Source of the DNA: Verrucomicrobiia bacterium
Lineage (GTDB): Bacteria; Verrucomicrobiota; Verrucomicrobiia; Limisphaerales; UBA1100
Assembly (NCBI GenBank): GCA_014239365.1
Contig: JAAZZB010000006.1
Span: 6,307 to 70,306, forward strand
Reading direction: 5' to 3'
DNA: 64,000 bases
Part shown: one piece after another, positions 1 through 64,000 of the stretch
Position numbering within the stretch: position 1 is the first letter of the stretch
Layout of the letters: every line of letters begins with the position of its first letter
Notes under the pieces: model-generated
What the model was told of the DNA's origin: nothing
What the model saw: only the letters and a program-made list of their open reading frames with translations
Database searches by the model: none
Program-made: the position numbers and the translations under genes

Positions 1-7
1 AAAACTC

Positions 8-3000
8 ATGATGACGGCGGCGTTGTGGTTCGTGTTTTCAGGAAACACGACCGCAGCAGATTGGCCGATGTGGCGCGGGGATGTAACGCGCAGCGGAGCA
101 ACGCGCGAGGCTTTGCCCGCCAAATTGGACTTGCTCTGGACGCGCAAATTGCCTCCGGCCAAGCCGGCTTGGCCAAACGAAGTGCGCTTGCATTTTGATG
201 CCTCGTACGAACCGATCGTTTCCGGAGGGCGTATGATAGTGGGTTCGCCCAATGACGGCAGTGTGACGGCTTACGACACTAACACCGGACGGGAGTTGTG
301 GAAATTTTTCACAGACGGGCCGGTGCGGTTGGCGGCGGTTGCGTGGAAAGAGAAAATTTATTTTGGTTCGGACGATGGCTATTTGTATTGCCTCGATGGG
401 GCGAAGGGTTCGCTGCTTTGGAAAGTGCGCGGGGCACCGAGCGCGCGCCGCGACTATCGGCACTTGGGCAACGGCCGACTGATCTCGGTTTGGCCGGTGC
501 GCGGCGGGCCGGTGCTGGCCGATGGCGTGGTGTATTTTGGCGCGGGCGTGTGGCCGTCGATGGGAGTTTTTGTTCGCGCGGTCGATGCGGCGACGGGCAA
601 GGTGATTTGGACTAACGCCAACAGTCACGCGATTGAGAATGTGCGCATCGATCATAATTATTTGCACGAGTCCGGAATTTCGCCGCAAGGGCATATGTTG
701 ATTTCGGGGGATCTGTTGATCGTACCCAATGGCCGCTCGATGCCTGCGCGGTTGGATCGGAAAACCGGTGAACTTAAATATTTTGTGCAAGGCTACCGCA
801 ATGGCGACAGCCGAGTGATTCTAGGCGGCAAGGTGGCATTGGTCGGCGCCAGCGGCGTGATCAACCTGAAAGACGGCCGCGAGATTGGCAGCCGCTGGGC
901 GACGGCCGGCAAGGATGCCCCTTCGGGGTGGAGCTCGAAAAAGGATCTCTTTGAGGGGCCGATGCATGCTTACAAATTTCTGCCGGGTTGTGATTATCGT
1001 TCGGTCGTTGACGGCTCTGCCTGTTACGGGATGCACAAGGGCGTGCTTTTTGCGTATGATCTCAATCGGGCAATCACCTCGCTTTACAATCTCGATGATC
1101 AAGGGAAAACGCTAAAACCAGTGCGCTGGGATGCGCCGCTCCTTTGGAAACTGGATATTGGAAAGCTGGGAACAACAAATCACAAAACGCTCATCAAAGC
1201 GGGCAAACAACTTTACGGCCATGTCGGCAAGCAACTGTTTTCGATTGGTTTGCCGGTCGCGAAAGTAGTGCCCCCGAAACTAATCTGGTCGAAAAAATTA
1301 AACTCGGAACCGGCAACCATTTTGGCCGCTGACAAAAAATTGTTTGTGGTGGCGACGGACGGAACGATTCAATGTTTCGGCAAGGCAACCGCGGAAGCAA
1401 TAATTCATGAACACCAATTCGGGACCGTTCCAAAGGATGGCGATGCGGCGCAAATCGTGAAACGAGCATTGAAGGGAACGCCACCGCAGCGCGCTTATGC
1501 CGTGGTATTAGGAGTCGCCAACGGGGATCTCGTTCAAGCGTTACTGGATCACACAATCATGAAAGTGATCGTGCTCGACGAAAATCCCAAACGAATCAAT
1601 CAACTGAAACAACGTCTCTCCGCGCACGTTAATTACGACAACTTCCAAGCGATCGTTGGCACGGCGAATACCGTTGAACTCCCGCCTTATCTCGCGAGCC
1701 TGATTGTTTCGGAAACTCCGGATGCCCTGAAGCTCACTGACACAAAATCGGTTGGACAAATTCTCAAGTCTTTGCGGCCGTACGGCGGAACCCTCTGTTT
1801 CCAGCTGATTCGCGACGAACAATATGCCGTTGCGAAAACAGTTGGCAAAACGAAAATGGCCAACCTGCGGATCGAGACAACCCCAGATTTACTTTTCATC
1901 CGTCGTCTGGGCGGTTTGCCTGGCGCGGCTGATTGGACGCACGAAACAGCTGATGCCGCGCGGTCATTTTTCTCCAAGGACGAATTAGTCAAAGCACCGC
2001 TCGGAGTGCTGTGGTACGGCGACGGGCCCGATCATGGTTTTCATAAACGCAAGGACTACGGACACGGTGTTAAGCCGCAGGTTGCCGGCGGTCGGATGTT
2101 TGCCCTGCAAGTTGCTTCTAGCACGCTGCACGCGGTGGATGTGTACACGGGCCAGGTTTTGTGGACGCGCAAAGTTGGCGGCTCGGCTCGGTACGCTTCG
2201 TTTCCCGATGCGGTTTATGTCGCCACCGGACGATCTTGCGAGGTGCTGAATGCCGCGGATGGAAAAACAAAAAACACGTTCAATATGGACATCGGCCAAC
2301 CGGATAACCAACCCGCAAGCGCCTCGGATATTCGAGTAGACGGCGATCTCATTCTGATCGCCATCCGATTCAACAACGAAAACGCAATCAGCAAAGGTCG
2401 CTGGAACAGTCAATTACTCGTCGCGCTGGATCGCAAAACGGGCAAACAACTTTGGGCGCGCAAGGCCGAACATCGATACAACACTGCGTCGATCGCGGTG
2501 GCCGACGGGCGCGTGTTTTGCGTCGACTCCCATTCGCCTGAAGAAATTTCCAAGATGTCCCGCCGCGGCGAACCGACCGATACATTGCCCTCAACCGTCT
2601 TGGCTCTTGAAGCACGCACCGGAAAAGTTCTTTGGACCACCGTGAAAAAAGATCCCGCCGCCGTTCATCACTCGCTACATTTCCTCGGCCTCCGCACCAA
2701 GGACGATTGGCTTACCTACTCGGCCGAGCACAAAATGCTGCTCACGGGCAAATCGGAAAACACCTACGCCTTCAACGCCACCAACGGCCGGCAAATCTGG
2801 CACAAACCCGTCCGTGGAAATCAGCCGCTCATCCTCGGGCCAAACTCGTTTATCAATCAGGCCGGCCATACTTACGAGGTCGCCACCGGCAACATCCTGA
2901 GCAGCGTGCCACTGTTCCGGCGAGGCGGCTGCAACTACGCGGTCGGAAATAAAAATCTGTTATTCCTACGCGCCAACTGTGCCGCTTACGTTGATATCAA

Positions 3001-3205
3001 AAGCCGCCAGCAATACAACCTCCGCAATCTGCGTTCCGGCTGCAGCAACAGTTTGGTCGCCGCCGACGGGTTGTTAAACATCCCGTGCTTTTCCGTCGGC
3101 TGCGTTTGCAACTACCCGATCCAAACCTCCTTCAGCATGTTTCACATGCCCGCCGCCAAACAATGGCACGGCCCCGCCCAGCCGCAGGAAGTCCCAAAGA
3201 ATTAA
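8..3205 (+). CDS. PQQ-like (BamB-type) beta-propeller repeat protein with a central degenerate Rossmann/methyltransferase-like insert. Possibly truncated at the 5' end by the window edge.
   Basis: Long ORF with recurring propeller blade motifs (DWPMWRGD, GRELWKF, GSLLWKV, GKVIWT, GKQLWAR, GKVLWTT, GRQIWHK). Residues ~495-600 (AYAVVLGVANGD...VIVLDEN...ASLIVSE...LRPYGG) look like a class-I MTase fold. Cys-rich C-terminus. The reading frame is still open at position 2. Confidence 0.8.
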   Translation: MMTAALWFVFSGNTTAADWPMWRGDVTRSGATREALPAKLDLLWTRKLPPAKPAWPNEVRLHFDASYEPIVSGGRMIVGSPNDGSVTAYDTNTGRELWKFFTDGPVRLAAVAWKEKIYFGSDDGYLYCLDGAKGSLLWKVRGAPSARRDYRHLGNGRLISVWPVRGGPVLADGVVYFGAGVWPSMGVFVRAVDAATGKVIWTNANSHAIENVRIDHNYLHESGISPQGHMLISGDLLIVPNGRSMPARLDRKTGELKYFVQGYRNGDSRVILGGKVALVGASGVINLKDGREIGSRWATAGKDAPSGWSSKKDLFEGPMHAYKFLPGCDYRSVVDGSACYGMHKGVLFAYDLNRAITSLYNLDDQGKTLKPVRWDAPLLWKLDIGKLGTTNHKTLIKAGKQLYGHVGKQLFSIGLPVAKVVPPKLIWSKKLNSEPATILAADKKLFVVATDGTIQCFGKATAEAIIHEHQFGTVPKDGDAAQIVKRALKGTPPQRAYAVVLGVANGDLVQALLDHTIMKVIVLDENPKRINQLKQRLSAHVNYDNFQAIVGTANTVELPPYLASLIVSETPDALKLTDTKSVGQILKSLRPYGGTLCFQLIRDEQYAVAKTVGKTKMANLRIETTPDLLFIRRLGGLPGAADWTHETADAARSFFSKDELVKAPLGVLWYGDGPDHGFHKRKDYGHGVKPQVAGGRMFALQVASSTLHAVDVYTGQVLWTRKVGGSARYASFPDAVYVATGRSCEVLNAADGKTKNTFNMDIGQPDNQPASASDIRVDGDLILIAIRFNNENAISKGRWNSQLLVALDRKTGKQLWARKAEHRYNTASIAVADGRVFCVDSHSPEEISKMSRRGEPTDTLPSTVLALEARTGKVLWTTVKKDPAAVHHSLHFLGLRTKDDWLTYSAEHKMLLTGKSENTYAFNATNGRQIWHKPVRGNQPLILGPNSFINQAGHTYEVATGNILSSVPLFRRGGCNYAVGNKNLLFLRANCAAYVDIKSRQQYNLRNLRSGCSNSLVAADGLLNIPCFSVGCVCNYPIQTSFSMFHMPAAKQWHGPAQPQEVPKN

Positions 3206-3401
3206 AAAGCGAGAACAAATTTTGGGTGGCGCGGCATCGACATTGGGGGGTTCCTTGGGCCCAATGACCGCCGCTGAAGCGGGGGATGAAATCAAAAACA
3301 GAGCAAACAATGCGAGGGAAACGGTCGTGGCTTTCACGCCTTCAATTTACCACACACTTGCCGGTTGTCAACTGACTGACAACATTTAATGTAAATATAA
3401 T

Positions 3402-3462
3402 CTGATGTTCACAATATACAGGATGAATTTTTATCCTGAATATCGTGGGCATCTGTGTTCAA
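3402..3462. repeat. 61-nt dispersed intergenic repeat, copy 1 (internal hairpin CAGGAT-N8-ATCCTG)
   Basis: Matches 11554..11614 at 54/61 positions by hand alignment. Lies in a convergent intergenic region. Confidence 0.8.
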
Positions 3463-3522
3463 ACAAAACCGCCCCACAGCGCGAGGCTGCGAGGCGGATG
3501 AATTTGAACTGGCGAACAAGTT

Positions 3523-4080
3523 CTATTGTTCGCGGCCGGCCGGGGCGAGCATCATCTGGAGCCACTCAATCATATCCAGAGAGTTATCACTATTTCTGTC
3601 GCCACCGCGGAACTGCGCCGTGCGCCCGGCGTTTGCGCCGCCTTCGAACATTCGGTTCCACTCGGCTTTCGTCACTTTGCCGTCGCCATTTTTATCGTAT
3701 GTGATGAACAAGCGAGCGCGCTTGTCGCCACGAATCCGTGATTGCAGCGAAGGAGCGCGTTCGCCATTTCCCCCACCGAGATGAATGTCACGGCGGACTG
3801 CCTGAAATTCCTTCACCGTAAGCGCATTCCCCCCGCCACTGTGTTTTTCGAAAACTCCAGTCCACTTCTTCACGCCGCCTTCGCCATATAGACTTTTGAA
3901 TTCGGCGAAAGACATTTGGCCGTCGCGATTTTTGTCAAACCCCTTGAAGATGCGCACCTGTTCTTTGTCAAACGACTTGTCGAGCAACGCCAAAAGCTTG
4001 GCGTCATTGTTCTTTGGTTTGGCCGAAGCGATGAACGCGCTCAGCACCAGTGCAAAGGTGAGGATGATCTTTAGTTTCAT
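3523..4080 (-). CDS. Secreted EF-hand calcium-binding protein
   Basis: Signal peptide MKLKIILTFALVLSAFIASA. Three EF-hand loops (DKNRDGQMSFAEF, DKNGDGKVTKAEW, DRNSDNSLDMIEW). Paralogous to the C-terminal domain of the upstream anti-sigma factor. Confidence 0.85.
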   Translation of the reverse strand: MKLKIILTFALVLSAFIASAKPKNNDAKLLALLDKSFDKEQVRIFKGFDKNRDGQMSFAEFKSLYGEGGVKKWTGVFEKHSGGGNALTVKEFQAVRRDIHLGGGNGERAPSLQSRIRGDKRARLFITYDKNGDGKVTKAEWNRMFEGGANAGRTAQFRGGDRNSDNSLDMIEWLQMMLAPAGREQ

Positions 4081-4112
4081 AGTTTTCCTTGGTTGTTGTT
4101 TTTTGGTTTGGT

Positions 4113-4955
4113 TTATTTTTCTTTGCCGCCGGATTTCCGGTTGAGCCAGTTTACAAATTCATCGCGATCCAGCACATCGTCGCCGTTCTGATCGGATTCG
4201 TTGAATTGCCGCTCGCGGGCGGGATGTTGACCGGGACCTTCGAACATTTGTAGGTATTCTGCGCGCGTCACTTTCCCGTCGCCATTCTCGTCGTAGGCAG
4301 CGAACATTTTCCCCGCACGGCTTCGTTCAAATTGCAGTTTGCCGGGCGGACGTTCACCGCTGCCCGCGCCATTGCGGATGGCCGCACGCAGTGCCTGAAA
4401 TTCACTCATCGAAAGCTCTTCGTCGTTGCCTGAATGTTTTTGAAACATTGACTGAAACCGCACCGCGCGCCCGCCGTATAACCCGTCGAATTCCTCAAAA
4501 CTCATCGCCCCATTGCCGTCGCGGTCGTACCGATCAAATATCTTCAATTCCTGACGATCACGATAGCGTTGCTCGTATTTTTCAAATCCAAGCAATCCGA
4601 GTGCATGATCCAGCACCGGCGCATCCGCCGCCGCAAGCATCATCACCGCCACCACCGATGCCGCAATGCCCCACGCCCAACCGGGCAGCCCCGCCCACGC
4701 ACGACGCGGCGCGGCGATCACATTTGCCGGCGCTTTGTTTTCGGCTTCCTCCACCAACGATTCCAGCCAAGCCGCCGTCTGCGCCGAGGAACACGCCAAT
4801 TGCAATTCATCCTCCAATGCTGAAGCGAGGCGCGCCGTTGCCACAAATTCTTCCAACGCGCCCGCGTCAGATCGCAGCGCTTCCTCCAGCTCAGTGGCCT
4901 CCGATGTTTTGCCATCGAAATACTTGCCGAGCTGTCTTTGATAATCGCTGTCCAT
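4113..4955 (-). CDS. Membrane anti-sigma factor with a periplasmic triple EF-hand domain
   Basis: The start ATG overlaps the sigma factor stop codon (TAATG at 4953-4957). Short cytoplasmic N-terminus, one TM segment (GLPGWAWGIAASVVAVMMLAAA), then EF-hand loops DRDGNGAMSFEEF, DENGDGKVTRAEY, DQNGDDVLDRDEF. Confidence 0.75.
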   Translation of the reverse strand: MDSDYQRQLGKYFDGKTSEATELEEALRSDAGALEEFVATARLASALEDELQLACSSAQTAAWLESLVEEAENKAPANVIAAPRRAWAGLPGWAWGIAASVVAVMMLAAADAPVLDHALGLLGFEKYEQRYRDRQELKIFDRYDRDGNGAMSFEEFDGLYGGRAVRFQSMFQKHSGNDEELSMSEFQALRAAIRNGAGSGERPPGKLQFERSRAGKMFAAYDENGDGKVTRAEYLQMFEGPGQHPARERQFNESDQNGDDVLDRDEFVNWLNRKSGGKEK

Positions 4956-5452
4956 TATGCCTCTGCTATGGTTCGTTTTACGCAATCCCGCAACAAGCGC
5001 CGCAGCCGTGAGAGCGTTTGATAAACGGCATCCACCGAACGCTCCGTCTGCTCCGCGATAGCCTCGCAGCGAAGGTCATCCTGATAACGCAACTCCAGCA
5101 ACTCGCGCGAAGGCGCTGGCAATTCGTCCATACAATGCCGCAGTGCCTGAACTTGAAAATCGTGCTCCACCGAATCAAAGGCTTCGAGAATCCGCTCCAT
5201 CGTTTCCGGCTCGAACGCCACTGGGAAACGTCGATCCGCGCGTTGACGATGCAAAATCTTATTCGCCGCAATCCCGCGCGCCCACGCGCCGAAGGATTTC
5301 GTGCGGTCAAAGCGCTCCCATTCCCGCCACAAAATCAGCGCCACCTCCTGAAACACATCCTCCCGCGCCGCCGGCTCCCGCACCAACGAACCGATGAAGG
5401 CCCGCAAATCGCGTTGGTGTTCCAAGAAGTTTTCCAGAAATTCCTCGTGCAT
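4955..5452 (-). CDS. ECF (sigma-70 family, group 4) RNA polymerase sigma factor
   Basis: Region 2 (DVFQEVALILWREWERF) and region 4 (LPAPSRELLELRYQDDLRCEAIAEQTERSVDAVYQTLSRLRRLL) motifs. 165 aa. Confidence 0.9.
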   Translation of the reverse strand: MHEEFLENFLEHQRDLRAFIGSLVREPAAREDVFQEVALILWREWERFDRTKSFGAWARGIAANKILHRQRADRRFPVAFEPETMERILEAFDSVEHDFQVQALRHCMDELPAPSRELLELRYQDDLRCEAIAEQTERSVDAVYQTLSRLRRLLRDCVKRTIAEA

Positions 5453-5591
5453 ATCCTTACCACACCTTCCCCAAAAAGCTGATTTCCTGACAATGTTTTT
5501 TTATAAATTTTCAGCCAAGCCAAGTTTTTCACCACAGAGACACAGAAGGAATAAACAATTTTTTCTCACCCAGCGATCCTCAGGGTTGATT

Positions 5592-6050
5592 TCATTCAGG
5601 CATCGGGCCAAGAGAACCACCCCAAATCATACCGTCATTGGCAAAAATGTTATTAGGATTGAAAGCAATTTCCCACGGGTAGCCATCGGGATCAGCAAAG
5701 TAGCCGTTTTGACCGCCCCACTCAGCCGATTGTGCGGGCTTCAAAATTTTCCCACCAGCCGATTCGGCGAAGGCGAGCACCTCGGTAACTTCCGCCTCGG
5801 TGCGGACATTGTGCGCGAGGGTGATGCCGCCAAAACCGGTGCCGGTTTGTGGATGATCGTCGGCGATATCTTTCGCGAGCAATTTTTTCGGATACAATGC
5901 GAAACGCGTTCCGACAGTGCGGAAGATGGCCCAGTCGGCGGTGGCTTCGGTGATGTCGGTAGGGAAGCCAAGGCCGTCGCGGTAGAAGGCGATGGCCCGC
6001 GCCATATCCGCCACGCCGAGCGTGATGATGCTGATGCGTGGCTCGAACAT
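5592..6050 (-). CDS. VOC (glyoxalase/bleomycin-resistance/dioxygenase) family protein
   Basis: ISIITLGVADMARAIAFYRDGLGF N-terminal VOC motif. ~150 aa. Starts 4 nt after the upstream sulfatase stop codon. Confidence 0.85.
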   Translation of the reverse strand: MFEPRISIITLGVADMARAIAFYRDGLGFPTDITEATADWAIFRTVGTRFALYPKKLLAKDIADDHPQTGTGFGGITLAHNVRTEAEVTEVLAFAESAGGKILKPAQSAEWGGQNGYFADPDGYPWEIAFNPNNIFANDGMIWGGSLGPMPE

Positions 6051-6054
6051 GCCA

Positions 6055-7530
6055 CTACAATTTTGGGAACGACTTTTTTAGGTCGAGCTTGTCGCCCATT
6101 TCTTTTTGGAGTTTGAGCATTCTGGCAAAGAGCTCGCTAATACGTTTTTCCTGTTTGGCGTCGTGGGCGAGGTCGTTCATTTCCAGCGGGTCGGCATCGA
6201 TGTTGTACAAACGCGCTTTGTTGACGGCGGGGTAAAGGATGAGTTTCCAGCCATCGACGGTGACGCTGCGTTGCTTGCCGAGATACGCGCCGTGGATGGC
6301 GTCGTAAGCGTGCTTCTTTGACTTGCCCTTGAGCATCGGCAGGAGGCTGTGGAATTCCACTTTGTCAGCGGGCTTGGCGCCGGCGATTTCGAGCGAAGTG
6401 GGATGGACATCCTGCAAATAAATGGGTGCATCATTTTTCGCGCCCGCTTTGATGCCGGGGCCGGCGGCGATGAAGGGGACGCGCGTGCTGTGCTCGTACA
6501 TATTTTGTTTACCAAACAAACCGTGATGACCGACGGCAAGCCCGTGGTCGGCGCTGAAGAAAATGTAGGTGTTATCGGCTTGGCCGCTTTTGTCGAGTGT
6601 GTCGAGGACGCGCCCCACCTGCGTATCGAGGTGCTCGATGATGGCGTAGTATTCCCGGCGATGCACTTTCACCGAATGCTCCGTGCGCGGCATCGGGCCG
6701 AGGCGTTCATCGCGTAAGCTGTGCGGGTTTCCGATTTGATCTTTGTACGGATACTGCGGCAGGAAATTTTTTGGCAATGCGATGCGCTTGAGCGGGTAGC
6801 GATCGACATATTCCTTGGGCGCCTGTCGCGGGTCGTGCGGGGCATTAAAGGCGATGTACATAAAAAACGGACGCTTGTCCTTCGCCGACATTCCGAGGAA
6901 ATCAACAGCGTCGTCAGCGACGATTTCACTCCAGTGTTTGCCGCCTTCCCAGAAGCCGCCGTATTTTTTATCGAACGGGCTCCACACATCGGGCTTGCCG
7001 GGCAACGGGCGGTTGTATCCTACGCGGCGGCCCAATGCGTTTTGTCTCGGCATCCCGGGCTGGACGTGGCGCGCCACCTCAAACGCTTTCTCGGCGTTGG
7101 CGCGGATGTGCCATTTGCCGGTGAAGAAAGTTTGGTAACCTTGCCGCTTCAAAACCTGCGGCCACAGCCCATCGAACTCTTTTTGTTTTGCCGCCGCATC
7201 GGCCTTGTTGCTGCCCAACAAATTCGAAGCCGCCTGCGCGCGCCAAATGTAGCGCCCCGTGATGAGCATATGCCGACTAGCCACGCACACCGCGCCGCTC
7301 CAGGAACCCATATTGTACGCGCGCGTGAAGGTGGTGCCACGCTTCATCAACCGGTCGAGATTGGGCGTGTCAATATCCGTGAGCCCCATCGCGCCAACTG
7401 CCTCGTAGCACATATCATCGGCGAAGATGAACAGGACATTTGGCTTACCCGCCGCGCGGGAAAGAATCGGTGCCATCAAAAGAATCGCCAGCATCAACCG
7501 GCCCAATGAGTAAATCACAGAACGTTTCAT
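6055..7530 (-). CDS. Sulfatase (formylglycine-dependent, arylsulfatase A family), C-V-A-S-R variant
   Basis: Signal peptide, NVLFIFADDM, active-site CVASRHMLITGR (nt 7273-7287), GKWH. Start placed at the internal ATG at 7530 (MKRSVIYSL...). Confidence 0.9.
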   Translation of the reverse strand: MKRSVIYSLGRLMLAILLMAPILSRAAGKPNVLFIFADDMCYEAVGAMGLTDIDTPNLDRLMKRGTTFTRAYNMGSWSGAVCVASRHMLITGRYIWRAQAASNLLGSNKADAAAKQKEFDGLWPQVLKRQGYQTFFTGKWHIRANAEKAFEVARHVQPGMPRQNALGRRVGYNRPLPGKPDVWSPFDKKYGGFWEGGKHWSEIVADDAVDFLGMSAKDKRPFFMYIAFNAPHDPRQAPKEYVDRYPLKRIALPKNFLPQYPYKDQIGNPHSLRDERLGPMPRTEHSVKVHRREYYAIIEHLDTQVGRVLDTLDKSGQADNTYIFFSADHGLAVGHHGLFGKQNMYEHSTRVPFIAAGPGIKAGAKNDAPIYLQDVHPTSLEIAGAKPADKVEFHSLLPMLKGKSKKHAYDAIHGAYLGKQRSVTVDGWKLILYPAVNKARLYNIDADPLEMNDLAHDAKQEKRISELFARMLKLQKEMGDKLDLKKSFPKL

Positions 7531-7570
7531 AGATGCGCAATGCTCGCGCAATCCACCCGTGCTAGCAAAC

Positions 7571-8989
7571 TTATTTGCGTCCGCGCGTTTTGATTTTCAA
7601 AACCGCCTTCGGATCGTACAACGGATTTTTCCCCGTGGGCACGGGAGCGTTTGTGGCTTTGCGCCATTTTAACATCGCGGCGTGAAGTTCTTTGGTTTTC
7701 GCGGGCATCTTTTTGGCGAGGTCAGTTGTTTCACTGAGATCGTTTTTCAAATTGTACAACTCCAGTTTGCCGTCCTCAAAAAACTCGATGAGTTTCCAAT
7801 CGCCCATCCGGATGGCCGCGGCGGGCGTAGTGCGGAAAGGGCCGTGGCGGGGCGTGTAGCCTTGGAGGTAACACGGGAAATGCCAGTGCAACGCGGCGCG
7901 ATCCAGCGACGCAGAGGCATTGCGCAGCAACGGCGTGAGACTCACGCCATCGAGCAAATAATTTTTTGGGCGCTTGGCTCCGGCGATTTCCAGCAGCGTG
8001 GGATAAAAATCCACGCCGATCACCGGCTCGTGGCACGTACTGCCGGGCTTGATGACGCCCGGCCATTTCACCGCGAGCGGCTCGCGGATGCCGCCTTCGT
8101 ATAGCATTCCCTTGGAGCCACGCAATGGCGCGTTTGAGGTCACACCGGCGTGGCCGCCGTTGTCGGAGAAGAATATCACGATCGTGTTGTCGTCGAGCTT
8201 CAAGCGCTTGAGCGTTGCCTGCACCGCGCCGATGCTGTCATCCATACTTTCAATCATCGCCGCATACGCCGGATTTTTGTGGCCGCCGACGGGTTTCTTT
8301 TTTTTGTATTTCGCCGTGAGATCCGCCTTGCCCTGAATGGGCGTGTGCACGGCGTAATGCGTGAGGTATAAAAAGAATGGCTTGTCCTGATTGGCCTCGA
8401 TGAATTTGCAGGCCTCCGCGCCGAGGCGATCGGTGAGATACTCGCCCTTCTCGCGATTGACGAGGTTCGGATAATTGTACGGACTATGATAACCGCCGCC
8501 GGTGGGACTGCCCCAATGTTTGCCGGCGATGTTTACATCGAAGCCCTGCGTGGTGGGGTCCGCGCCAAGATGCCACTTGCCCATCGTCGCCGTCACGTAA
8601 CCCGCCGCTTTCAATGACTCGGCAATGGTCACGAATTCATCCGCCAGCACGGTTGTATTTTTGATGGGAATCAACTTCCGAAACGCCGCCTTGCCGCGAT
8701 CAGAATTGGCCACCGTAAAAACTCCGTGCCGAGGCCCGTACTGCCCACTCATCAAACACGCACGGCTCGGCGCGCAATTGGGCGCGTTGGAGTACGCGCT
8801 CATAAACTTCATTCCCTCCCGCGCCAGTTGATCCACGTGCGGCGTCTCATAATATTTCGACCCCATAAACGACACATCCGTCCAGCCCAGATCATCGATG
8901 AAATAAAAGACAATGTTCGGCGGCTTGGCAGCAGAAGCCAACGTGGCCAAAGCCAGCCACGCAATGAGTGTGCGGTAAAATGTTTTCAT
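7571..8989 (-). CDS. Sulfatase (formylglycine-dependent)
   Basis: Signal peptide, PNIVFYFIDDLGW, CAPSRACLMSG, GKWHLG, FFSDNGG. Confidence 0.9.
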   Translation of the reverse strand: MKTFYRTLIAWLALATLASAAKPPNIVFYFIDDLGWTDVSFMGSKYYETPHVDQLAREGMKFMSAYSNAPNCAPSRACLMSGQYGPRHGVFTVANSDRGKAAFRKLIPIKNTTVLADEFVTIAESLKAAGYVTATMGKWHLGADPTTQGFDVNIAGKHWGSPTGGGYHSPYNYPNLVNREKGEYLTDRLGAEACKFIEANQDKPFFLYLTHYAVHTPIQGKADLTAKYKKKKPVGGHKNPAYAAMIESMDDSIGAVQATLKRLKLDDNTIVIFFSDNGGHAGVTSNAPLRGSKGMLYEGGIREPLAVKWPGVIKPGSTCHEPVIGVDFYPTLLEIAGAKRPKNYLLDGVSLTPLLRNASASLDRAALHWHFPCYLQGYTPRHGPFRTTPAAAIRMGDWKLIEFFEDGKLELYNLKNDLSETTDLAKKMPAKTKELHAAMLKWRKATNAPVPTGKNPLYDPKAVLKIKTRGRK

Positions 8990-9088
8990 CAATCGGCCCA
9001 AAGGCTAGTGCGACCGTTGCGCAGACAAAAGCCAAAAAAACACCTCCGCGCTTGACGCTTTCCTCGTGCGCCGAAAAGGTGGCGGCGC

Positions 9089-10348
9089 GTGACTGATTCC
9101 CGCAGCAACACCGGTTCCTTTAATGTTTACCTCGACCCCGCCAAGGGGGAGTGGCTCGACAGCTATGAAGGCGTGCCCACGCCGATCGCTGCCGAAGCTC
9201 TCGCAGTGTTGCCCGGCGAAAAGCGACTGACGTTTCGCTGGCAAAAGGCGCTGCACCGCACGCTGCACGCGCTGGGCCAATTGGCGCCGGGGCTGGGCTT
9301 AGCCGTGTGCCTCGCGGTGGCCGGAACTTATTTGTCGGCTTGGATGGGCAGCGCGGTTTTCACAATGGATCGCAGCCCCGTCAGCCCGATTCTCTTAACC
9401 GTGCTGCTCGGGTTGCTCATTCGCAACGTGGCCGGATTGCCGGTTGCGTTTGAGGAAGGCTTGCGGGTTTGTGTGCGCGTGATTCTGCGCGTCGGCGTGG
9501 CGTTGCTTGGCTTGCGGCTCAGCCTCGCGGCGGCGGGGCAGATCGGACTGCACGCGCTGCCGCTGGTTTTTGGCTGCATCGCTGTGGGGATTGCTTCGGT
9601 GCTTTGGCTGGGCAAACGGCTCGGCTTGCCAACGCGTTTGGCAAGCCTCATCGCGGTGGGCACGGGCATCTGCGGCGTGTCGGCCATCGTTGCCACCGCG
9701 CCGGCCATCAAAGCCAAGGACGAAGAGGTCAGCTACGCAGTTTCCGTGATCGCGCTGTTTGGAATGGTGGCGATGTGCGTTTACCCTTTCCTGGCGCATT
9801 TAATTTTTGAGGGCAATCCCACGCTCGCCGGCTACTTCATTGGCACCGCCATTCACGACACGTCGCAAGTGGCCGGCGCGGGGCTGATGTACGGCCAACT
9901 GTACGATGACCCGCGCGCGTTGGAAGTCGCCACCACCACCAAGCTCCTGCGAAACCTTTGCATGGGCGCGGCGATCCCGCTGATGGCGTGGCTGCATTAT
10001 CGCGAAAAATCAGTGCGGCCCACGGGCACCAGCGGTAAACTTAAGTGGAGCCAAACGCTGCCATTTTTTGTGATCGCCTTCATCGCGCTGGCCGGTGCGC
10101 GCACGATGGGCGACCTCAATGGACTGCACGACAATGAAGTTTGGAAATCGTTTCTCACTTGCGCCAACCAAACCAGCGTCTATTGCCTCACCCTCGCGAT
10201 GGGCGCGGTGGGCCTCGGCGCGAGTCTTTCGCAAATGCGCCAGCTCGGTTGGCGCCCGCTTTGCCTTGGCTTTGCCGCTGCGCTGTTGGTCGGCGGCGTA
10301 AGTATTCTTTTGCTAAACCTTCTGGGAAAGGTCATCGCATTTTCTTAA
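9089..10348 (+). CDS. YeiH/UPF0324 family putative sulfate exporter (polytopic membrane protein)
   Basis: Multi-TM protein with the GTGICGVSAIVATAPAI motif typical of the family. GTG start is uncertain. Confidence 0.75.
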   Translation: MTDSRSNTGSFNVYLDPAKGEWLDSYEGVPTPIAAEALAVLPGEKRLTFRWQKALHRTLHALGQLAPGLGLAVCLAVAGTYLSAWMGSAVFTMDRSPVSPILLTVLLGLLIRNVAGLPVAFEEGLRVCVRVILRVGVALLGLRLSLAAAGQIGLHALPLVFGCIAVGIASVLWLGKRLGLPTRLASLIAVGTGICGVSAIVATAPAIKAKDEEVSYAVSVIALFGMVAMCVYPFLAHLIFEGNPTLAGYFIGTAIHDTSQVAGAGLMYGQLYDDPRALEVATTTKLLRNLCMGAAIPLMAWLHYREKSVRPTGTSGKLKWSQTLPFFVIAFIALAGARTMGDLNGLHDNEVWKSFLTCANQTSVYCLTLAMGAVGLGASLSQMRQLGWRPLCLGFAAALLVGGVSILLLNLLGKVIAFS

Positions 10349-10366
10349 GCCTCAGCCTCATTTGAA

Positions 10367-11545
10367 ATGAGCCAACGATACGATGTCATCATCATTGGCG
10401 CGGGCGGCGCGGGATTGCTCTGCGCGATAACCGCCGGCCAACGCGGGCGCACCGTAGCGGTGCTGGAGCACAACAATCGTGTTGGTAAAAAAATTCTAAT
10501 CTCCGGCGGTGGTCGTTGCAATTTCACCAACCTCGATGCGGGGCCGGATAATTATATTTCTAATAACCCGCATTTTTGTCGTTCGGCGCTGTCGCGTTAT
10601 CCATCGAGTGAATTTATTGAGTTAGTTCGCAAACACGGCATTGAATTTTACGAGAAAACGTTGGGTAAACTTTTTTGCACACTCTCATCAAAGAAAATTG
10701 TGGGATTGCTCAATAACGAATGTCGCGATGCGGGCGTGGAAATTGTATCGGATTGCGAGGTGGATTCGCTCGAAGCGGACAATGGATTCCGGCTGCAAAC
10801 ATCGTGTGGCGAGTTTGAATGCGAATCGCTGGTGATCGCTACCGGCGCACTTTCGTTTCCCGCGCTGGGCGCCACGGATTTTGGGTATCGTATTGCGGAG
10901 CAATTCAACGTGCCCATTATTGAGCCGCGCCCCGGTTTGGTGCCCATCATTCCGCGGCTTGATGATGATGCGCCGTGGCCATTCATCAAACTCACCGGCA
11001 TTTCAATCGATTGCATTGCCAGCGCGGGCGGGCAATCTTTTCGCGAAAACCTGCTCTTCACCCATCGCGGCCTAAGCGGCCCGGCGATTTTGCAGGTATC
11101 CAATTACTGCGCGGATGGGGAAACATTCACGCTGAATTTATTGCCGGACATGGACTCTGAAAAATTGCTGGAAGACTCACGGCATTTTCGCCAAACGCCC
11201 GATCGCTGGTTGGAACAATGGTTTCCCAAACGCTTCGCGTATGAATTCGCAAAACAATTTTCGCCGTACAAACCAATGGCGCAAATGAAACAAACCGAAC
11301 GCGAACGATTGATGAACCATCTGTGCGCGTGGAAATTGCTGGCCTCAAAAACCGAAGGCTACGAGAAAGCGGAAGTCACCGTGGGCGGCGTGGACACGGA
11401 TGCGTTGTCCTCCAAAACCATGGAGTGCCACTCGGTGCCCGGTTTGTTTTTCATCGGCGAAGTAGTGGACGTCACCGGCTGGCTCGGCGGCTACAATTTC
11501 CAATGGGCCTGGGCCAGCGGCCACGCGGCCGGGGAAGCGGTTTGA
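10367..11545 (+). CDS. HI0933/YhiN (BaiN-like) NAD(P)/FAD-dependent oxidoreductase
   Basis: YDVIIIGAGGAGLLCA dinucleotide-binding motif followed by GKKILISGGGRCNFTN, which is diagnostic of the family. Confidence 0.9.
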   Translation: MSQRYDVIIIGAGGAGLLCAITAGQRGRTVAVLEHNNRVGKKILISGGGRCNFTNLDAGPDNYISNNPHFCRSALSRYPSSEFIELVRKHGIEFYEKTLGKLFCTLSSKKIVGLLNNECRDAGVEIVSDCEVDSLEADNGFRLQTSCGEFECESLVIATGALSFPALGATDFGYRIAEQFNVPIIEPRPGLVPIIPRLDDDAPWPFIKLTGISIDCIASAGGQSFRENLLFTHRGLSGPAILQVSNYCADGETFTLNLLPDMDSEKLLEDSRHFRQTPDRWLEQWFPKRFAYEFAKQFSPYKPMAQMKQTERERLMNHLCAWKLLASKTEGYEKAEVTVGGVDTDALSSKTMECHSVPGLFFIGEVVDVTGWLGGYNFQWAWASGHAAGEAV

Positions 11546-11553
11546 TTTTAACA

Positions 11554-11614
11554 CTGATGTGCAGGATATACAGGATGGGTTTTTATCCTGAACATCGTGG
11601 GTATCTGTGTTCAA
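11554..11614. repeat. 61-nt dispersed intergenic repeat, copy 2
   Basis: 54/61 identity to 3402..3462. Also lies in a convergent intergenic region. Confidence 0.8.
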
Positions 11615-11624
11615 TACCTCTAGC

Positions 11625-13028
11625 TCAATCCTTGTAATCCCCGCCGGTGTCGCTGTGGCGGCAGGATTTGCGCCATTGCTCAAAAGTCGCGGTCATTTTT
11701 TTGATGAGGTCTGGGTGTTGGTCGGCGAGGTTATTTTTTTCAGCGGGATCTATTTTTAGGTCGAATAGTTTTAACTTGGGCAATCTGTTGGTCTGTTTTT
11801 TTCCGCTGCCATAAATTTTGTACCGATCACCAATGAGCGCCACTTGGCCGGCGGATTGAAATCCGATGGGCTGGCCGCGCTCTTTCATTTTGCCTTTGAA
11901 GAGCGGGAGCAAACTGATGCCGTCCAAAGGGCGCTTGTCAGTTTGTTCAGCACCAATGATTTCTAAAATGGTGGGCAGATAATCACTGGTGACGGCGGGG
12001 ATGTCGGTGTTGGCGGGTTTAATTTTGGCAGGCCATTCGATGAGGCCGGGCACGCGGATGCCGCCTTCGAGTAGTGATCGTTTACGGCCACTTAAATGAC
12101 CGGCACTGCCGGGATCCTTGGCGCTCCCTTCGGGGCCGTTGTCGCTGCAGAAGGCGAGCAGCGTGTTGTCCGCGATGCCAAGCGTGCGGAGTTCTTTGCG
12201 CAAGCGGCCGACTTGTTCATCGAGCGCGGTGATGCAGCCGAAATAGTGTTGTTCGAATTTTCCGTGTTTGGCATAGGGCTTGGTGTATTTCGGCCCGGCA
12301 ACCACGGGGAGATGCGGCGCGTGAAACCACACGATGGTGAAAAAGGGCTGCTCTTTTTTTGCCGCCGCGCGGATGAATGGAATGGCGCGATCCATAATCA
12401 CACGCGAATCATCGCCGCGCAGATTCTCTGTCACGCGCGCGCCTTTTTCATTCCAGTACGCCGTACCGTACGGGCCGTTTTCTTTTGCGGGATCCCACCA
12501 CTTACGGCTGTTGTTGTTTACGGGGCGCAGCATTGGATCCCACGTGGGCACTTTAGATTCGGTGGAAAAACACACGTCGAAGCCATTGGCTTGTGGCGGC
12601 GAAAAATTCTTTGCGCCGCGCGGGCCGCCGCGGTTGGCGTCCATTTCAGTTTTGGTAAGCGTACCGAGATGCCATTTACCAAAGTGGCCGGTGGCGTAGT
12701 CGTGTTTTTGCAATAGCTCGGCCAGCGTCAGCTCTTCCGTTTTCATGTGGCCGGTATTGGCAAAATAAATGCCGTACCGAAAGGGATGGCGCCCCGTGAT
12801 GCAACTGCCGCGCGTGGGGCTGCACACCGGCGCGGCGGCATAAAACCGCTCAAAGCGCAGGCTGTTTTTCGCCATCGCATCGAGGTGCGGCGTTTGGATG
12901 ATTTTGTTTCCGTTAAACCCCACATCGCCCCAGCCGAGGTCGTCGGCCATCACGAGAATAATGTTGGGTTGGGCCGCCGTTGCCAGTATTGGCGCGGCAC
13001 AAATGAACGCGAACAGTATTCTACGCAT
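11625..13028 (-). CDS. Sulfatase (formylglycine-dependent)
   Basis: PNIILVMADDLGWGD, CSPTRGSCITGR, GKWHLG. The start ATG overlaps the upstream gene's stop codon (TAATG at 13026-13030). Confidence 0.9.
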   Translation of the reverse strand: MRRILFAFICAAPILATAAQPNIILVMADDLGWGDVGFNGNKIIQTPHLDAMAKNSLRFERFYAAAPVCSPTRGSCITGRHPFRYGIYFANTGHMKTEELTLAELLQKHDYATGHFGKWHLGTLTKTEMDANRGGPRGAKNFSPPQANGFDVCFSTESKVPTWDPMLRPVNNNSRKWWDPAKENGPYGTAYWNEKGARVTENLRGDDSRVIMDRAIPFIRAAAKKEQPFFTIVWFHAPHLPVVAGPKYTKPYAKHGKFEQHYFGCITALDEQVGRLRKELRTLGIADNTLLAFCSDNGPEGSAKDPGSAGHLSGRKRSLLEGGIRVPGLIEWPAKIKPANTDIPAVTSDYLPTILEIIGAEQTDKRPLDGISLLPLFKGKMKERGQPIGFQSAGQVALIGDRYKIYGSGKKQTNRLPKLKLFDLKIDPAEKNNLADQHPDLIKKMTATFEQWRKSCRHSDTGGDYKD

Positions 13029-15202
13029 TAGGGGTTCCAGTTTAATTTTTCAAGGTCCTCTTCGGACACGCGTTCCACGTGGCCGTCGGCGAAGCCGATG
13101 AGGTAATGATCATTTAGAGTAAATACGTCATTGATGCCACCCGCACCGTTCCAGCCAAGATCGCTTTCGAAAAACACCACGGTGCGCGCGGCCTCGCGCA
13201 AGGCATCGAGCTTGATGCCACTGAGATTTTTGTTGAACGCGTACGAACTGCCATCGGCACCGGGATCGGCAGGCGAAATGAACACCGCTCTTTCGTTGCC
13301 CACGATTGGCAACAGCGCATCGCTCCACTTGGCAGCGTCGGGCAGTTGATCGTTGTCATTATGAAACACGTGAATCGCAACACCGAGTTGTTTGAGGTTG
13401 TTCATACTTTGAGCTTCGCGCGCTTTGGATCGGCCATTTTGAATCGCCGGCAACACCAATGCCGCCACCACCGCCACGGGCACCACGGTGCCCACCGCGA
13501 GCACAGCGGAATCGTAGCCCAACCCTTCGGTGTGTGTGTGCAAGAGGAAGCCCTCGGGCAAAACCTGCAGCACGGTCACCTGTCCGCTCACCTGAAGAGT
13601 CATCAATTGCACGAATATATTTTGCACCGACTCGGGCAGCATTGCCGCTTCGGCGGCCAATCCTTGTTTAATAATTTTGCCGTACAAGTCCGCCACTTGG
13701 CCGCTCATAAACGTGAATTGGTTCCCCTTCAACTCCATGCCTTTGGTGAGTTTTTTAAACTCCGCGGTGCCGCGCAGGCCGGTGTCCGGATCGGCTTGGG
13801 TGGCAATCACTTTGGCCGCCTGCGCGGGGCTGCTGGCGAGGATTAAATAGCCTCCCAATTGGAACACCACCGGCTGCACAATCATCTCCGGCAAACCCGG
13901 AACGGGAATGGGTGCTGGAATTTGAAACGCCTTCACCCCGGCGATATCCACCTCGGCCAACGTCATCCCCATTGATTCAGCAACCCCTTGCAGCATCGCA
14001 AGCAAATCGCCGTTGTTCACTTTAATCGTGAGAACCAATCCGGGTTCGGGAATCTCCATTCCATCCTCCGCTCGTACGATCGGAGCCACGCCTTCGCCGG
14101 GCACGGTGGGGATGGGAGGGGGCCCGCCGGGCAAAGTGGTTTCCACTTCGGGCATTGGGATTTTATGCAATTTTTGAAAATCCAGCGTCACATAAATACC
14201 CACTTCACCGGCGTATGCGCCAAGGGCTTGTTGCACCGGAGGATGGGCGAGCATCGCATCGAATTGCTCCGCGAGCACGGCGGGATAATTGTCGGCCACC
14301 ATAGTTTTGGCCCACGCGAGGATGGCCGCCGCATCGAGATCGCCGTGGAATGCATACGCCGTTTCGGCGGGCATTAGCGTGAGCCCGTCCAACTCATGCG
14401 GCGCAGTGCCGAGGGCTTTCCACAAAATGCCGTCGCCCTTGGCGGGATCGCGATGGAGCATCGCCACGTTACGCTTGAAGCCATCGCCGAGGCTGCGCGT
14501 GCTTGCGCCGATGCCGTCGATGGCGTCCAACCCCACGCCTTTATAAAAAGCCTTGGCGGCTGCGAAACCCATCGCCGCTTGGCCTGCGTTTTCCTCGCCG
14601 AGCATCGGGCCAAATTGCTCCAGCAATTTGCCGCCTTCATCAAAGCCCGACCGCACCCACCCCTGCGCTTCATCGGTGCTAAGATAAAAATAAAAACTGC
14701 CGCCCGTATCGAGGTGTTGGGTGACCGCTTCAAACGAAGTGCTCGAAGGCCCGTTGGGCGCGAGCGGCACGGAAAGCGCATTCGTGTTTCCAACTCGATC
14801 AGGAACGCCCACGGACGGCGCGTTGGTTTTAGGAGTACCGGCAATCTTTTCCGGCTGATTTTCTGAAGGTGGTTTTCCCCCTTGATCGCCAAGAAATCTA
14901 GGAACCAATACCGCCGCCGTCGCGCCCAGCACCACGACCGCGGCCACGCTGGCAACCAGTAATTTTTTACTGCCACCCTTTTTGACAGGGGACGCTTTGG
15001 CGGGTGCGTCCTTCTCTAATGGAGCCGGTGCGTTACCGCCATCCAAGGTGCCCAGCACCTCCGTCACCGGCACCCAATCCGGCAAAGCCGCGTGCCAAGC
15101 GAAATCCGTCTCGATCAACGCTCCGCTCGCAAGGCATTCCTCAATTTGTTCCGGCGAAAATGGCCCGAACTGCCCGTCATCACGTTTGACATAAATTTCC
15201 AT
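13028..15202 (-). CDS. GYF-domain / TM / large extracytoplasmic domain protein ending in a pilin (DUF1559-like) module
   Basis: N-terminal GYF_2-type domain (GQFGPFSPEQIEECLASGALIETDFAWHAALPDWVPV), a TM segment, and a central domain homologous to 15280..17217. The last ~159 aa (nt ~13031-13507) are a hydrophobic helix plus LPAIQNGRSKAREAQSMNNLKQLG...H-X9-DG (HYLIGFADGH). Confidence 0.8.
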   Translation of the reverse strand: MEIYVKRDDGQFGPFSPEQIEECLASGALIETDFAWHAALPDWVPVTEVLGTLDGGNAPAPLEKDAPAKASPVKKGGSKKLLVASVAAVVVLGATAAVLVPRFLGDQGGKPPSENQPEKIAGTPKTNAPSVGVPDRVGNTNALSVPLAPNGPSSTSFEAVTQHLDTGGSFYFYLSTDEAQGWVRSGFDEGGKLLEQFGPMLGEENAGQAAMGFAAAKAFYKGVGLDAIDGIGASTRSLGDGFKRNVAMLHRDPAKGDGILWKALGTAPHELDGLTLMPAETAYAFHGDLDAAAILAWAKTMVADNYPAVLAEQFDAMLAHPPVQQALGAYAGEVGIYVTLDFQKLHKIPMPEVETTLPGGPPPIPTVPGEGVAPIVRAEDGMEIPEPGLVLTIKVNNGDLLAMLQGVAESMGMTLAEVDIAGVKAFQIPAPIPVPGLPEMIVQPVVFQLGGYLILASSPAQAAKVIATQADPDTGLRGTAEFKKLTKGMELKGNQFTFMSGQVADLYGKIIKQGLAAEAAMLPESVQNIFVQLMTLQVSGQVTVLQVLPEGFLLHTHTEGLGYDSAVLAVGTVVPVAVVAALVLPAIQNGRSKAREAQSMNNLKQLGVAIHVFHNDNDQLPDAAKWSDALLPIVGNERAVFISPADPGADGSSYAFNKNLSGIKLDALREAARTVVFFESDLGWNGAGGINDVFTLNDHYLIGFADGHVERVSEEDLEKLNWNP

Positions 15203-15232
15203 GGGTGGAGGCGATCACCCTGACAGGCCGAC

Positions 15233-15266
15233 AAAAAAAATGCCAGCGGGAAAAATTCCCGCTGGC
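15233..15266 (-). terminator. Rho-independent terminator after gene 15280..17217
   Basis: Perfect 10-bp stem GCCAGCGGGA / TCCCGCTGGC (15242-15251 / 15257-15266) with a 5-nt loop, followed on the minus strand by a run of 8 T (15233-15240). Confidence 0.65.
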
Positions 15267-15279
15267 GGTGAAGTTTAAC

Positions 15280-17217
15280 TTAGCGCCGCTTTTGGCCGGT
15301 CCAGTTGAGCCCGTTGGATTCGGTGAATCTCACCTGCCGCGCAGAGCCATCGGCCAAAACCACCGCGATCGTTTGCAACGAGCCATAAAGCGGATTTCGC
15401 GCACGCATGCCATGAATATCCGCCGCGCCCCCTGAGCCGTTCCAGCCTAACGGACACTCGAAAACCAGCACGGTGTCCGGTGCCAGATCAAAGTAACCCT
15501 TACCCGCCACCGCGGCATTGAGCGCATACGAGCTGAAATCCTGCCCCGCCTCTGCTCGAACGGAAGCGGAAGGGTCTTGTGGAGAAACGTAAATCTTTCG
15601 TGTTTGCGCTTCACGCAGAATGTCATCACACCAGCGCGCGCCTGCGGGCAGTTTATTCCCGTTATCCTGCGAATACCCCAGCAGAGCCTTGCCCAATGAC
15701 GCAGCATTATTCACGCTCTTGATAGCATTCGCCTTTGCCTTGGCCTTAGCCAGCGCGGGGAGCAGCATACTGGCGAGCACGCCCACCGTGGCCACAGTGC
15801 CTGCGCCCCCTCCGCCGCCGGCCATCAAGCCGCCGCCGGTGGCGCGGTTGTCCACCAGCAAGCCATCGGGCAACCGCTTGACGAGGATGACTTGGTGCGA
15901 AACATAGTTAGCGAACATGCCGATGAGCTGCATCATTGCCGCGCGTGCATTGGGGTCTCGGAATTCCCGTTCGCCGGCCAAGGCTTCCTCCACAAGTTTC
16001 AAGCCCATCGTTTTCACAGCCGGGCTGAGGTAAAACAAATGGTTACCCTTCAGCTCCATGCCGGCGGTGACTTTTTGGAATTCCGCCGTGCCTGCCAGCC
16101 CCTTTGATTTGCCCGACTGAATGGATGCCAATTCGCCGGCCAATTCCTTGGTGCTGGCCAACACCAGATAATCGCTCAGCTTCAGCAGGGTTGGGCTCAG
16201 CGGAAAGGGAATCTCCTCCCCGGGCGGGGGCATAAGGGTGAATGCCTTCACCCCGTCAATGCTGGTTTCCTCAGCGCCTTGCGCCTGCAGCATGCCGCCG
16301 AGCATTTGCATGAGCAGCGTATTTTTTACCTTCACCGCCAACACGAAGCCCGGCTCAGGGATGGTGATGGTTTCCTGCACAAACCGATCGTTGCCTTTGG
16401 CGTCCACCTCCCATTTGCCGCCGTTGGGGAATTCAACCGTCTTGGTGGGATGCAACAGCACAGACACACCCGCCTCGCCTCCAAGTGACTGGAGCAGTTC
16501 TTCCACCGGCACATTGTTGTTGGCCATTTGCGAGAGCATGGCGTTGAATTCCCGCGCCATTGCCGGGTCCTGCTTCGCCATGAATGCCTTGATCCACGCC
16601 CAACCAGCCGCCACGTCGAGATCACCGTGCATCGCCAACGCGGTGTTGGCGGGCATCAACTTCAGCCCGTCCAGCTCGTGCGCCGGGCCGCCCAGTAATT
16701 TCCACAACAATCCTTTATCCTGCCCCGGCCAATGATGAGCCATCATCGCATTGCGCCGAATGCCGTTTTCGGTGATGAAACTGCTCGAGCCCGTGCCGCT
16801 GATGTCGTTCAAGCCTGATTCCTCGTAGGCGCTGCGTAGCACCTTCAACACAGCCAACGCCTTCGGGTCGCCCTCCGCTTTCAGCATCGTTTCAATGAAG
16901 GAAAGCATCCCTTCCATCATCGTCCCCATCCCTTCGTTGCTTTGGTAGGAAAACGCGCTGCCGCCGAAGTCCAAGTGCTTGGCCACCTCCGCCATACTCG
17001 ATTTCTGCGGCGAAGCTTTGGCCGCGGGAGTTTCCGCCCGTTGATGGGGCGACAAGGGCACGGAACCGCCCCCACCTTCGCCCGCGCCGGCACCATTGTC
17101 TTTGGGCGGCGGCGTGGTGTTATCGTTGGAATCGCCCTTGCCACAACCAGCCACAAGCCCGATGGCAAACAAGACGATGGGGAGAATATTGAATTTCTTC
17201 ACAATGGTTTCTTTCAT
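15280..17217 (-). CDS. Lipoprotein paralog of 13028..15202 ending in a pilin (DUF1559-like) module
   Basis: Lipobox LVAGC. The central domain aligns with its neighbour (HLDFGGSAF.., GLLWKLLGGPAHELDGLKLMPANTALAMHGDLD). The last ~175 aa (nt ~15283-15807) contain MLLPALAKAKAKANAIKSVNNAASLG and VVLADGSARQV. Confidence 0.8.
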   Translation of the reverse strand: MKETIVKKFNILPIVLFAIGLVAGCGKGDSNDNTTPPPKDNGAGAGEGGGGSVPLSPHQRAETPAAKASPQKSSMAEVAKHLDFGGSAFSYQSNEGMGTMMEGMLSFIETMLKAEGDPKALAVLKVLRSAYEESGLNDISGTGSSSFITENGIRRNAMMAHHWPGQDKGLLWKLLGGPAHELDGLKLMPANTALAMHGDLDVAAGWAWIKAFMAKQDPAMAREFNAMLSQMANNNVPVEELLQSLGGEAGVSVLLHPTKTVEFPNGGKWEVDAKGNDRFVQETITIPEPGFVLAVKVKNTLLMQMLGGMLQAQGAEETSIDGVKAFTLMPPPGEEIPFPLSPTLLKLSDYLVLASTKELAGELASIQSGKSKGLAGTAEFQKVTAGMELKGNHLFYLSPAVKTMGLKLVEEALAGEREFRDPNARAAMMQLIGMFANYVSHQVILVKRLPDGLLVDNRATGGGLMAGGGGGAGTVATVGVLASMLLPALAKAKAKANAIKSVNNAASLGKALLGYSQDNGNKLPAGARWCDDILREAQTRKIYVSPQDPSASVRAEAGQDFSSYALNAAVAGKGYFDLAPDTVLVFECPLGWNGSGGAADIHGMRARNPLYGSLQTIAVVLADGSARQVRFTESNGLNWTGQKRR

Positions 17218-17398
17218 AATTAATGTTAAAACAACACGGACAGATCAAATTATGAACCCACCCAAAAATTCCGTCCACTACAATAACCAAGAAATTTTAC
17301 AGTGCCCAGATCAGAAGAGAGGGCAAATCTTCCACTAACTTTTAAAAAATTGCGTTGTGGCTTTGACTTTCCATCGGGAAGCTTTTACTTTTGCCGCT

Positions 17399-18106
17399 AT
17401 GAAATCCGCTTTCCTGATTGGTACCCTCATCTTCTCCCTCTCACTTTTTGCTGAGGAAAAACCGGAACTGCATTCCGCCATCAAACCCGTCCCGCGCGCG
17501 GGAGGTTGGATGAAACGCCACGAGTCCTTCAACACCCGCGTGGCCCAAGGCAAAGTGGATCTCGTCTTCATTGGCGACTCCATCACTCAGGGCTGGGAAG
17601 GCAAAGGCAAAAAAGCATGGGCAAAATTTTACGGCAAACGCAACGCCGTCAACCTCGGCATCGGCGGCGACCGCACCCAACACGTCATCTGGCGGCTGGA
17701 CAACGGCAACCTCTACCGCATCAAACCCAAGGCCGCCGTCATCATGATTGGCACCAACAACTCCGGTGCAAACACCTCCAAACAAATCGCTGACGGCGTG
17801 GAAGCCATCGTCAAGCAACTCCGCAACAAAACTCCCAAGACAAAAATCCTCATCCTCGGCGTCTTCCCGCGCGGTGCCACTCCCGCCGACAAACGCCGTA
17901 AGGTCAACGAAGGTGCCAACGCCATCTTCAAAAAACTCGCCGACGGCAAAGCCGTGCACTACCTCGACATCGGCCCCAAGTTCCTTGAGAAAGACGGCAC
18001 CCTCACCCGCAAAATTATGCCCGACCTCCTCCACCTCAGCGAAACCGGCTACACCATCTGGGCCGAATCCATCGAGGCCAAGCTCAAGGAATTGATGGGC
18101 GAATAA
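17399..18106 (+). CDS. SGNH/GDSL hydrolase (PAF-acetylhydrolase-like esterase)
   Basis: Signal peptide, block I FIGDSITQGW, block III GTNN, block V DLLHLSETGY. Confidence 0.85.
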   Translation: MKSAFLIGTLIFSLSLFAEEKPELHSAIKPVPRAGGWMKRHESFNTRVAQGKVDLVFIGDSITQGWEGKGKKAWAKFYGKRNAVNLGIGGDRTQHVIWRLDNGNLYRIKPKAAVIMIGTNNSGANTSKQIADGVEAIVKQLRNKTPKTKILILGVFPRGATPADKRRKVNEGANAIFKKLADGKAVHYLDIGPKFLEKDGTLTRKIMPDLLHLSETGYTIWAESIEAKLKELMGE

Positions 18107-18111
18107 ACAAA

Positions 18112-18210
18112 AGGTAGGGCGAGAAAGGTAGGGCGCGCTGTCCCCAGCGCGCCGCGGCCGGCTCGTTGATTACAGATAACCCGGCGCGCTGAGGACAGCA
18201 CGCCCTACCT
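18112..18210. repeat. REP pair (inverted, BIME-like) upstream of the RAYT gene
   Basis: AGGTAGGGCGCGCTGTCCCCAGCGCGCCGC at 18126-18155 and its reverse complement at 18181-18210 (27/30 match). Each copy has an internal 8-bp GGCGCGCT/AGCGCGCC stem. Confidence 0.85.
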
Positions 18211-18245
18211 GTCGTTGCATTGTATTGGTGAACACGATTTAACCG

Positions 18246-18695
18246 ATGGCCCATCCCGCGCGAAAAATTCTGCCGCATCAAGTCCCGGGATGGGTGCCGG
18301 ACGGTCAGTGGTTTTTCATCACCATCAACTGCCGGGAACAAGGCGCCAACCAACTTTGCCAAGCCAAAACCGCTGGCGCAATTTTCGAGGCGGCAACGCA
18401 CCATCACGAATCGCAGGCTTGGTATTGCAAACTGCTCCTCCTCATGCCCGACCATCTGCATGCGGTCATTGCCTTTTCGCGTCGAGAGTCCATGAAAAAA
18501 TTTGTGACCGAATGGAAACGCTATCTGGCCCGCACAGCCCAAATCAATTGGCAACGGGATTTCTTTGACCACCGCCTCCGCAATGACAATGAGTTGACGG
18601 AGAAAATGCAATACATCCGAATGAACCCCGTGCGAAAAGGCCTGTGCGAACGAATGGAAGAATGGCCATGGATCTACGAGCCTAAAAATAAGTAG
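18246..18695 (+). CDS. REP-associated tyrosine transposase (RAYT, IS200/IS605 Y1 HUH family)
   Basis: HUH motif (MPDHLHAVI) and catalytic-Tyr helix (MQYIRMNPVRKGL). 149 aa. Flanked on both sides by REP palindromes. Confidence 0.85.
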   Translation: MAHPARKILPHQVPGWVPDGQWFFITINCREQGANQLCQAKTAGAIFEAATHHHESQAWYCKLLLLMPDHLHAVIAFSRRESMKKFVTEWKRYLARTAQINWQRDFFDHRLRNDNELTEKMQYIRMNPVRKGLCERMEEWPWIYEPKNK

Positions 18696-18760
18696 GGCGA
18701 AAAAGGTAGGGCGCGCTGTCCCCAGCGCGCCGCGGCGGGGTGAGACACCCCGCCCTACCC
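18690..18760. repeat. Composite REP downstream of RAYT (direct-repeat copy A)
   Basis: GTAGGGCGAAAAAGGTAGGGCGCGCTGTCCCCAGCGCGCCGCGGCGGGGTGAGACACCCCGCCCTACCC. The RAYT stop codon TAG lies inside the first GTAGGGCGA. 18702-18760 matches 19061-19119 at 58/59 positions. Confidence 0.85.
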
Positions 18761-18966
18761 GCCAAACAAATGCTTCATCCCGTCCGCCAAACCCTTCATT
18801 CCGTCCGTCAAACCCTTCATTCCGTCCGCCAAACCTTTCATTCCGTCCGCCAAACCCTTCATTCCGTCCGCCAAACCTTTCATTCCGTCCGCCAAACCTT
18901 TCATTCCGTCCGCCAAACCTTTCATTCCGTCCGCCAAACCTTTCATCCTGCCCGTTAAACCGTTGG
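18761..18966. repeat. 21-bp tandem repeat array, about 9.5 copies (unit GCCAAACCYTTCATTCCGTCC)
   Basis: Eight phased units at 18786-18953 (starts 18786, 18807, 18828, 18849, 18870, 18891, 18912, 18933) plus degenerate flanking units. There are no spacers between units. Confidence 0.9.
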
Positions 18967-19060
18967 ATTTGTTCCCTAAAACGGTGTTTTATGAAAAAAA
19001 CACTCTTTTCCAGTGATTTTCAGCTTTCCACTTCCCAGCGTCCATTAACCTCGGCACCCG

Positions 19061-19120
19061 AAAGGTAAGGCGCGCTGTCCCCAGCGCGCCGCGGCGGGGT
19101 GAGACACCCCGCCCTACCCC
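19061..19120. repeat. Composite REP (direct-repeat copy B)
   Basis: 58/59 identical to 18702-18760. Confidence 0.85.
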
Positions 19121-19260
19121 CACCATAACATCGCCAAGCTCAACTGGGGCAACCCAATGGCCTCTTTTCTCGCCACGTCAAAAAGGGGAGAACTGGCAGG
19201 GCGGACTCCCCGCAGTTGCCTTTTTCGCTTGGGCAGATACAATTGCACCCACACCAAGCC

Positions 19261-20247
19261 ATGAAGAAACTCATTCCATTACTCACACTCGTTTTTGTCA
19301 TTAACCTCGCGGGCGCTGCCGACGACAAGGCGACTTACGCCACGCCGGAGGCGGCGGCGGATAATCCGGACTTTGCCATTCAGGGCGAGTATAAGGGTGA
19401 TGGCGTGGATGGGAATGGAAACAACATTCCGTCCGGCATTCAGATTGTGGCGCTGGGCAAGGGGGAGTTTTCGGCAACAGTCTACCAAGGCGGGCTGCCC
19501 GGGGATGGCTGGGATAAGGATACGAAATGGAACTACACCGGCAAACGCCGCGGTGAGGACAAGGGGGTGTTTAAGAGCGAAGAGACGATGATTGTGCTGT
19601 ATTATAACAACGGCAACATCCTCGCCGCCAAGGGCGATCGCAAGGTGGGGCAGTTCAAAAAAATCACGCGCAAGTCGCCCACGCTCGGCGCGAAACCGCC
19701 CAAGGGTGCGGTGGTGCTTTTCGATGGCAAGGATACCGGCAAGCTCGACAAACCACGCATCACCGACGACGGCCTGCTGATGGAGGGCGTGATGACGAAG
19801 GGCGCGTTTCAGGATTTCAAACTGCACCTTGAATTTCGCCTGCCCTTTATGCCCGCCGCCCGCGGCCAAGCCCGCGCCAACAGCGGCGTGTATTTGCAGC
19901 GGCGGTACGAGACGCAGATTCTCGATTCCTTCGGCCTCGAACAAAAACACAACGACTGCGGCGGCATTTACCGGCAACGCGCCGCCAACTTAAATATGTG
20001 CTTCCCGCCGCTCACGTGGCAGACGTACGACATCGACTTCACCGCCGCGCGTTTCGATGACGACGGCAAAAAAACCAAGGGCGCGCTCATCACCGTGAAG
20101 CACAACGGCGAGCTCATCCACGATTATTACGAGCTGAAAAACAAAACCGGTGCCGGCCAAAAAGAAGGCCCCAATCCCCTGCCCATCCTCCTGCAAAACC
20201 ACGGCAACCCCGTGCGCTTCCGCAACTACTGGATTTTGAAAAAGTAA
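19261..20247 (+). CDS. DUF1080 (3-keto-disaccharide hydrolase-like, concanavalin-fold) secreted protein
   Basis: Signal peptide MKKLIPLLTLVFVINLAGA. FQDFKLHLEFRLP, ANSGVYLQRRYETQILDS, NDCGGIY, LQNHGNPVRFRNYWI. Confidence 0.85.
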   Translation: MKKLIPLLTLVFVINLAGAADDKATYATPEAAADNPDFAIQGEYKGDGVDGNGNNIPSGIQIVALGKGEFSATVYQGGLPGDGWDKDTKWNYTGKRRGEDKGVFKSEETMIVLYYNNGNILAAKGDRKVGQFKKITRKSPTLGAKPPKGAVVLFDGKDTGKLDKPRITDDGLLMEGVMTKGAFQDFKLHLEFRLPFMPAARGQARANSGVYLQRRYETQILDSFGLEQKHNDCGGIYRQRAANLNMCFPPLTWQTYDIDFTAARFDDDGKKTKGALITVKHNGELIHDYYELKNKTGAGQKEGPNPLPILLQNHGNPVRFRNYWILKK

Positions 20248-20249
20248 GA

Positions 20250-21185
20250 ATGGCGCAAACCGTCGCCACATTTTACTGCTTCACCCAACTGCACGATTGC
20301 GAGGACTGGCAAACGCGGCTGGAGGCCGAGTGCAAAACGCACGCGGTGAACGGCACCATCATCCTCGCCACCGAAGGCCTCAACGCCACCATCGCCGGGC
20401 CGAAGGCCGGAGTAGCAGCGGTGCTCGCATTCATCCGCAGCGATGCGCGTTTTGCTAAAATGCCGCATCGCGAATGCGAGACGGAACGCGAAACATTTCA
20501 CCGCTTGCGGATCATCATCCGCCCCGAAATTGTCACGCTCGGTGATCCAACCGTGAATCCCAACGACGCCGCAGGCGAATACGTTGCACCGGAAGATTGG
20601 GACGCGCTCATCAGCGATCCCGATATGCTGTTGATCGATACGCGCAACGATTACGAAGTGGAGCTCGGCACGTTCAAAAACGCCGTCAACCCAAACACCG
20701 CCGCCTTCGGCGAATGGGACGCGTTCGTCCAAAACAATCTCAGCGGTGATAAGCAACAAAAAGTGGCGATGTTTTGCACCGGCGGCATCCGCTGCGAAAA
20801 GGCATCCGCGCATTTGCTCAAGGAAGGATTTGAAAACGTGTATCACCTGCAAGGCGGCATCCTGAAATATTTGCAGGAAACGAAGTCCGACGAAAGTTTA
20901 TGGGAAGGCGAATGTTTTGTATTCGACCACCGCGTCACCGTCGTCCACGGCCTCGAGCGCGGCACCTGCGAAATCTGTTTCGGCTGCCGCTGGCCACTCA
21001 CGCCGGAAGACTTAGCCTCGCCCGCTTACGAGCCGGGCATTTGCTGCCCCCGCTGCAAAGACACCCTCACCCCCAAACTCCGCGCCCGCCGCGAAGAACG
21101 CCAACGCCAACAACTCCTCGCCCGCCAACGCGGCGAAAAACACATCGGCCAACACATCTCCACAACCGAAGGACCCGAGCAATAA
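20250..21185 (+). CDS. trhO: Rhodanese-domain tRNA U34 hydroxylase TrhO (YceA/UPF0176)
   Basis: VATFYCFTQL..., GTIILATEGLNATIAG, rhodanese active-site loop FCTGGIRCEKASAHL, and a C-terminal Cys cluster. Confidence 0.85.
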   Translation: MAQTVATFYCFTQLHDCEDWQTRLEAECKTHAVNGTIILATEGLNATIAGPKAGVAAVLAFIRSDARFAKMPHRECETERETFHRLRIIIRPEIVTLGDPTVNPNDAAGEYVAPEDWDALISDPDMLLIDTRNDYEVELGTFKNAVNPNTAAFGEWDAFVQNNLSGDKQQKVAMFCTGGIRCEKASAHLLKEGFENVYHLQGGILKYLQETKSDESLWEGECFVFDHRVTVVHGLERGTCEICFGCRWPLTPEDLASPAYEPGICCPRCKDTLTPKLRARREERQRQQLLARQRGEKHIGQHISTTEGPEQ

Positions 21186-21188
21186 CGG

Positions 21189-23456
21189 CTACTTCAGCAC
21201 GTTCACCGTGCAGTTGATTTCCGACTTCACAGGTTCACCCTTCGCGCCCTTGAGATTGTACTGAATGCGCAACGTCATGCACTGTTGTAGCTTGGGGATT
21301 TGGAGGAGCACCGTGCGGCCGTCGGCACTGAGTTTGGCGTTGGTGATTTCCAGTTTGTCGCGGCCCTGTTTTTTGGGATCGCTGACGAGGAAATCGCGCG
21401 ATCCATAGCCGGCGGTGCGGCGGTAGTTACACATCTCGGCGGCGTAACTTTCCGCATCCGCCGCAGTCTCGCGGTCGAGCGGTTCGCTGAAAGTGAGGCG
21501 CACACCTTTTTTGCTGACGGAATATTTTACCGGCACGTGCAGCGGTTTGCCGGTGTAACGGAAACGATAAAAGCCACCAGCCAAATGCTTGTTGCCCGCC
21601 CAGCCAAAAAGGCCACACGCATAAAGCTGGCCATCAACGGGATGGAAGCGCCCACGCATCACGCCAGTGGGAGTCTCGGCAATGGGCAACCGCGCCACGC
21701 CGCCCTGCGGGATGCCATCAACCATCTCGTACGGTACAGTAAACAGTCGACCGGTGCCGTAGCTTAAATTAATCAGCGAACCGTTCAGCGGCCCCCACTT
21801 ATCGCTGGTCACCCAAAGTTGCTGCGCGGGCGAGCGGTCGACGCTGTTGTGAATCCACACCACCGGCGGGTCGTATTTCGAGGGGTCGCGCCCGGGAACG
21901 TACGAGCCCATGTAGCCGTAAAAACCATCCTTGCGGACAAGGTTGATGCGGTTCTTCGGCGTCCAGTGGCCCTCTTGATCGCTGGCAAAAAAGGTGCCGT
22001 CGCCGTTCACGGTCACGCCGTTGGGCGCGCGGAAACCGTTGGCGATGCGCCAGCTTTTGGAACCGTCCTTGCTCACCTTGATGATGGAACCGTGATGCGG
22101 CACCAGCCCGCTCTTCGCGTGACGCGCGGCCTTGGCGAAATAAAAATTACCCGCCGCGTCCGTCTGCAAATCCATCGCGAACTCGTGGAAGTGCTCGGTC
22201 ACTTGATGGTCGTTATTGAAGCTCTCGTAAAAATCCATTTCGCCATCGCCATTCAAATCGTGCAACCGCGTGATCTGGTCACGGCAGCAAACATAAATCG
22301 TCTCATCGACAATCTTGAGCCCGAGCGGCTGGAACATCCCCGCCGCCACCCGCCGCCAAGTCAGCTTGCCCTTCGGTTGGTCGAGCCCGCTGACAATCCA
22401 AACATCGCCCTGCCAAGTGCACACCGCCGCCCGCTTGTTGTCCTTAAAAAAATCAAACCCACCGAGCCGCATCCACGACTTCCACGGATTCTTTTCCGGC
22501 AACTGAAACGTATCCGTCGCAAACGGCCCCGTGGCCAAGCCGGGCTGGATTTTCGTCTCCACCGTCTGCTTCCACTTTGCCAACCCGCCGCTGCTCAGTG
22601 CCAACAAGTTAGGCGGTGCGCCAGCCTTGTTCACAGCGGCGATTGCCTTTTCAAAAGCGTCCATCTCGCCGCGCTTGCCGCGCCAAATAATCACCTGCAA
22701 CTTGAGCGCCTTGTTCGCCGCCGGAATGCGGAGCCGAAGATTTTTGCCATCGCTCAAATCCCATAACCCCGAACCGCCCAACACCGCCGCGCAGACGACC
22801 GCGTCCTTCTTGGTTTTTACAAAAACAACATCCTTATTGCCGGCCAAATGCATCGCACCACCTTCGCCGCGCGCCACTTGCATTACGATTTGGCTCGGGC
22901 TCGGCGCCACGTGCAGGTTTCGAATGAACACATCATTGCCGTGTAACGAGGGCGACTCAAACACGCCGCGCGCGCCGATGGTGTACGAAAGCACCACGCG
23001 GCTTCCGTTCACATACAGCCCCTTGTAATGCGCCCAATCGCGCGGGAGCGGCCCGTACGGTTTTTTATCCAGTCCCTTCACGCGCACGGCATCAGCCCAC
23101 TCGCCCTTGGGACTGCGCCAGCCGAGGCCAACCGGATTCGTAAACACCTGCGCGCCGATAATCGAAGCGTGAGCGTTGTGGCGGCCGTCGAAAGCGATGC
23201 CGCGCCAGTCGATGAAGCCGCCGGTCCAGCCCACCGCGCAGTTCATCAAATCCGTGTCGTACAACATGAATGCGCCGCCTTTGGAAACCCCGCCCGCGCC
23301 GGCATCGAGCCGAATGGCGATGCCCTTGTTGACAATCCCCGCGCCCGGCACTTCCAGCGAAGTTGAAAGGTACGGCCCGTAATTCATCTCATCCCATTTG
23401 CCCGCAAAGGCATTCAGGGAAATGAGCGCGGCAAGAAAAAGCGTGATGCGTTTCAT
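21189..23456 (-). CDS. PVC-type 'membrane-bound dehydrogenase domain'-like beta-propeller protein (no heme-binding motif seen)
   Basis: Signal peptide. NGDGEMDFYESFNNDH and FGWAGNKHLAGGFYRFRYTGKP motifs, recalled from that family. The assignment is tentative. Confidence 0.6.
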   Translation of the reverse strand: MKRITLFLAALISLNAFAGKWDEMNYGPYLSTSLEVPGAGIVNKGIAIRLDAGAGGVSKGGAFMLYDTDLMNCAVGWTGGFIDWRGIAFDGRHNAHASIIGAQVFTNPVGLGWRSPKGEWADAVRVKGLDKKPYGPLPRDWAHYKGLYVNGSRVVLSYTIGARGVFESPSLHGNDVFIRNLHVAPSPSQIVMQVARGEGGAMHLAGNKDVVFVKTKKDAVVCAAVLGGSGLWDLSDGKNLRLRIPAANKALKLQVIIWRGKRGEMDAFEKAIAAVNKAGAPPNLLALSSGGLAKWKQTVETKIQPGLATGPFATDTFQLPEKNPWKSWMRLGGFDFFKDNKRAAVCTWQGDVWIVSGLDQPKGKLTWRRVAAGMFQPLGLKIVDETIYVCCRDQITRLHDLNGDGEMDFYESFNNDHQVTEHFHEFAMDLQTDAAGNFYFAKAARHAKSGLVPHHGSIIKVSKDGSKSWRIANGFRAPNGVTVNGDGTFFASDQEGHWTPKNRINLVRKDGFYGYMGSYVPGRDPSKYDPPVVWIHNSVDRSPAQQLWVTSDKWGPLNGSLINLSYGTGRLFTVPYEMVDGIPQGGVARLPIAETPTGVMRGRFHPVDGQLYACGLFGWAGNKHLAGGFYRFRYTGKPLHVPVKYSVSKKGVRLTFSEPLDRETAADAESYAAEMCNYRRTAGYGSRDFLVSDPKKQGRDKLEITNAKLSADGRTVLLQIPKLQQCMTLRIQYNLKGAKGEPVKSEINCTVNVLK

Positions 23457-23564
23457 AAGTGATCGACGGCGATTGTGGAGCAGCAACGGGCAGTGTCAAT
23501 AAAGACCGTTTTCATTTTCACCGTAATGGCTTGAGCCGGAACAGTAACGGATACTTCTGTGCAT

Positions 23565-25238
23565 TCACCGTGCAGTTGATTTCACCGGCTCGGGCTTCTT
23601 CGCGGGCGGCTTGGGCGGGAGCACGGTGAGCCAAAGGTGGGACGAGGTGGGGATGATAAAATCGGGGAAGCCTTGAGGGACGCCGTTGTTCACGCTGGCG
23701 CTGGTGAGGGCGACGGTGGCGGGCGCGGCGGGTTTACCTTCGGGCGTGATGGTAATGGCCAACGGGGCGTTGTGGGGCAGCGCGTCTTTGGCAGCGATGA
23801 GTTTTAGGGTGGCGGTGCCTTTCTTTTCCATGATGACGTGCGCGGCGCTCACCCCTTTGGGCAACTCTTTTGCGGCGACGGTGAGTTTGCCTTTGTAGCC
23901 GTCTAGGTAATTGATGGTCACCTTTACTTCGTTGGTGTCACCGGCATTTATGGCGAATTGCGGCGCGGCGACGGTAGCGCTGAAGCTGGGTTCGGGCTGG
24001 TGAATTTTCAGCGTATAAAAATATTCGCCGCCACCTTTGTGCAACAAACTGCGAACGACCGCGCAATAGCGGCCATCGGCGGGAGCCGTCCAGTTGAGCA
24101 ACGGGTCGCGGATTTTATTGGCGTCGTCGTTGTTGGTGAGTTCTTTGCCATCGGAATTCTCGACCGACACCCGCGCGTCCAGCAGGAAGCCAAGCGCAAA
24201 CGAATCGATATCCAGCCGATAGCGCGCGCCTTTCTTGGCGGTGAAAGCAAAGCGATCGATGTCGCCGGGCTTATCGATGCGGCCGGAAAGCGTCGCGGGC
24301 GCGGCGAAAGATTGCGCGGTCGCGTTGGTGTCGTTCGGCTCGCGCTCGGCAATTTGTGGCCACGGCGTCACCGGCAAACGCAGCGGGCCATTTGCGGCAT
24401 CTACCGCTAAAACGGTTTCGCGGTTGGAATTTTCGGGCGTGGCGGCGGAGGTATTTTTTAAGTTCCAGCCAATCAATCCAACGCTGCCTTTCGTGCCGGA
24501 CGTCGCTCCGTGCGGCCATCCGTGGCGGATCCACGGACCGTTGGTAAGAGTGATGCGGTAAACATGATTTGCGCCGCCGCTAAAACTCGAGGTGCTGTTC
24601 GCGGGGAATTTGAATGCGGCGACTTGCAACACATATTCGCCATCGCGATCGCATTTCCAAACGAGTCGCGGGTCGAGTGAGTGGGCGTCGTGATTAAAGG
24701 CAAGCTTCACGCCGCGTGGGTCGCGCAGCATCATCAGCGCATCCATCGAAACTCCGGCGGTGTACGCGTCTAGCTGCGCGATGAAAAACTGGCCGGCCTT
24801 GAGCTTGACGCGGTAGCTGTCCACATCGCCGCCGCTTTGCAGTTTGCCGTGGACGACCACTGGCAGCGCGTCCACCGCCTGCGGCGAGCGCATCTCGTTG
24901 TTCGGCTCCTTCTCCGGCACATCGGGCGCTTTGCTTACAAAAAAAACACGCGGCGGCGCGGTGCCGTTGCCGTCAAAAAAACGCACGAGATGAGGCCCGG
25001 GCGTGACGCCTTTGGCGACGGTGATTTTGAAGAACCCTTTTTTCTTCGCATCGGCTGTGATCGCAATTCCGGGATCGTCCGCCCAGGTTTTTATGGGCCA
25101 CTGAAACTTGCCGCCAATTTGCGCGAGCGCCTCGCTGCCGCGCTGGGCACCGATGGGAAAGAGCCATTCCACCTGCGGCGGCGCAGCGACTGCCGTGAGT
25201 GAAAATAGAATTGCCGCGATGGCCGCGCGGATCATCAC
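23565..25238 (-). CDS. Secreted protein with pre-peptidase C-terminal (PPC) type domains
   Basis: Signal peptide. Two EPN(N/D)...G.I...GD(V/I)D.(Y/F) modules (EKEPNNEMRSPQ...GGDVDSYRV and EREPNDTNATAQ...PGDIDRFAF). ATGA start/stop overlap with the upstream gene at 25235-25238. Confidence 0.7.
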   Translation of the reverse strand: MMIRAAIAAILFSLTAVAAPPQVEWLFPIGAQRGSEALAQIGGKFQWPIKTWADDPGIAITADAKKKGFFKITVAKGVTPGPHLVRFFDGNGTAPPRVFFVSKAPDVPEKEPNNEMRSPQAVDALPVVVHGKLQSGGDVDSYRVKLKAGQFFIAQLDAYTAGVSMDALMMLRDPRGVKLAFNHDAHSLDPRLVWKCDRDGEYVLQVAAFKFPANSTSSFSGGANHVYRITLTNGPWIRHGWPHGATSGTKGSVGLIGWNLKNTSAATPENSNRETVLAVDAANGPLRLPVTPWPQIAEREPNDTNATAQSFAAPATLSGRIDKPGDIDRFAFTAKKGARYRLDIDSFALGFLLDARVSVENSDGKELTNNDDANKIRDPLLNWTAPADGRYCAVVRSLLHKGGGEYFYTLKIHQPEPSFSATVAAPQFAINAGDTNEVKVTINYLDGYKGKLTVAAKELPKGVSAAHVIMEKKGTATLKLIAAKDALPHNAPLAITITPEGKPAAPATVALTSASVNNGVPQGFPDFIIPTSSHLWLTVLPPKPPAKKPEPVKSTAR

Positions 25239-26554
25239 GCGAAGAGTTCCTTGATGCGCGCGCCGCCGTCCACCAGTTGCACCGGCCGACCGGTGGCAGT
25301 GTGCAGCACCTGATGCGGATCGATGCCCAGCTTGCGGTAAAGCGACGCGGCAAAGTCTTCCGGCGTGTAAACATTCTCGGCGGCGTAGTAGCCCTTTGCG
25401 TCAGTGGCCCCGACGATTTGCCCACGCGGAATGCCCGCCCCGGCCATTAGCACGCTCATCGCGCCGGGCCAGTGATCGCGCCCGCCTCGCTTGTTTACTT
25501 TGGGAGTCCGACCAAATTCGCCGAGACAAACAACCATCGTGTCGTCCAATTGCCCACGCACATCGAGGTCATTGATCAACGCCGCGAGGCCCTGATCCCA
25601 GCTGGTCATAAACTTGCCGTTGAGCGTTTTGAAAATATTCGTGTGATGATCCCAGCCGCCGTAATAAACCGTGACGAACGACACGCCCACCTCCGTCAAG
25701 CGCCGCGCGAGTAACATCCGTTGGCCAAGCGAGTTGCGACCGTAAGCGTCGCGCACTTTATCGTCTTCCTTCGAAATATCAAACGCCTTTTGCGCGGCGG
25801 TCGAGGTGACAAGGTCGACGCCCTGCGCGTTGAAGCGGTCGAAACTCACCGCCGGATCCTTCGCCACCTTATCGGTGATGCGCAACAGGTTATCCAGTTC
25901 ACGGCGCAACACTTGTCGATTCTCCGCGCGACCCTCGCTGATGCCCTGCGGCAACACCACATCGCGCACCTTAAAACTTTTGTTGTTGGGATCGCCCGAG
26001 ATGACAAACGGCGCGTGCTCCGCACCCAGAAAATTCGGCCCGCCCGAACGGGTCATCCGGCCAAGGCTCATGTAAGGCGGCAACCCCTTGATCACGCCGC
26101 GCTCGTAACTGGTCATCGATCCAAATGACGGATGGAAGGTCACGAACGCGCCACAATTCACCGGCACCGGCGTCGGCCGACCGGTCATCATATAGTGATT
26201 GCCGCCCCCGTGATTCGGATCCTTATGCCAGATCGACCGCACGATCGTCACCTTGTCCGCCACCTTCGCCAAGTGCGGCACCTTGTCGCAAAAATTCACC
26301 CCCGGCACTCTCGTCTTCATCGCGCCAAACTCGCCGCGAATCTCTTTCGGCGCATCCGGTTTCGGATCGAACGTCTCATAATGTGACGGCCCGCCATCGA
26401 GCCAAACCAGTATGCAATTAATCTTCTTTCCCGCCTGCGCCTCCCGCGCCCGCAATAAATCCGCCAACCCCAGGCCCATCATCCCGCCCAAGCCCACCTG
26501 CAAAAAGTCCCGGCGACCCATTCCCGCGCAATTGTATTTTCTCCGGTTCATCAA
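25235..26554 (-). CDS. DUF1501 (sulfatase-fold) protein with Tat signal
   Basis: RRDFLQVGLGG twin-arginine motif and the GGRDHWP signature. Confidence 0.85.
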   Translation of the reverse strand: MMNRRKYNCAGMGRRDFLQVGLGGMMGLGLADLLRAREAQAGKKINCILVWLDGGPSHYETFDPKPDAPKEIRGEFGAMKTRVPGVNFCDKVPHLAKVADKVTIVRSIWHKDPNHGGGNHYMMTGRPTPVPVNCGAFVTFHPSFGSMTSYERGVIKGLPPYMSLGRMTRSGGPNFLGAEHAPFVISGDPNNKSFKVRDVVLPQGISEGRAENRQVLRRELDNLLRITDKVAKDPAVSFDRFNAQGVDLVTSTAAQKAFDISKEDDKVRDAYGRNSLGQRMLLARRLTEVGVSFVTVYYGGWDHHTNIFKTLNGKFMTSWDQGLAALINDLDVRGQLDDTMVVCLGEFGRTPKVNKRGGRDHWPGAMSVLMAGAGIPRGQIVGATDAKGYYAAENVYTPEDFAASLYRKLGIDPHQVLHTATGRPVQLVDGGARIKELFA

Positions 26555-26642
26555 AAAATTCAGCCCCCCTCAAGGCAGGCCATTTCGACGGATTAAAAGT
26601 GACACGAATTCATCACAGCCGACTATCGTAAATCACAAATGG

Positions 26643-29600
26643 TTAATGGTTAAAAACAAACTCCGCCGAGTTGATGATCGCCCAGATAAAATCTTCGGTG
26701 GCAGTGCGGTGGGCATCTTTTTTATCCTTGATGGTTTCGTAGAATTTTTCGACTTGGGCGCGTTCGGCTTGGGTGGGGCGGCGACTGAGGGTGGCAAGGT
26801 AAACTTCATCGGCGATTTCGGCCACGGTCATTTTACTGTCGGCCAGGCGGCGGGCGCGGCCTTTCTCGTGGGTAATTTTTTTCTGCAACCCGTCACCGTG
26901 CATCAGGTGCAGCGCCTGGACGATGGTGCCGGAGGTGTTGCGTTCGCAGGGCGGATCGCTGCTGGAGTTGGGCCGACCAAAGGCGTCCAGGAATTCGCTG
27001 CTGATTTTGAAATTCCACGTCTCAATCGCCCGTGCGCCGGGCCACGTGGCGCCAAAGCTCGATGGCACACCGGTCACGTCGTTGATAGCGTCCATGAGCA
27101 CCTCGGCGCGAAGGCGGCGCAAATACATCCGCGAAAAATTTAGCGTGTCCGCGATATTAGATTCATTCGGAGTGTGGCTGAGTTGGTATAAACGGCTTTG
27201 CATCACGGTGCGAATGAGCGCCTTTTGATCGAATTTAATTTTGACAAAATGCGTTGCCAGCGCATCGAGCAACGCGGCGTTCATCGCTGGATTGGAAGCG
27301 CGAAGGTCGTCCACCGGATTCACCAAGCCGCGTCCGAAATAAACACCCCAAACCCGGTTCACCATGGCGCGCGCGAAAAATGGATTGTCCGGCCGTATGA
27401 TCCAATCCACCAACGCCGCGCGCGGATCCGCACCAATCGCAACCTGAGCAGGCGGACCGGCCGGCGGCTTGGGCGCTAGGGTTTTACCGGTGACCGGATG
27501 TTTCACACTGCCACTACCTCCGTGATAAAAAAATTCTGTGCCGCCAGAAATAGGCGGCGAAACACCCGAACCCTTGCGCTTCACCTGCGCGAAATAGGCG
27601 GCGAGAGAATAGAAATCCGACTGTGTCCATTTTTCGTTTGGATGATTGTGGCAGCGCGCGCACTCCAGCCGCGTGCCGAGAAAGGCCTGGCTGAAAATTT
27701 TAGCCATCTCGTCGGGTGTGCGCTTGTCACGATAAACGACCGCTGGCCCGAAGCGATGCGTGCTGCCGCTGGCGGTGATCATCGCGCGCGCAAATTGGTC
27801 CATCGGTTGATTGGCACGGAACGCCTCGCGCAGCCATTGGTCCAGAACGTACACACTCTTGAGCCCGGCACGATCCGGGTTGGGGCGCACAAGGTCCGCC
27901 CATTTATTCGCCCAATAATCGCCATACGCGGGATGCTTCAGCAACCGCTCGATGAGGGCGCGCCGTTTGGCGGGCGACTTGGTTTTGTCATCAAGAAATG
28001 TGCGCGCTTCCTCGACCGTCGGCAGCCGGCCAATGGTATCCAGCGAAGCGCGCCGGAGAAATTCCGCGTCCGAACACAACTCGCTAGGCAACAGCCCGAG
28101 CCGCTGAAACTGCGCGTAGGCCAGTTCATCAATAAAATTATTCGCCGGCAGCGCGGCGTATTTTGCCGCCGGAATTTTCTTGGCCGCCGGCACCGTCACG
28201 CGTGCGATGGCGACCTGCCCCATGTACCGCACCACCAACGTGCCTTCGCCGTTCATGCGGCCCACCGTCACGCGCCCGGCCTCGTCCACAACGGCCATCT
28301 CGGTGTCATTGGAAACGAACTTCGTCAGCGCCGTCACGTCGCGGCGACTGTCATTTGAAAAATGCGCGGTGACCTTCAGGTGTTGCGTTTGCCCCATCCG
28401 ATAAATCCGCGCGGCCGGTTCCACGGTCAAGTGCGTGAGCAGCGGTTCGCCTTCGTGTTGATACGCCATGCCATCGCGAATCCATTGCCGCAGCACGCGA
28501 TCAGAATTTGAGCCGGGTTTAATGCGCTGCCCGCCCTCGTGCGGCATGGCGAGGGTGGCTTTTTTTACGATCAGACTTTCCGAAGGGTACGCCGGAAACA
28601 CGCGGCGCCCGTGGGCATCGGCCGTGATTTCGCGCCAGTCCTTATGGGTATCGTAGGCAAACACCGAGAGTTGGAAGCCCTGTTGCCCTCCCGCCTTGGC
28701 GTGGCATGAGCCCGCGCTGCAGCCGGCCTTGCTGAGAATCGGCAGCACGTCCTTGATGAAACTGATTTTGCCGTTCGGTTCAACTGCAGCTTCTGCCTTG
28801 AGCGTGGCGGTGAGGCGATTGTTTTGCCAAATGAACACGTCGCCCGCGTGGTTGCCAGCGACGACCGTCTTGGTATCGACCGAGGTCGCGATGCTGTGCA
28901 GCCTTCCACTTGCGCCGGCAAGTTTGCGTTCCTTTGCCGTGCCCGAGCGTTGCGCGCCGTCGTGGGGTTTGATGTCTGTAAAAATCCGTGCAACTCCATC
29001 CTCGCAAGAGGTCACCAGCGCCTTATCGTCGGGCGTCCAACGCAGCGCCGTCACGCCGCCCTTGTGGTTACGCACTTCTGTCAGCTTTTGTTTCGACTGC
29101 AAATCCCAAACCAACATTTCGTGATCCGCGCTGCCCGTGGCCAACTGCTTGCCGTCGCTCTTAAACGCCACTGCGTACACCGCGCCGTGATGCCCCTCCA
29201 GCGTGACCGTGGCGTTTTGGTCCGCGATACTCCACACCTTTGCCGTTTCGTCCGCACTGGCGGTGGCGATTTGTTTTCCATCCCGGCTCAGCGCGAGCCC
29301 GTAAACCGTGTCTTGGTGCACCTGCCAATTGCTGACCGGTTTGCCATCGGCAACCGACCACATTCGCACGTGTCCGTCGTCCGCCGTGAAGAGGGACGTG
29401 TTGTCCGGTGAAAAAACAATTGCCGTTACGCGACCCGCAAAGCCGGCCAACTCGCGGGCGAGTTTCCATTCCGTATTCCACAAACGCACCGAACGATAGC
29501 CTCCGCTGGCCAGCCATTTGCCATCGGCACTCCACGCTAGCGACTGCACCGCATCGCGATGGCCGGTGAGCGTGGCAATGCGTTTGTTTTTGGCCGTGAG

Positions 29601-30071
29601 ATCGTGAATGAAAATCGTGTTGGCCCGCGCCAGCGCCAGTCGTTTACCATCGGGGGCCAGTGCCACGGCCAGTGCCGGGGTGTAACTGGGGGGTAATTTG
29701 CTAAGCTTCGCGGGAGCTGGACGCGGTTTATCCTTCAACGCAGCGGCGTCCCACGGGGCGCCGGCATTTACCCAACTCTCCAGCATGCCAATCGCCCGCG
29801 GCGTCAGCTGCCCCTTCGGCGGCATGTGCGGATCCGAGCCGGTTTGGATGACTTGGATGAGCCGACTGGCCGGGGCCTTGCCGGGAATAACCGCCTTGCC
29901 CTCATCGCTGCCGCGCAATAATCCCGCACGCGTGGTGAGGTCCAGCCCGCCTTTTTCCTTGTCCGGATTATGGCACGCAAAGCAATTTGCCTTCAGCAAC
30001 ATCATCGCCTCCGGCGTGCCGGCAAACGCGGACGCCGCCAACAACACGCTAATGAAAATAGACCTTAGCAT
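26643..30071 (-). CDS. Cytochrome-c (PSCyt1) / WD40 / DUF1549 (PSCyt2) / DUF1553 (PSD1) fusion protein
   Basis: Signal peptide from the ATG at 30071. CFACH heme motif (nt 29970-29984). About 6 WD40 blades (GHRDAVQSLAWSADG..., VWD). CARCHNHPNEKW DUF1549 motif. DUF1553-like C-terminus ending AIINSAEFVFNH. Confidence 0.85.
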   Translation of the reverse strand: MLRSIFISVLLAASAFAGTPEAMMLLKANCFACHNPDKEKGGLDLTTRAGLLRGSDEGKAVIPGKAPASRLIQVIQTGSDPHMPPKGQLTPRAIGMLESWVNAGAPWDAAALKDKPRPAPAKLSKLPPSYTPALAVALAPDGKRLALARANTIFIHDLTAKNKRIATLTGHRDAVQSLAWSADGKWLASGGYRSVRLWNTEWKLARELAGFAGRVTAIVFSPDNTSLFTADDGHVRMWSVADGKPVSNWQVHQDTVYGLALSRDGKQIATASADETAKVWSIADQNATVTLEGHHGAVYAVAFKSDGKQLATGSADHEMLVWDLQSKQKLTEVRNHKGGVTALRWTPDDKALVTSCEDGVARIFTDIKPHDGAQRSGTAKERKLAGASGRLHSIATSVDTKTVVAGNHAGDVFIWQNNRLTATLKAEAAVEPNGKISFIKDVLPILSKAGCSAGSCHAKAGGQQGFQLSVFAYDTHKDWREITADAHGRRVFPAYPSESLIVKKATLAMPHEGGQRIKPGSNSDRVLRQWIRDGMAYQHEGEPLLTHLTVEPAARIYRMGQTQHLKVTAHFSNDSRRDVTALTKFVSNDTEMAVVDEAGRVTVGRMNGEGTLVVRYMGQVAIARVTVPAAKKIPAAKYAALPANNFIDELAYAQFQRLGLLPSELCSDAEFLRRASLDTIGRLPTVEEARTFLDDKTKSPAKRRALIERLLKHPAYGDYWANKWADLVRPNPDRAGLKSVYVLDQWLREAFRANQPMDQFARAMITASGSTHRFGPAVVYRDKRTPDEMAKIFSQAFLGTRLECARCHNHPNEKWTQSDFYSLAAYFAQVKRKGSGVSPPISGGTEFFYHGGSGSVKHPVTGKTLAPKPPAGPPAQVAIGADPRAALVDWIIRPDNPFFARAMVNRVWGVYFGRGLVNPVDDLRASNPAMNAALLDALATHFVKIKFDQKALIRTVMQSRLYQLSHTPNESNIADTLNFSRMYLRRLRAEVLMDAINDVTGVPSSFGATWPGARAIETWNFKISSEFLDAFGRPNSSSDPPCERNTSGTIVQALHLMHGDGLQKKITHEKGRARRLADSKMTVAEIADEVYLATLSRRPTQAERAQVEKFYETIKDKKDAHRTATEDFIWAIINSAEFVFNH

Positions 30072-30141
30072 TTTCCTACCACAAAGACACAGGGGACACA
30101 GAGATTGTTCAATGTTTTTGCAAGGATGCAGCAATCCGACT

Positions 30142-31899
30142 TTATCGGCGCCCCCCCATCCGCCGAAGCATCAACAACCGAAACTCCAGCGCCTCGTCGC
30201 CGGGAATTTTCAGCGCGCGCAGCGTGAGCTCGCCTTTGCCTTTTTTCAATGCAATCACGCCCATGTTTACCGCCTTAAAATCCTTCACGTACGATTCCGC
30301 GCGCGGCACGCGATCGTGTTCCTGCCCGCGCGCGGGAGCTTCGTGCGGCTGCGCAATCGTGTGGCGCAGACGGTTGCCGTTGTGGCTTAGCTCCAGCACC
30401 GCGCCTTCGCTGCCCTTGGGCACGGCGTAGTGCAGCGTCACTTCAAACCGTCCATCAGCGCCCACCTCCGCGAGCCACGTGAGTTGATCATCGAGCTTTG
30501 TCCAGTTTGTAAAATAAGTGCAATTGGGAAAACGATTGGATCGCTTGAGGCCGCCGTGGGCGGTGGCGTCGCGCGCGGGGATTTGGGTCCATTCAAAATC
30601 CGGATGGCCAATCACGAAGGGTCGTGTGTCCTCGCCCAATTCCACCGCCACAGTTTTTTTCCAACGCGCCACCTCCTCGCGCAATCGAGTGGCGAGGGCC
30701 GGATTGGTTTTGCTGATGTCAATACGTTGGCCGGGGTCAGCCGTCATATCAAAAAGTTTCCCCGTGTGATCCAGCCGATGCGTTTGTGTGCGCGCGCTCA
30801 CGCGGCCTTTCCAGTGCGAAAAAATGATGCGCTCCGGCCATCGCCCTTTCTGCCCAAGCAACAAAGGCTTGAGGCTGCGGCCATCGAGGGGCTTTTTGCT
30901 GGCGACCGGAATGCCCGCGCAATCGGCCAGCGTCGGCAACAAATCCAGCACGGCGGCGATGGGCTTGATGCGGGTGGCCTTCGGAATGGCTTTGGGCCAG
31001 CGCACGAGCAATGGCGATCGCACGCCGCCTTCGTCAGTGGAGCCTTTGCGGCCTTTCATTCCACCGTTCCAACGCCAGCCATTCGGACCGTTATCGTGGA
31101 AGAAGACCACGATGGTGTCGTCGGCAATTTTTAGTGCATCGAGTTTTTTGAGAATGCGGCCCACGTTCCAGTCGATATTTTCGCACATCGCCAGAGCGCA
31201 ACGCAGATGCGGCGGATTTTCCCGCTTGGCATCGCGAAAGTGCATTGCGATTTTTTTGTCTTTGAATTTATCCCACCAACGATCCGGCACTTGCATCGGG
31301 CTGTGCGGTGTGTTGTACGGCAAATAGGCAAAGAATGGTTTTCCGTCCGTGTTAGCTTTTTCCATAAACGCCATCGCTTTGTTTGTGAAGTCGTCGATGC
31401 AAAATCCTTTGCCCTGCACCAATTGCCCATTGCGCTCCAGCGGCGGGCTGAAATAATTGCCCCAGTGGCCGGAGCAAAACCCATAAAATTCGTCAAAGCC
31501 GCGGCCATTCGGGTGATACGGATATTGCATTCCATTGTGCCATTTGCCGAAAGCACCGGTCGCATAACCGGCGGCCTTGAAGGTGTCGGCGATGGTTTGC
31601 TCATCAAGATCCAACCGCTCGCCGCCGGCGGAAGTGCTGTAAACGCCGCCGCGCACGTGATAACGACCGGTCAAAAATTCAGCGCGCGTGGGTGAGCAAA
31701 CGGGGCAAACAAAAAAGCGATCAACGCTCGCGCCATCGCGGGCAAGCGAATCGATGTTTGGCGTTGAGAGATTTTTGTTTCCGCTCAAGCTCAAGTCGCC
31801 CCAGCCTTGGTCGTCGGTGAGGATGACCACAATGTTGGGCGGGTTCGCGGAAGCCAATCCACAGAGGAAAAATGAAAGAAAAAGAATGGTGCGTTTCAC
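30142..31899 (-). CDS. Sulfatase (formylglycine-dependent) with C-terminal extension
   Basis: [33 protein letters not shown]. About 130 extra aa at the C-terminus. Confidence 0.9.
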
Positions 31900-31953
31900 G
31901 CGCCAAGAGTCGCGCAGGAATCACAAAGGAGCAAAGAAAAAGGCAAAGGAAAA

Positions 31954-32652
31954 TTACTGATTATCCCAGAGCGCTCGGGCATCGCCGGCTTCGTGTTGGA
32001 AACCGATGTGACTCACCGGTAGCCGCCCGGCATTGCCATCGGCAAAGATGGTGCTGGCGCGGCCGCGATGGCGATTGATCATTCGCACCGGGGCTTGCTT
32101 GGATGGCTTCCACGAGGGAGCCGTGGGCACTGCGAAACGCGCGCGCGTGGAGTTGTCCATTTTACTGGAAACATCTTCGCGCCACAAATCGGGGTTCGTC
32201 TCATCGGAGTTCGCCACGGGCCCGGCATCGCCGATCACCACCGTTTGCGCTGGCTTCAGCACCTGCCCGATTGTGATGCCGCGACTGGCGAGCAGGCGAT
32301 TGTACGCTAAACCACCGTGCGTGCCCGTGCGGCATTCGGGACAATGCCACGGTTGATGTTCATCGGAATACTTGCCCAGCAATTCGGTCCACAACAATTT
32401 GCCCGATGATTTTTTTTTAACTTTGCCCGGGCGCGGCTGGCTGAAGGGCACGAGCCGCCCTTCGTTATCCTGCGAGTACTGGAGAAACGCTTCGCCCAAC
32501 GCGCGGCAATTATCGAGGCATTGCGTGGCGGCCGCTTGAGTGCGCGCTTTGAGAATTGAAGGAATAATCAGCCCGGCCAGCAGTCCGACCACTGTTAAAA
32601 CAATAACCAATTCCACCATGGTAAATCCATGGCGCGCACGGGAGGTTGGCAT
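31954..32652 (-). CDS. Prepilin-type N-terminal cleavage/methylation protein with DUF1559 (H-X9-DG) domain
   Basis: Leader MPTSRARHG followed by the cleavage motif G|FTMVELVIVLTVVGLL. C-terminal HRGRASTIFADGNAG. Confidence 0.85.
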   Translation of the reverse strand: MPTSRARHGFTMVELVIVLTVVGLLAGLIIPSILKARTQAAATQCLDNCRALGEAFLQYSQDNEGRLVPFSQPRPGKVKKKSSGKLLWTELLGKYSDEHQPWHCPECRTGTHGGLAYNRLLASRGITIGQVLKPAQTVVIGDAGPVANSDETNPDLWREDVSSKMDNSTRARFAVPTAPSWKPSKQAPVRMINRHRGRASTIFADGNAGRLPVSHIGFQHEAGDARALWDNQ

Positions 32653-32811
32653 GCAGCGCAGGCTGGGTGGCATTGGGAAAAGCGTACATCACTATTTTAG
32701 TTAGTCAACCCTAACGATTCAAGTTAGTGAAAAAATCCTGCCAATTCCGATGAATTTTGGCAGATTCAAGATGAAACACGCTTTTTGGACCCAATTGAAA
32801 ATGAGGAGAAA

Positions 32812-33591
32812 CTAGTCTTCTTCTTTTTCAATCTTGATCTCCAGCCCCGGCATCACCCTTGGCATCAGCCAATTGCTTACTTTGCCCACCATTGCGGGGA
32901 GCGCATCGGGATCAGTTTCGGCATCGAAAACGTGGTCGCAGTTTTCGATCACAAAAAGTTCCTTCGGATCATTCGCTTGCTCGAACAGCTCGCGCGATTC
33001 CTCAATCGGCACCACATCATCCGCCGTGCCGTGCACCATTAACCACGGCACCTTCACGCTGGCGGCAAGACCGACGACTGTGCCCACGCTGTTCATGTCA
33101 TCCACAAACGATTGCGAAAGCGGGCAGTCCTCTTTGCCCCACATGTGGCCGGTGCCCGGTGTTTCATCACCAAATTCGGTCTCCGCAAATTTCTTGGTGT
33201 GTACCATGCCGGCCAGCGACACGAGCAACTCAATGCGCTCATCCGCGACCGCGCGTTTGACGCCCACCGCGCCGCCGAGGCTGTGGCCCACGTACGCGAT
33301 CTGCCGACCTTGCGCGTGCAGCGCGTCGATCACTGCGCCGAGATCCTCCACCTCTTTGGTGATGCACGAATCTTCAAAGCGTCCCTCGGAACCGCCATTG
33401 CCGGAAAAAGAAAAACGCAGTGCCGAAATGCCCGCCATCGCGAGGCTCGCCGCCAACGCGGTCACAAAAGGGCGATCCATGTTCGCCGTCACACCATGGC
33501 CAATGACCACGGTGAACGGGCTGTGAGATTTTGCTGCGTGAAAAGCGTAGTCCAGCCGCTCTCCCTGCGCGTTGCGAATTTCCGCGTCCAT
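32812..33591 (-). CDS. Alpha/beta-fold hydrolase
   Basis: Nucleophile elbow GHSLGG, plus downstream D and H (HGTADDVV, CDHVF). Confidence 0.8.
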   Translation of the reverse strand: MDAEIRNAQGERLDYAFHAAKSHSPFTVVIGHGVTANMDRPFVTALAASLAMAGISALRFSFSGNGGSEGRFEDSCITKEVEDLGAVIDALHAQGRQIAYVGHSLGGAVGVKRAVADERIELLVSLAGMVHTKKFAETEFGDETPGTGHMWGKEDCPLSQSFVDDMNSVGTVVGLAASVKVPWLMVHGTADDVVPIEESRELFEQANDPKELFVIENCDHVFDAETDPDALPAMVGKVSNWLMPRVMPGLEIKIEKEED

Positions 33592-33610
33592 CGGCGCGGG
33601 TTATATAAAA

Positions 33611-34357
33611 CTATCCGCTGTTTTGCGAGTTTATTCGGGCAACCTTCCAACGGGTGGCGGCCATCAAATCCCAACGGCGCGTCATGCGATCGGAGCAAGC
33701 AAAGTTGAGCCGTGCCATTTCGAGTTCCCAATCCGGTAACCGCCTCGCCTCGAGACGCGTCGCGAGACGGAAGAAAAAATACATCACCGCCAGGCATCCC
33801 CGCGCATGCCACGCCGGCCAACCGCGCGAGGGTTGGCCGAATTCCGCCACCAACCATTGCCCCTCCGGGCGCACGCTAGCCGCCATTCGCGGCATCAAAT
33901 CAGCCAGCGTTTTCTCGGAAAAACAATCGAGAAAAAAACATGTCACCACCGCATCAAATTCAGCCTTCGGAAAATCCAATTCTCGCGCATCCGCGTGATG
34001 AAACGTCACCGTTGCTCCAGCAGGCAAACGCGCTTCCGCGCGGGCAATCATTGCCGCGCTTGCCTCCACGCAATCCACCTGAAGTTTTGGAAATCGCCGC
34101 ACCAATTCCGCCACAAACCGGCCATCGCCCTCGCCCACTGTGAGCACCCGCTTCGCATCCGCCAGCCACGGCAATAAATCAAACCGACACCGCAACAGCC
34201 CCCGCCCAAACGCCGCATACTCCAGCCACCGATACGGCCGCGCGAGGCGGTCAAACGTGCTGCCGGCATCTTGCCGGCAGATCGGGGACGCAACTTCTGC
34301 CGGCAAGATGCCAGCAGCACGAGATGCCACCCTTTCAATTTGTTGCGTCCGTTCCAT
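33611..34357 (-). CDS. Class I SAM-dependent methyltransferase
   Basis: Motif I VLTVGEGDGRF and an acidic motif II (VDCVEAS). Confidence 0.75.
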   Translation of the reverse strand: MERTQQIERVASRAAGILPAEVASPICRQDAGSTFDRLARPYRWLEYAAFGRGLLRCRFDLLPWLADAKRVLTVGEGDGRFVAELVRRFPKLQVDCVEASAAMIARAEARLPAGATVTFHHADARELDFPKAEFDAVVTCFFLDCFSEKTLADLMPRMAASVRPEGQWLVAEFGQPSRGWPAWHARGCLAVMYFFFRLATRLEARRLPDWELEMARLNFACSDRMTRRWDLMAATRWKVARINSQNSG

Positions 34358-34360
34358 GTT

Positions 34361-35263
34361 TCAAATCAACACCAACAACGGCGTTAGCAAAATTGCATCC
34401 GCCCACACCCGCCGGGCTTCCGCCGAACACCATTTCGGATGGCGCGCCAATTCCAGCAACGCCAACGCGCTCGCCGCCAAGGCCAGCGCCAAAGGCAACC
34501 ACCGATCGTCCAACACCGCCGCGCCCAAAACTAAACCCACCAAACCCAACGCCATTATCGGCAAGGCGCGTTCCATCCCCGCCCAGCGCCGCGCCAGTGA
34601 AGGCTGCGCCATCGCCGCATCGCACTTGCGATCCCACCCGGCAATTAGCAAGCAATTCATCACGCACAAACCGCCCCAAGCGAGCGCCACCAAAACGAAC
34701 GGCAAAGTGATTTGCAAATTTAGTGTTACAAAAAAAAGTGTGCCCGCTGCAAACGCCCCGCCCGCCATCAGTTCCTTCCAACGCCCCGCCCGCTCGCGGG
34801 AGGTTTGCAAATGATGCAGCAAAAAATAAACGCCCAATCCCGCCAATAACACCCCCCCCGCCAGCACGGTGCGCATCGGCAGTTGCAAAGCCAATGCCGA
34901 TGCCAACACGACACCGATGCACCACGCCACGGCCAGTGATCCGGCGTGGTCGCGCGCGAAGGCGTGCCGCGCAGAATCCAGCGGCCCATCCGGCAGCCGC
35001 CGCGCATCCAGCAAACGATCGCCGCAATACGCCAGCCAAACGCACACTGCCAGCAACGCGCGTTCTGCCACGCCCAACTCCACGGCCAACACGCGCGCGA
35101 ATGCCTCTTGCCACACGAGCGCCACGCACGGCGCGTCGAGGCTCAGCACATTAGGCCACAGCCACCACGCGCGCGGCGGTGCTTCGGTCAACGGGATGGC
35201 GGAGATTGCCGGTTTCATTGGGCGGGCAGGATTGCAGATTTTTTGGAAAGTCCCAATGACCAA
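34361..35263 (-). CDS. UbiA-superfamily-like polytopic membrane protein (putative prenyltransferase)
   Basis: About 8 TM segments and two Asp-rich motifs spaced as in UbiA enzymes (YCGDRLLD and GWDRKCD). The call is tentative. An alternative start is at 35218. Confidence 0.5.
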   Translation of the reverse strand: MVIGTFQKICNPARPMKPAISAIPLTEAPPRAWWLWPNVLSLDAPCVALVWQEAFARVLAVELGVAERALLAVCVWLAYCGDRLLDARRLPDGPLDSARHAFARDHAGSLAVAWCIGVVLASALALQLPMRTVLAGGVLLAGLGVYFLLHHLQTSRERAGRWKELMAGGAFAAGTLFFVTLNLQITLPFVLVALAWGGLCVMNCLLIAGWDRKCDAAMAQPSLARRWAGMERALPIMALGLVGLVLGAAVLDDRWLPLALALAASALALLELARHPKWCSAEARRVWADAILLTPLLVLI

Positions 35264-35558
35264 TCAGAAGGAGGGGGAATGGAGAGCCAAAAAAACGACG
35301 CCCCCCGAAGGGGACGCCGCTACTTTTGCACAACCCAATTGCACACGGAACCTCAACCGTGCGGGAAGACATAGCGCCCTCCATATATATATTCGCTAAA
35401 CGGAGGCCATTTCTTTCAAAAATTTTCATTTATTTTCACACGGCCACAGGCTGTTTTTGCCAAAAAACCACTAAACCTGCCCGTATTGGCAAGTTTTTTG
35501 CGAATACCGGCCTTTTTCGGGTTGATGTAGTTTTTGAAAAAAAATAGACTTTCGCGTG

Positions 35559-36032
35559 ATGAACGAAAATGAAACCGGCTGTTGCCCCCGTTTTGACCCC
35601 GCGCCGTGGGACAATCAAATCCTCGAGTGGGAAGGCAAACCCTTCGTGCGCGACACGGTGCGCTGCCTGTTTCACATCCCGCTAAACTTCGGCGGCGTGA
35701 TGGTGCGCAACATGGAACGCATCGAGGCGGCGGGGGTGAAGGATCCGAATGTGATCGTGCTGTCGGACGAATGTTCGTTGTGGAAATCGGTGGTGTACAT
35801 TTCCGTGACCGACGATTTGCCCGGCGCGGATAATGTGAAATTGAGCGGACGGTTTATGGCGCGCGTTTTCGAAGGGCACTATCGCCACGCCGGCAAATGG
35901 GCGAAGGAGATGACCGCGCACGTGGCCGAAAAAAACGAGACGCTCAAGCGGCAATTATTTTATTACACCACCTGCCCCAAGTGCGCCGAGGCGTACGGGA
36001 AAAATTACGTCGTGCTGCTGGCCGAGATTTAA
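35559..36032 (+). CDS. Conserved hypothetical Cys-containing protein (GCCPRFDP ... CPKC)
   Basis: Clean 157-aa ORF with N-terminal CC and C-terminal CxxC motifs. No assignable family. Confidence 0.6.
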   Translation: MNENETGCCPRFDPAPWDNQILEWEGKPFVRDTVRCLFHIPLNFGGVMVRNMERIEAAGVKDPNVIVLSDECSLWKSVVYISVTDDLPGADNVKLSGRFMARVFEGHYRHAGKWAKEMTAHVAEKNETLKRQLFYYTTCPKCAEAYGKNYVVLLAEI

Positions 36033-36784
36033 GGCAGCTCGCGAATGCGCAGATTTTTGAATTCGATGGGAGAGCCTTCGCTTTCCAAACACAAAAAACC
36101 CGTGGCCGGTTTGCAGTCTTTGCCACTGGTGACCATCACGCCATTCACCCACAGCTTCACTTCGCCATCCACCGCGCGAATGTGGTAGTGGTTCCATTTG
36201 CCGACGCCGTGCGTGAGACGCTGCGTGGGGAAGCTGCGACTGCTCTTTGGATTTCCAACGACATACTCTGAGCCATCCGATCGCTTGTAAGTGATCTGCG
36301 GTGTCGCGGCCTTCATCCGCGCTTTGCCGGTGGGAAACACATCGCCGTGCGAGGTAAACCAGTGCGACGGTTTGCCTTTACTCTTCTCCCAATTCGTCTC
36401 GTAGCCCAAATCCAAAACCTGCACCTCGATGCCCCACGGCAAACGCCCTTTGCCCGCCTCAAGATTTTTGATGCTCTCGGGCATCGCCCACAGAAACACG
36501 CCGCTGTTGCCCGCGTGCTTGAGATGCCGCCATTGCACCACCAACTCGAAATTGGTGATTTGTTTCTTCGTGCGAATGACGCCCACCGGTTTTCCAGTAC
36601 ATTGGATGAGGCCGTCTTTGCCCCACTTCCACGTGTCCGGCTTGCAATTCACGTTGGTAAAATCCGCCTCCGTCATCGCCCGCCAACCGGGGCCGGTGCC
36701 TTTGTGCAGCGGCTTGGCATCAGCTGCGCCGGCGATGGAATTAGAAAGGGAAAGAACGAGTAACAGCGGCAGAAATGATTTCAT
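36029..36784 (-). CDS. DUF1080 (3-keto-disaccharide hydrolase-like) secreted protein
   Basis: Signal peptide MKSFLPLLLVLSLSNSIAGA. FELVVQWRHLKHAGNSGVFLW, IEVQVLD, LCLESEGSPIEFKNLRIREL. Confidence 0.85.
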   Translation of the reverse strand: MKSFLPLLLVLSLSNSIAGAADAKPLHKGTGPGWRAMTEADFTNVNCKPDTWKWGKDGLIQCTGKPVGVIRTKKQITNFELVVQWRHLKHAGNSGVFLWAMPESIKNLEAGKGRLPWGIEVQVLDLGYETNWEKSKGKPSHWFTSHGDVFPTGKARMKAATPQITYKRSDGSEYVVGNPKSSRSFPTQRLTHGVGKWNHYHIRAVDGEVKLWVNGVMVTSGKDCKPATGFLCLESEGSPIEFKNLRIRELP

Positions 36785-36891
36785 GCGAAAAGTGTACAGG
36801 GAAAAGGCCCATCCTCCAATGACGAATTCCGACCCTTCGCGCACGGGGACCACATCCACAAACAGGAAACGGAACGCCATGTGGCTTGGTG

Positions 36892-37176
36892 TCAACCAAC
36901 GATGCGTTTCAATTCTTTGACGTGCACAGTATATGCCTCAAGCCCTTTAGGCGTTAAAGAAAGCCATGTGCGTTGACGCCCAAAATCTGTCCTTTTGGCG
37001 GGGGCAACATAGCCGGCTTCTTCAAGCGATTTAAGGTGCTTGGAGAGCACCGAATCACTGACATCAAGCCGCTCGCGAAGCAGTTTGAATTCGATCGCAG
37101 CCGTGGTGGATAATATCGCACAAATATGCAACCGATTGGGGGCGTGAATTAATGAATTAAAATGCGAATGATTCAT
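36892..37176 (-). CDS. Small winged-helix (ArsR/MarR-like) transcriptional regulator
   Basis: HAPNRLHICAILS...FKLLRERLDVSDSVLSKHLKSLEEAGYV...WLSLTPKG. ATGA overlap with the upstream membrane gene at 37173-37176. Confidence 0.75.
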   Translation of the reverse strand: MNHSHFNSLIHAPNRLHICAILSTTAAIEFKLLRERLDVSDSVLSKHLKSLEEAGYVAPAKRTDFGRQRTWLSLTPKGLEAYTVHVKELKRIVG

Positions 37177-37691
37177 TTTGAAGCATCCTCCTTTACCCAT
37201 TCATTGGTCGGGTACTTATAGGTCAGAAATCCGACGGACACACTGAAAATGATGGCCGCGATATAAGGGGCCAAAGGAAGATCAGCTATCGGAAAAGTAC
37301 CTTCAATACGGATTTCAGCTCTACCCGATTCCGTAGCCCATCTTCCCACGAGCAACACAATGGAAAAGTAGAGCACCTGTAACCCAACAAAAACTTTCCC
37401 TGAACCTGAAGTGGGCATGGGTTTTACTCTTACCCCCAGCAACAGCTCGCTGTACTTCCAAAAAAGAACCCACAAAAATATTGAGATGCCTGATATCCAC
37501 ATCCCCAACCCCCACATGTTCTCATGCACTGCTGCTGCCATTGAGAATGTGAATATGCCACTCAACAAAGACAAAATAATGATTTGCCAGAGTGGCGGCC
37601 TTGATAATGATATTGTCTCATTTCCTATCTTGTTCAATGACTCAAGTGCTGATTGAGCCTCTGCAGTTGTAACCTGATTTTCTTTAGTCAT
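37173..37691 (-). CDS. Hypothetical 4-TM membrane protein, co-operonic with the wHTH regulator
   Basis: Hydrophobic segments. Low-GC codon usage compared with the surrounding genes. Confidence 0.6.
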   Translation of the reverse strand: MTKENQVTTAEAQSALESLNKIGNETISLSRPPLWQIIILSLLSGIFTFSMAAAVHENMWGLGMWISGISIFLWVLFWKYSELLLGVRVKPMPTSGSGKVFVGLQVLYFSIVLLVGRWATESGRAEIRIEGTFPIADLPLAPYIAAIIFSVSVGFLTYKYPTNEWVKEDASK

Positions 37692-37706
37692 GATTGCTGT
37701 ATTCCT

Positions 37707-37786
37707 AAGTTAGTTTCCGTTGCGGAAAGCAACTTAACGCTCACTTTTCCATATTGGCAAGCTTTTACTTTCCAAATCGGAAAGTA
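37707..37786. promoter_or_regulatory. Two palindromic operator candidates sharing a TTTCC-N-GGAAA core
   Basis: AAGTTAGTTTCCGTTGCGGAAAGCAACTT (37707-37735) and the perfect TACTTTCC-AAATC-GGAAAGTA (37766-37786). Both lie in the divergent region between 37691(-) and 37994(+). Confidence 0.5.
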
Positions 37787-37993
37787 ATGGTGACTATACT
37801 CCTTAAATGCCTAAAAAGCCTGTGTTTGTGTGGTTTTTGCGCGCCAAATAAGAGGCTTTGCCCGCGAGAAGTTTGGCTGAAATCCATGACAATGTTTGGT
37901 GGATGTTTCCCAAACGGATCCTCCGCAAGAATCACGGAAGGAACGTATGTGTCCGGGAAATTGCTCCACAACAAATCAGTCAGTTGATAGGTT

Positions 37994-38371
37994 GTGCGCG
38001 TAATGCCAGATTCAGATGTCGTCAACATTCAAGAAAAGTTCGGGCTCTTTTCAGATCACTGGTCGCCAAAGAGAATCGGTGTGCTGAACGGGCAGCAAAT
38101 TATTTTAGCCAAGGTTCAGGGGGAATTTGTTTTTCACAAGCACGATGATGAAGACGAATTGTTTTGGGTGATGAAAGGCCAACTCAAAATGGAGCTGCCT
38201 AATCGAACGGTGGTAATCAATCCCGGTGAGTTTTTTGTCGTTCCAAAAGGGGTTGAACACAGACCTTCAGCAACTGAAGAAACGCATCTTCTTTTATTTG
38301 AACCACTCAGCACAAAACACACCGGCGACGTGATGGCAGAAATCACGGTGGAAACTTACGAGGAAATTTGA
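37994..38371 (+). CDS. Cupin domain protein
   Basis: FHKHDDEDELFWVMKG ... VVPKGVEHRP two-motif cupin signature. Confidence 0.8.
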   Translation: MRVMPDSDVVNIQEKFGLFSDHWSPKRIGVLNGQQIILAKVQGEFVFHKHDDEDELFWVMKGQLKMELPNRTVVINPGEFFVVPKGVEHRPSATEETHLLLFEPLSTKHTGDVMAEITVETYEEI

Positions 38372-38424
38372 TCCTTCTATCAACGATGAATAATCCGGTG
38401 CCCGAAAATAAAAAACGGGATTCG

Positions 38425-39459
38425 TCAGTTGCTCTTGCTTCCGTATGCCTGGAAAATCTCCGAAAATCCAAATACCTCCTGCCGGATCCCCGTGTGCTTC
38501 GGGCTGACCCAGTTGGCGGATGGCTTTGAGGGTGGGCGGTCGCGGTTGGCGGACCAGCACGAGAGCATTCCGATTTTTTTCTGGCGGGCGAAGGCGAGCA
38601 CTTCGCGGGCGTTTCCCAATGTAAATGTTTCGGGCTTCACGTCGTTGTGGCCGAGCATCGGGGTGAGGCCGACCATTGCCCAAAGTTGGGCGTCGGTTTT
38701 AGGGACGCCCGCTACGCGGTGCAGTGTTTTTAATTGGGCGTGCAAACTGGTGGCGGCTTGGATGGCGTACGCGCCCATATGCGTGGTGGGCTTGGGCGCG
38801 TGGGCTTTACCGTAATTCATTGCCATAATGTTCACGCCGGCGATGTCCACGCGATGACGGAGCGCCGAGCGCAGCACGCCCAAGCCTTCGCGCGTGAGGC
38901 CGCTGGGCAGAACGGGCAGTGTGTACCAAACTTTCAGTGTGCGCTTTGCGTGACGTGCCGCCGATTGCAAACCGGCAATCGCCCGCGACCGGCGCTCGAT
39001 GGATTTCGCCTCGGCCAGCCAATGACCTTCCACATCGAAATCAATGTGAGTGAGCCCGTAAGTATCAATCACGGTTTGATAAGCTGCCTGCAATTGCGCG
39101 GGTGTTTTGCACGCGGCCGCGAGTCCCGTGCCCGCCGCGCCGCCGAAGGAGACTAATACCTCGCCGCCCGCCGCGCGGATGGCGTTGATCTCCGGCAACA
39201 GCCAACGCTTCGCCACGGGATGATATCCGCCCCAACTCGGCGCAGGATCATTCGGCCCTTTCGCCACAATGAAGGCGAGCGTGAAAAATTTAATCCCGTG
39301 CTTTTGAGTCGCCGCTGCAAAATCAAAAGGCGGCCACAGCGTGGTGTCCACATACGGCGCGAATGCCTGCGCGGGCCAATGATTGGCCTTACGCGGCGCG
39401 ATCGGTGGCGCGGCGAGAACGCAGTTAGCTGTAAAAATGAACGCAATAACCCATCGCAT
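38425..39459 (-). CDS. Glycoside hydrolase family 18 (chitinase / endo-beta-N-acetylglucosaminidase-like)
   Basis: Signal peptide. Catalytic LTHIDFDVEG (DxDxE) motif. Overall (beta/alpha)8-like pattern. Confidence 0.8.
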   Translation of the reverse strand: MRWVIAFIFTANCVLAAPPIAPRKANHWPAQAFAPYVDTTLWPPFDFAAATQKHGIKFFTLAFIVAKGPNDPAPSWGGYHPVAKRWLLPEINAIRAAGGEVLVSFGGAAGTGLAAACKTPAQLQAAYQTVIDTYGLTHIDFDVEGHWLAEAKSIERRSRAIAGLQSAARHAKRTLKVWYTLPVLPSGLTREGLGVLRSALRHRVDIAGVNIMAMNYGKAHAPKPTTHMGAYAIQAATSLHAQLKTLHRVAGVPKTDAQLWAMVGLTPMLGHNDVKPETFTLGNAREVLAFARQKKIGMLSCWSANRDRPPSKPSANWVSPKHTGIRQEVFGFSEIFQAYGSKSN

Positions 39460-39566
39460 TTGTGGAGTATATCGCAAGGCTCCCGAATAAAAAATCAGAA
39501 TCACTCGCCAGCGTAATCCTTTGAACATCCAAGCAAACGAGTAAGTCCAAACGACATCATCTCGTT

Positions 39567-41198
39567 ATGAAAACACACTCGCTCGCCGCTTCTTTTTTCA
39601 TTTCCCTCCTGCACCTCAATCCCACCGCATGGGCGGCGGTGTTGCATGTGCCGAAGGATTTCAAAACCATCCAAGCCGCAATCGACGCGACTCGGGCGGG
39701 TGATTCAATTTTGGTCCGAGCCGGCAAATACAACGAGTGTATTCGGCTCCAGCCCGGACTCACCGTTCGCAGCGTGGGAAATGACACGAAAGGGAAACTC
39801 GGACTCCGGCGGGCGGAGGCGACGATTATCGACGGCTCCGGCTGCAAAGGGCCCGGCGTAACGATGGCGGCGGGGGCGACCCTTGATGGCTTCACGATAA
39901 CGGGCGTTGGGAAATACGACGAGGCACTTTGGCAAAAGCACCACGCCACGCAGGGCAACCAGCAGCAGCACGAGCACATTGGAGCGGAAGGCACACCCGG
40001 CGTTGCGGTACGGCACGATTGCACGGTGGCGAACAACATCATCCACCACATTGGCTACACCGGCATTGCCATCACGGGCGCGGAAGACCGCCGCGTATCG
40101 CCGCGCATTATTGGCAACGTCACGTACCGCAATATGGGCGGCGGCATCGGCTCGATGAAAAAATCGACAGCCCGCATCGAAGGCAACCTTTGCTTCGAGA
40201 ATTTTTACGCAGGCATCGGCCACAACGACGCCAGCCCGATTGTCATCGACAACAGTTGCTACCGCAACATCCGTGCCGGCATTGGCATCAGCGAAGGCTC
40301 TCGGCCAATTGTACGCGGCAATCGCTGCCATCACAACCGACGCGCTGGCATCGGCATCCGTACCGGCGCGAATACCCAACCGGTAGTGGAAGACAATGAT
40401 TGCCACGAAAACGACATGGCCGGCATCGGCACCAAGGAGGGCGCGCGGCCCATCGTGCGTGGCAACCGTTGCTGGAAAAACAAACTCGCCGGCATCGGAG
40501 CACGTGATAAGGCGCAGCCTATCATTGTTGAAAACGAATGTTTCGAAAACACACTCGCCGGCATCGGCATCGAGCACGAGGCGCGCGCGTTGATTTCCAG
40601 AAATCTCTGCCGCAAAAACAAAACCACCGGCATCGGCGTACAACACGGGGCCGAAGCCACACTGATCGGCAACCGCTGCCTCGAGAACGCAAAGGTGGCC
40701 ATTGGCGTGGGCAACGGCGCCAGCGCGCACATCGCCGGCAACCAACTCACGCGCACCGGCGGAATGCCCCCGCTCATCGCCATCCTCAAAGGCTCGAGCG
40801 CCGTCATCACCGGCAATACTTTCACCGGCGGCGGCGTGGCCGGCGTACTCGTGCAGGGCCGCGCGCGCATCAGCAAAAACCGTTTTGAAGGCAACGGCCC
40901 GCGCCGCGGCGGTCCGCCCAATTTTGCCGTGTGGGCTCACGCCGGCTCGGAAGTGGAGTTTCACCATAACGAAATCAACCGCTGGCGCCACGCCCTCTTC
41001 ACCTCCGATGCCAAATCCATCGCAGCCCACCACAACCGCACCAGCCAATTTCTCGGCACCGCCATCTTCATCCAAAAAACCGCCACCCCCGCCCACGCCA
41101 CCTACAACACCGCCCTCACCGCCAACGCCCAAGACAAGTCCGTCACCCTAACCGGCCCCCGCGGCGTGGTAGAGGGGAATGTGTGCAAGGCGAAATGA
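39567..41198 (+). CDS. Right-handed parallel beta-helix repeat protein (pectin-lyase fold, NosD-like)
   Basis: Signal peptide. More than 10 tandem ~23-aa repeats of the type N.C..N..AGIGI......P.I..N.C. Confidence 0.8.
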   Translation: MKTHSLAASFFISLLHLNPTAWAAVLHVPKDFKTIQAAIDATRAGDSILVRAGKYNECIRLQPGLTVRSVGNDTKGKLGLRRAEATIIDGSGCKGPGVTMAAGATLDGFTITGVGKYDEALWQKHHATQGNQQQHEHIGAEGTPGVAVRHDCTVANNIIHHIGYTGIAITGAEDRRVSPRIIGNVTYRNMGGGIGSMKKSTARIEGNLCFENFYAGIGHNDASPIVIDNSCYRNIRAGIGISEGSRPIVRGNRCHHNRRAGIGIRTGANTQPVVEDNDCHENDMAGIGTKEGARPIVRGNRCWKNKLAGIGARDKAQPIIVENECFENTLAGIGIEHEARALISRNLCRKNKTTGIGVQHGAEATLIGNRCLENAKVAIGVGNGASAHIAGNQLTRTGGMPPLIAILKGSSAVITGNTFTGGGVAGVLVQGRARISKNRFEGNGPRRGGPPNFAVWAHAGSEVEFHHNEINRWRHALFTSDAKSIAAHHNRTSQFLGTAIFIQKTATPAHATYNTALTANAQDKSVTLTGPRGVVEGNVCKAK

Positions 41199-41329
41199 AC
41201 TAATTTTGCCAGCCGCTCGAGTAGCGCAGATGAGTGGGCGACCTGCTACCTGACCCCCCGCAAGGTTTCAAGCTTGCCCACCTCTTTATCCGGATCCAAC
41301 ACCGGAACGAAATTCTTCTAAAGCCCATT

Positions 41330-42577
41330 TCAAAACGGACTCGGCACGAGGAAGGCGTGTTGTTCGAGGAGGCTGAGGGTTCCGTTCCAGGAAATGTATT
41401 GAGTGAAAAACAGGATGACGACGTAGCTGAAGATGAAGGGCACGGCTAACCCCAAGGCTGTTAATCGGCAGAACCAGCGCACGAGAAAATTGGGGGAGGG
41501 CTCGCGTTGTTCGGCGCGGCCCAATGCCCAGCCGGTGATCAATCGGGCGGGGAGGCCGAAGACGACGAAGAAGAGCGCGGGAAGCCACGTGATTTCGGCT
41601 GGGGTGAGTTCTATTTTTAAGAGGAACAACGGCACGGCGAGCATGAGGGTGAGCGTGAGCGCGAACCAAAATTTAAATGGCGAGCGTCCGGCAAGGCGGC
41701 ACACGGGGCCAATCTCGATGAAGGCACGGAAGCGGTTTTCGCGCGCGAATCGTACTTGCAGGAAGGGAAGAAAAAGCAACACGCCCATCAGTAAAACCCC
41801 GCCCAAAACCGAAACGAGAATACCGGCGTTGTGGGCAATTTTGGAGGCGAGGATCATCAGGGTCACGGGGATGAGTAGCCACAGCACCGTGCCGGCAAAG
41901 CCGCGGGTGCCGAGCCAGAATAATTTTGGCAGATGCAATCCGTCTGCGGTTTCCCAAACGGCATCGCGGGCGGTATTGAATTTATCGGGTGTGCCCAGCC
42001 AACGAAAAAACCGAATGGGTGCGGGCCAAAAAAAGTGACGCAGTTTGCCGCCGCGCAGCAGCGCCCAGATAATGTGCAGGGTCGTCAGTGCGGTGACGAT
42101 CCACATCCCAACGCTCCAGCCGCCGGCGTGTTGGGGATCCACGATAACGGCGGAGTCGCGCAGCAATGCAATGAAGCGCGCGGGCCAAAGCACGAGCCAA
42201 ATGCCGAGGACAATGCCGCCGAGCTGTCCGGCTTTGCGCACGCCGATGAAGCCATCGCGCAAGCGGCCGGTGCGGGCGATGGTGCCGCTGACGTGCAACA
42301 GATAGCCGAGGCTGATTAGGTTAATGATGGGGATCACCGAGATGACCGATAGTCCGCCAATCAAACTCAGCATCCCGAAGCACCAACCGACGGCGGAATA
42401 AATCCCGTGGCCGATTCGATGTATCAACGGCTTGATCGCCGGCAATTCAGGCAACATCTCAACCACCGGCGAGGCCTCAAGCAACGGCGGCAGTTCTCCG
42501 ACGTGTTTCCCAAGCACCGGCGGCACGGCTTTTTGCTCGTCCGGTTGAAACCCTTCATCTTGCCCTTGCGTATTCAT
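41330..42577 (-). CDS. Polytopic membrane protein (possibly DUF4013-like)
   Basis: About 8 TM segments. Start placed at the internal ATG at 42577 (MNTQGQDE...), because the longer ORF would overlap the divergent gene starting at 42600. Confidence 0.6.
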   Translation of the reverse strand: MNTQGQDEGFQPDEQKAVPPVLGKHVGELPPLLEASPVVEMLPELPAIKPLIHRIGHGIYSAVGWCFGMLSLIGGLSVISVIPIINLISLGYLLHVSGTIARTGRLRDGFIGVRKAGQLGGIVLGIWLVLWPARFIALLRDSAVIVDPQHAGGWSVGMWIVTALTTLHIIWALLRGGKLRHFFWPAPIRFFRWLGTPDKFNTARDAVWETADGLHLPKLFWLGTRGFAGTVLWLLIPVTLMILASKIAHNAGILVSVLGGVLLMGVLLFLPFLQVRFARENRFRAFIEIGPVCRLAGRSPFKFWFALTLTLMLAVPLFLLKIELTPAEITWLPALFFVVFGLPARLITGWALGRAEQREPSPNFLVRWFCRLTALGLAVPFIFSYVVILFFTQYISWNGTLSLLEQHAFLVPSPF

Positions 42578-42599
42578 TGATGTATATTCACTGACAACG

Positions 42600-44264
42600 A
42601 TGCCCTCGGAAAAGATAACCCCGCCGCTTTGGCAACGCAACCTGCTCTTCGCGGTGGTGTGCGTGGCGGGCGCGGGTGCGGTGATTTCAAATCTGCTCAA
42701 ATCCGACACGATGGCCGCGCCCAAGCATCAGGCGAGCCGTTATGAAAAACCGGTGTTTCGGACGGCGGTCGATTTTGTGGATGAGGCATTTGCCGCCAAC
42801 TGGAAAAAAAACGGACTGGAACCCACACCCCCCGCTGATGAGTTGACGCAAATCCGCCGACTCTCGCTGGGGCTCACCGGCACGATTCCTTCGCTGCAGG
42901 AAATCCGCGCGCTCGAGGCCCAGCCGGACGGCGAACGCATCCAGTGGTGGCTCAGCCATCTCTTTGAAGATCGGCGCACGAGCGAGTATCTTGCCGAACG
43001 GTTTGCCCGCGCTTATGTCGGCGTGGAGAACGGGCCTTTTTTGATTTACCGCCGTCGACGATTTGTCAGTTGGCTCGCCGATGAGATTGAGGCTAACCGT
43101 CCTTACGATAAAATTGTGCGCTCACTCATTACCGCCGAAGGACTTTGGACGACCAACCCGGAAGTCAATTTTGTCACCGTCACCGTCGACCAAAACGAAG
43201 ACAAAAAAGGCCCCAACGAAGTGAAGCTCGCCGCACGAGTGACGCGGGCGTTTCTCGGCGTGCGTATCGACTGCGTCCAATGCCACGACGATCATCTTGG
43301 CGAGGACTGGTTGCAAAAAGATTTCCATCAACTCGCCGCCTTTTTTGGCAAAGCCGATATGGCCATCTCCGGCATTCGCGAAACCGGCAAGCCGTACGAA
43401 TTCAAATACCGCCGCCAACGCGAGCCGGTGAAGGTGCCCACGATTGTCCCCTTCCAACCCGAGCTACTGCCCGAGCGCGGCCGCCCCCGCCAGCGCCTCG
43501 CCGCTTGGGTCACGCATTCGGAAAACCGCGCCTTCGCCCGCGCCACCGTCAACCGCGTGTGGGCGCTGATGTTCGGCCGGCCTTTGGTTGAGCCGGTGGA
43601 TGAAATTCCGTTGAAGGATTCAGTGGAAAACCCCTACCCGCCCGGGCTGGAAATTTTGGCCGACGATTTCATCATTCACAAATTCAATCTCCAACGCCTC
43701 ATCCGCGTCATCGCCGCCACGCGCGTCTTCGGCCTCGACAGCAAAATGCCCGCCGACCATCCCCCGCCCACGCTCCAGCACGATAAACATTGGGCCGCCT
43801 TCCCGCTCTCGCGATTGCGCCCTGAGCAAGTCGCCGGCAGCATCATCCAATCCGCATCGCTCACCGCCATCGACGCCGACTCGCACATTCTCTTCCAGCT
43901 AAACCGCTCGATTCAACAGGGAGAATTCGTCAAGCGCTACGGCGACATTGGTGAGGACGAATTTTATATTCAAGGCGGCACCATCCCGCAGCGCCTGCTG
44001 ATGATGAATGGAAACCTCGTTCACGAGCGCATCAAAAACGACCTCGTCACCAACGCCGCTTCACGCATTTTGGCCACCGCGCCCAATGACCAAAAAGTGG
44101 TGGAGGCCACTTACCTCGCCGTGCTCAGCCGCCGACCCAGCACGGAGGAAGCCCAATACTTTGTCGACGCGCTTTCGCAAAAAGGCTTCCTCGGCCGCAA
44201 AGCAAAACAAGCGGATTTGTATTGGGCGCTCATCAACTCAACCGAGTTTTCCTGGAATCATTAA
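42600..44264 (+). CDS. DUF1549 (PSCyt2) / DUF1553 (PSD1) protein without a cytochrome-c head
   Basis: CVQCHDDHLGEDWLQKDFHQLAAFF motif. C-terminus ends ALINSTEFSWNH, like 26643..30071. Confidence 0.85.
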   Translation: MPSEKITPPLWQRNLLFAVVCVAGAGAVISNLLKSDTMAAPKHQASRYEKPVFRTAVDFVDEAFAANWKKNGLEPTPPADELTQIRRLSLGLTGTIPSLQEIRALEAQPDGERIQWWLSHLFEDRRTSEYLAERFARAYVGVENGPFLIYRRRRFVSWLADEIEANRPYDKIVRSLITAEGLWTTNPEVNFVTVTVDQNEDKKGPNEVKLAARVTRAFLGVRIDCVQCHDDHLGEDWLQKDFHQLAAFFGKADMAISGIRETGKPYEFKYRRQREPVKVPTIVPFQPELLPERGRPRQRLAAWVTHSENRAFARATVNRVWALMFGRPLVEPVDEIPLKDSVENPYPPGLEILADDFIIHKFNLQRLIRVIAATRVFGLDSKMPADHPPPTLQHDKHWAAFPLSRLRPEQVAGSIIQSASLTAIDADSHILFQLNRSIQQGEFVKRYGDIGEDEFYIQGGTIPQRLLMMNGNLVHERIKNDLVTNAASRILATAPNDQKVVEATYLAVLSRRPSTEEAQYFVDALSQKGFLGRKAKQADLYWALINSTEFSWNH

Positions 44265-44265
44265 A

Positions 44266-45573
44266 ATGAAAAATTCCTCCAACCCCTGCAACAACGCCAG
44301 CCACATCACCCGCCGCACGATGCTCCAAGCCACCGGCCTCGGCGGGCTCGCGTGGCTCACGCCGGTTGCTCATTTACTTGGGCGCGCGCAGGAAAAAGCT
44401 CCCGCCCACGCGCCCGCCAAATCAATCATTATGCTGTGGATGGCCGGCGGCCCAAGCCAGTTGGAAACCTTTGACCCGCACGCGGGAAAAAAAATCGCCG
44501 GCGACACCCGCGCCATCAACACCTCCGTCAAAGGCGTGCAATTCGCCCACGGCCTCCCGCAAGTCGCCGAAGTGATGAACGAGCTCACCCTTGTGCGCTC
44601 GATGAACAGCAAAGAAGGCGACCACGAACGCGCCACGTACAACGTCAAAACCGGCTACCGGCCCGACCCCACGCTGATTCATCCCTCCATCGGTGCCGTT
44701 CTCTGTCACGAACTGCCCGATGCCGAAATGGACATCCCGCGCCACATCTCCATTCTCCCCGGCCAATGGCCCGCGCGTGGCGGCTACCTCGGCGCGCAGT
44801 ACGACGCCTTCAAACTTTACAACACTAACGGCCGCGCCGGAAACATCACCGCCCGCGTGCCACCCAAACGATTGGACAACCGGCTCGCCGCCTTGAAACA
44901 AGTCGAACAATCCTTCGCCCGCGGCCGCCGCGCCGACCTCGATGCAACATCCACGATGCACAACGCCACCATCCAAAAAGCCCTGCGGATGATGAACTCT
45001 GATCAACTCAGCGCCTTCGACATCACCCAAGCCCCCGCCAAAACCCGCGCCGCATTTGGCGACACCCAATTTGGCCGCGGCTGCCTCGCCGCCATTCAGC
45101 TCATCGGCGCCGGCGTCCGCTGCGTTGAAGTCACCCTCAACGGTTGGGACACTCACGCCAATAACCACAAAGCCCACGTCGCGCAAAACGCCATTCTCGA
45201 TCCCGCATTCGCCTCGCTCATCCGCGAACTACGCACCCGCAAACTGCTCGACCAAACCATCGTCATCTGCGCCGGCGAATTTGGCCGCACCCCCAAGATC
45301 AATCCCGCCGACGGCCGCGACCATTGGCCCACCGGCTTCTCCATCGCCCTCGCCGGTGGCGGCTTCCGCGCCGGCCACGTCCACGGTGCCACCGACCCCG
45401 ACGGCAAGAAAATCGTAGCCACCGACAAAGACACCATCCGAGTCGCCGACATCCACACCACCATCCAACACGCCCTCGGCATCGAATACGCCAAAGAACT
45501 CATGACCCCCATCCTCCGCCCCATGGCCCTCAGCGACGGCCGCGTCATCCAGACTTTGCTGAAGCAATCATAG
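44266..45573 (+). CDS. DUF1501 protein with Tat signal
   Basis: ATG 2 nt after the upstream stop codon. RRTMLQATGLGG and DGRDHWP. Confidence 0.85.
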   Translation: MKNSSNPCNNASHITRRTMLQATGLGGLAWLTPVAHLLGRAQEKAPAHAPAKSIIMLWMAGGPSQLETFDPHAGKKIAGDTRAINTSVKGVQFAHGLPQVAEVMNELTLVRSMNSKEGDHERATYNVKTGYRPDPTLIHPSIGAVLCHELPDAEMDIPRHISILPGQWPARGGYLGAQYDAFKLYNTNGRAGNITARVPPKRLDNRLAALKQVEQSFARGRRADLDATSTMHNATIQKALRMMNSDQLSAFDITQAPAKTRAAFGDTQFGRGCLAAIQLIGAGVRCVEVTLNGWDTHANNHKAHVAQNAILDPAFASLIRELRTRKLLDQTIVICAGEFGRTPKINPADGRDHWPTGFSIALAGGGFRAGHVHGATDPDGKKIVATDKDTIRVADIHTTIQHALGIEYAKELMTPILRPMALSDGRVIQTLLKQS

Positions 45574-45658
45574 CTTCCAGATTTCCTTCAACTTGGAGTT
45601 GCGTCTTCTGGCGATGGGCGCATACTGGATTTATCGTTTCACCTTACCACGGATTATT

Positions 45659-48619
45659 ATGAAAAAAATTCTTCTCTCTTTGTTGTTTTCACTCCTCGCA
45701 ATTTTCACCACAACGGCGGTCGCGCAACCGGCGGCGGATCTTGCATTGACCAAACAAACCCGGGGCATCGCCGTGGTCACCGGGCAAGGTGGGCGTGTGA
45801 TGGCGCAGAACGTTTTCGAATTGGCAAACAGCAGCGCGTACACGATTTATTTTCAGTCGCCCGATGCCGCCACGGTGCTCGCTGTGCGCAAGGCGGCGGA
45901 TGGCGCGGGGCTTTTGGGGCAGCGCGTGTTTGTGGAACAAAGCGAGCTGGACCGGATTTGCCTTGGGGATAATATGGCGGATGTGGCGTTCGTGAATGGA
46001 GTTAAAGAAAAAGAAATCCTGCGCGTGCTGCGGCCCGGTGCCGTGGCAACGATGGGCGACCGACGCATCACCAAGCCCGCTTCTAAAAAAACCGACGCGT
46101 GGAGCCATCCGTTTCACGGGCCGGATAATAATCCACAGTCCACCGACGCCGTGGCGCGCGCGCCGTATCTCACGCAGTTTATTCAAGCGCCGAAATTTAG
46201 CCCAATGCCGCAGATCACCGTCGCGGCGGGTGGCCGCGTGTACCGCGCCTTCGGCCACATCGCGCACAAGGCGAACCAAAACGAAATGCTCAACACGCTC
46301 ATTTGCGCCAGCGCGCACAACGGCATCATCCACTGGAAACGCAAGCTCACGCCGGGCTTTATGATTCACCGCAACACAATGGTGGCCACGGACGATGCCT
46401 TGTTTATGGCGGACAACGTATCGTGCAAAATCATCGACGCGCGCACGGGCAAAGTGCGCGATGAAATCATCATCCCCAAAGGCGTGGGCGACGGCCCAAC
46501 GTGGAAATGGATGGCGATGGTCGATGGCACGCTGTACGCCTTGATTGGCGCGAAGGAAATTTCTGTGAAAACCGTCCCCTCCGGCAAACCCGGCCTCGGG
46601 CATTGGCCGTGGGGAATGTGGGAAGGGCACGATTACAAAAATCCGAAAACCAATTTTGGTTATGGCCGCACGTTTGTGGCGATTGATTTGAAGACCAAAA
46701 AAATCAAATGGCAGCATTCGGAACAGGAATACATCGACGCGCGCGGGGTGTGTTTGCGCGATGGGAAAATTTATTTTTACAGCCCCAAGAAATTCCTCGC
46801 CGCGATCGGCACCAACGGCAAACCGGCTTGGCGCAACTCGGACCAAGATTTGCTCGAGGCCATTGCGCCCCACGCGCGCGCGCAGCATTATATCACCGGC
46901 TACGCAACGACCGCGTACATCAAGTGCACGAAGGACGAGATTTTCTTTTCCGGCCCCACACGGCCAAATCTAGTTTCCGCTTCCACGAAAGATGGCCGAT
47001 TGTTGTGGCACAAGAAAGGCGGCGGCAACGTGCAGCTCGTGTTGCGCGAGGAAGGAATTTTTGCCGCAGGCGCGCAGCGCAGCAACGGCGGGATGGTTCT
47101 CGAATACAAAACCGGCAAAGTGAAAAGCGAAATGCCGTGGCGCCGCGCGTGCACGCGCGCCACCGGCAGCATCGACAGCGTTTTCTTCCGCGCCAGTGGC
47201 GGCACGGTGCGGATGGATGTGCCAAGCAACACCGCCCAACACATCGCGCCGATGCGGCCGCCGTGCCAGGATGGCGTCATCATTTCCGACGGCAATCTTT
47301 TCTGGGGCCCGTGGATGTGCGGCTGCCAACTTTCGCTCTACGGCCACATCAGCCTCACCGCCGCCGGCAACCAACTCGCCAGCCCCGGCGAAGCGCGCTC
47401 ACAATTTGAACCCGGAGAAGGAAATCTCAAAAACGTTCGCCCACTCGCCGCCCACAAAAATGATTGGTCAGTGTACCAAGGCAACAACCGCCGCACGTCC
47501 ACGACCGCGTTGCCTTTGCCCACCCAGTTAAAGGAGCGCTGGAAATTTCTCGCCCCCACCGCCGCGCTGCCCACTGCGCCGGTCACCGCGGGCGGGATGA
47601 CCTTCATCGCCAATCGCAGCGGCGTGATCCGCGCGTTCGGTGCCAACGGCAAAATGATGTGGGAAACGTACACCGGCGGCGCGATTTATTTCCCGCCAGC
47701 GGTCGCTCAAAACCGTGTGTATTCCGGCAGCGCGGATGGCCGCGTGTATTGCCACGAAGCCGCCACGGGCCGCAAGTTGTGGAGCTATCGCGTGGCGCCC
47801 ACGGAGCGTTGGATCGCGGTGTTCGGTAAACTCATTTCCACTTGGCCGGTCGCCGGCGGTGTGTTGGTGGAAGATGGCACGGTCTATGCCTCGGCTGGCA
47901 TCGCGCATTACGACGGCACGCACGTGGTCGCGCTCGACGCCATCACCGGCAAACTCAAATGGCACAACGACAGCAGCGGATCGCTCAACAAAAAAGTGAA
48001 CAGCGGCGTGAGTATGCAGGGCAGTTTATTTATGGAAAACGGCAAGCTCTGTTTCCTCGGCGGCGGCGTGCAGGAAGTGGCGCAGTTCAACCTCGCCGAC
48101 GGCAAGTGCGTGAACACGCCGGTTAACAATCCGCAATCCGGATATCGCACCGCGTTTTATCCGTACTACCCCGAGTACGGCAACTACGTTTCGCTCGCGC
48201 ACACACTGGCCGATGGACGCGAATTGGTTTTCGACGCCAGCTATGAGGGCAACAAATTCAACTACCTCCACGCACTGGCCGCGCTGCCTCCCGGCGCGCC
48301 GAAGCTCACCAAAGAACGCGCCCGCTGGAACGCCCGCCGTGGCGCGCCCCAACGCAAAGTGCTATGGCGCGACGCCCGCAGCCGCCGCTTCGCCGGATTC
48401 ATCGTCGGCAAAACCCGCCTCCTCGGCGTCGGCGATCAAGGCGCGGAGAAGGACCCCTTCATCACCCTCATCAACCTCAAAACCGGCAATGACGAATGGA
48501 TCGCCAAACTCCCCGCCCAACCGATCAAAGGCGGCGCAAGCATCGACAGCGCCGGAAGGATTTTGGTGACGTTGGTGGACGGACGGGTGATGTGTTTTGA
48601 AAGTCCCAAGGCCCAATGA
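45659..48619 (+). CDS. PQQ-like beta-propeller repeat protein with an N-terminal degenerate methyltransferase-like domain (paralog of 8..3205)
   Basis: Signal peptide MKKILLSLLFSLLAIFTTTAVA. Rossmann-like IAVVTGQGG...TIYFQSPD...LRVLRPGA. Propeller blades (GRLLWHK, GKMMWET, GRKLWSY, GKLKWHN). Cys-rich module shared with 8..3205. Confidence 0.8.
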   Translation: MKKILLSLLFSLLAIFTTTAVAQPAADLALTKQTRGIAVVTGQGGRVMAQNVFELANSSAYTIYFQSPDAATVLAVRKAADGAGLLGQRVFVEQSELDRICLGDNMADVAFVNGVKEKEILRVLRPGAVATMGDRRITKPASKKTDAWSHPFHGPDNNPQSTDAVARAPYLTQFIQAPKFSPMPQITVAAGGRVYRAFGHIAHKANQNEMLNTLICASAHNGIIHWKRKLTPGFMIHRNTMVATDDALFMADNVSCKIIDARTGKVRDEIIIPKGVGDGPTWKWMAMVDGTLYALIGAKEISVKTVPSGKPGLGHWPWGMWEGHDYKNPKTNFGYGRTFVAIDLKTKKIKWQHSEQEYIDARGVCLRDGKIYFYSPKKFLAAIGTNGKPAWRNSDQDLLEAIAPHARAQHYITGYATTAYIKCTKDEIFFSGPTRPNLVSASTKDGRLLWHKKGGGNVQLVLREEGIFAAGAQRSNGGMVLEYKTGKVKSEMPWRRACTRATGSIDSVFFRASGGTVRMDVPSNTAQHIAPMRPPCQDGVIISDGNLFWGPWMCGCQLSLYGHISLTAAGNQLASPGEARSQFEPGEGNLKNVRPLAAHKNDWSVYQGNNRRTSTTALPLPTQLKERWKFLAPTAALPTAPVTAGGMTFIANRSGVIRAFGANGKMMWETYTGGAIYFPPAVAQNRVYSGSADGRVYCHEAATGRKLWSYRVAPTERWIAVFGKLISTWPVAGGVLVEDGTVYASAGIAHYDGTHVVALDAITGKLKWHNDSSGSLNKKVNSGVSMQGSLFMENGKLCFLGGGVQEVAQFNLADGKCVNTPVNNPQSGYRTAFYPYYPEYGNYVSLAHTLADGRELVFDASYEGNKFNYLHALAALPPGAPKLTKERARWNARRGAPQRKVLWRDARSRRFAGFIVGKTRLLGVGDQGAEKDPFITLINLKTGNDEWIAKLPAQPIKGGASIDSAGRILVTLVDGRVMCFESPKAQ

Positions 48620-48743
48620 CCAAAATCCAAGGAATGACAAAATCTCAAATCCAAAATGAGTGCAGCATTTTCCCTTAGTCTCTTTGGGAATTGATGATTG
48701 GGATTTCCTTGGGGGTTTGGAAATTGGTCATTGGGATTTCCTT
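48612..48743. repeat. Imperfect long inverted repeat plus a 14-nt direct repeat in a convergent intergenic region
   Basis: CCCAATGACC (48612-48621) pairs with GGTCATTGGG (48726-48735). ATTGGGATTTCCTT occurs at 48697-48710 and 48730-48743. Confidence 0.7.
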
Positions 48744-48747
48744 CCAT

Positions 48748-50610
48748 TCAGGATGCACTCATCGTCGGCACGTCCTCGGGCGCGTCAGCGGGCGATCCAC
48801 TCCAAGCCCATTTGGCAGCGGTGCCGATGAGGAGGAAAGCGGCGGCAAGGATGATGATGAGACTTCCCCAGCGGACTTGGAGGCCGGATTTTTCGGGGTT
48901 GAGCACGGGCTGAAATTTGCGGCGGCTGGAGGGGGTGATGAGCAGCCAGCCGCTGACGGTTTTGCGGTTTTCGGTAAGGCAATTGCCGAGGGCAAACAGG
49001 CCGGCTAACGCGCCCAGAACGAGCCAGAAATTTCCCCGCCAAACAAACACATCGCAAATGATGGCGACGACGGCTGGGAAAAATAAAATCTCAACCCAAT
49101 GGCGCAGTAAACGCGGGAGGCTTCTCAGTGCGGCGAGCGCCACGGTGACGCCGAGGCCGGTGAGGGGGGCGATCCACCAGAGGTGCAGCCAATGGATTTG
49201 CCAAAGATGCATCACGCCTGCGGCGGCGAGCAGCGTGGCGGCGGTGAGCAGCGGCACGTTGTAAAAGGGCAGCGCACGGAATTGGCCGGGGCGCGTGCGC
49301 GGGAGCGGTTTGATGTCTTTTTCTTTGGGGATGAGCTTCGCGCCATTCCAAAAAAACGCCACCACCATTCCGATGCTGAGCGACCATTTGAGCCAAAGAT
49401 GCCACCACTCGCGAATCGGTTCAACGAGTGACACAGAAACAACCGCTCCAAAAATTAACCCCATCAGGATGACGTGCCAGATTTTGCGCAGGGCAAAACG
49501 CGCAGCGGCTGAGTTTGTGGTTGAGGAATGCACGGTGCGGTCCAGCGCGGGCATTAGGTTTACCCCCGCCGCGCCGAGCGCCATCACGAGTGCAGCGGCC
49601 AAGCCGATTCCAGCAAATGCCCATAGCATTGAAGCCTTCAAGGTTTCGATATTGACGCTGTTCCCAATCAGCATCACCGCGCCGGTGGCCAACGCCACGA
49701 GCACGAAGCCGCCTTGGGCGGCGAGGAAATGGCGAAAGCCGTGCCAGAAATCGATGTAGCCGATTTTAGCGGCGGCAGCTTTGGCTTCGGGCGTTGGGAA
49801 AAATGAATCCTCCACGCGGCGCATTTGCAACCCGCCAAGGCCAAGCGCGCAGCCGATGGAGAACACGACCATCAAACGCCCGGTGAATCCGTCGGCGGGT
49901 TTGAATGTGTCTGCTGTTTCTGCCGGAGGTGTGACCGGTGGCTTTGGCGTAACAGGCGGAGTTGGAGTGATGATTTTGGGCGTCGTGGGGCCTTTGGCGA
50001 TTTCGTCCGGCTTGGGTTTGGCGGATTGAGATTGAACGATGGCGGCGATCCATAAGCCGAGCACCACCAACGTAGCCATACCGAGGCCGGTTCCGATGAC
50101 GATTTTTTTGTGCTGCTTGATCCAATCCAAAAAAGTAGTAACGGTGGCAACTTCCGGCGTGGATTTGCGTTCGCGTTTGAAAACAAAACCGAAACTGACA
50201 ATGAGCGTGCCCAAACCCAACACAAACAGCCAACCGACCGTGCCGCTTGTGGCTCCGCCGCCGGCTTTTTGGGCGATGAGGACGATGCCCATCACAAAGG
50301 CCAACAGCGCGGAGGCGAGTGCGGTGGTGAAGAACGGTCGGGCTTTGATCCATGCCCACGTGGCGGAGGGGGCGCGTTCTGGCTTCAACTGCGGCTCGGG
50401 TTGAACGGTGACCGGCTCGGGTTCGACTACGGGGATTTCCTCCGCCACGGGCTGGCGGTTTTTCTCGAGCTGTGCCTCGAGGGCGGCGCGGAGTTTGTCG
50501 AGATCCACCGAGCCATCGGTGGGCAGGCGCAGCCGCAACTTCACATCACCCGCGCCCGTCGCTTTGGAAGGGGACGCGGGGACGCGAGGTTGATGACGGG
50601 GCTTAGACAT
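48748..50610 (-). CDS. Hypothetical 620-aa polytopic membrane protein (about 95-aa Pro/Glu-rich cytoplasmic head, then ~14 TM)
   Basis: Long ORF starting 3 nt after the PLD gene's stop codon. Many hydrophobic segments. No recognisable family. Confidence 0.7.
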   Translation of the reverse strand: MSKPRHQPRVPASPSKATGAGDVKLRLRLPTDGSVDLDKLRAALEAQLEKNRQPVAEEIPVVEPEPVTVQPEPQLKPERAPSATWAWIKARPFFTTALASALLAFVMGIVLIAQKAGGGATSGTVGWLFVLGLGTLIVSFGFVFKRERKSTPEVATVTTFLDWIKQHKKIVIGTGLGMATLVVLGLWIAAIVQSQSAKPKPDEIAKGPTTPKIITPTPPVTPKPPVTPPAETADTFKPADGFTGRLMVVFSIGCALGLGGLQMRRVEDSFFPTPEAKAAAAKIGYIDFWHGFRHFLAAQGGFVLVALATGAVMLIGNSVNIETLKASMLWAFAGIGLAAALVMALGAAGVNLMPALDRTVHSSTTNSAAARFALRKIWHVILMGLIFGAVVSVSLVEPIREWWHLWLKWSLSIGMVVAFFWNGAKLIPKEKDIKPLPRTRPGQFRALPFYNVPLLTAATLLAAAGVMHLWQIHWLHLWWIAPLTGLGVTVALAALRSLPRLLRHWVEILFFPAVVAIICDVFVWRGNFWLVLGALAGLFALGNCLTENRKTVSGWLLITPSSRRKFQPVLNPEKSGLQVRWGSLIIILAAAFLLIGTAAKWAWSGSPADAPEDVPTMSAS

Positions 50611-50613
50611 TTG

Positions 50614-51318
50614 CTAACTGAAGTTGCGCCAAAGCTGATCAAACATTCGGGTAAACGACTTGAGTAAATCAGCATCGCCGGTGATGAGAAAATTTTCGTC
50701 GTTGTGCAACGAGGCGGAGCGGGTCCAATTATAACTGCCGGTGAGCAAACGGGTTTTATCAAAGATGGCGAATTTGTGATGCATGTGATGTTCGGAGCGA
50801 TCCATGCGCACGGCGATGCCGGCGCGCTCGAGGCGTTTGATGTCCGAGCCGGCGTCCATCGATTTATCGTCATCGCTGATGACGCGGATTTGCACGCGGC
50901 GGCGGTGCGCTTTTTCGATAGCGTCGGCGATGCGATTATCGGTGATGGTGAACACGCAAATATCCACCGAGGCGCGGGCTTGCGCCAAGCAATCGATGAT
51001 TTTGCCCACGCAATTATCGTCGGGGCTGAAGAAAGCGGCGGCCACTTCGGCTTTGCCGGTATTGGGAAGATTCTCGGCGGGGTGCAGCGTTTTCACCGTG
51101 TTTTCCAACCACTCCAAAACCTGATGGCGCTGGCCGTTATCGGCGCTGGCGAGGGCCTCGCGGGCGGCATCAAAGGCCATGCTGCGGTAAAGGGCGCGGC
51201 GTTGTTCGTTGCCCTTGATGGAATCGGTGAGCGCGCGGATCTCGCTGCGTTCACTGCGTGAGAGCTGGAAATCCTCCAGCGTCGATTGGAAGAGGGCTTT
51301 GACCTCGTGATCTTTCAT
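50614..51318 (-). CDS. Single-HKD phospholipase D superfamily protein (Nuc/Zucchini-like) with a ~90-aa N-terminal helical domain
   Basis: HKD motif HHKFAIFDKTRLLTGSYNWTRSAS, present once. No signal peptide. Confidence 0.8.
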   Translation of the reverse strand: MKDHEVKALFQSTLEDFQLSRSERSEIRALTDSIKGNEQRRALYRSMAFDAAREALASADNGQRHQVLEWLENTVKTLHPAENLPNTGKAEVAAAFFSPDDNCVGKIIDCLAQARASVDICVFTITDNRIADAIEKAHRRRVQIRVISDDDKSMDAGSDIKRLERAGIAVRMDRSEHHMHHKFAIFDKTRLLTGSYNWTRSASLHNDENFLITGDADLLKSFTRMFDQLWRNFS

Positions 51319-51505
51319 AGCAGATATTTTCCCCCATTTTGTTCGATTGGGGCGTTTGGCGCTGGGATGAATACTTTAGCGCGTGAGCCCGATTTCGCCA
51401 ATGAAAAAGCGCCCACGAAAAAGGTTTCCCGATTGGGGTTTATTTCGTAGAATTCCCTCACCCACGCGACGACTCAAACCGTCAACCACAACGAAAGGCA
51501 ATCTT

Positions 51506-52300
51506 ATGGCCAAGTTCATTAAAAACCTGAAATCAAAAGTCGAACATTACAAAACCAAGGCGGAGGAAATTCGCGCGATGGTTGAAGAAGGCGCTGAGAC
51601 GATTCGCGAGATTCGCAGCGATGTGGAAAGCACCGTGGAGGATTTGAAGGCGGACAGCGAAGAAAAGATGATGGAGAGTCTGGAAAAAATCCAGGACTCG
51701 GAGCGTGTTTTCAAAGAGGCGGGTTATTCATTGCACGCGGTACGGCTGGAGGTGGGGTTCAACCCGAAGGTGGTTTCGGTGCTGCGGCGCGAATCGAAAA
51801 TCAACGCGCGCAAGCAGGAACGCCTGCTCCAACAGCACGCGGACAACAAGCTGTTGAGCAGTATGCTGAAATCGCTTTTCAAAGCCGAAGCGTTGGAGGA
51901 CAAAGTGCATCTGCGGCGGTTGACGTTTCACGAAGTTCAAATCGAGGTGGGCGTGGTGCCGGCGGTGCACGTGGTTTGGGAGGACAAAAACAGTGTGACG
52001 CTAACGCCGATTGCGGCTCCGGAAAAGGAGGCCGCGTACAGCAGCCCGTTCGCAAGCCGAAGTTCATTCACGAGCGGCAGTTCGTCGTTCCCGCGCAGTT
52101 CGTTTGCGGAAGATGTGGAGGTTGAAGAAGAAACCATGGAGCCTGAGCCAATGCCTCAGCCCGACCCCGCCGAGGCCGCAGTAGAAGTTGCTGCGGCGGA
52201 GGAAGATTTTACCGCGCCGAGGGTATCCGCTTCCGCGCGGGATCCGGAGGATGACAAGTGGACGAGTTTCCCGGACATTTCATTTCCGGGAAGTAAGTAA
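51506..52300 (+). CDS. Hypothetical protein: helical N-terminus, duplicated (L/I)EVG..P.V motif, acidic disordered tail
   Basis: ORF from the internal ATG at 51506 with GAAAGG 8-13 nt upstream. No family recognised. Confidence 0.5.
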   Translation: MAKFIKNLKSKVEHYKTKAEEIRAMVEEGAETIREIRSDVESTVEDLKADSEEKMMESLEKIQDSERVFKEAGYSLHAVRLEVGFNPKVVSVLRRESKINARKQERLLQQHADNKLLSSMLKSLFKAEALEDKVHLRRLTFHEVQIEVGVVPAVHVVWEDKNSVTLTPIAAPEKEAAYSSPFASRSSFTSGSSSFPRSSFAEDVEVEEETMEPEPMPQPDPAEAAVEVAAAEEDFTAPRVSASARDPEDDKWTSFPDISFPGSK

Positions 52301-52303
52301 GAT

Positions 52304-52353
52304 GGTAGGGACGCGCTATGCGCGTCCGTGGACACGCGCAGCGTGTCCCTACC
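52304..52353. terminator. REP-like double hairpin (GGTAGGG ... CCCTACC), probable bidirectional terminator
   Basis: GGACGCGC-TAT-GCGCGTCC (52309-52327) and GGACACGC-GCA-GCGTGTCC (52330-52348), inside the outer GGTAGG/CCTACC arms. The ATPase stop codon (52349-52351) lies in the outer arm. Confidence 0.6.
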
Positions 52354-55300
52354 CTTCTTCTTTGTCATCTGCGGGCGGTTGCGGTTGCTGCGCTTCTTGC
52401 AGTTGGGCGAGGAGTTGTTGGATGAGGGCGTCGCTGTCCTGCACCATATCCTGGCTGACATCCACAACCACTTCAGTGGGCTGAGCGGCGTCGAGACGTT
52501 CGCGCAGTTCGCGATGGCGTTCCTGATAATTCGCAAAGAGCACGCCAATGTTCGACAGCGCCGCCTGCATTTGGTTGGCCTGCGTTTGGGATTGTGAATC
52601 GCGGATGGTATCGGCGAGCGTGGCGTTGCTTTGCTCAATAAATTCGGCGAGTGCCATTTGGCGGTCGGCAAGTCCGGATTGGCTTTGCTGGGCAGCCGCG
52701 GCGGCGGTGCTGGATTGCTCCAAATATTTTTCAAACGCCCCGCGCAAGGCGGCAAGGTTTTCGTTGGTTGCATCGCTCGGCGCCGTGCCCTCGGGAGTGG
52801 GCGCGGCGGTTTGCTGACTGGCGAGGTGTTGAGAAATCGTGTCGCGAAGGGCGTCGAGGCTTTCGTTCATCCCGCCGAGGTCAAGCTGGGTGGTGCGAGG
52901 TTTGGAGAGCTCTTCCTTGAGCGTGCCCTGAATGGAATCGAGACCGCCGGTGAATAGCGACAATTGACTGACCACGCGGCTGACAGGATCGCCTTGATCG
53001 CCGCCCTGCAAAAATTGATTCCGGCCATAGGTTTTTTTGATGTCCTCCCAGCGCGCTTCCTCTTCTTCGGTCATCACGCCGATGAGCTGCTTGAACTTCA
53101 GGAAGTTGGCCTCCGCGCCGGTGGTGAGTGTTTGACTTTCGCCTTTGTAATGATCAAGCACAAGATTCATCAGCTCGCGCTTATTCATAATCGGCAACAC
53201 CTTTTCGGCGAGGCGATTCATATTGCGATAGGAGCCCTGCATTTTGAAGGCCGGTTCCGTGCGAAACTCATCCGCTTGCCCGGCGCTCTCGATGTACAAC
53301 TGATTTACTTTCAAAACCACATCGCGCAGCACGGCGAGCTTTTTGAGGACGTTGAGTAATTCCTCCGTTTCATTCGCGGAATAATTTCCCTGCAACTCGA
53401 TGCCCTCGCGTTGGTCAGTCTCGGCCATCCGAATGAACGCTTGAATATCTTTTTGTGCCGCCTTAGCGAGCGGCTGTAAAACGGGATTGGAGGTGATGGC
53501 GTTTTCGATGTAACTGCCGTTAAACGCTTCCTCGCGGCCTTTCATGTCGTCGCCGAGATTGTAAGTGTCGGCGCGGTTAGCGAGCATATCGGGGATGCGA
53601 AATTTTTCACCGCTCTCGGTATAAGGGTTGCCGGCCATCACAACGACGACGCGGCGGCCGCGCATATCGTAAGTTTTGGGTTGGCCGCGCCAGACGCCTT
53701 CGATCTTGCGTTGGGCGTCGCAGAGCGAAATGAATTTTTGCAAAAACTCAGGGTTGCAATGCTGGATGTCGTCCACGTAAATCATCACGTTATCGCCCAT
53801 CTCCAACGCGAGATTGAGTTTGTTGACCTCCGCGCGCGCACCGGCATTTGGGGCATCCTCGGGATCCAACGAAGACACTTCGTGGCCCAACGCGGGGCCA
53901 TTGATTTTCATAAAAATCAGGCCCATCCGATTGGCGAGATATTCCATCAACGTCGTTTTGCCGTAGCCCGGTGGGGAGATGAGCAGCAGCAAGCCCATTA
54001 AATCCGTGCGCTTGCCTTCGCCGGTGGCGCCGATTTGCTTGGCGAGGTTATCGCCCACGATGGGCAAATAAACCGTGTCCACCAATTGATTGCGCACAAA
54101 AGACGACAACACGCGCGGCTCGAATTCGTGGAGTCGCAGCAATTCTTTTTCGTCCTCAATGAGTGTTTGTTTTAACTCCTGATATTGCTCAAAGCGCGGC
54201 ACCGATTCGCGCGCGAAACGGCCGAGCTTTTCCTGAAACGCAAGGTAGTCGAAATCGTAGCTGCCTTCCTGCACGGCGTCGTGCGCGCCTTGCAATCCGG
54301 TAACGGCTTGGGCGGTAGCGGCTTTTACGACGGCTTGTTTGTGATGATGGCCGCAGAAAATCAGCGCGGCAACTTCCTCGAGATATTTATTTTCGCCATT
54401 GCGTGAGAGCAGAAAGCCGCGCACCCAGTCGCGGACGAGTTGATAATGGCTGTGCGGATTTGCCTTGAGCGGCTTCTGCGCCTTTGAAAATTCTGATTCA
54501 CTACCTTTCTTGACAAGATGACGCTCGAACTCCGTGAGTAATTTATCCGCTTCCTGACTGACGGCCCAATCATTGCCATTCGTAATCTCGTAAAATAAAT
54601 ACTCACCCGCCGGCACTGCGTCACCTTCGGGAAACAAACCCGTCTCATTTACAAAACCCGTGACCAATTCCTGCAACGCCGCGATGTATTCACGCTGAGT
54701 AGGATCGCCGGGAAACAGCTCGTTGCGTTTGGCGAAGCCCTCAAGCTGAGCGGCCCACAGTTTACGCGTATCTTCAGGACAAAAATGATGCCAATACACC
54801 GCACCACACGCCCGCACACGGGGATGGTAGCGCGCCAGCTGCAATGCGGCATGAGTGTTGAGCAGCGCGGCAAGGATCTTACCTGCATCTTGGTCATGGA
54901 TCCCTTTGGTATAGGCTTCGGCATAGCGATCGCCCATGAACTCCTGTATAATTTTGAGGCGATCGGCTGCCTTCATGGCGGCCACCTCGGCAAGACGTTC
55001 GCCGCCTTCGTGCTCAAGTTTTTGCCAGAGCAAATAAGCGAGGTATTCAGCGCGGTAAACTTCTTTATCCTCACTGATAACCTGCTGATCCCAAACTGCG
55101 CGCGTGGCGAGGAAAGTTTCGTCCTCGATGGGATCGAAATACTGAGTGCCGGTGAGATGCAAATTCTGCTCGTCGCCGCGGCGCACGATCGTGAGGTCGA
55201 GCGGTTGGGTGTTAACGGCGAACTTGTGTTTGCCAAACTGAATGACGTTTTGGCCGTCGACGTAGAGTTCCTTTTTGTCTTTGAGCTGGCGGACGGCTTC

Positions 55301-57853
55301 TTCGTGAATGGTTTTGAGTTGGGACTGGATGCCCTCCGCTTCGCCGGCTTTTTCGAGTGCGGTGAGTTCCTCCACGCGTTCGCGAATGGAATCGATAATC
55401 CGATCGGCGGCCATATAGCCGTTGATGTCGTTGACATCGTCGAAGGTGCCGAGCTTGTGCTCCACGCTTTTGAGCATTCGCTCAGCGGAAGACGTCAGCG
55501 CGGTGGCTTTGCGGTTTCGGATTTCCTCGAGCTGCAGCCGTTTCTGCTCGAAGGCGGCTTCGAGTTCGCCGCGCTTTTCATCAAGCTGCTCGATGTACTC
55601 CGGGAAATCCGCGAAGTCGCCGCCTAAATCCTCCAGTTGATTGATGACGTTATTAAAATATCCGTCGCACTTCTCCGGCGAATCGGACATATCCAAATAA
55701 TTTACCGCCGTTTGGCTGAGCAATAAAATCTGGGCATTAAACTGCGCCGCACCCTCGGCACTCATCAACGTGCGCGATTTATTTTTGAGCGCTTCTTTTA
55801 CCTGATTCACCACCTGATAAATTGCGGTGATGGATTCGATGATTCGGGTTTGCTCGGTGGTGTCATCGATTTGCAAACTGCGCACAATGTCGATGAGCAT
55901 CTCGAGGTCTTCACCGGCTTGGGTGATTTCCGCATTCAACTCTTTGGCCTCGGCCATTTTGGTGACGCCCTCGACTTGGCTGCGCTGGGCATCGGCGCGA
56001 TCGCGATAGGGATCCAGCGCCTCGGGTTGAAGCAGAAATTGAACGCACGATTGCGAAAGCGTTTCCACTTGCTCCTTCACCTCCGCCTCAAGGGCGTCCA
56101 TCGCGGCGGTGTCGATGAAGCGCACCTCGTCTTTGAGCGTGATGATTTCCCCGCGCATTCGGCGCAGTCCGCCGAGGTTAGCCACGAAATCATCAACCGA
56201 CCGGAAGTCCGCGCGGAGGACTTGATTGAACAACGTCTTGGCGCGCTTTTGGATTTCATCGGTCTTTTCTTTGGCGTCAAGGCGGAGGCGTCGCACTTTG
56301 TCAAACTCGGCAATTGCCTTTTCGGCAGAGCTGCCGATCTCTTTTAGAATTTCCACCACGCTGCCGCCATCGCCGGAGGTCAGCCACGCGTATGAATTGG
56401 GAATGCTTTCGCACCGGCGCGCCACGTCGGCGTAAAGGTCTGCGTAAGGCGATTCTTTTTGGATGAGGATGAGCACCTCATTGCACTCGGCCATCGCGCG
56501 CACCACGGATTTATTGCCCACTTGGTACAGGAACGATTCGCGGTTGCCGCTTTCCGGTTCGAAACCGGGTTGATAAAATGGCGTTTGGCGCAGTTGAATC
56601 GTGTGATGTTTGATGGCCTCTTCCTCGGCGCGGAAGCTCACAAGATCGCCATTGGGGAACAGCGAAAACCCGTGGCACGTAATGCGCTCGGTAACTTCCT
56701 GTTCGATGAGGCGATAGGGCAACAGCGCGTACAGCCCGCTCATCCGGTTGAAAAAGACATACAGAAAATCTTCGCCATTGGGCGAGGGCACCGTGCGTTC
56801 GAGCACCATTTCGCCCAGCTCGCCTTCGTAGCGTTTCAGTTCGCCGGTTTGCAGGTAGTAGCCATCGGGGAAAATCAGCCCGTGCTCCTCGGGCAACATC
56901 ACGCACGATTGGCCCAGCGTATCCACGCGATGCACGGCCTGAAGTTTTTCGTTGAAAATAAAATAGCGCGTTTGCTTTTCGCGATAGGGCGTCATCTTCA
57001 GCAAAATCAACGAGCCTTGGATGGCGTATTGGATTTCGGCATCGCCCACTTTTTGATTCGCGTCCACCACCTCCTCGGCGTAGATGCCTTCGCCGGTGGC
57101 GGTGTTGTCCTCCACTTTGATCGTGAGATCGCCGCCGACGCATTCCACAAACACGCGGTCCTCGATGGATACGTGCGGGTTGTCGCCGTGCCGAACCGCA
57201 CTGCTCGCCGGAGTTTTCCACTGAAAATTATACTGGCCGGGAAAGCCTTGGCGAAGATAGTCCGGCGCGCTGCGGTCATCCTCGTAAACCAGCTCGCCAT
57301 CTTTGTAGAGCCACTTGAACACCGTCACATCATCCACCATTTTGCCGGTGCGAAACACCATGTACAGGTGAACGCCAATTATGGCGAACCGGTGGAACGT
57401 GGCGGATTGATCGATTTTGAAAAGACGCGAGAACGATTCTTTGAAATGTTCGTCCTGTAACAACGTGAGGTCGCCCTCGTGGAACGTCTGCGCCTCGGCG
57501 TCATATTCAAACACGCTGAAGACATCACTCAACTGCCCTTGCTTGAGGCCGAGGTTTACGTTGAAGCCAAAAAGAAAACGATTGTGGCCGAGCTGAATCA
57601 TATCGCGCGGCTCGCAATTGAGCTGCGTGGACACGCGATCCATTTTCTTCAGCTCCAGCTTGCGCGTGCCAAAGACTTCCGCGCGTTGCTCGTCGAGCGT
57701 GCCCAATCCCTCGCGCAATACCTTGGCCTGATCGGTCAGGCGTTGCTTGATGAGATCGTACGCGCCGCCTTCCAGCGCGGTTGATGCGCCTTCCGCGGGG
57801 GTGCCGCTGTCGCCACTGTCAGGAGGTTCCGCCATCGGGAATTTGGAATCCAA
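52349..57853 (-). CDS. Giant (1,834 aa) single-module AAA+ ATPase with a beta-rich N-terminal domain and long coiled-coil region
   Basis: Walker A SPPGYGKTT (GYGKT at nt 53954-53968). Walker B VMIYVDDIQ (DD at nt 53768-53773). MAGNPYTESGEKFRIPDMLANRA resembles the MoxR/AAA_5 NP..G..(L/I)P...(D/N)R segment. An alternative start is at 57835. Confidence 0.85.
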   Translation of the reverse strand: MDSKFPMAEPPDSGDSGTPAEGASTALEGGAYDLIKQRLTDQAKVLREGLGTLDEQRAEVFGTRKLELKKMDRVSTQLNCEPRDMIQLGHNRFLFGFNVNLGLKQGQLSDVFSVFEYDAEAQTFHEGDLTLLQDEHFKESFSRLFKIDQSATFHRFAIIGVHLYMVFRTGKMVDDVTVFKWLYKDGELVYEDDRSAPDYLRQGFPGQYNFQWKTPASSAVRHGDNPHVSIEDRVFVECVGGDLTIKVEDNTATGEGIYAEEVVDANQKVGDAEIQYAIQGSLILLKMTPYREKQTRYFIFNEKLQAVHRVDTLGQSCVMLPEEHGLIFPDGYYLQTGELKRYEGELGEMVLERTVPSPNGEDFLYVFFNRMSGLYALLPYRLIEQEVTERITCHGFSLFPNGDLVSFRAEEEAIKHHTIQLRQTPFYQPGFEPESGNRESFLYQVGNKSVVRAMAECNEVLILIQKESPYADLYADVARRCESIPNSYAWLTSGDGGSVVEILKEIGSSAEKAIAEFDKVRRLRLDAKEKTDEIQKRAKTLFNQVLRADFRSVDDFVANLGGLRRMRGEIITLKDEVRFIDTAAMDALEAEVKEQVETLSQSCVQFLLQPEALDPYRDRADAQRSQVEGVTKMAEAKELNAEITQAGEDLEMLIDIVRSLQIDDTTEQTRIIESITAIYQVVNQVKEALKNKSRTLMSAEGAAQFNAQILLLSQTAVNYLDMSDSPEKCDGYFNNVINQLEDLGGDFADFPEYIEQLDEKRGELEAAFEQKRLQLEEIRNRKATALTSSAERMLKSVEHKLGTFDDVNDINGYMAADRIIDSIRERVEELTALEKAGEAEGIQSQLKTIHEEAVRQLKDKKELYVDGQNVIQFGKHKFAVNTQPLDLTIVRRGDEQNLHLTGTQYFDPIEDETFLATRAVWDQQVISEDKEVYRAEYLAYLLWQKLEHEGGERLAEVAAMKAADRLKIIQEFMGDRYAEAYTKGIHDQDAGKILAALLNTHAALQLARYHPRVRACGAVYWHHFCPEDTRKLWAAQLEGFAKRNELFPGDPTQREYIAALQELVTGFVNETGLFPEGDAVPAGEYLFYEITNGNDWAVSQEADKLLTEFERHLVKKGSESEFSKAQKPLKANPHSHYQLVRDWVRGFLLSRNGENKYLEEVAALIFCGHHHKQAVVKAATAQAVTGLQGAHDAVQEGSYDFDYLAFQEKLGRFARESVPRFEQYQELKQTLIEDEKELLRLHEFEPRVLSSFVRNQLVDTVYLPIVGDNLAKQIGATGEGKRTDLMGLLLLISPPGYGKTTLMEYLANRMGLIFMKINGPALGHEVSSLDPEDAPNAGARAEVNKLNLALEMGDNVMIYVDDIQHCNPEFLQKFISLCDAQRKIEGVWRGQPKTYDMRGRRVVVVMAGNPYTESGEKFRIPDMLANRADTYNLGDDMKGREEAFNGSYIENAITSNPVLQPLAKAAQKDIQAFIRMAETDQREGIELQGNYSANETEELLNVLKKLAVLRDVVLKVNQLYIESAGQADEFRTEPAFKMQGSYRNMNRLAEKVLPIMNKRELMNLVLDHYKGESQTLTTGAEANFLKFKQLIGVMTEEEEARWEDIKKTYGRNQFLQGGDQGDPVSRVVSQLSLFTGGLDSIQGTLKEELSKPRTTQLDLGGMNESLDALRDTISQHLASQQTAAPTPEGTAPSDATNENLAALRGAFEKYLEQSSTAAAAAQQSQSGLADRQMALAEFIEQSNATLADTIRDSQSQTQANQMQAALSNIGVLFANYQERHRELRERLDAAQPTEVVVDVSQDMVQDSDALIQQLLAQLQEAQQPQPPADDKEEG

Positions 57854-57886
57854 TCCATCCGGCCGAAGCCGGAATGGGAAATGGAT

Positions 57887-60097
57887 TTATTTCGCCGCCT
57901 TATCGCCCAGCAACACGCCGGAGATCATATCGCCGATGCCGGATTCTTTCACCGCCTTTTGCGCCTGACGGATCACCGATTTCGTGCCGCCGTCATCCGC
58001 TTGGCTCACCAACTTGGTGAGCAGCGCCGAGATGGTAAGGTTTTTCACGTCCTCGCTGGAGACACCCAGATCCTTCACCCAACCGCGAAGTTGGGTTTTG
58101 AAATAATCGGGGTCGCCGTTGAAGAAGGTGTTCTTCACATCGGTGATGGATTGGCTGTTGTTCACCAAACGATCGACCGATTTGCCGTAGCTGACCGAGC
58201 GCACGACCTTCTCGAAGAAGTCGTTCTCGCCGCCCACGATGTCGATGTTCGCGCTCTTGAGGGCTTCGCCCACCACGCGCGCCTGCGCCTCGGCCACATC
58301 TTTTTGGATTTGGATCTCGGCCAAATCCACGTCGCGATCCTTGTTGAGTTGCAGTCGGAATTCTTCGTGATCCTGCGAGGCTTTGTTGAAGATCTCGATG
58401 GCCTTGGCCATTTCGGTTTTGGACACCGCCTGAGCGAGGCCCATCTTTTCCGTACCGGCGGCTTCGGCAGCTTTCACCGCGTCAATCGCTTCACCTTCGC
58501 CCTTGCCTTCCGCCGCTTTGGCAAGGCCGCTCGCCTCGCCTTGCTTGGCGATCACCGTGGCCTCGGCCACGCCGAGCGCTTCCTCGGCTTGAGCGTCCGC
58601 CTTCTTCGCATCCGCCTTGGCGGTGATCACGCGGGCCTCGGCCAAACCATCGGCGCTTCGCATCGCTGCGGTGCCTTCGGCTTCCTGTTGCATGGCGTGG
58701 TTGCGTTTCTCGCTGGCCTTGGCTTCCGCCTCGGCGATGGTGATGACCTCGTCGGCTTTCTTTTCCGCCGCTTGTTTGGATGCCTCGGCGCCGGTGACTT
58801 CGAGGTACAAATCTTTGTTGGCAATTTCCTTTTGCGCTTGGTGCAGTGCCTCGGCTTGTTTCACTTCTTCCACCAATGACGCTTCGGCTTTGGCGGTGGC
58901 TTCCACCATCAGCACGCGCTTGGCGCGGTCGGCCGACATATCGGCTTCCACATCCAACCGGCCTTGGTGTTGGGTGGTGACTTCTTTTTCCTTGGACTCC
59001 AAACCGGCCTGGCTCTCGGCCACTTCAAAGGCGGCCGCGATGATTTTGGCTTCCTTCTCCTGTTGCATCAGGCCGATGCGCCGCAGGCGATCCACTTCGG
59101 CTTGTTCGCCGGATTCAATTTTCTCCTGCTCCAAACGCAGCAAATCCTGATCCTTCGCGTACGTGGCACTCATCACCACGCGATCCTGCTCCACCTTGCG
59201 TTCCTCAATGTGTTGGCTGGCCTCGATCTCGGCCCTCTCGGAGACCTCGCGATTTTTCTGCACTTCCACCTGCGCCGCCGCGCCTTCGCGGGCCTTGGCC
59301 TCTTCCACGGCGCGGGTTTGTTTGGCTAAATCTTCTTCGTTTTGTTTGTCCAACTCGCGCTTCTCCATTTCGGCGCGGATGTTGTCGTTTTTAATTTCAA
59401 CATCCTTTTCCTGCGTACGCTTGTTGGTCTCCTCTTCCTTTTGGGCCGTGATGCGGTTGATTTTTTCAATGCCCTGCGCGTCGAGCACATTGGCGGGGTC
59501 GTGATCTTCGCGGGAAGTTTGTTCCAGATAATCAATCGCCACGTCCTCCAGTTTGTAGCCATTGAGATCCTCGCCAATTTCATTCACGATCATTTCGCGA
59601 AACTGGGAACGCTGAACATAAAGCTGACTGAAATCCATTTGCTTACCGGCCGCTTTCAAGGCATCGGAGAATTTTGCCTCAAACAAATTACGCAGCAGTT
59701 CGATTTCCGAGGCGCGCTCGCAACCCACCGCTTCGGCCACTTCCTTAATATTTTCCACCTCCGGCGCCACGCGCACATAAAACGCCACCTCGATGTCCGC
59801 CCGAATGTTGTCCTGACAAATCAGGCCGTCCTTGCCTTTCCGCGCCACCTCCAGTTTTTTCACCTGAATATCCATGATATCCCAGCGATTCAAAAAGGGA
59901 AACCGGAACATCCAATCCTTGGTGACCTTGAGCCCACCAACACCCGTCCGCACACCGGCCTCGCCGGCCCGGACTTTTTTCAGGCAAAACATTGAAAGAA
60001 AGGCAAGGATAAGCAGGGCTAAGCCAATGACAATGGCCGCCACCACACCGGCGGCAAGACCGCCAAGACTGATAAAACTAAGAACAGGTTGGATCAT
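57887..60097 (-). CDS. Long flotillin / SPFH (band-7) family membrane protein
   Basis: ATG at 60097 preceded by GGAGA. TM segment ISLGGLAAGVVAAIVIGLALLILAFL. SPFH core (GEAGVRTGVGGLKV...RFPFLNRWDIMDIQV). About 400-aa E/A/K-rich coiled coil and a globular C-terminal tail. Confidence 0.85.
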   Translation of the reverse strand: MIQPVLSFISLGGLAAGVVAAIVIGLALLILAFLSMFCLKKVRAGEAGVRTGVGGLKVTKDWMFRFPFLNRWDIMDIQVKKLEVARKGKDGLICQDNIRADIEVAFYVRVAPEVENIKEVAEAVGCERASEIELLRNLFEAKFSDALKAAGKQMDFSQLYVQRSQFREMIVNEIGEDLNGYKLEDVAIDYLEQTSREDHDPANVLDAQGIEKINRITAQKEEETNKRTQEKDVEIKNDNIRAEMEKRELDKQNEEDLAKQTRAVEEAKAREGAAAQVEVQKNREVSERAEIEASQHIEERKVEQDRVVMSATYAKDQDLLRLEQEKIESGEQAEVDRLRRIGLMQQEKEAKIIAAAFEVAESQAGLESKEKEVTTQHQGRLDVEADMSADRAKRVLMVEATAKAEASLVEEVKQAEALHQAQKEIANKDLYLEVTGAEASKQAAEKKADEVITIAEAEAKASEKRNHAMQQEAEGTAAMRSADGLAEARVITAKADAKKADAQAEEALGVAEATVIAKQGEASGLAKAAEGKGEGEAIDAVKAAEAAGTEKMGLAQAVSKTEMAKAIEIFNKASQDHEEFRLQLNKDRDVDLAEIQIQKDVAEAQARVVGEALKSANIDIVGGENDFFEKVVRSVSYGKSVDRLVNNSQSITDVKNTFFNGDPDYFKTQLRGWVKDLGVSSEDVKNLTISALLTKLVSQADDGGTKSVIRQAQKAVKESGIGDMISGVLLGDKAAK

Positions 60098-60327
60098 AAT
60101 TTTCTCCGAAACAGTTGAGTTGTTAATTGCACAAACATATTGCGACACAGGACACCGCGCACGTTGGAGTACCGCCCGAGGGAAGCAATGCGTGGTGTCG
60201 GGGAGAGAGTACACAAAACTCCCAAAGGCGCGCCACTACAATCTTGAAGAAAGTTTATAATCGCTCAAACCCAAAAAAGCCGAAAAAACCGGTGGCACAT
60301 TGCCCGAGGGCGAGTTAAATTCTCCCA

Positions 60328-61647
60328 ATGAAGACCACACTGCTTTCTCTCACCCTTATTTTTGCCTTCACCTCCACCCTCGCAATTGCCGCCGATCCGC
60401 TGAGCAATTCGCCTTCGCTCCTCAACCGCCTCAAAGACGAAAACGCCCGCGGGCAGGATCAATGGATTTACAACGACCTCAAAAAAGCCATGGCCGAAGC
60501 CAAGCGCACCGGCAAGCCCATCTTCGTCACCTTTCGCTGCGTGCCGTGCCACGCCTGCAAAGCCTTTGATGCCGAGGTGGCCAAAGACAACCAAGCCATC
60601 CGCGCGCTCGCCGAAAAACAATTCATCTCCCTCCGCCAAGTGGAAATGAAAGGCGTGGACCTCAGCCTCTTCCAATTCGATTACGATCTCAACTGGGCCG
60701 CCATGTTCATCAACGCCGATGGCGTCGTGTACGGCCGCTACGGAACCCAATCCGCCGATGGCCCCGATGCCTTCAACTCCATCGGCAGCCTCGAGAAAGC
60801 CATGCGCCGCGTGCTTGCGCTGCACGCCGGTTATCCGAAAAACAAAACCACCCTCGCCGCCAAAAGTGGCGCACCCAAGCCGTACCGCACCGCGATGGAA
60901 ATGCCCGGCCTCGAAAACAAAAACAATTACCGCAAAACCACCGAACGCAATAACTGCATTCATTGCCACAACATCCACGACGCCGAAAACCACAAGCTCC
61001 ATCTCGAAAAAAAGATGACCCACGAAACACTTTGGCGCTATCCATTCCCCGATAACCTCGGCCTCAGCATCGATCCCAAAGACGGCCAGCGCATCGCAAA
61101 AGTTTCCCCCAACAGCGCCGCCGCCCGCGCCGGATTGCGCCCCGGCCAAACGCTCACCCACGTCAACAGCCAACCCATCATCTCCATCGCCGACATCCAA
61201 TGGGTGCTGCACAATCTGTCCAACGACGCCGAACTCATCCGCATCAACATCGCCGGCAGCTCCCGCCAACATCTCATCCGCACCGCACCCGGCTGGAAGA
61301 AAACCGATATTTCCTGGCGCGGCTCATTGTGGAATCTGCACCCGCGCCTGCGCGTGTGGACGCCCGAGGTGAAGGATGACGAACTCAAGCGCCTCCGCCT
61401 CCCCGCCGGGCACCAAGCCCTTAAAGTCAAATGGATCAACCAAAATAGCCCCGAAGGCAAAGCCGCCTCCCGCGCCGGACTTCGCCTCAACGATTACATC
61501 ATCGCCATCAACGGCAAACCACTCGCCAAAATGGGCCATCGCGAATTCAACACCCACGTCAAACTCAACTATAAATCCGGCCAAAAACTCCCACTCACTT
61601 TGATCCGCAATGGCAAACGCATCCAGTTCGAGTGGCCGCTGCAATAA
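60328..61647 (+). CDS. Secreted thioredoxin-fold protein with two PDZ domains
   Basis: Signal peptide. GKPIFVTFRCVPCHACK thioredoxin-like CxxC region. Two PDZ-like segments (AKVSPNSAAARAGLRPGQTLTHVN and QNSPEGKAASRAGLRLNDYIIAING). A second CxxCH motif (CIHCH). Confidence 0.75.
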   Translation: MKTTLLSLTLIFAFTSTLAIAADPLSNSPSLLNRLKDENARGQDQWIYNDLKKAMAEAKRTGKPIFVTFRCVPCHACKAFDAEVAKDNQAIRALAEKQFISLRQVEMKGVDLSLFQFDYDLNWAAMFINADGVVYGRYGTQSADGPDAFNSIGSLEKAMRRVLALHAGYPKNKTTLAAKSGAPKPYRTAMEMPGLENKNNYRKTTERNNCIHCHNIHDAENHKLHLEKKMTHETLWRYPFPDNLGLSIDPKDGQRIAKVSPNSAAARAGLRPGQTLTHVNSQPIISIADIQWVLHNLSNDAELIRINIAGSSRQHLIRTAPGWKKTDISWRGSLWNLHPRLRVWTPEVKDDELKRLRLPAGHQALKVKWINQNSPEGKAASRAGLRLNDYIIAINGKPLAKMGHREFNTHVKLNYKSGQKLPLTLIRNGKRIQFEWPLQ

Positions 61648-62520
61648 TTGATGAAAAAAATCCTCCTCACCACCGCGCTGCTATTTGCGGCCAATACAAA
61701 TGCCGCCGAGCCGCTCTTCCGCTTTGGCGCGGTGGCCGATTGCCAGTATTGCAAGCAAACCAGCGCCGTCCGTAAATACAGCCAATCTCCCGAAAAACTC
61801 ACCGCGTGCGTCGCGCACTATAATCAGCTCAACCTCGCCTTCGTCGTGCATCTCGGCGATTTTATTGACCGCGATTTCGAAAGCTTCGCCAAAGTGGTGC
61901 CCATTTATAACCGCCTCAAAGCGCCGCATTATCACGTGCTGGGCAATCACGATTTTTCCGTGGCCGATGAAATGAAATCGAAAGTCCCCGCCCAACTCGG
62001 CCTCAAAAATCGCTACTACGATTTCGCCCACAAAGGCTGGCGCTTCATTGTGTTGGACGGCAACGACGTGAGCCTCTACGCCTATCCCAAAAATGATCCG
62101 CGCACCAAAGCCGCCACCGCCTTTCACCGCCGCCTCAAAGCCGGCACCCCCGTTTGGAACGGCGGTGTGAGCAGCAAACAACTCGCGTGGATTGAATCCA
62201 AATTAAAAGCCGCCACAAAAGCGAACGAACGCGTGATCCTCTTCTGCCATTTCCCCGTGCACCCCGCCAATATTCACAACCTTTGGAATGCCGAGGCGGT
62301 CACCAAACTACTCGCCAACTATCCCTGCGTAGCCGCCTACCTCAACGGCCACAATCACGCCGGCAATTACGGAGAAAAAAACGGCACCCATTATCTCACA
62401 CTAAAAGGAATGGTGGACACCACCACCTCGGCGTACTCCGTAGTAGAAGTCCACAAAGATCGTCTGGAAATAAAAGGCTTCGGCCGCCAAAAAAACCGCA
62501 CCATGAAACTGGCTCGGTAG
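61648..62520 (+). CDS. Calcineurin-like metallophosphoesterase (ADPRibase-Mn/CpdA-like)
   Basis: Signal peptide. Metal-ligand blocks AVADCQY, HLGDFIDRD, GNHD, FCHFP, GHNHAG. Confidence 0.8.
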   Translation: MMKKILLTTALLFAANTNAAEPLFRFGAVADCQYCKQTSAVRKYSQSPEKLTACVAHYNQLNLAFVVHLGDFIDRDFESFAKVVPIYNRLKAPHYHVLGNHDFSVADEMKSKVPAQLGLKNRYYDFAHKGWRFIVLDGNDVSLYAYPKNDPRTKAATAFHRRLKAGTPVWNGGVSSKQLAWIESKLKAATKANERVILFCHFPVHPANIHNLWNAEAVTKLLANYPCVAAYLNGHNHAGNYGEKNGTHYLTLKGMVDTTTSAYSVVEVHKDRLEIKGFGRQKNRTMKLAR

Positions 62521-62566
62521 GGACAGGCTTCCGCCTGTCCAAGACGCGCGAAGCGCGTCTCTACCC
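62516..62566. terminator. REP-like double hairpin (GGTAGGG ... CTACCC), probable bidirectional terminator
   Basis: GGACAGGC-TTCC-GCCTGTCC (62521-62540) and AGACGCGC-GAA-GCGCGTCT (62542-62560). The stop codon TAG of the plus-strand gene (62518-62520) lies inside GGTAGGG. Confidence 0.6.
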
Positions 62567-64000
62567 TCACCGCCATTCCGGCTTGTGAATGTGCGCGCGG
62601 AGGCGCCAGTAAAACAGCCCCACGGTAAACAGCGCGATGGCGGCAGTGGCAAAGAAAATTTCCTGTGACCCCACCCCCAATTGGCGCATCAGAAAAAACA
62701 ATCCCGTGCCGACTATTTCGAACACCGCATCAATCGCGTTAGACGCACCGATGAATTGCCCGCGCGAATCGGTGGGCGAAAGTTTTTGAATCAGCGCCTG
62801 CAGCGGAATGACATATAACCCCGCGCACACGCCCACGATGAACAAATACCCCACCACCCGCCAAATATCCGCATCGCGCGCCTCCACCGCCGTGGCCACG
62901 AAGCCGGTGGGTTTGCCGTCGCGTTGCAGTTCATAGTAGCCGATGGTTTTCGTTTGATCATCGAGCTTGCGCGCGCGCTTCTTTTTGTTTTCAAACGTGT
63001 CGAGGTACGAAGACGAAATCACCATCGCCCCCACTTCGCCTTCTTCCACGCGCTTCAACCGCGCGCTCAACGAAATGCCTTCGCGCTTGAATTCCAAATC
63101 CGACCGCAACTCCTTAAGCCGATCCTCCGCGCGATCCAAATAATGACTCACCGTGATCCCCTCCGGCAAACCGGCCAACCCTTTCTCCGCCATCGCGCTA
63201 TCGGCACGATGGATCACCATATAACTCGAAGGCGCCCAAGCCAGCAACAAGCTCGCCACCACCAAGCCAATCGCGCCCGCCGGAATCAGCCGCGGTTGAA
63301 TGCCGTTGCGCGAAATCAACCCCGCCGAAATGCTGCCCACCCCGATCGCCACGCCGATGGTTCCCAACAGGTAAACGCCCACTTTCGTTTCCGGCAAACC
63401 CAACACCACCGTGTAATCCGCCAAAATCAACAGGAACATAAACGCCAGCATTCCGAAGCCCGCTTTGAGCAGGCACACCACGAAGATGGGCGAATTGCCC
63501 TCGCGCATTCTTCGGATGTTGCGCAGGTGCGGCGCGAAAAATTCCCACTTCACTTTCAAGTGCTCCGCGCTCGCCTTGAGCTTGGGCATTTGCAGCGCCG
63601 CGATCAGCCCCACCACCGCCACCGCCAAGAGCGCCACGCCCGGCAACCAAATCAATCCCTCCGGTGCTGTGACATCATCCGGCCCGCGATAGGCCTCATA
63701 AATTGCTCCCGCCACCAACGTCGCCGCGATCACCGCCACGTTGGTCAGCATATTGATGATGCCGTTGGCCATACTGATTTTTGAAGTGTCCACCAGTTCC
63801 GGAATCACCCCGTACTTGGCCGGCCCAAAAAACGCGCTTTGCGTTCCCAACAAAAACATTGCGAAGAGGCACAGATAAACGTTGTTAAAATAGAAGCCCG
63901 CGAATGCCGCCAGCACGATGAGGAACTCCGCCTGCTTCACCCGCACGGCGACGAGTTGTTTGCTGTAGCGATCGCACAACTGGCCCGCCACAGCGGAAAA
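62567..64000 (-). CDS. MFS transporter (LplT-like), 5'-truncated by the window edge, with a ~120-aa hydrophilic insertion
   Basis: Multiple TM segments and an AGQLCDRYSKQ MFS loop motif. The frame is open to position 64000. The insertion is at nt ~62858-63211. Confidence 0.7.
   Translation of the reverse strand, partial: FSAVAGQLCDRYSKQLVAVRVKQAEFLIVLAAFAGFYFNNVYLCLFAMFLLGTQSAFFGPAKYGVIPELVDTSKISMANGIINMLTNVAVIAATLVAGAIYEAYRGPDDVTAPEGLIWLPGVALLAVAVVGLIAALQMPKLKASAEHLKVKWEFFAPHLRNIRRMREGNSPIFVVCLLKAGFGMLAFMFLLILADYTVVLGLPETKVGVYLLGTIGVAIGVGSISAGLISRNGIQPRLIPAGAIGLVVASLLLAWAPSSYMVIHRADSAMAEKGLAGLPEGITVSHYLDRAEDRLKELRSDLEFKREGISLSARLKRVEEGEVGAMVISSSYLDTFENKKKRARKLDDQTKTIGYYELQRDGKPTGFVATAVEARDADIWRVVGYLFIVGVCAGLYVIPLQALIQKLSPTDSRGQFIGASNAIDAVFEIVGTGLFFLMRQLGVGSQEIFFATAAIALFTVGLFYWRLRAHIHKPEWR

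Follow-up and report, generated by a model that had tools for sequence, protein, structure and literature searches.

A candidate ECF sigma/anti-sigma switch with a four-EF-hand periplasmic domain in a Verrucomicrobiia bacterium

We analysed a stretch of 64,000 nucleotides from a Verrucomicrobiia bacterium (the window) in which three adjacent minus-strand genes encode an ECF sigma factor, its anti-sigma factor and a free EF-hand protein, in this order and followed by a strong terminator-like hairpin (Table 1). The best explanation of this locus is a self-contained ECF sigma/anti-sigma switch that receives its extracytoplasmic input through four EF-hands, which derive from a lineage-specific family of secreted proteins. 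That the switch is gated by the Ca2+ occupancy of this domain, with feedback on the free EF-hand protein, is a reading to which we give about even chances.

The gene coordinates given in an earlier note on this DNA are all correct, and the translational coupling that it described can be read directly from the sequence, as the sigma stop codon TAA (4957-4955) overlaps the anti-sigma ATG (4955-4953) in a TAATG. The free EF-hand gene starts 32 nt past the anti-sigma stop codon, with no terminator in the gap, and no terminator-like site was found on the minus strand between the upstream VOC gene and the sigma gene. None of the three reading frames is broken, and they show ribosome-binding sites and translational coupling. 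Two independent metagenome scaffolds (100% and 99.87% identical) carry these genes in the same order, so the locus is not an assembly chimera. The 99.87% scaffold carries a nonsense change, E110* (position 5125), in the sigma gene, and three of its four differences are G->T/C->A; E110* is either a true loss-of-function variant or a G->T error.

Table 1. Features of the locus (positions in the window)
Feature	Position	Strand	Basis or remark
Intrinsic terminator-like hairpin at operon end	3469..3497	-	12-bp stem, 9 G-C pairs, then TTTTGTTT
Free, secreted protein of 185 aa with four EF-hands; resident ortholog of a lineage-restricted family	3523..4080	-	Leader and Pfam
Anti-sigma factor, 280 aa, single-pass, translationally coupled to sigma	4113..4955	-	Sequence and translation
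Predicted periplasmic domain, calmodulin-like, with two lobes and four EF-hands	4131..4598	-	Residues 120-275; AlphaFold2, Foldseek
1,423-bp block: promoter, sigma and anti-sigma to about codon 268	4149..5571	-	Absent from same-genus relative
EF-hand loop 4, DQNGDDVLDRDE, canonical ligands	4158..4193	-	Residues 255-266; D not G at position 6
EF-hand loop 3, DENGDGKVTRAE, canonical	4257..4292	-	Residues 222-233
EF-hand loop 2, HSGNDEELSMSE, degenerate	4401..4436	-	Residues 174-185; H at position 1, G at 3
EF-hand loop 1, DRDGNGAMSFEE, canonical	4491..4526	-	Residues 144-155; ligands D, D, N, E; G at 6
Single transmembrane segment, N-in/C-out	4620..4682	-	Residues about 92-112; hydropathy and RR
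Putative cytoplasmic sigma-binding N-terminal region, FecR-type	4725..4955	-	Residues 1-77; hhalign
ECF sigma factor, 165 aa, TIGR02989 (Rhodopirellula/Verrucomicrobium) family	4955..5452	-	Profile matches
Promoter-like motif TGTCAGGAAAT-N-GGGGAAGG, putative autoregulated ECF promoter	5465..5492	-	Upstream of sigma gene
Two sulfatases (7571-9001 and 6055-7551) and VOC/glyoxalase (5592-6050)	5592..9001	-	Upstream, co-directional

According to Pfam, the sigma factor carries the domains Sigma70_r2 (PF04542) and Sigma70_r4_2 (PF08281), and among the NCBIfam profiles it scores 152.7 bits against TIGR02989 (cut-off 124.55) and 86.4 bits against TIGR02937 (cut-off 42.9). With sigma2 and sigma4 regions only, a length inside the usual range of about 160-200 aa and a score above the cut-off, it can be assigned at the sequence level to the ECF (group 4) sigma-70 factors and to TIGR02989. 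Its closest relatives, at 53-58% identity, are found in other PVC metagenome bins, the paralogs within its own genome reaching only 38% and 32%; a scan of the genome collection with the sigma as query gave just one partial match, in an Isosphaera bin. The gene directly downstream encodes the cognate anti-sigma, as indicated by the TAATG overlap and by N-terminal homology to the partner anti-sigmas. Partners of the closest TIGR02989 members are FecR-domain anti-sigmas or larger proteins without a Pfam match, and these systems have no defined signal; the main text of the ECF classification 2.0 paper (Casas-Pastor et al. 2021) mentions neither EF-hands nor calcium.

The upstream regions of the three closest sigma relatives have in common the pattern GTCAG-N16-17-(G/T)GAA(A/G)(G/A), which was recovered upstream of a fourth relative (L041) after it had been fixed, and the motif is present in all five close relatives examined. 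It ends just 12 nt before the ATG and is perhaps partly a ribosome-binding site. In the 3.3-Mb genome the strict pattern matches twice, once at the operon itself and once inside a 515-codon open frame with no ORF downstream, hence no other gene of the genome has a strict match upstream, and the predicted output of the sigma is therefore the operon itself, free paralog included. The loose pattern has 38 scattered genomic matches, most of them inside long open frames, and among these no convincing second target was found.

Five partner anti-sigmas, of which four have a FecR domain, supplied the N-termini for a profile that aligns with residues 5-77 of the anti-sigma (hhalign probability 93.8%, E 1.8e-7), and an HMM of this profile matches the anti-sigma alone among 314 proteins. 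The earlier note had read one transmembrane segment in this protein, and indeed Kyte-Doolittle windows above 1.6 are confined to a single hydrophobic stretch at about residues 92-112 (mean 2.07), with two Arg (RR) on its N-terminal side. An N-terminus of ~80 residues that probably binds sigma, together with one transmembrane helix, would place the protein among FecR-type anti-sigmas; the likeness appears to be limited to the N-terminus, as the FecR domain PF04773 gives no match even at E <= 1 and residues 120-275 hold EF-hands instead. The single-pass anti-sigmas encoded after the closest sigma relatives (53-58% identity) in Planctomycetota and Verrucomicrobiota share with the protein described here the N-terminal motif LIxRYLDG...DP...F...RL, matching residues 5-77, and the same promoter motif, but they are 363-765 aa long and in most of them the periplasmic part holds the FecR domain PF04773, alone or together with other domains, whereas here the protein has 280 aa, no FecR domain and a calmodulin-like domain about 10 residues past the membrane. 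From this comparison, the EF-hand domain seems to take the place that a FecR domain or some other large C-terminal portion has in the partners of this sigma clade.

The periplasmic domain was modelled with AlphaFold2 from a 35-sequence alignment. The model (mean pLDDT 79.6) has eight helices, four short loop strands and a disordered inter-lobe linker, and its top Foldseek matches are CHP1, calmodulin and troponin C. Three stretches of the anti-sigma match EF-hand Pfam families above their cut-offs (EF-hand_1/6/7). The three canonical EF-hand loops reported previously are thus present, but the count was one short, as the domain has four EF-hands, one of them degenerate. EF1, EF3 and EF4 retain ligand positions 1, 3, 5 and 12, and this, with the paired helix-loop-helix units, places the domain in the EF-hand/calmodulin-like class. 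Calmodulin, troponin C and calcineurin-B-like proteins, the best fold matches, likewise consist of two lobes, each built from paired EF-hands, with a flexible linker between them; by contrast, the domain described here shares only 15-24% identity with them, is predicted to be extracytoplasmic and membrane-tethered, has one of its four loops degenerate and carries a family-specific GxGER motif in the linker. This GxGER is invariant in the free family, fused copy included, and so is the KHxG of the degenerate loop, of which K54, H55 and G57 are unchanged across the 35 sequences. Overall the fused domain is 37-45% identical to the free family, with about 55-64% in the loops and 30-40% elsewhere.

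Resemblance to the XopAW type III effector family (NF041410) is generic EF-hand likeness only (35 and 29 bits, cut-off 120). Lanmodulin EF loops typically have Pro at position 2. A metal other than Ca2+, for instance a lanthanide or another divalent cation, might be sensed, and a weak match to lanmodulin (NF053806, 13.7 bits, E 0.049) could be taken that way, as could the invariant His of the degenerate loop, which is followed by Cys in many family members. We consider this very improbable: the lanmodulin score is far under the cut-off of 135, and lanmodulin was rejected as an assignment; no loop of the anti-sigma domain has Pro at position 2, where the canonical ones have R, E and Q; and the Cys is conserved neither in the fused copy nor in its neighbour.

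The free EF-hand protein has an N-terminal hydrophobic, signal-peptide-like leader ending at IASA/K and EF-hand Pfam matches. Its collinearity with the periplasmic domain of the anti-sigma, which had been noticed before, is borne out by the alignment of anti-sigma residues 133-271 with residues 38-174 of the neighbour (42% identity, E 5e-34, far above chance), which spans the whole mature neighbour; the transmembrane segment moreover aligns gap-free with the signal peptide. The direction of descent has to be reversed, since the earlier note had taken the free protein for a duplicate of the anti-sigma domain. Orthologs of the free protein form a conserved family of about 40 clusters at 57-76% identity, and the branch that leads to the fused copy exceeds the median length about 40-fold. 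The free protein thus appears, by sequence, to belong to the ancestral conserved family, and the anti-sigma domain to be a derived, fast-evolving copy. A recent tandem duplication is unlikely, because the fused domain is closer to a distant clade of the family (50% identity) than to its own neighbour (42%). Tree tests that placed the fused domain next to its neighbour as sister (p-AU 0.12), or as sister to the clade of the neighbour (p-AU 0.49), led to no rejection. The branch is too long for placement, and distant EF-hand outgroups are of no help.

The free family is confined to this verrucomicrobial lineage, and its genes usually adjoin sulfatase or DUF1501 genes, and PSCyt-PSD clusters too; a sigma factor was never found beside them among the gene contexts read. 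At least one member comes from a TARA Oceans scaffold, and the free gene of the window is syntenic with that of a same-genus relative.

A full-length relative of the anti-sigma was found neither in a word-based search of 5.8 billion clusters, nor among the best 150 of 611 matches against 1.84 billion representatives, nor in about 440 genomes. The search for other EF-hand anti-sigmas, which the earlier note had proposed, thus gave none, the best 150 of the 611 EF-hand matches being all without the anti-sigma N-terminus; independent fusions using unrelated EF-hands could rank below these 150. The fusion is known from three near-identical assemblies of one population, and as a singleton it yields no evidence of selection from conservation. 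It comes from an uncultured organism, in which we infer a Ca2+ switch from sequence and model.

In the mechanism that we favour, the anti-sigma would keep the sigma at the membrane in the resting state, and altered Ca2+ occupancy of the periplasmic domain would change its conformation or stability. The likeliest trigger would be Ca2+ loss, by analogy with the cabp and sigV genes of Caulobacter, which are induced by EGTA (PMC13171946). The anti-sigma would then become a substrate for regulated proteolysis, and an RseP-type M50 site-2 protease is encoded in the genome. Released sigma would transcribe its own operon, including the free EF-hand protein. Sensor and main product, being paralogs, would be expected to bind the same ligand, and their paralogy points to feedback control of a periplasmic Ca2+-binding protein.

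Should the organism live in about 10 mM Ca2+, its canonical EF-hands would be saturated, and the Ca2+ concentration would be a poor signal. In an alternative reading the domain is always loaded, Ca2+ being structural, and binds a periplasmic partner in the manner of calmodulin; this binding would gate the anti-sigma, and the switch would reflect how much free protein or substrate is present instead of ambient Ca2+. Candidates for the partner are the free paralog, as heterodimer or competitor, and a peptide or protein of sulfatase or polysaccharide-utilisation systems; an anionic sulfated glycan that strips Ca2+ locally is a further one. We hold this alternative to be possible though doubtful. 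It agrees with the top fold matches, which are target-binding four-EF-hand proteins, with the embedding of the free family in sulfatase, DUF1501 and PSCyt-PSD clusters, and with the invariance of KHxG and GxGER, which are not ligands and suggest a conserved interaction surface. The TARA scaffold indicates a marine source for part of the family and so argues for saturated sites, and that the sensor and the sole predicted product are paralogs fits as well. On the other hand, the strong divergence of the fused domain is as compatible with a changed specificity as with a shared one, and the only experimental analog, cabp and sigV, responds to Ca2+ depletion (PMC13171946).

Ca2+-occupancy gating, which we continue to prefer, can be compared with two known systems. 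In Caulobacter vibrioides, the genes for CaBP and SigV are under mutual regulation, and both Ca2+ limitation and acid elicit a response from them (dos Santos & Simao 2026, PMC13171946), so that an ECF sigma and an EF-hand protein of the periplasm make up a Ca2+/pH-responsive loop, the membrane link of which was not identified there. The EF-hand protein is free in that system and encoded upstream of the sigma gene, with no EF-hand-bearing anti-sigma known, whereas in the present locus the anti-sigma includes the EF-hand domain covalently and its operon continues downstream with the free paralog. The likeness is one of layout: mutual regulation is predicted here from the operon structure and the promoter motif, and the sigma belongs to TIGR02989, a PVC family. 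In Pseudomonas aeruginosa, EfhP is predicted to be a Ca2+ sensor of the EF-hand type in the periplasm; its conformation changes when Ca2+ binds, it is needed for the Ca2+ regulation of iron-starvation ECF systems, and it is hypothesised to act through contact with FecR-type anti-sigmas (2024, PMC11559002). As a separate protein, EfhP has a gene that does not accompany a sigma/anti-sigma pair, whereas here contact is provided by the fusion itself.

Both studies (PMC13171946, PMC11559002) tie periplasmic EF-hand proteins to ECF systems and neither found the membrane link; the locus described here offers a candidate for it, one 280-residue polypeptide with a recognisable ligand-binding fold. The fusion physically joins two parts so far merely suspected of cooperating and bears on how extracellular Ca2+ reaches bacterial transcription. 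A more far-reaching proposal, which we regard as rather unlikely, is that the locus is a natural 'Rosetta stone' for a route hypothesised in Caulobacter and Pseudomonas, in which periplasmic EF-hand proteins pass Ca2+ information to ECF sigma factors by acting directly on FecR-type anti-sigmas, and a minimal self-calibrating Ca2+ homeostat. The tethered domain and the free paralog would then form a Ca2+-dependent pair, as heterodimer or competitors, that decides on anti-sigma cleavage, the free paralog would be the main or only target of the sigma, and the homeostat would be portable. As to origin, the N-terminus of an anti-sigma would have been joined to a whole EF-hand precursor, the position of the signal peptide becoming the membrane anchor. 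If true, gating by Ca2+ would make the locus a compact orthogonal Ca2+-responsive switch. The locus is also a clear example of the way in which an ECF system gains a new input, with a putative sensor domain drawn from the family of a co-transcribed product.

This sensor domain lies within a 1.4-kb block present in one species and absent from its same-genus relative. In a blastn comparison, window positions 6991->5572 and 4148->3530 are contiguous in the relative (L012/L001), which leaves a clean indel of 1,423 bp in the spacer between the VOC and EF-hand genes; the promoter-like motif is inside the block, and microhomology of about 6 nt is seen at the junction. DNA homologous to the VOC-EF spacer of the relative makes up the final 11 anti-sigma codons, and a third member of the genus has yet another gene after the VOC gene. 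The GC content of the block is 55.7%, against 56.9% for the window. Tested for horizontal transfer by composition, the block gave a negative result; its composition equals that of the host genome, so that it is not a fresh arrival. The helix after EF4 crosses the indel junction and retains the hydrophobic pattern of the family, which favours an old gene with a deletion in the relative over an insertion, whereas the absence of the pair from every other genome searched speaks against such a deletion.

The fusion could also have arisen by accident and have little or no role in regulation; in this case recombination at a variable site would have joined a fragment with the sigma gene and the anti-sigma N-terminus to a copy of an EF-hand gene, the pair being neutral or decaying. 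This we judge unlikely. The three different contents of the same spot in three genus members are in its favour, as are the end of the anti-sigma, encoded by what is non-coding spacer DNA in the relative, the singleton status of the fusion across the databases searched, the sigma stop codon in one assembly and the fact that the operon's own promoter is the only target promoter found. However, the three canonical loops have lost none of their twelve main Ca2+-ligand positions along the very long branch, the three frames with their coupling and ribosome-binding sites are intact, the block brings its own clade-typical promoter motif and has the composition of the host genome, and the G->T/C->A changes that predominate in the variant scaffold are a common error signature.

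The Ca2+-gated switch with feedback, our preferred reading, stands downstream of the co-directional string of two sulfatases and a VOC protein that the earlier note had pointed out and that is present on the same strand. The same-genus orthologs of these three genes have 86-88% nucleotide identity and carry PF00884 and PF00903. The association suggested from this string holds for its direction, but the linkage of the sigma/anti-sigma pair to it is partly secondary, as the relative has the string sulfatase-sulfatase-VOC-EF without the pair. Elsewhere, the family of the protein that would be under feedback control occurs in sulfatase and polysaccharide-utilisation gene clusters.

The sigma/anti-sigma pair and the free EF-hand gene lie on the minus strand at the end of a co-directional string of two sulfatase genes and a VOC gene (table), a gene order that agrees with the earlier note, and the overlap of the sigma and anti-sigma genes was likewise read in the sequence. 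No terminator-like site was found on the coding strand between the VOC, sigma, anti-sigma and free EF-hand genes. According to Pfam, the sigma factor consists of regions 2 and 4 only, and its score against TIGR02989 (the Rhodopirellula/Verrucomicrobium ECF family) is 152.7 bits, which passes the curated cut-off of 124.55. The genome encodes three sigmas of this type among about 18 ECF-like matches; the nearest relatives of the sigma (53-58% identity) are found in other PVC bins and the best match within its own genome has 38% identity.

Features of the sigma/anti-sigma locus and its surroundings
Feature	Position	Strand	Remarks
Sulfatase gene	7571-9001	minus	First in the co-directional series
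Sulfatase gene	6055-7551	minus	Second in the series
VOC/glyoxalase protein gene	5592-6050	minus	Followed by a 139-nt spacer before the sigma gene
1,423-bp block	5571-4149	minus	Promoter-motif spacer, sigma gene and anti-sigma gene to about codon 268
Promoter-like motif TGTCAGGAAATCAGCTTTTTGGGGAAGG	5492->5465	minus	Upstream of the sigma gene
Sigma factor gene, 165 aa	4955-5452	minus	
Anti-sigma gene, 280 aa		minus	Start codon shared in part with the sigma stop (TAATG, 4957-4953); followed by a 32-nt spacer
Free EF-hand protein gene, 185 aa	3523-4080	minus	
G+C-rich 12-bp hairpin, then TTTTGTTT	3497-3469	minus	3' of the free EF-hand gene

The first 120 residues of the anti-sigma have no Pfam match. 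Residues 5-77 were aligned by hhalign (probability 93.8%, E 1.8e-7) with a profile of anti-sigma N-termini, made from five proteins encoded downstream of related sigmas (two belong to this genome and three to the closest relatives; a FecR domain is present in four), and the HMM of this profile had the 280-aa protein as its sole match among 314 proteins. The one membrane segment described earlier corresponds to a single hydrophobic segment at residues ~92-112, and the two Arg just before it point to an N-in/C-out topology. Three EF-hand matches exceeding the Pfam cut-offs fall within residues 120-275. In the AlphaFold2 model of this fused domain (mean pLDDT 79.6), which was built on an alignment of 35 family sequences, eight helices and four short strands in the loops make up four EF-hands; these form two predicted lobes with a disordered linker between them. 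CHP1, calmodulin and troponin C are the top Foldseek matches of the model. The three canonical loops previously reported thus stand, with the oxygen ligands at positions 1, 3, 5 and 12 kept in loops 1 (DRDGNGAMSFEE), 3 (DENGDGKVTRAE) and 4 (DQNGDDVLDRDE), but the total is four rather than three, loop 2 (HSGNDEELSMSE) being degenerate.

The free protein begins with a signal-peptide-like leader (MKLKIILTFALVLSAFIASA/K) and shares the four-loop layout, and its 42% identity to anti-sigma residues 133-271 (E 5e-34) bears out the collinearity with the periplasmic domain. This collinearity is wider than had been noted and covers the whole precursor: the alignment with the ortholog P0005 extends gap-free as far as anti-sigma residue 101, so that the membrane segment occupies the exact place of the signal peptide of the free protein.

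The free protein had been taken as a duplicate of the anti-sigma domain; our comparison reverses this direction, as the free family is conserved and the searches below gave no relative of the whole anti-sigma. The family comprises about 40 database clusters (57-76% identity), which come from metagenomes and from bins of Verrucomicrobia subdivision 3, and in every context read the gene is part of a sulfatase/DUF1501/PSCyt-PSD type cluster, with no sigma factor beside it. The search for further EF-hand anti-sigmas proposed in the earlier note was run and none was found: a word-based search of 5.8 billion clusters had the anti-sigma itself as its sole match, the best 150 of 611 matches from exhaustive phmmer searching of 1.84 billion representatives were all EF-hand matches (residues ~120-280) with none over both halves, and the fusion was not found in the genomes of 40 relatives or in 400 phylum-wide genomes. 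The neighbour, the only paralog of the fused domain within the genome, groups firmly with its own orthologs in trees (100/100); the branch of the fused domain, with 3-4 changes per site (median 0.07), is too long for placement, and the domain is 50% identical to a distant family clade versus 42% to the neighbour. Judging from the family range, the singleton anti-sigma, the branch length and the similarity pattern, the free protein represents the ancestral form, and the anti-sigma domain is a derived copy that has diverged strongly; it is unlikely to be a fresh tandem duplicate of the neighbour.

In more distant family members, the EF-hand gene is followed after 3-25 nt by a gene (L004 6626-7783; also in L028-L033) for a protein of 385-462 aa whose Pec_lyase matches are faint or absent, and then by PSCyt/PSD and DUF1501 pairs, with an FGE-sulfatase gene as well in L004; the partnership is conserved and so far uncharacterised. 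Another family member, P0040, lies on a contig of very low coverage (L006, cov 0.05) with genes split into many short ORFs, probably an assembly-quality issue and not biology.

The motif upstream of the sigma gene, GTCAG-N16-17-(G/T)GAA(A/G)(G/A), also precedes the three closest sigma relatives fetched and a fourth (L041), checked after the pattern was fixed; an Isosphaera relative keeps the CGTGTCAGGA part. With 38 matches in 6.6 Mb (both strands), the loose pattern comes to ~1e-3 per 150-nt upstream region, so that its presence in five of five upstream regions is far beyond chance. A stricter pattern has two genome matches, the operon's own and one within a 515-codon open frame with no ORF downstream. 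Neither pattern revealed a second convincing target in the genome, and the sigma is accordingly predicted to act on its own operon, of which the free EF-hand gene is the last.

The anti-sigma would keep the sigma at the membrane, and EF-hand occupancy may affect how the periplasmic domain is shaped or how stable it is, which would let in or block regulated proteolysis; the genome carries a site-2 (M50) protease gene. The freed sigma would then raise transcription of the sigma, the anti-sigma and the free paralog. As sensor and product belong to one family and are expected to bind the same ligand, such a circuit would adjust the amount of free protein to that ligand. We prefer activation upon Ca2+ loss, by analogy with Caulobacter, in which cabp and sigV are EGTA-induced (PMC13171946). 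According to the main rival explanation, the sites are always full and the fused domain acts calmodulin-like on a partner, for which the free paralog, a cluster protein or a Ca2+-chelating sulfated glycan are candidates. Filled sites are likely if the habitat is marine, and one family member comes from a TARA scaffold. KHxG in the degenerate loop 2 (window 4401-4436), where a Cys follows the His in many family members, and GxGER in the inter-lobe linker (~4350-4375) are invariant in all 35 aligned sequences, fused copy included, which fits a conserved interaction surface.

The earlier interpretation is thus partly supported: the architecture holds as read from sequence, the direction of duplication and the age are corrected, and Ca2+ is a putative signal. 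Anti-sigma factors carry many kinds of periplasmic domain, and the fusion is therefore a variant within known diversity. The only experimental description of a secreted EF-hand protein adjoining an ECF sigma gene is CaBP-SigV (PMC13171946), and for EfhP of P. aeruginosa a route through FecR-type anti-sigmas has been proposed (PMC11559002); in both cases the EF-hand protein is separate, whereas here the EF-hand domain lies within the anti-sigma. The main text of the ECF classification paper (Casas-Pastor et al. 2021) makes no mention of EF-hands or calcium. The locus joins two suspected partners, an EF-hand protein and a FecR-type anti-sigma, in one small and testable protein, which was found nowhere else in the databases searched.

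A same-genus relative (genome G006, and metagenome contigs L001-L003) is collinear with the window across ~19 kb (74-90% nucleotide identity), and there 6991->5572 and 4148->3530 are contiguous, the 1,423-bp block being missing, with ~6 nt of microhomology at the junction. Insertion of the block is favoured by the absence of the sigma/anti-sigma pair everywhere else. In the relative, the DNA homologous to the final 11 anti-sigma codons (WLNRKSGGKEK) is part of the VOC-EF spacer and is non-coding. The helix that follows EF4 extends through the junction in the hydrophobic pattern typical of the family, which favours an older gene and a deletion in the relative. The G+C of the block (55.7%) and window (56.9%) can be called equal.

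The same arrangement occurs in two scaffolds from two other samples (100% and 99.87% identical), and is thus no assembly artefact. One scaffold (L036) has a G->T change at window 5125 (its position 1353) that turns sigma codon 110 from GAA to TAA; this may be a damage-type sequencing error, as three of the four differences are G->T/C->A, or may be a real null allele. That the fusion is non-functional or decaying is a further possibility.

Within 9101-10359 and 1-3529 (versus L001), two other blocks of this genome are absent from the relative, a YeiH-type transporter gene and a PQQ-propeller gene with terminator and 61-nt repeat; the relative has an extra sulfatase instead. In the third genus member, a different secreted-protein gene (MMKIILAVLALS...) directly follows the VOC gene (L038, G005:C293, 1893-2268) and the EF-hand gene continues on another contig, ahead of the GDSL lipase gene (L014, G005:C232, 1-170). 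The three genus genomes thus have three VOC-EF spacer contents, which makes the spacer a variable site. The dispersed 61-nt repeat, which lies at 3402-3462 beyond the 3' end of the EF-hand gene, has an 82% match in the relative (L001 1150-1210), between sulfatase and FAD genes, at a place equivalent to the window's second repeat copy.

Follow-up and report, generated by a model that had tools for sequence, protein, structure and literature searches.

A large family of PVC proteins with a pilin-related module at the C-terminus and no prepilin peptidase site

Two adjacent genes of a marine Verrucomicrobiia bacterium encode paralogous proteins, P1 and P2, each with an N-terminal anchor, a domain of ~400 amino acids and a pilin-derived tail, in which an apolar stretch (H2) is followed by an α1C helix and a globular head. 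Sequence searches place both in a large PVC protein family, so that the arrangement is not a one-off. In the reading that we prefer, to which we assign a probability of roughly 0.6, the family is built from an N-terminal envelope anchor, an exported ~400 amino acid domain remotely related to DUF3352 and a pilin module minus its class III signal peptide; both globules would be periplasmic and the remnant of the pilin α1 helix would serve as a contact surface.

Results

A paralogous gene pair with different N-terminal anchors

The window analysed here is a stretch of 64,000 nucleotides, and its features are collected in Table 1. Both open reading frames are present exactly as described in the original prediction, which had been made from the DNA letters and their translations, and BLASTP aligns the two proteins with 35% identity over 620 columns (E = 5e-82), C-terminal module included, which bears out their paralogy. 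The different N-terminal anchors also proved to be as claimed. P1 exceeds the Pfam gathering score for GYF_2 and carries a transmembrane segment (TM1) behind that domain, an architecture retained in its orthologs (72–90% identity). P2, which has no Pfam match of its own, matches the lipobox pattern [LVI][ASTVI][GAS]C (…FAIGLVAGC, residues 17–25, with LVAGC at 21–25). Read from the sequence alone, equivalent lipoboxes are present in a third paralog, P3, and in about 30 homologs. GltJ-type proteins (NF033761) resemble P1 in having an N-terminal cytoplasmic GYF domain, one transmembrane segment and a periplasmic body, but only the GYF region of P1 matches (18 bits against a cut-off of 450) and there is no gliding-motility context around the gene.

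Table 1 Features of the P1/P2 region and of the comparator prepilin in the window
Feature	Coordinates	Strand	Description	Evidence
Sulfatase	11625..13028	−	467 aa; start overlaps P1 stop (TAATG)	PF00884, E = 8e-53
P1	13028..15202	−	724 aa; GYF, TM1, central domain, apolar segment, pilin-derived module	ORF; Pfam GYF_2 and SBP_bac_10
P1 α1C helix and head	13031..13441	−	Pilin-derived; helix 588–617, head 618–724	PF07596 match 588–624; weak GspG TIGR01710; heads-only hhalign
P1 apolar segment H2	13442..13510	−	Residues 565–587; remnant of pilin α1N positions ~6–22	Hessa sum −0.09 kcal/mol, borderline
P1 central domain	13511..14743	−	Residues 154–564; predicted exported; remote DUF3352 relative	Aligns with P2 and about 100 homologs
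P1 TM1	14903..14962	−	Residues 81–100, LLVASVAAVVVLGATAAVLV	Hessa 19-residue sum −1.3 kcal/mol
P1 GYF_2 domain	15056..15193	−	Residues 4–49; cytoplasmic by position	PF14237, 34.2 bits, cut-off 25.8
Terminator-like hairpin	15242..15266	−	Between P2 and P1; 11-bp stem, T8 tail	
P2	15280..17217	−	645 aa; lipoprotein signal, central domain, Gly/Ala-rich apolar segment, pilin-derived module	ORF; paralog of P1
P2 α1C helix and head	15283..15747	−	Pilin-derived; helix 491–520, head 521–645	Similarity to resident canonical prepilin; AF2 of module
P2 apolar segment H2	15748..15828	−	Residues 464–490, LMAGGGGGAGTVATVGVLASMLLPALA	Hessa sum +2.9 kcal/mol; AF2 pLDDT below 50 at 468–489
P2 central domain	15829..17004	−	Residues 72–463	AF2 pLDDT mostly 80–95
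P2 lipoprotein signal peptide	17143..17217	−	Residues 1–25; lipobox LVAGC	Sequence reading; equivalent lipoboxes in about 30 homologs
Canonical prepilin (comparator)	31954..32673	−	GFTMVE; G-1 = residue 16	N_methyl, 25.5 bits; TIGR02532

The central domain is common to both proteins, as proposed, but its size is nearer 400 than ~350 amino acids. The AlphaFold2 (AF2) model of P2 has a mean pLDDT of 81 and contains two confident domains. A Foldseek search of the whole model against the PDB returned nothing below E = 0.1, and the central domain thus has no recognisable solved relative. The cut-off for DUF3352 (PF11832, 26.8 bits) is passed by a few homologs through partial matches in this domain (P0065, 28.9 bits; P0099, 32.6 bits; P0073; P0104), whereas P1, P2 and P3 have no match, even at E ≤ 1 in a six-frame search, and membership of DUF3352 was therefore rejected for the window proteins. 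We know of no function for DUF3352, and no publication on it came up under DUF3352, PF11832 or IPR021787.

The C-terminal module is related to pilins

The prediction that the C-terminal part is a pilin/DUF1559-related module was upheld by several comparisons. P1 matches Pfam SBP_bac_10/DUF1559 (PF07596) with 31.4 bits against 23.3, albeit over model positions 1–37 of 268 only, and the match recurs in many P1 orthologs. A profile of the family matches the solved type II secretion pseudopilin GspG (5wda, chain residues 7–72, E = 3.4e-6) as well as PilE and PilA structures, and the PDB pilins align in register, with pilin residue 6–7 at profile position 472–473. The same profile retrieves about 28 canonical prepilin genes from the window's own genome, and the heads alone align with these canonical prepilins in hhalign (95.6%, E = 1e-8, 98 columns). 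P2 aligns with one resident canonical prepilin over 204 columns (36% identity, E = 1e-11, BLASTP), and its α1 helix is 73% identical to it (32/44) at positions equivalent to pilin residues 14–57. On this profile and alignment evidence, the tails of P1 and P2 are truly pilin-related, with homology to the prepilins of this genome starting at about mature residue 6–14.

By sequence profile, the major pseudopilin GspG of type II secretion systems (5wda, 3g20; TIGR01710) is the best solved relative, and the heads of some family members are outright GspG-like; P1, however, falls far below the TIGR01710 cut-off (18.4 bits against 88.85). AF2 modelled the P2 module alone with a pLDDT of 92, as a 41-residue helix and four strands. 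A Foldseek search with the P2 head alone gave no significant pilin match, the best being EpsG (4lw9, E = 5.8, TM 0.40). With canonical PVC prepilin-type DUF1559 proteins (PF07963 plus PF07596) the module shares the α1C consensus LLPAL-KAK-KA--IKS-NNLKQLG-A---YA-D and the head motifs SPxDP, SYA-N, TVL, W-G and ADGS/ADGH. The prepilin-associated H-X9-DG domain (TIGR04294) has no NCBIfam match at E ≤ 1 in P1 or P2; as read from the sequence, the C-terminal motif of P1 is H-X6-DG (HYLIGFADG) and that of P2 is ADG, with no His at −10.

The prepilin peptidase site is missing

Neither a G[FM][ST]L[IV]E-type site nor the relaxed motif G[FMILVYW][STA][LMIV][IVLT]E is found anywhere in P1, P2 or P3, and N_methyl (PF07963) and TIGR02532 have no match in P1 or P2. 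The claim that neither paralog has a prepilin peptidase site is thus substantiated by motif scan and profiles alike, and these searches indicate that neither protein has a class III signal peptide. Here the pilin part lies at the C-terminus behind an apparently exported domain of ~400 amino acids, in contrast to canonical DUF1559 prepilins, and lacks the leader, the G-1 residue, F1 and E5, which means that cleavage of P1 or P2 by prepilin peptidase is not possible. The apolar segment is likewise internal, unlike the N-terminal α1N of pilin precursors. E5 and F1 are required for normal type IV assembly. The comparator prepilin in the same window was correctly identified as carrying the peptidase site and has an N_methyl match, but its proposed assignment to DUF1559 is not supported by a Pfam match.

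To our knowledge, the pilin module leads in all described pilins and modular pilins, since its processing and polymerisation depend on the class III signal peptide. Modular type IV pilins of the Streptococcus sanguinis PilB/PilC type resemble P1 and P2 in combining a pilin module and a large non-pilin module in one polypeptide. Proteins of that class start with the pilin module, which bears a class III signal peptide, undergoes processing and enters the polymer at its tip (Raynaud et al. 2021, PMC8179133). The order is reversed in P1 and P2, with the pilin module last and without a class III signal, and the two proteins do not belong to this class.

A widespread family with several head types

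At E ≤ 1e-30 the family comprises 749 clusters, from Verrucomicrobiota and Lentisphaeria at least. A strict motif was matched by 86 of 139 new representatives, and 33 of the remainder, inspected by eye, nearly all have the same design. An origin as a gene-fusion or assembly artefact was rejected, since hundreds of clusters, drawn from independent assemblies, show the same architecture. Behind the same putatively exported domain there are at least three head types, DUF1559-like, GspG-like (DxWG…GKDG) and a short CPxGGxY type, which vary with the pilin classes present in the host lineage. Pilus machinery genes were not seen near family members, and the wider family has no conserved neighbours. 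Literature searches found no publication on the P1/P2 family and only passing mentions of DUF1559, in four papers. A module-last, unprocessable design in hundreds of clusters implies either that pilin heads are reused outside fibre assembly or that these proteins are an undescribed accessory fibre subunit.

The apolar segment is weakly hydrophobic on the translocon scale

The topology puzzle posed in the original prediction assumes a C-terminal helix that spans the membrane, which would place the pilin-like head in the cytoplasm. We evaluated H2 by 19-residue sums on the Hessa translocon scale and compared these with a 19-residue Kyte-Doolittle scan. On the Hessa scale H2 is far weaker than TM1 of the GYF forms (−1 to −3.3 kcal/mol in orthologs) and than real pilin α1N (median −2.5 kcal/mol in canonical prepilins of the genome, n = 16). 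The median for H2 is +2.9 kcal/mol in the A2 set and +2.6 over 154 windows; just 2% of sums fall below 0, most family members lie at +1 to +6 kcal/mol, and the α1N remnant is 3–5 kcal/mol less hydrophobic than its counterpart in canonical prepilins. The P1 clade lies at about 0 to 1.5 kcal/mol, and P1 itself is ambiguous. Throughout the family H2 is free of charged residues over about 25 positions, a feature that favours burial in lipid or protein over a plain linker. In the AF2 model of P2 it is the low-confidence N-terminal part (pLDDT below 50) of one long lollipop helix (472–518). Burial of H2 as a core helix, which had been named in advance as a finding that would overturn the prediction, was checked against this model and rejected, since H2 lies outside both globular domains. 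Two further paralogs in the genome have the same head (37–38% identity, E 1e-23 to 1e-25) and no apolar segment; in one the head follows a Sec signal, in the other it follows two GYF domains, an N-in transmembrane segment and another domain.

Both the Hessa sums and these two paralogs speak against a membrane-spanning H2, with P1 borderline. The topology puzzle probably dissolves, as H2 appears too weak to cross the membrane, P1 being the ambiguous case. A periplasmic head is the simplest reading, although unproven, given the weakness of H2 on the Hessa scale and the occurrence of the same head in plainly periplasmic paralogs.

Discussion

We envisage that the entire chain leaves the cytoplasm by the Sec or lipoprotein route and that the Ala/Gly/Val/Pro-rich α1N remnant lacks the hydrophobicity needed to stop transfer, so that the central domain and the pilin head would both be periplasmic. 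The membrane tether would be the lipid anchor in P2 and P3, and TM1 with its cytoplasmic GYF domain in P1. The exported N-terminal domain rules out the N-in membrane orientation of unpolymerised pilins. The conserved, charge-free α1 remnant is most likely a hydrophobic contact surface, which could meet the membrane face or the α1 helices of pilins or pseudopilins of the same cell; the protein would then work as a non-polymerising, tethered pilin head.

Were H2 instead a true stop-transfer helix, P2 would be bitopic and P1 would have two transmembrane segments, with the head in the cytoplasm, together with the GYF domain in the case of P1. We consider this rather unlikely. The classical Kyte-Doolittle threshold of 1.6 is exceeded by 91% of H2 segments, and hydropathy-based predictors would therefore call them transmembrane; the lack of charges, the low Hessa values of the P1 clade and its Cys-free heads, that of P1 included, point the same way. 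The strongly basic flank after H2 (KAKAKAKA or NGRSKAR) fits the positive-inside rule, but canonical pilins, from which it derives, have it in the periplasm. Membrane insertion is opposed by the Hessa values of most members, by the unambiguously periplasmic location of the same head in the two paralogs without H2 and by the 2–5 Cys found in most heads. All characterised pilin folds are moreover extracytoplasmic (PMC8179133).

It seems quite unlikely that the fusion serves a resident type IV filament or pseudopilus as its terminal or basal subunit or as an adaptor. The α1 remnant would pack with real pilin α1 helices, and the central domain would sit outside the fibre as an anchor, stopper or cargo holder. 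Type IV filaments are assembled from tip to base (PMC8179133), from which we reason that only the last-added, basal subunit would have a free N-terminal end. The 73% identity of the P2 α1 helix to that of a resident prepilin suggests a shared partner or homogenisation, the head types follow the pilin classes of the lineage, and the genome encodes a prepilin peptidase and at least two T2SS/T4P platform loci. On the other hand, co-localisation with machinery genes was not seen, H2 is unable to take the N-in orientation from which pilins are extracted, and the case is purely inferential. A combination of this idea with our preferred topology may be called 'tethered pilin heads': the DUF3352-like exported domain would bring the leaderless module to the periplasm without prepilin peptidase, and the remnant would dock on the resident α1 bundle as a basal anchor, terminator or adaptor, the N-terminal extension allowing the fusion to be the last, basal subunit only. 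We regard this combination as doubtful. A 'fishing-rod' idea exists for polysaccharide uptake in PVC bacteria, and tethered heads, if real, would fit it and could link envelope enzymes, the co-transcribed sulfatase for example, to the fibre.

It is highly improbable that the N-terminal part is a pro-domain, removed by a periplasmic protease that cuts before or within H2 to free a pilin-like subunit for the fibre. This scheme is modelled on type V pilins, which have lipoprotein precursors, and the cut would give a new hydrophobic N-terminus; while P2 and P3 are predicted lipoproteins, α1 is kept from about residue 6 and a short motif before H2 is conserved within clades (for example EGMGYD or TTGHxPMD), this motif varies between clades, no conserved protease neighbour was found in the neighbourhoods examined, the residues needed for normal type IV assembly (E5 and F1) are missing, and two paralogs have the head without any hydrophobic part.

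Pilin-like genes of unassigned role number in the dozens in PVC genomes, which also have large sulfatase and glycan-degrading repertoires. The predicted TAATG overlap of the P1 stop with the sulfatase start is real, and so is the second adjacency proposed for the window, where 54 nt separate the prepilin at 31954 from a downstream sulfatase (30142–31899). Across the genome, which has 65 sulfatases, 2 of about 32 pilin-like genes are adjacent to one, against about 1.4 expected, and a genome-wide enrichment was therefore rejected. The junction of a P1-type gene with the sulfatase, by contrast, is kept in divergent relatives, where sulfatase orthologs (72–87% identity) sit behind family genes, with stop/start overlaps (TAATG or ATGA) in L011, L013 and L015. 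Co-expression with a conserved sulfatase in this marine subfamily could point to the capture or processing of sulfated glycans, which is a guess, and a tethered, non-polymerising version in a conserved sulfatase operon would be a simpler handle on what the heads bind.

Covariation of the WCD and FEC cysteines was rejected as proof of a disulfide, being too leaky (24 C/C, 8 S/S and 15 mixed). In line with a periplasmic head, the short heads keep a C-terminal Cys pair (CPxGGxY…PxC), which we read as a putative disulfide resembling that of the pilin D-region.

Paralogs with a pilin-derived C-terminal module

The two predicted open reading frames, P1 and P2, both on the minus strand, lie where claimed and are paralogous: BLASTP aligns them over 620 columns at 35% identity (E = 5e-82), the C-terminal part included. 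P1 begins with a GYF_2 domain and a transmembrane (TM) segment, and P2 with a textbook lipoprotein signal ending in LVAGC. The P1 stop codon overlaps the sulfatase start (TAATG), and a terminator-like hairpin separates the paralogs; from the sequence, P2 is thus likely to be transcribed on its own, and P1 together with the sulfatase.

Coordinates of the features discussed. L numbers denote loci holding family genes.
Feature	Location	Position	Detail
P1	window	13028-15202 (-)	724 aa
GYF_2 domain	P1, N-terminus	residues 4-49	34.2 bits; Pfam cut-off 25.8
TM segment	P1, C-terminal to GYF_2	residues 81-100	strongly hydrophobic
SBP_bac_10/DUF1559 match	P1	residues 588-624	first 37 of 268 model positions only
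P2	window	15280-17217 (-)	645 aa
Intrinsic-terminator-like hairpin	window, between P2 and P1	15242-15266 (-)	strong; 11-bp stem with 8 GC pairs, T8 tail
Sulfatase	window	11625-13028 (-)	467 aa
Comparator prepilin	window	31954-32673	
DUF1501 + PPC-like pair	window	23565-26554	
PPC-like ORF	window	23565-25238	66% identity to relatives' gene
DUF1501 + PPC-like pair	L015	2977-5948	
DUF1501 + PPC-like pair	L016	2937-5952	
DUF1501 + PPC-like pair	L017	112-3077	
Head-only gene	L017	3138-3782	214 aa; 43% identical to head of L005 protein
LRR lipoprotein	L001	293-886	
LRR lipoprotein	L018	5394-5969	
Pro/Ala-rich ORF	L004 (home contig C30)	183-1043	286 aa; C-terminal TM
Paralog	L004	1075-2847	GYF + TM + central domain only
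Kinase gene	L004	2847-4181	GYF + Ser/Thr-kinase + TM

Several independent tests establish that the tail of both proteins is pilin-derived. The Pfam SBP_bac_10/DUF1559 model exceeds its gathering score on P1. A profile of 63 family members matched pilins and pseudopilins in the PDB (GspG 5wda, E = 3.4e-6; Neisseria PilE; EHEC GspG; geopilin) in a constant register, profile position 472-473 corresponding to pilin residue 6-7, and the same profile retrieved about 28 ordinary prepilin genes of the home genome through positions ~455-570. The heads (the globular part following alpha1), compared without alpha1, aligned with those of the resident canonical prepilins in hhalign (95.6% probability, E = 1e-8, 98 columns), bringing the motifs SPxDP, SY, TVL, W-G and ADGS into line. 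Across positions equivalent to pilin residues 14-57, P2 shares 32 of 44 residues (73%) with one prepilin of the home genome. The proposed relatedness to pilin/DUF1559 thus holds in Pfam, PDB profile and hhalign searches, and neither protein is fully a DUF1559 or H-X9-DG member by strict Pfam and NCBIfam definitions. AlphaFold2 (AF2) models the module alone as a 41-residue helix and four strands (pLDDT 92); its best pilin match in Foldseek, EpsG, was not significant, leaving the pilin fold unconfirmed by structure search.

As predicted, P1 and P2 lack the prepilin peptidase site, and they also lack an N_methyl match. The comparator prepilin has both (site GFTMVE); it was earlier labelled "DUF1559", but Pfam gives it no DUF1559 match. 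Its only matches are N_methyl and GspG-like, yet an H-X9-DG-like HRGRASTIFADG is present. Most canonical prepilins of the home genome have no PF07596 match.

P1 and P2 are thus exported, membrane-tethered two-domain proteins whose pilin-derived C-terminal module cannot be processed; the N-in orientation needed for pilin polymerisation is likewise out of reach. For the central domain, neither sequence nor fold comparison revealed a relative in the PDB. The domain's tie to DUF3352 is remote: a few homologs pass the Pfam cut-off, and none of P1, P2 and the third full-length paralog, P3, reaches it.

Topology of the apolar segment and head

The N-terminal anchors place the central domain outside the cytoplasm, so a spanning helix behind it would, as originally pointed out, leave the head inside. 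Overall, we favour a periplasmic head, at a probability of roughly 60%, with more confidence for P2 than for P1. The disputed element is the apolar segment before alpha1C, a remnant of pilin alpha1N. By a Kyte-Doolittle scan, 91% of these segments would count as TM, but on the Hessa translocon scale the median for their best 19-residue window is +2.9 kcal/mol for the 63-member set and +2.6 kcal/mol across 154 non-identical family windows (below 0 in only 2%), against -1 to -3.3 kcal/mol for the N-terminal TM of the same proteins and a median of -2.5 kcal/mol for canonical alpha1N of the home genome. What is missing is exactly the most hydrophobic stretch of alpha1N, FTLIELLVVIAII, where P2 has GGGGGAGTVATV. 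P1 is borderline (-0.09 kcal/mol), and its head lacks cysteines, both points in favour of spanning.

AF2 places the segment outside both domains: it opens a single long helix and is modelled with low confidence. This also speaks against a buried core helix. The head also occurs, at 37-38% identity (E 1e-23 to 1e-25), in two further home-genome paralogs that lack the apolar segment. One has it after a Sec signal; in the other it follows an unrelated domain, which is itself preceded by two GYF domains and a TM. In these settings, simple topology makes the head periplasmic. The fourth argument against spanning comes from cysteines: many heads have 2-5, and short heads keep a C-terminal pair that we read as a putative D-region-like disulfide. 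Pointing the other way, covariation of the WCD/FEC cysteine pair is not clean. The segment is free of charge over ~25 residues family-wide and keeps its prolines at pilin positions ~12 and 22. This counts in favour of spanning, and indicates that the segment is selected to stay apolar and is no loose linker.

With the head in the periplasm, the alpha1 remnant would serve as a hydrophobic contact element. We speculate that the tethered head might work with the sulfatase in glycan capture or processing; alternatively, it might attach to resident fibres, as an adaptor or as an anchor at their base. Elsewhere, the home genome encodes a prepilin peptidase and several platform proteins.

Extent of the family

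The P1/P2 architecture is a family trait, not an isolated oddity. Word-indexed searches returned ~100 relatives, from Verrucomicrobiota assemblies in every named case, sharing one architecture with a GYF+TM or lipoprotein N-terminus. When 1.84 billion representatives were searched exhaustively by HMM, 749 clusters passed E ≤ 1e-30. A strict regular expression (apolar run, then LLPAL..A[KR]) matched 86 of 139 new representatives, and nearly all of 33 others inspected by eye had the same design. At least three head classes occur: DUF1559-like, GspG-like (DxWG...GKDG) and short (CPxGGxY...PxC); Limisphaerales and Lentisphaeria are among the named members. In an even sample of the phylum, the central domain was matched in 13/151 genomes (12/79 genera), mostly in single copy; the home genome is expanded: besides P1 and P2 it has a third full-length paralog, P3, on contig C50, as well as one central-domain-only and two head-only proteins. 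One metagenomic homolog, P0107 (1066 aa), has two stretches of the family profile, and may carry a duplicated central domain ahead of a single pilin module. A literature search found no publication on the architecture or on DUF3352.

Gene neighbourhood and the sulfatase link

The home genome (3.3 Mb) is sulfatase-rich, with 65 sulfatase-like ORFs (~2 per 100 kb) crowding a few contigs (C17, 13; C82, 13; C72, 9). Only 2 of ~32 pilin-like genes adjoin a sulfatase, against ~1.4 expected by chance, so the general adjacency proposed is unsupported; what survives is the specific P1-type junction, kept in relatives. The initial observation is confirmed and its interpretation upheld in part: module and anchors stand, a spanning helix is the less likely reading, and general adjacency is unsupported.

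Among relatives with family proteins at 34-81% identity, a single family gene or a pair precedes an orthologous sulfatase (72-87% identical), with a stop/start overlap at three loci and an HI0933-like flavoprotein gene next, on the opposite strand, in four. A DUF1501 + PPC-like pair lies directly upstream of the cluster in three loci; its window orthologs lie 8 kb off in another gene string, which suggests local rearrangement. In the L017 cluster, a head-only gene accompanies the sulfatase and two full-length family genes. The conserved junction fits a functional operon, and equally fits synteny inherited within one lineage. Around distant members, neighbours were unrelated and no pilus machinery was seen nearby.

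Upstream of P3-type paralogs lies an LRR lipoprotein gene (77% identity between genomes). One relative has the order P3-type paralog, sulfatase, DUF6807 gene; the home genome lacks the sulfatase after P3 and has a 354-aa ORF directly downstream. Several membrane proteins of the home genome begin with GYF_2. At L004, a Pro/Ala-rich ORF just upstream of the central-domain-only paralog, itself followed by the kinase gene, could encode a candidate GYF ligand.

Follow-up and report, generated by a model that had tools for sequence, protein, structure and literature searches.

The 64,000-nucleotide stretch of a Verrucomicrobiia bacterium genome analysed here (the window; contig JAAZZB010000006.1) encodes a PLD-superfamily phosphodiesterase that is the bacterial counterpart of eukaryotic PLD6 (Zucchini/MitoPLD). 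By sequence and predicted fold, this enzyme (hereafter the PLD) belongs to the single-HKD Nuc/Zucchini clade and retains an intact catalytic motif; its gene is tightly coupled to that of a polytopic membrane protein, and it is recurrently linked across genomes to genes for a flotillin-like protein and a giant DUF3686 AAA+ ATPase (Table 1). A PLD within the flotillin/AAA+ operon of some Proteobacteria is already known (Ravi et al. 2024, PMC11237479), and the window reads as a variant of that module to which two orphan genes, encoding a 264-aa protein and a 13-TM membrane protein, have been added.

Table 1. Features of the PLD locus and the adjoining flotillin/ATPase genes (window positions).
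Feature	Position	Strand	Basis
Orphan polytopic membrane protein, 620 aa	48748..50610	-	Hydropathy scan, no family match
Spacer CAA, from PLD stop TAG to membrane-gene ATG	50611..50613	-	Sequence read
Single-HKD PLD-superfamily phosphodiesterase, 234 aa	50614..51318	-	PLDc_2 profile, PDB phmmer, AF2, Foldseek
Divergent intergenic region, 187 bp, PLD start to 264-aa gene start	51319..51505	.	ORF layout
Orphan soluble protein, 264 aa, gene between ATPase and PLD	51506..52300	+	ORF layout
Giant DUF3686 / DUF7902 / single-AAA+ ATPase, 1834 aa as ORF	52349..57853	-	Pfam
Flotillin-like SPFH/Band_7 protein, 775 aa, directly upstream of ATPase	57887..60214	-	Band_7 profile

The PLD contains one canonical HxK(x)4D(x)6GSxN motif (H180, K182, D187 and G194-S195-Y-N197), whose residues do not vary among 18 aligned sequences, and it matches PLDc_2 at 108.9 bits (cut-off 27) over residues 107-230. 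Its best solved relative in a phmmer search of the PDB is human/mouse PLD6 (E 6.6e-30, with Nuc at 2e-10); the catalytic domains of the PLD and PLD6 share ~45% identity over 133 residues, and the HKD motif as well as most of the PLD6-shared residues are invariant in the bacterial family. In the AF2 model (pLDDT 83.9), residues 3-78 form a four-helix bundle, which a disordered linker (81-90) connects to the Zucchini/Nuc-type catalytic domain (94-232). Foldseek placed Zucchini, Nuc and NucT at the top of its matches to this model (4ggk at 4e-14 with a TM-score on target of 0.78, 1byr at 4e-12 with 0.84, then 6ehi). No hydrophobic segment that could form a transmembrane anchor is present in the N-terminal 90 residues, and the hydrophobic N-terminus of a signal peptide is likewise absent. 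The single HKD motif, the missing signal peptide and an extra helical N-domain of ~90 aa had all been described in a first-pass annotation of this DNA, and each is borne out. The four-helix domain is present in all full-length relatives. Its resemblance to a TerB-like module (a 'DGxLxxxER' look) was rejected, as Pfam scans of nine N-domains with E values up to 10 returned neither TerB nor any consistent family, and a PDB match of this domain to the designed tandem-repeat protein 7rdr was treated as a helical-composition artefact. Against the NucT/Nuc equivalogs NF010490-93 the PLD reaches at best 56.1 bits, far below the curated threshold of 297. It also has neither the two HKD motifs nor the Cls/Pss model match of cardiolipin/phosphatidylserine synthases (ClsB NF008427, 14.4 bits, cut-off 281); the profile comparison proposed at first pass thus points to the Nuc/Zucchini type, and the grouping with such synthases that the annotation had named as its counter-case was not observed. 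By analogy with the Nuc and Zucchini crystal structures, the enzyme would homodimerise to form one composite active site.

The PLD and membrane-protein ORFs are both present as first annotated, and the reported 3-nt distance between them corresponds to the junction TAG-CAA-ATG. No Shine-Dalgarno-like sequence is visible at this short spacer, which suggests a translational-coupling junction. The first-pass annotation had called the PLD 'fused' to its membrane partner, but the two appear instead to be separate, translationally coupled proteins. A stop-codon read-through fusion, with the two ORFs in frame across TAG-CAA, was rejected because the PLD stop codon varies between TAA, TGA and TAG at 10 related junctions, where the spacer measures 2-20 nt (3 nt in six; 2, 5, 12 and 20 nt also occur). 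The flotillin operon does lie 1 kb away, as had been noted, but the gap contains the 264-aa gene on the opposite strand, so that the PLD and membrane genes form a predicted transcription unit of their own here. The divergent region presumably holds the promoters of both this unit and the 264-aa gene. A sigma-70-like match on the + strand at 51299-51328 is a single match and not above chance, and terminator and promoter scans around the block genes gave chance-level results only.

The membrane partner has ~12-13 TM segments in a hydropathy scan, rather than the ~14 counted at first pass. Its N-terminus, which is cytoplasmic, carries the conserved motif VKLRLRLPTDGSVDLDKLRAALE followed by a Pro/Glu-rich linker; further along the chain are a loop rich in Pro (195-240) and, at 547-579, a small beta-hairpin region, and the AF2 model is poor (pLDDT 47 from 10 sequences). 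No family was found for it in Pfam, NCBIfam or PADLOC, nor for its 852-1438 aa versions, and only 40 matches were obtained among 1.84 billion representatives. Three genera carry the gene downstream of the PLD, in versions encoding 620-1438 aa; it is the fastest-evolving of the block and is limited to one verrucomicrobial family. As it is absent from all other PLD-bearing lineages it cannot be essential for the enzyme, and as a local addition within a single family of marine Verrucomicrobiota it is of lesser general importance. Among Verrucomicrobiota the 264-aa protein accompanies the PLD more widely, its gene occurring in all verrucomicrobial loci whose flanks are long enough. In distant members of the phylum this gene runs in the same direction as the PLD and ends 0-12 nt from the PLD start; it abuts the PLD in locus L049, and the gap is ~220 nt in locus L048. 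The N-terminus of the protein is helical; its other features are two beta-rich repeats and a tail that is acidic and rich in S/P. None of its 206 relatives has a Pfam domain, the few source-named ones are all verrucomicrobial, and PADLOC returned one weak, sub-threshold match (DUF499, E 0.0017).

The flotillin-like protein (Band_7 at 7.8e-13) and the ATPase (DUF3686 at 6.8e-153, DUF7902, and AAA at residues 1289-1413) are encoded 33 nt apart in the window, and their genes are syntenic in all loci examined. Full-length PLD relatives are common in Planctomycetota, Myxococcota, Verrucomicrobiota and some Gammaproteobacteria, with ~50% identity across phyla, and the proteobacterial proteins (Pragia, Vibrio) are full-length orthologues at 41-47% identity. 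The order flotillin-ATPase-264aa-PLD was found in 18/18 verrucomicrobial loci with enough flank, flotillin-ATPase-rhomboid-PLD in Pragia fontium, flotillin-ATPase-PLD in Vibrio campbellii and PLD-3TM-flotillin-ATPase in one Pirellulaceae; the PLD is co-directional with the flotillin/ATPase pair in distant Verrucomicrobiota, Pragia, Vibrio and two further Pseudomonadota. At genus level within the window's own order, five genera have both PLD and ATPase, two the ATPase only, none the PLD only and 28 neither (Fisher 6e-5). In a Pseudomonadota sample the corresponding counts are three, six, none and 291 (Fisher 2e-5), and the ATPase, present in all three PLD genomes, is adjacent in two; both Fisher values overstate the signal, as the tests treat related genomes as independent. 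The linkage of the PLD to flotillin and ATPase therefore recurs beyond the window genome, in Verrucomicrobiota, Gammaproteobacteria and one Pirellulaceae, and the confinement to a single genome that the first-pass annotation had listed as evidence against itself is not what we see. The four-part unit that it had drawn, with the membrane protein included, is not general: that protein stays within one family and most planctomycete PLDs occur without the ATPase. The PLD tree, which was also read for a single as against a multiple origin of the linkage, largely follows taxonomy and needs 2-4 changes of the 'linked' label, with an unresolved backbone and two gammaproteobacterial rows that are long branches.

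As the first-pass annotation had stated, sequence alone cannot separate a lipid from a nuclease reading of this enzyme, and our computational analysis did not do so either; on genomic context alone we lean towards a lipid substrate. The best explanation, which we put forward tentatively and at less than even confidence, is that the PLD is an accessory enzyme of the flotillin/DUF3686 module that is tethered to the membrane by its partner and acts on anionic phospholipid; we infer both the tethering and the substrate. Under this explanation, a cytoplasmic phosphodiesterase would serve the flotillin and DUF3686 AAA+ membrane module in Verrucomicrobiota and some Gammaproteobacteria. In the present verrucomicrobial family it would be co-translated with the lineage-specific ~13-TM protein, which may hold or regulate it at the inner membrane face, replacing the role of the TM anchor of MitoPLD. 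At the membrane it could convert cardiolipin or PG to phosphatidic acid, and this predicted cleavage would be part of membrane remodelling or repair. The membrane reading is supported by the variable accessory genes of the module, all of which encode membrane proteins (a 3-TM protein at the YqiJ position, a rhomboid and the 13-TM partner); no nucleic-acid enzyme accompanies the module among the accessory genes of the examined loci. The vertical, chromosomal character of the PLD, which is highly conserved with a largely taxonomic tree, also counts towards this explanation. Several observations point the other way. To our knowledge, every biochemically characterised close relative (Nuc, NucT and Zucchini) is a nuclease, which speaks against a lipid substrate, and a search of this genus turned up no PLD-type cardiolipin synthase, so that cardiolipin itself may not be made. 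The separate transcription unit of the PLD pair in the window, the planctomycete PLDs mostly lacking the ATPase and the missing membrane partner in other PLD lineages likewise weigh against the accessory role.

The foremost rival holds that the PLD is a Zucchini/Nuc-like endonuclease effector, cleaving ssRNA or ssDNA, of a membrane-associated defence-like or stress-triggered module in which flotillin/AAA+ would free the nuclease or switch it on upon sensing phage entry or damage to the envelope. We consider this rather unlikely, although the closest characterised homologues are nucleases, a nuclease paired with an NTPase is a common defence layout, and in two phyla the PLD has a patchy distribution that it shares with a rare ATPase. 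The PLD also shares the PLDc_2 catalytic domain with DISARM DrmC, Mokosh MkoB/C and Dpd DpdK, a domain-level similarity that falls far short of the equivalog cut-offs (DrmC 31 bits against 133; DpdK 20 bits against 100); with no partner genes alongside it, the PLD does not belong to a DISARM, Mokosh, Dpd or Zorya-type system. PADLOC gave only weak, partial domain-level matches for the PLD (best 5e-11) and none for the ATPase, flotillin or membrane partner. The window shows neither an island signature nor an integrase, has no defence gene nearby, and its GC is flat. No full-length orthologue was found in a phage collection, and those in a plasmid collection are confined to two megabase-sized Vibrio/Photobacterium replicons filed as plasmids. 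For the defence-like module suggested at first pass, nothing here indicates a defence island, and the unusual conservation of the PLD and its taxonomic tree are unlike those of typical defence genes.

It is unlikely that the PLD is instead a housekeeping phosphodiesterase acting on its own, with a role such as RNA or DNA turnover, and that its proximity to the flotillin/ATPase and membrane genes reflects inherited synteny and operon packing with no function in common. The Planctomycetota speak for it: the ATPase is present in 9/34 PLD genomes of the sample and adjacent in none, a weak co-occurrence, and as 25/34 carriers have no ATPase the enzyme must work there without the module. Most planctomycete and myxococcal orthologues have no conserved neighbour, and clustering of 80 loci yielded only generic sulfatases, MoxR and kinases as shared partners of stand-alone planctomycete PLDs, with a crude ORF caller that produced antisense artefacts in high-GC loci. 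Separate transcription of the PLD unit in the window fits as well, and synteny by itself within one family is weak evidence. Set against these points, three phyla show the linkage, in three different gene orders, the PLD never occurs without the ATPase in good genomes of the window's own order or in the Pseudomonadota sample, and the 2-20 nt junction is kept although the membrane gene diverges to 22% identity.

A bolder extension of the accessory role, which we regard as improbable, is that the prokaryotic Zucchini/MitoPLD orthologues are dedicated effectors of the flotillin and giant-AAA+ machine, to which the verrucomicrobial orphans (264 aa and ~13 TM) would dock the enzyme; the clade would then have been membrane-coupled before eukaryotes took it up. 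Were this true, the bacterial substrate could settle the lipid-versus-RNA dispute over PLD6. Very improbable is a lipid transphosphatidylase, a cardiolipin-synthase-like single-HKD dimer replacing the PLD-type Cls missing from the lineage: the PLD is the only PLDc_2 gene in three genus genomes (92-95% complete) while PLDc_2 was detected in 12/14 control genomes, but it has a single HKD, no TM segment and a ClsB score far below cut-off, its phyletic pattern is patchy rather than core, and sister genera entirely without it are viable.

The flotillin and DUF3686 AAA+ pair is widespread and has a putative function only, and a catalytic accessory that repeatedly joins it is the most tractable handle on the module; a literature search under the name 'DUF3686' found nothing. 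The PSP-associated operon described by Ravi et al. 2024 (PMC11237479), made up of flotillin, beta-propeller AAA+ and YqiJ-YuaF genes with an optional PLD, is among the nearest known systems: the window has the same Band_7/flotillin gene followed by a beta-propeller (DUF3686) AAA+ gene, with an HKD hydrolase gene 1 kb away across the opposite-strand 264-aa gene. It differs in that PspA_IM30 has no match in the whole genome (93.6% complete), NfeD matches lie on other contigs only, and the block contains neither the CesT/Tir-PspA dyad nor a YqiJ/YuaF 3-TM gene; the window adds the orphan 264-aa and 13-TM genes and has the PLD in a separate, divergent unit. Nuc (pKM101/Salmonella) and NucT (Helicobacter pylori) share the single-HKD fold and catalytic motif of the PLD at only 22-33% identity, but are secreted or periplasmic, and Nuc-type genes lie on plasmids beside tra genes and lack the N-domain.

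The lipid activity of MitoPLD is disputed (the Zucchini structure papers of 2012), which also weighs against a lipid substrate, and for over ten years it has been debated whether PLD6 acts on cardiolipin or on piRNA precursors. This question can be addressed cleanly with a bacterial orthologue that is soluble, easy to express and set in a defined membrane context. In sequence comparison, the PLD is the closest bacterial relative of PLD6 (~45% identity): both have a single HKD domain of equal length, PLD6 is the top Foldseek match and has nearly all the invariant residues of the bacterial family, and both occur at or near a membrane context. In place of the N-terminal TM segment by which PLD6 anchors itself, the PLD has the soluble four-helix N-domain; it lacks a piRNA context and, in this lineage only, is accompanied by a separate membrane partner.

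The gene for the single-HKD enzyme (PLD) is tightly coupled to that of its polytopic membrane partner, and PLD is recurrently linked to a membrane-scaffold/ATPase module. The 3-nt distance from PLD stop to membrane-gene start noted in the first-pass annotation can be read directly at the junction (...TTCAGT TAG CAA ATG...), which has no obvious Shine-Dalgarno sequence. The annotation also placed the pair 1 kb from the flotillin/ATPase operon; the distance holds, but the interval contains an opposite-strand gene for a 264-aa protein, divergent from PLD and convergent on the giant DUF3686/AAA+ ATPase, and because this gene separates the pair from the ATPase, the pair is its own transcription unit. 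GC content is flat across the PLD region. The two ORFs share a reading frame across TAG-CAA; a read-through fusion was considered and rejected, as this frame is not conserved in relatives, where stops (TAA, TGA or TAG) and spacers (2-20 nt) vary. Between its PQQ-propeller and membrane genes the window lacks an extra PSCyt2/DUF1501-like gene pair that is present there in relatives of the same genus. In most relatives a Trx7/PDZ (seleno)protein gene keeps its synteny with the flotillin gene.

Features of the window and of related loci (L-numbers)
Feature	Sequence	Coordinates	Strand	Remark
Membrane protein gene	window	48748-50610	minus	620-aa ORF, co-directional with PLD
PLD gene	window	50614-51318	minus	234-aa ORF
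264-aa gene	window	51506-52300	plus	fills 1-kb interval between PLD and ATPase
Giant ATPase gene	window	52349-57853	minus
Shared frame at junction	window	50605-50625		read-through would give an 856-aa fusion
PQQ-propeller/membrane gene gap	window	48620-48747		only 128 nt
Trx7/PDZ gene	window	60328-61647	plus	NCBIfam equivalog 'Trx7/PDZ domain-containing (seleno)protein', 2e-129
PSCyt2/DUF1501-like pair	L027	4175-6441
PSCyt2/DUF1501-like pair	L029	3858-6108
264-aa protein paralogue	L046	15051-15659	minus	195-202 aa (with L047)
264-aa protein paralogue	L047	5803-6390	minus
Rhomboid protease gene	L111 (Pragia fontium)	9114-9686

As first proposed, PLD has a single canonical HKD motif (H180-x-K182-x4-D187-x6-G194-S-x-N197) and no hydrophobic N-terminus that could serve as a signal peptide. 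The suggested comparison of PLDc_2 and Nuc-type models placed residues 107-230 in Pfam PLDc_2 (108.9 bits; gathering score 27), with NucT models as top NCBIfam matches (56 bits, far under the equivalog cut-off of 297) and DrmC and DpdK scoring more weakly. Among solved structures, human and mouse PLD6/Zucchini are closest in sequence (6.6e-30 and 2.8e-28; ~45% identity over 133 residues), followed by Drosophila Zucchini, Nuc (2e-10) and NucT. An AF2 model (18 homologues as input, pLDDT 83.9) bears out the extra helical N-domain as a four-helix bundle (residues 3-78), joined by a disordered linker (81-90) to the catalytic domain, and a Foldseek search with this model ranked mouse Zucchini, Nuc and NucT at the top. 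The N-domain had no Foldseek match; a TerB-like identity was tested and is unsupported. Homologues of full length (~50% identity) are abundant, with 4158 clusters at E < 1e-5; every one has the N-domain, and their sources call them 'endonuclease', 'cardiolipin hydrolase' or 'PLD-like'; D16, E23, A48, F49, W70 and L71 of the N-domain are invariant. The catalytic domain is intact and of the Zucchini/Nuc type.

A scan of GTDB species genomes yielded >590 PLD loci, the best 80 of which lie in Verrucomicrobiota, Planctomycetota, Myxococcota and a few Pseudomonadota; the closest kin are verrucomicrobial MAGs and single-cell genomes. Every one of the 18 verrucomicrobial loci whose upstream flank is long enough has the order flotillin - DUF3686 ATPase - 264-aa gene - PLD. 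In four distant loci (Pedosphaera/Limisphaerales-type, with a PLD ~50% identical) the 264-aa gene runs in the same direction as PLD, its end 0-12 nt from the PLD start in three (abutting in L049; ~220 nt away in L048), and no membrane gene follows PLD; relative to these, the window's family has the 264-aa gene inverted and the membrane gene added. Elsewhere the arrangement differs: Pragia fontium has a 3-TM protein, flotillin, ATPase, rhomboid and PLD, then lipoprotein genes; a 2.06-Mb Vibrio campbellii replicon filed as a plasmid has flotillin, ATPase and PLD, with a 36-nt gap ahead of PLD; and one Pirellulaceae MAG has PLD, 3-TM protein, flotillin and ATPase. The rhomboid is a further membrane accessory, of which we found no mention in the accessible portion of Ravi et al. 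2024 (PMC11237479). The other ~55 planctomycete and myxobacterial loci among the best 80 have neither ATPase nor flotillin within 10 kb, nor another conserved neighbour.

PLD and ATPase co-occurrence
Sample	Both	ATPase only	PLD only	Neither	Fisher one-sided
Own order, 35 genera (61 genomes)	5	2	0	28	6e-5
Pseudomonadota, 300 genomes	3	6	0	291	2e-5
Planctomycetota, 301 genomes	9	32	25	235	0.03

These p-values overstate the signal because related genomes are not independent. Four genomes of the own order have PLD without an ATPase match, all fragmented assemblies, and in both whose coordinates were checked the PLD contig breaks off within that gene or at its edge. The two genes are adjacent in two of three Pseudomonadota carriers and in none of the nine planctomycete co-carriers (4.6 co-occurrences expected by chance; odds ratio 2.6). 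A wider sample of 200 verrucomicrobial genomes has the ATPase in seven and PLD in none, and 14/14 control genomes had no ATPase-family match. Of the co-occurrence first envisaged, PLD-ATPase linkage thus extends beyond the window's genome (own order, Pseudomonadota, one Pirellulaceae), but the membrane protein belongs to the set only within the window's family. The pattern is clearly that of a self-sufficient enzyme that joined the flotillin/ATPase module in several lineages, in differing gene orders; the PLD tree mostly tracks taxonomy and fits either a single origin of the linkage or several.

The partner is polytopic as annotated, with ~12-13 hydrophobic segments (Kyte-Doolittle) rather than ~14, and its K/R residues are distributed as expected for an N-in, C-out topology. 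BLAST-detectable homologues are confined to two genera of the family (71-84% identity within genus, 32-47% in the sister genus). Searched with a profile, 1.84 billion representatives yielded 40 proteins in all, and no member of the group matches a library family; the AF2 model is unreliable (pLDDT 47). In a third PLD-bearing genus the gene behind PLD encodes 852-1438 aa with 13-15 TM segments, sharing with the partner only scattered residues and the N-terminal motif K(L/I)R(L/V)R...(V/I)D(L/V)..LR (~22% identity). A shorter paralogue of the 264-aa protein lies directly behind this long gene, and the PLD/membrane pair is therefore flanked there by two 264-aa-family members. Over the same genome pairs PLD is 75-94%, the ATPase 71-96% and the 264-aa protein 53-92% identical, the membrane protein being the fastest-evolving gene of the block; the PLD-membrane spacer nonetheless stays short. 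In our reading the partner is an adaptor or anchor specific to this lineage, not a conserved catalytic partner.

The first-pass observation is confirmed and its interpretation, a lipid-remodelling or nuclease effector, partly supported. PLD would dimerise and be drawn to the membrane's inner face, in the window's family by the 13-TM partner, perhaps via its conserved cytoplasmic N-motif; other optional accessories of the module (rhomboid, 3-TM proteins) are also membrane proteins. We tentatively favour a phospholipid substrate, the kind reported for MitoPLD. This reading is weakened in that the characterised relatives are, to our knowledge, nucleases, that no PLD-type cardiolipin synthase was found in the window's genus, and that planctomycetes use PLD without the module. 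No PLDc_2-family gene other than PLD was detected in G000 (the window's own genome), G006 or G007, all of this genus and 92-95% complete; sister genera have only a two-domain ~716-758 aa match resembling polyphosphate kinase.

The main alternative, that PLD serves a stress or defence module as its nuclease effector, is unlikely. The nuclease relatives suit it, and PADLOC gives PLD partial, domain-level DrmC and MkoB/C matches; against a classical defence island, PADLOC has no match for ATPase, flotillin or membrane protein and one weak sub-threshold match for the 264-aa protein, the phage collection contains no full-length PLD orthologue and the plasmid collection has them only on two Vibrio/Photobacterium replicons of megabase size, and PLD is highly conserved with seemingly vertical inheritance. 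That PLD is an incidental neighbour of the flotillin/ATPase pair is rather improbable. A substitute for Cls is very improbable: the ClsB match is at noise level (14 bits against a cut-off of 281), and PLD does not group with housekeeping Cls-type enzymes.

The flotillin/AAA+ pair has been tied to the phage-shock response. The window's genome (93.6% complete) yielded no PspA/IM30 gene, and its NfeD-domain genes are located elsewhere, on contigs C43 and C82. The lipid-versus-nuclease question now attaches to a bacterial family resembling PLD6 that is broad, well defined and would be easy to test at the bench. In some Proteobacteria an HKD hydrolase also lies within the flotillin/AAA+/YqiJ operon, according to Ravi et al. 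2024 (PMC11237479), the only account of PLD in such an operon that our literature search found; the window's block is a verrucomicrobial variant of this published module with two orphan additions.
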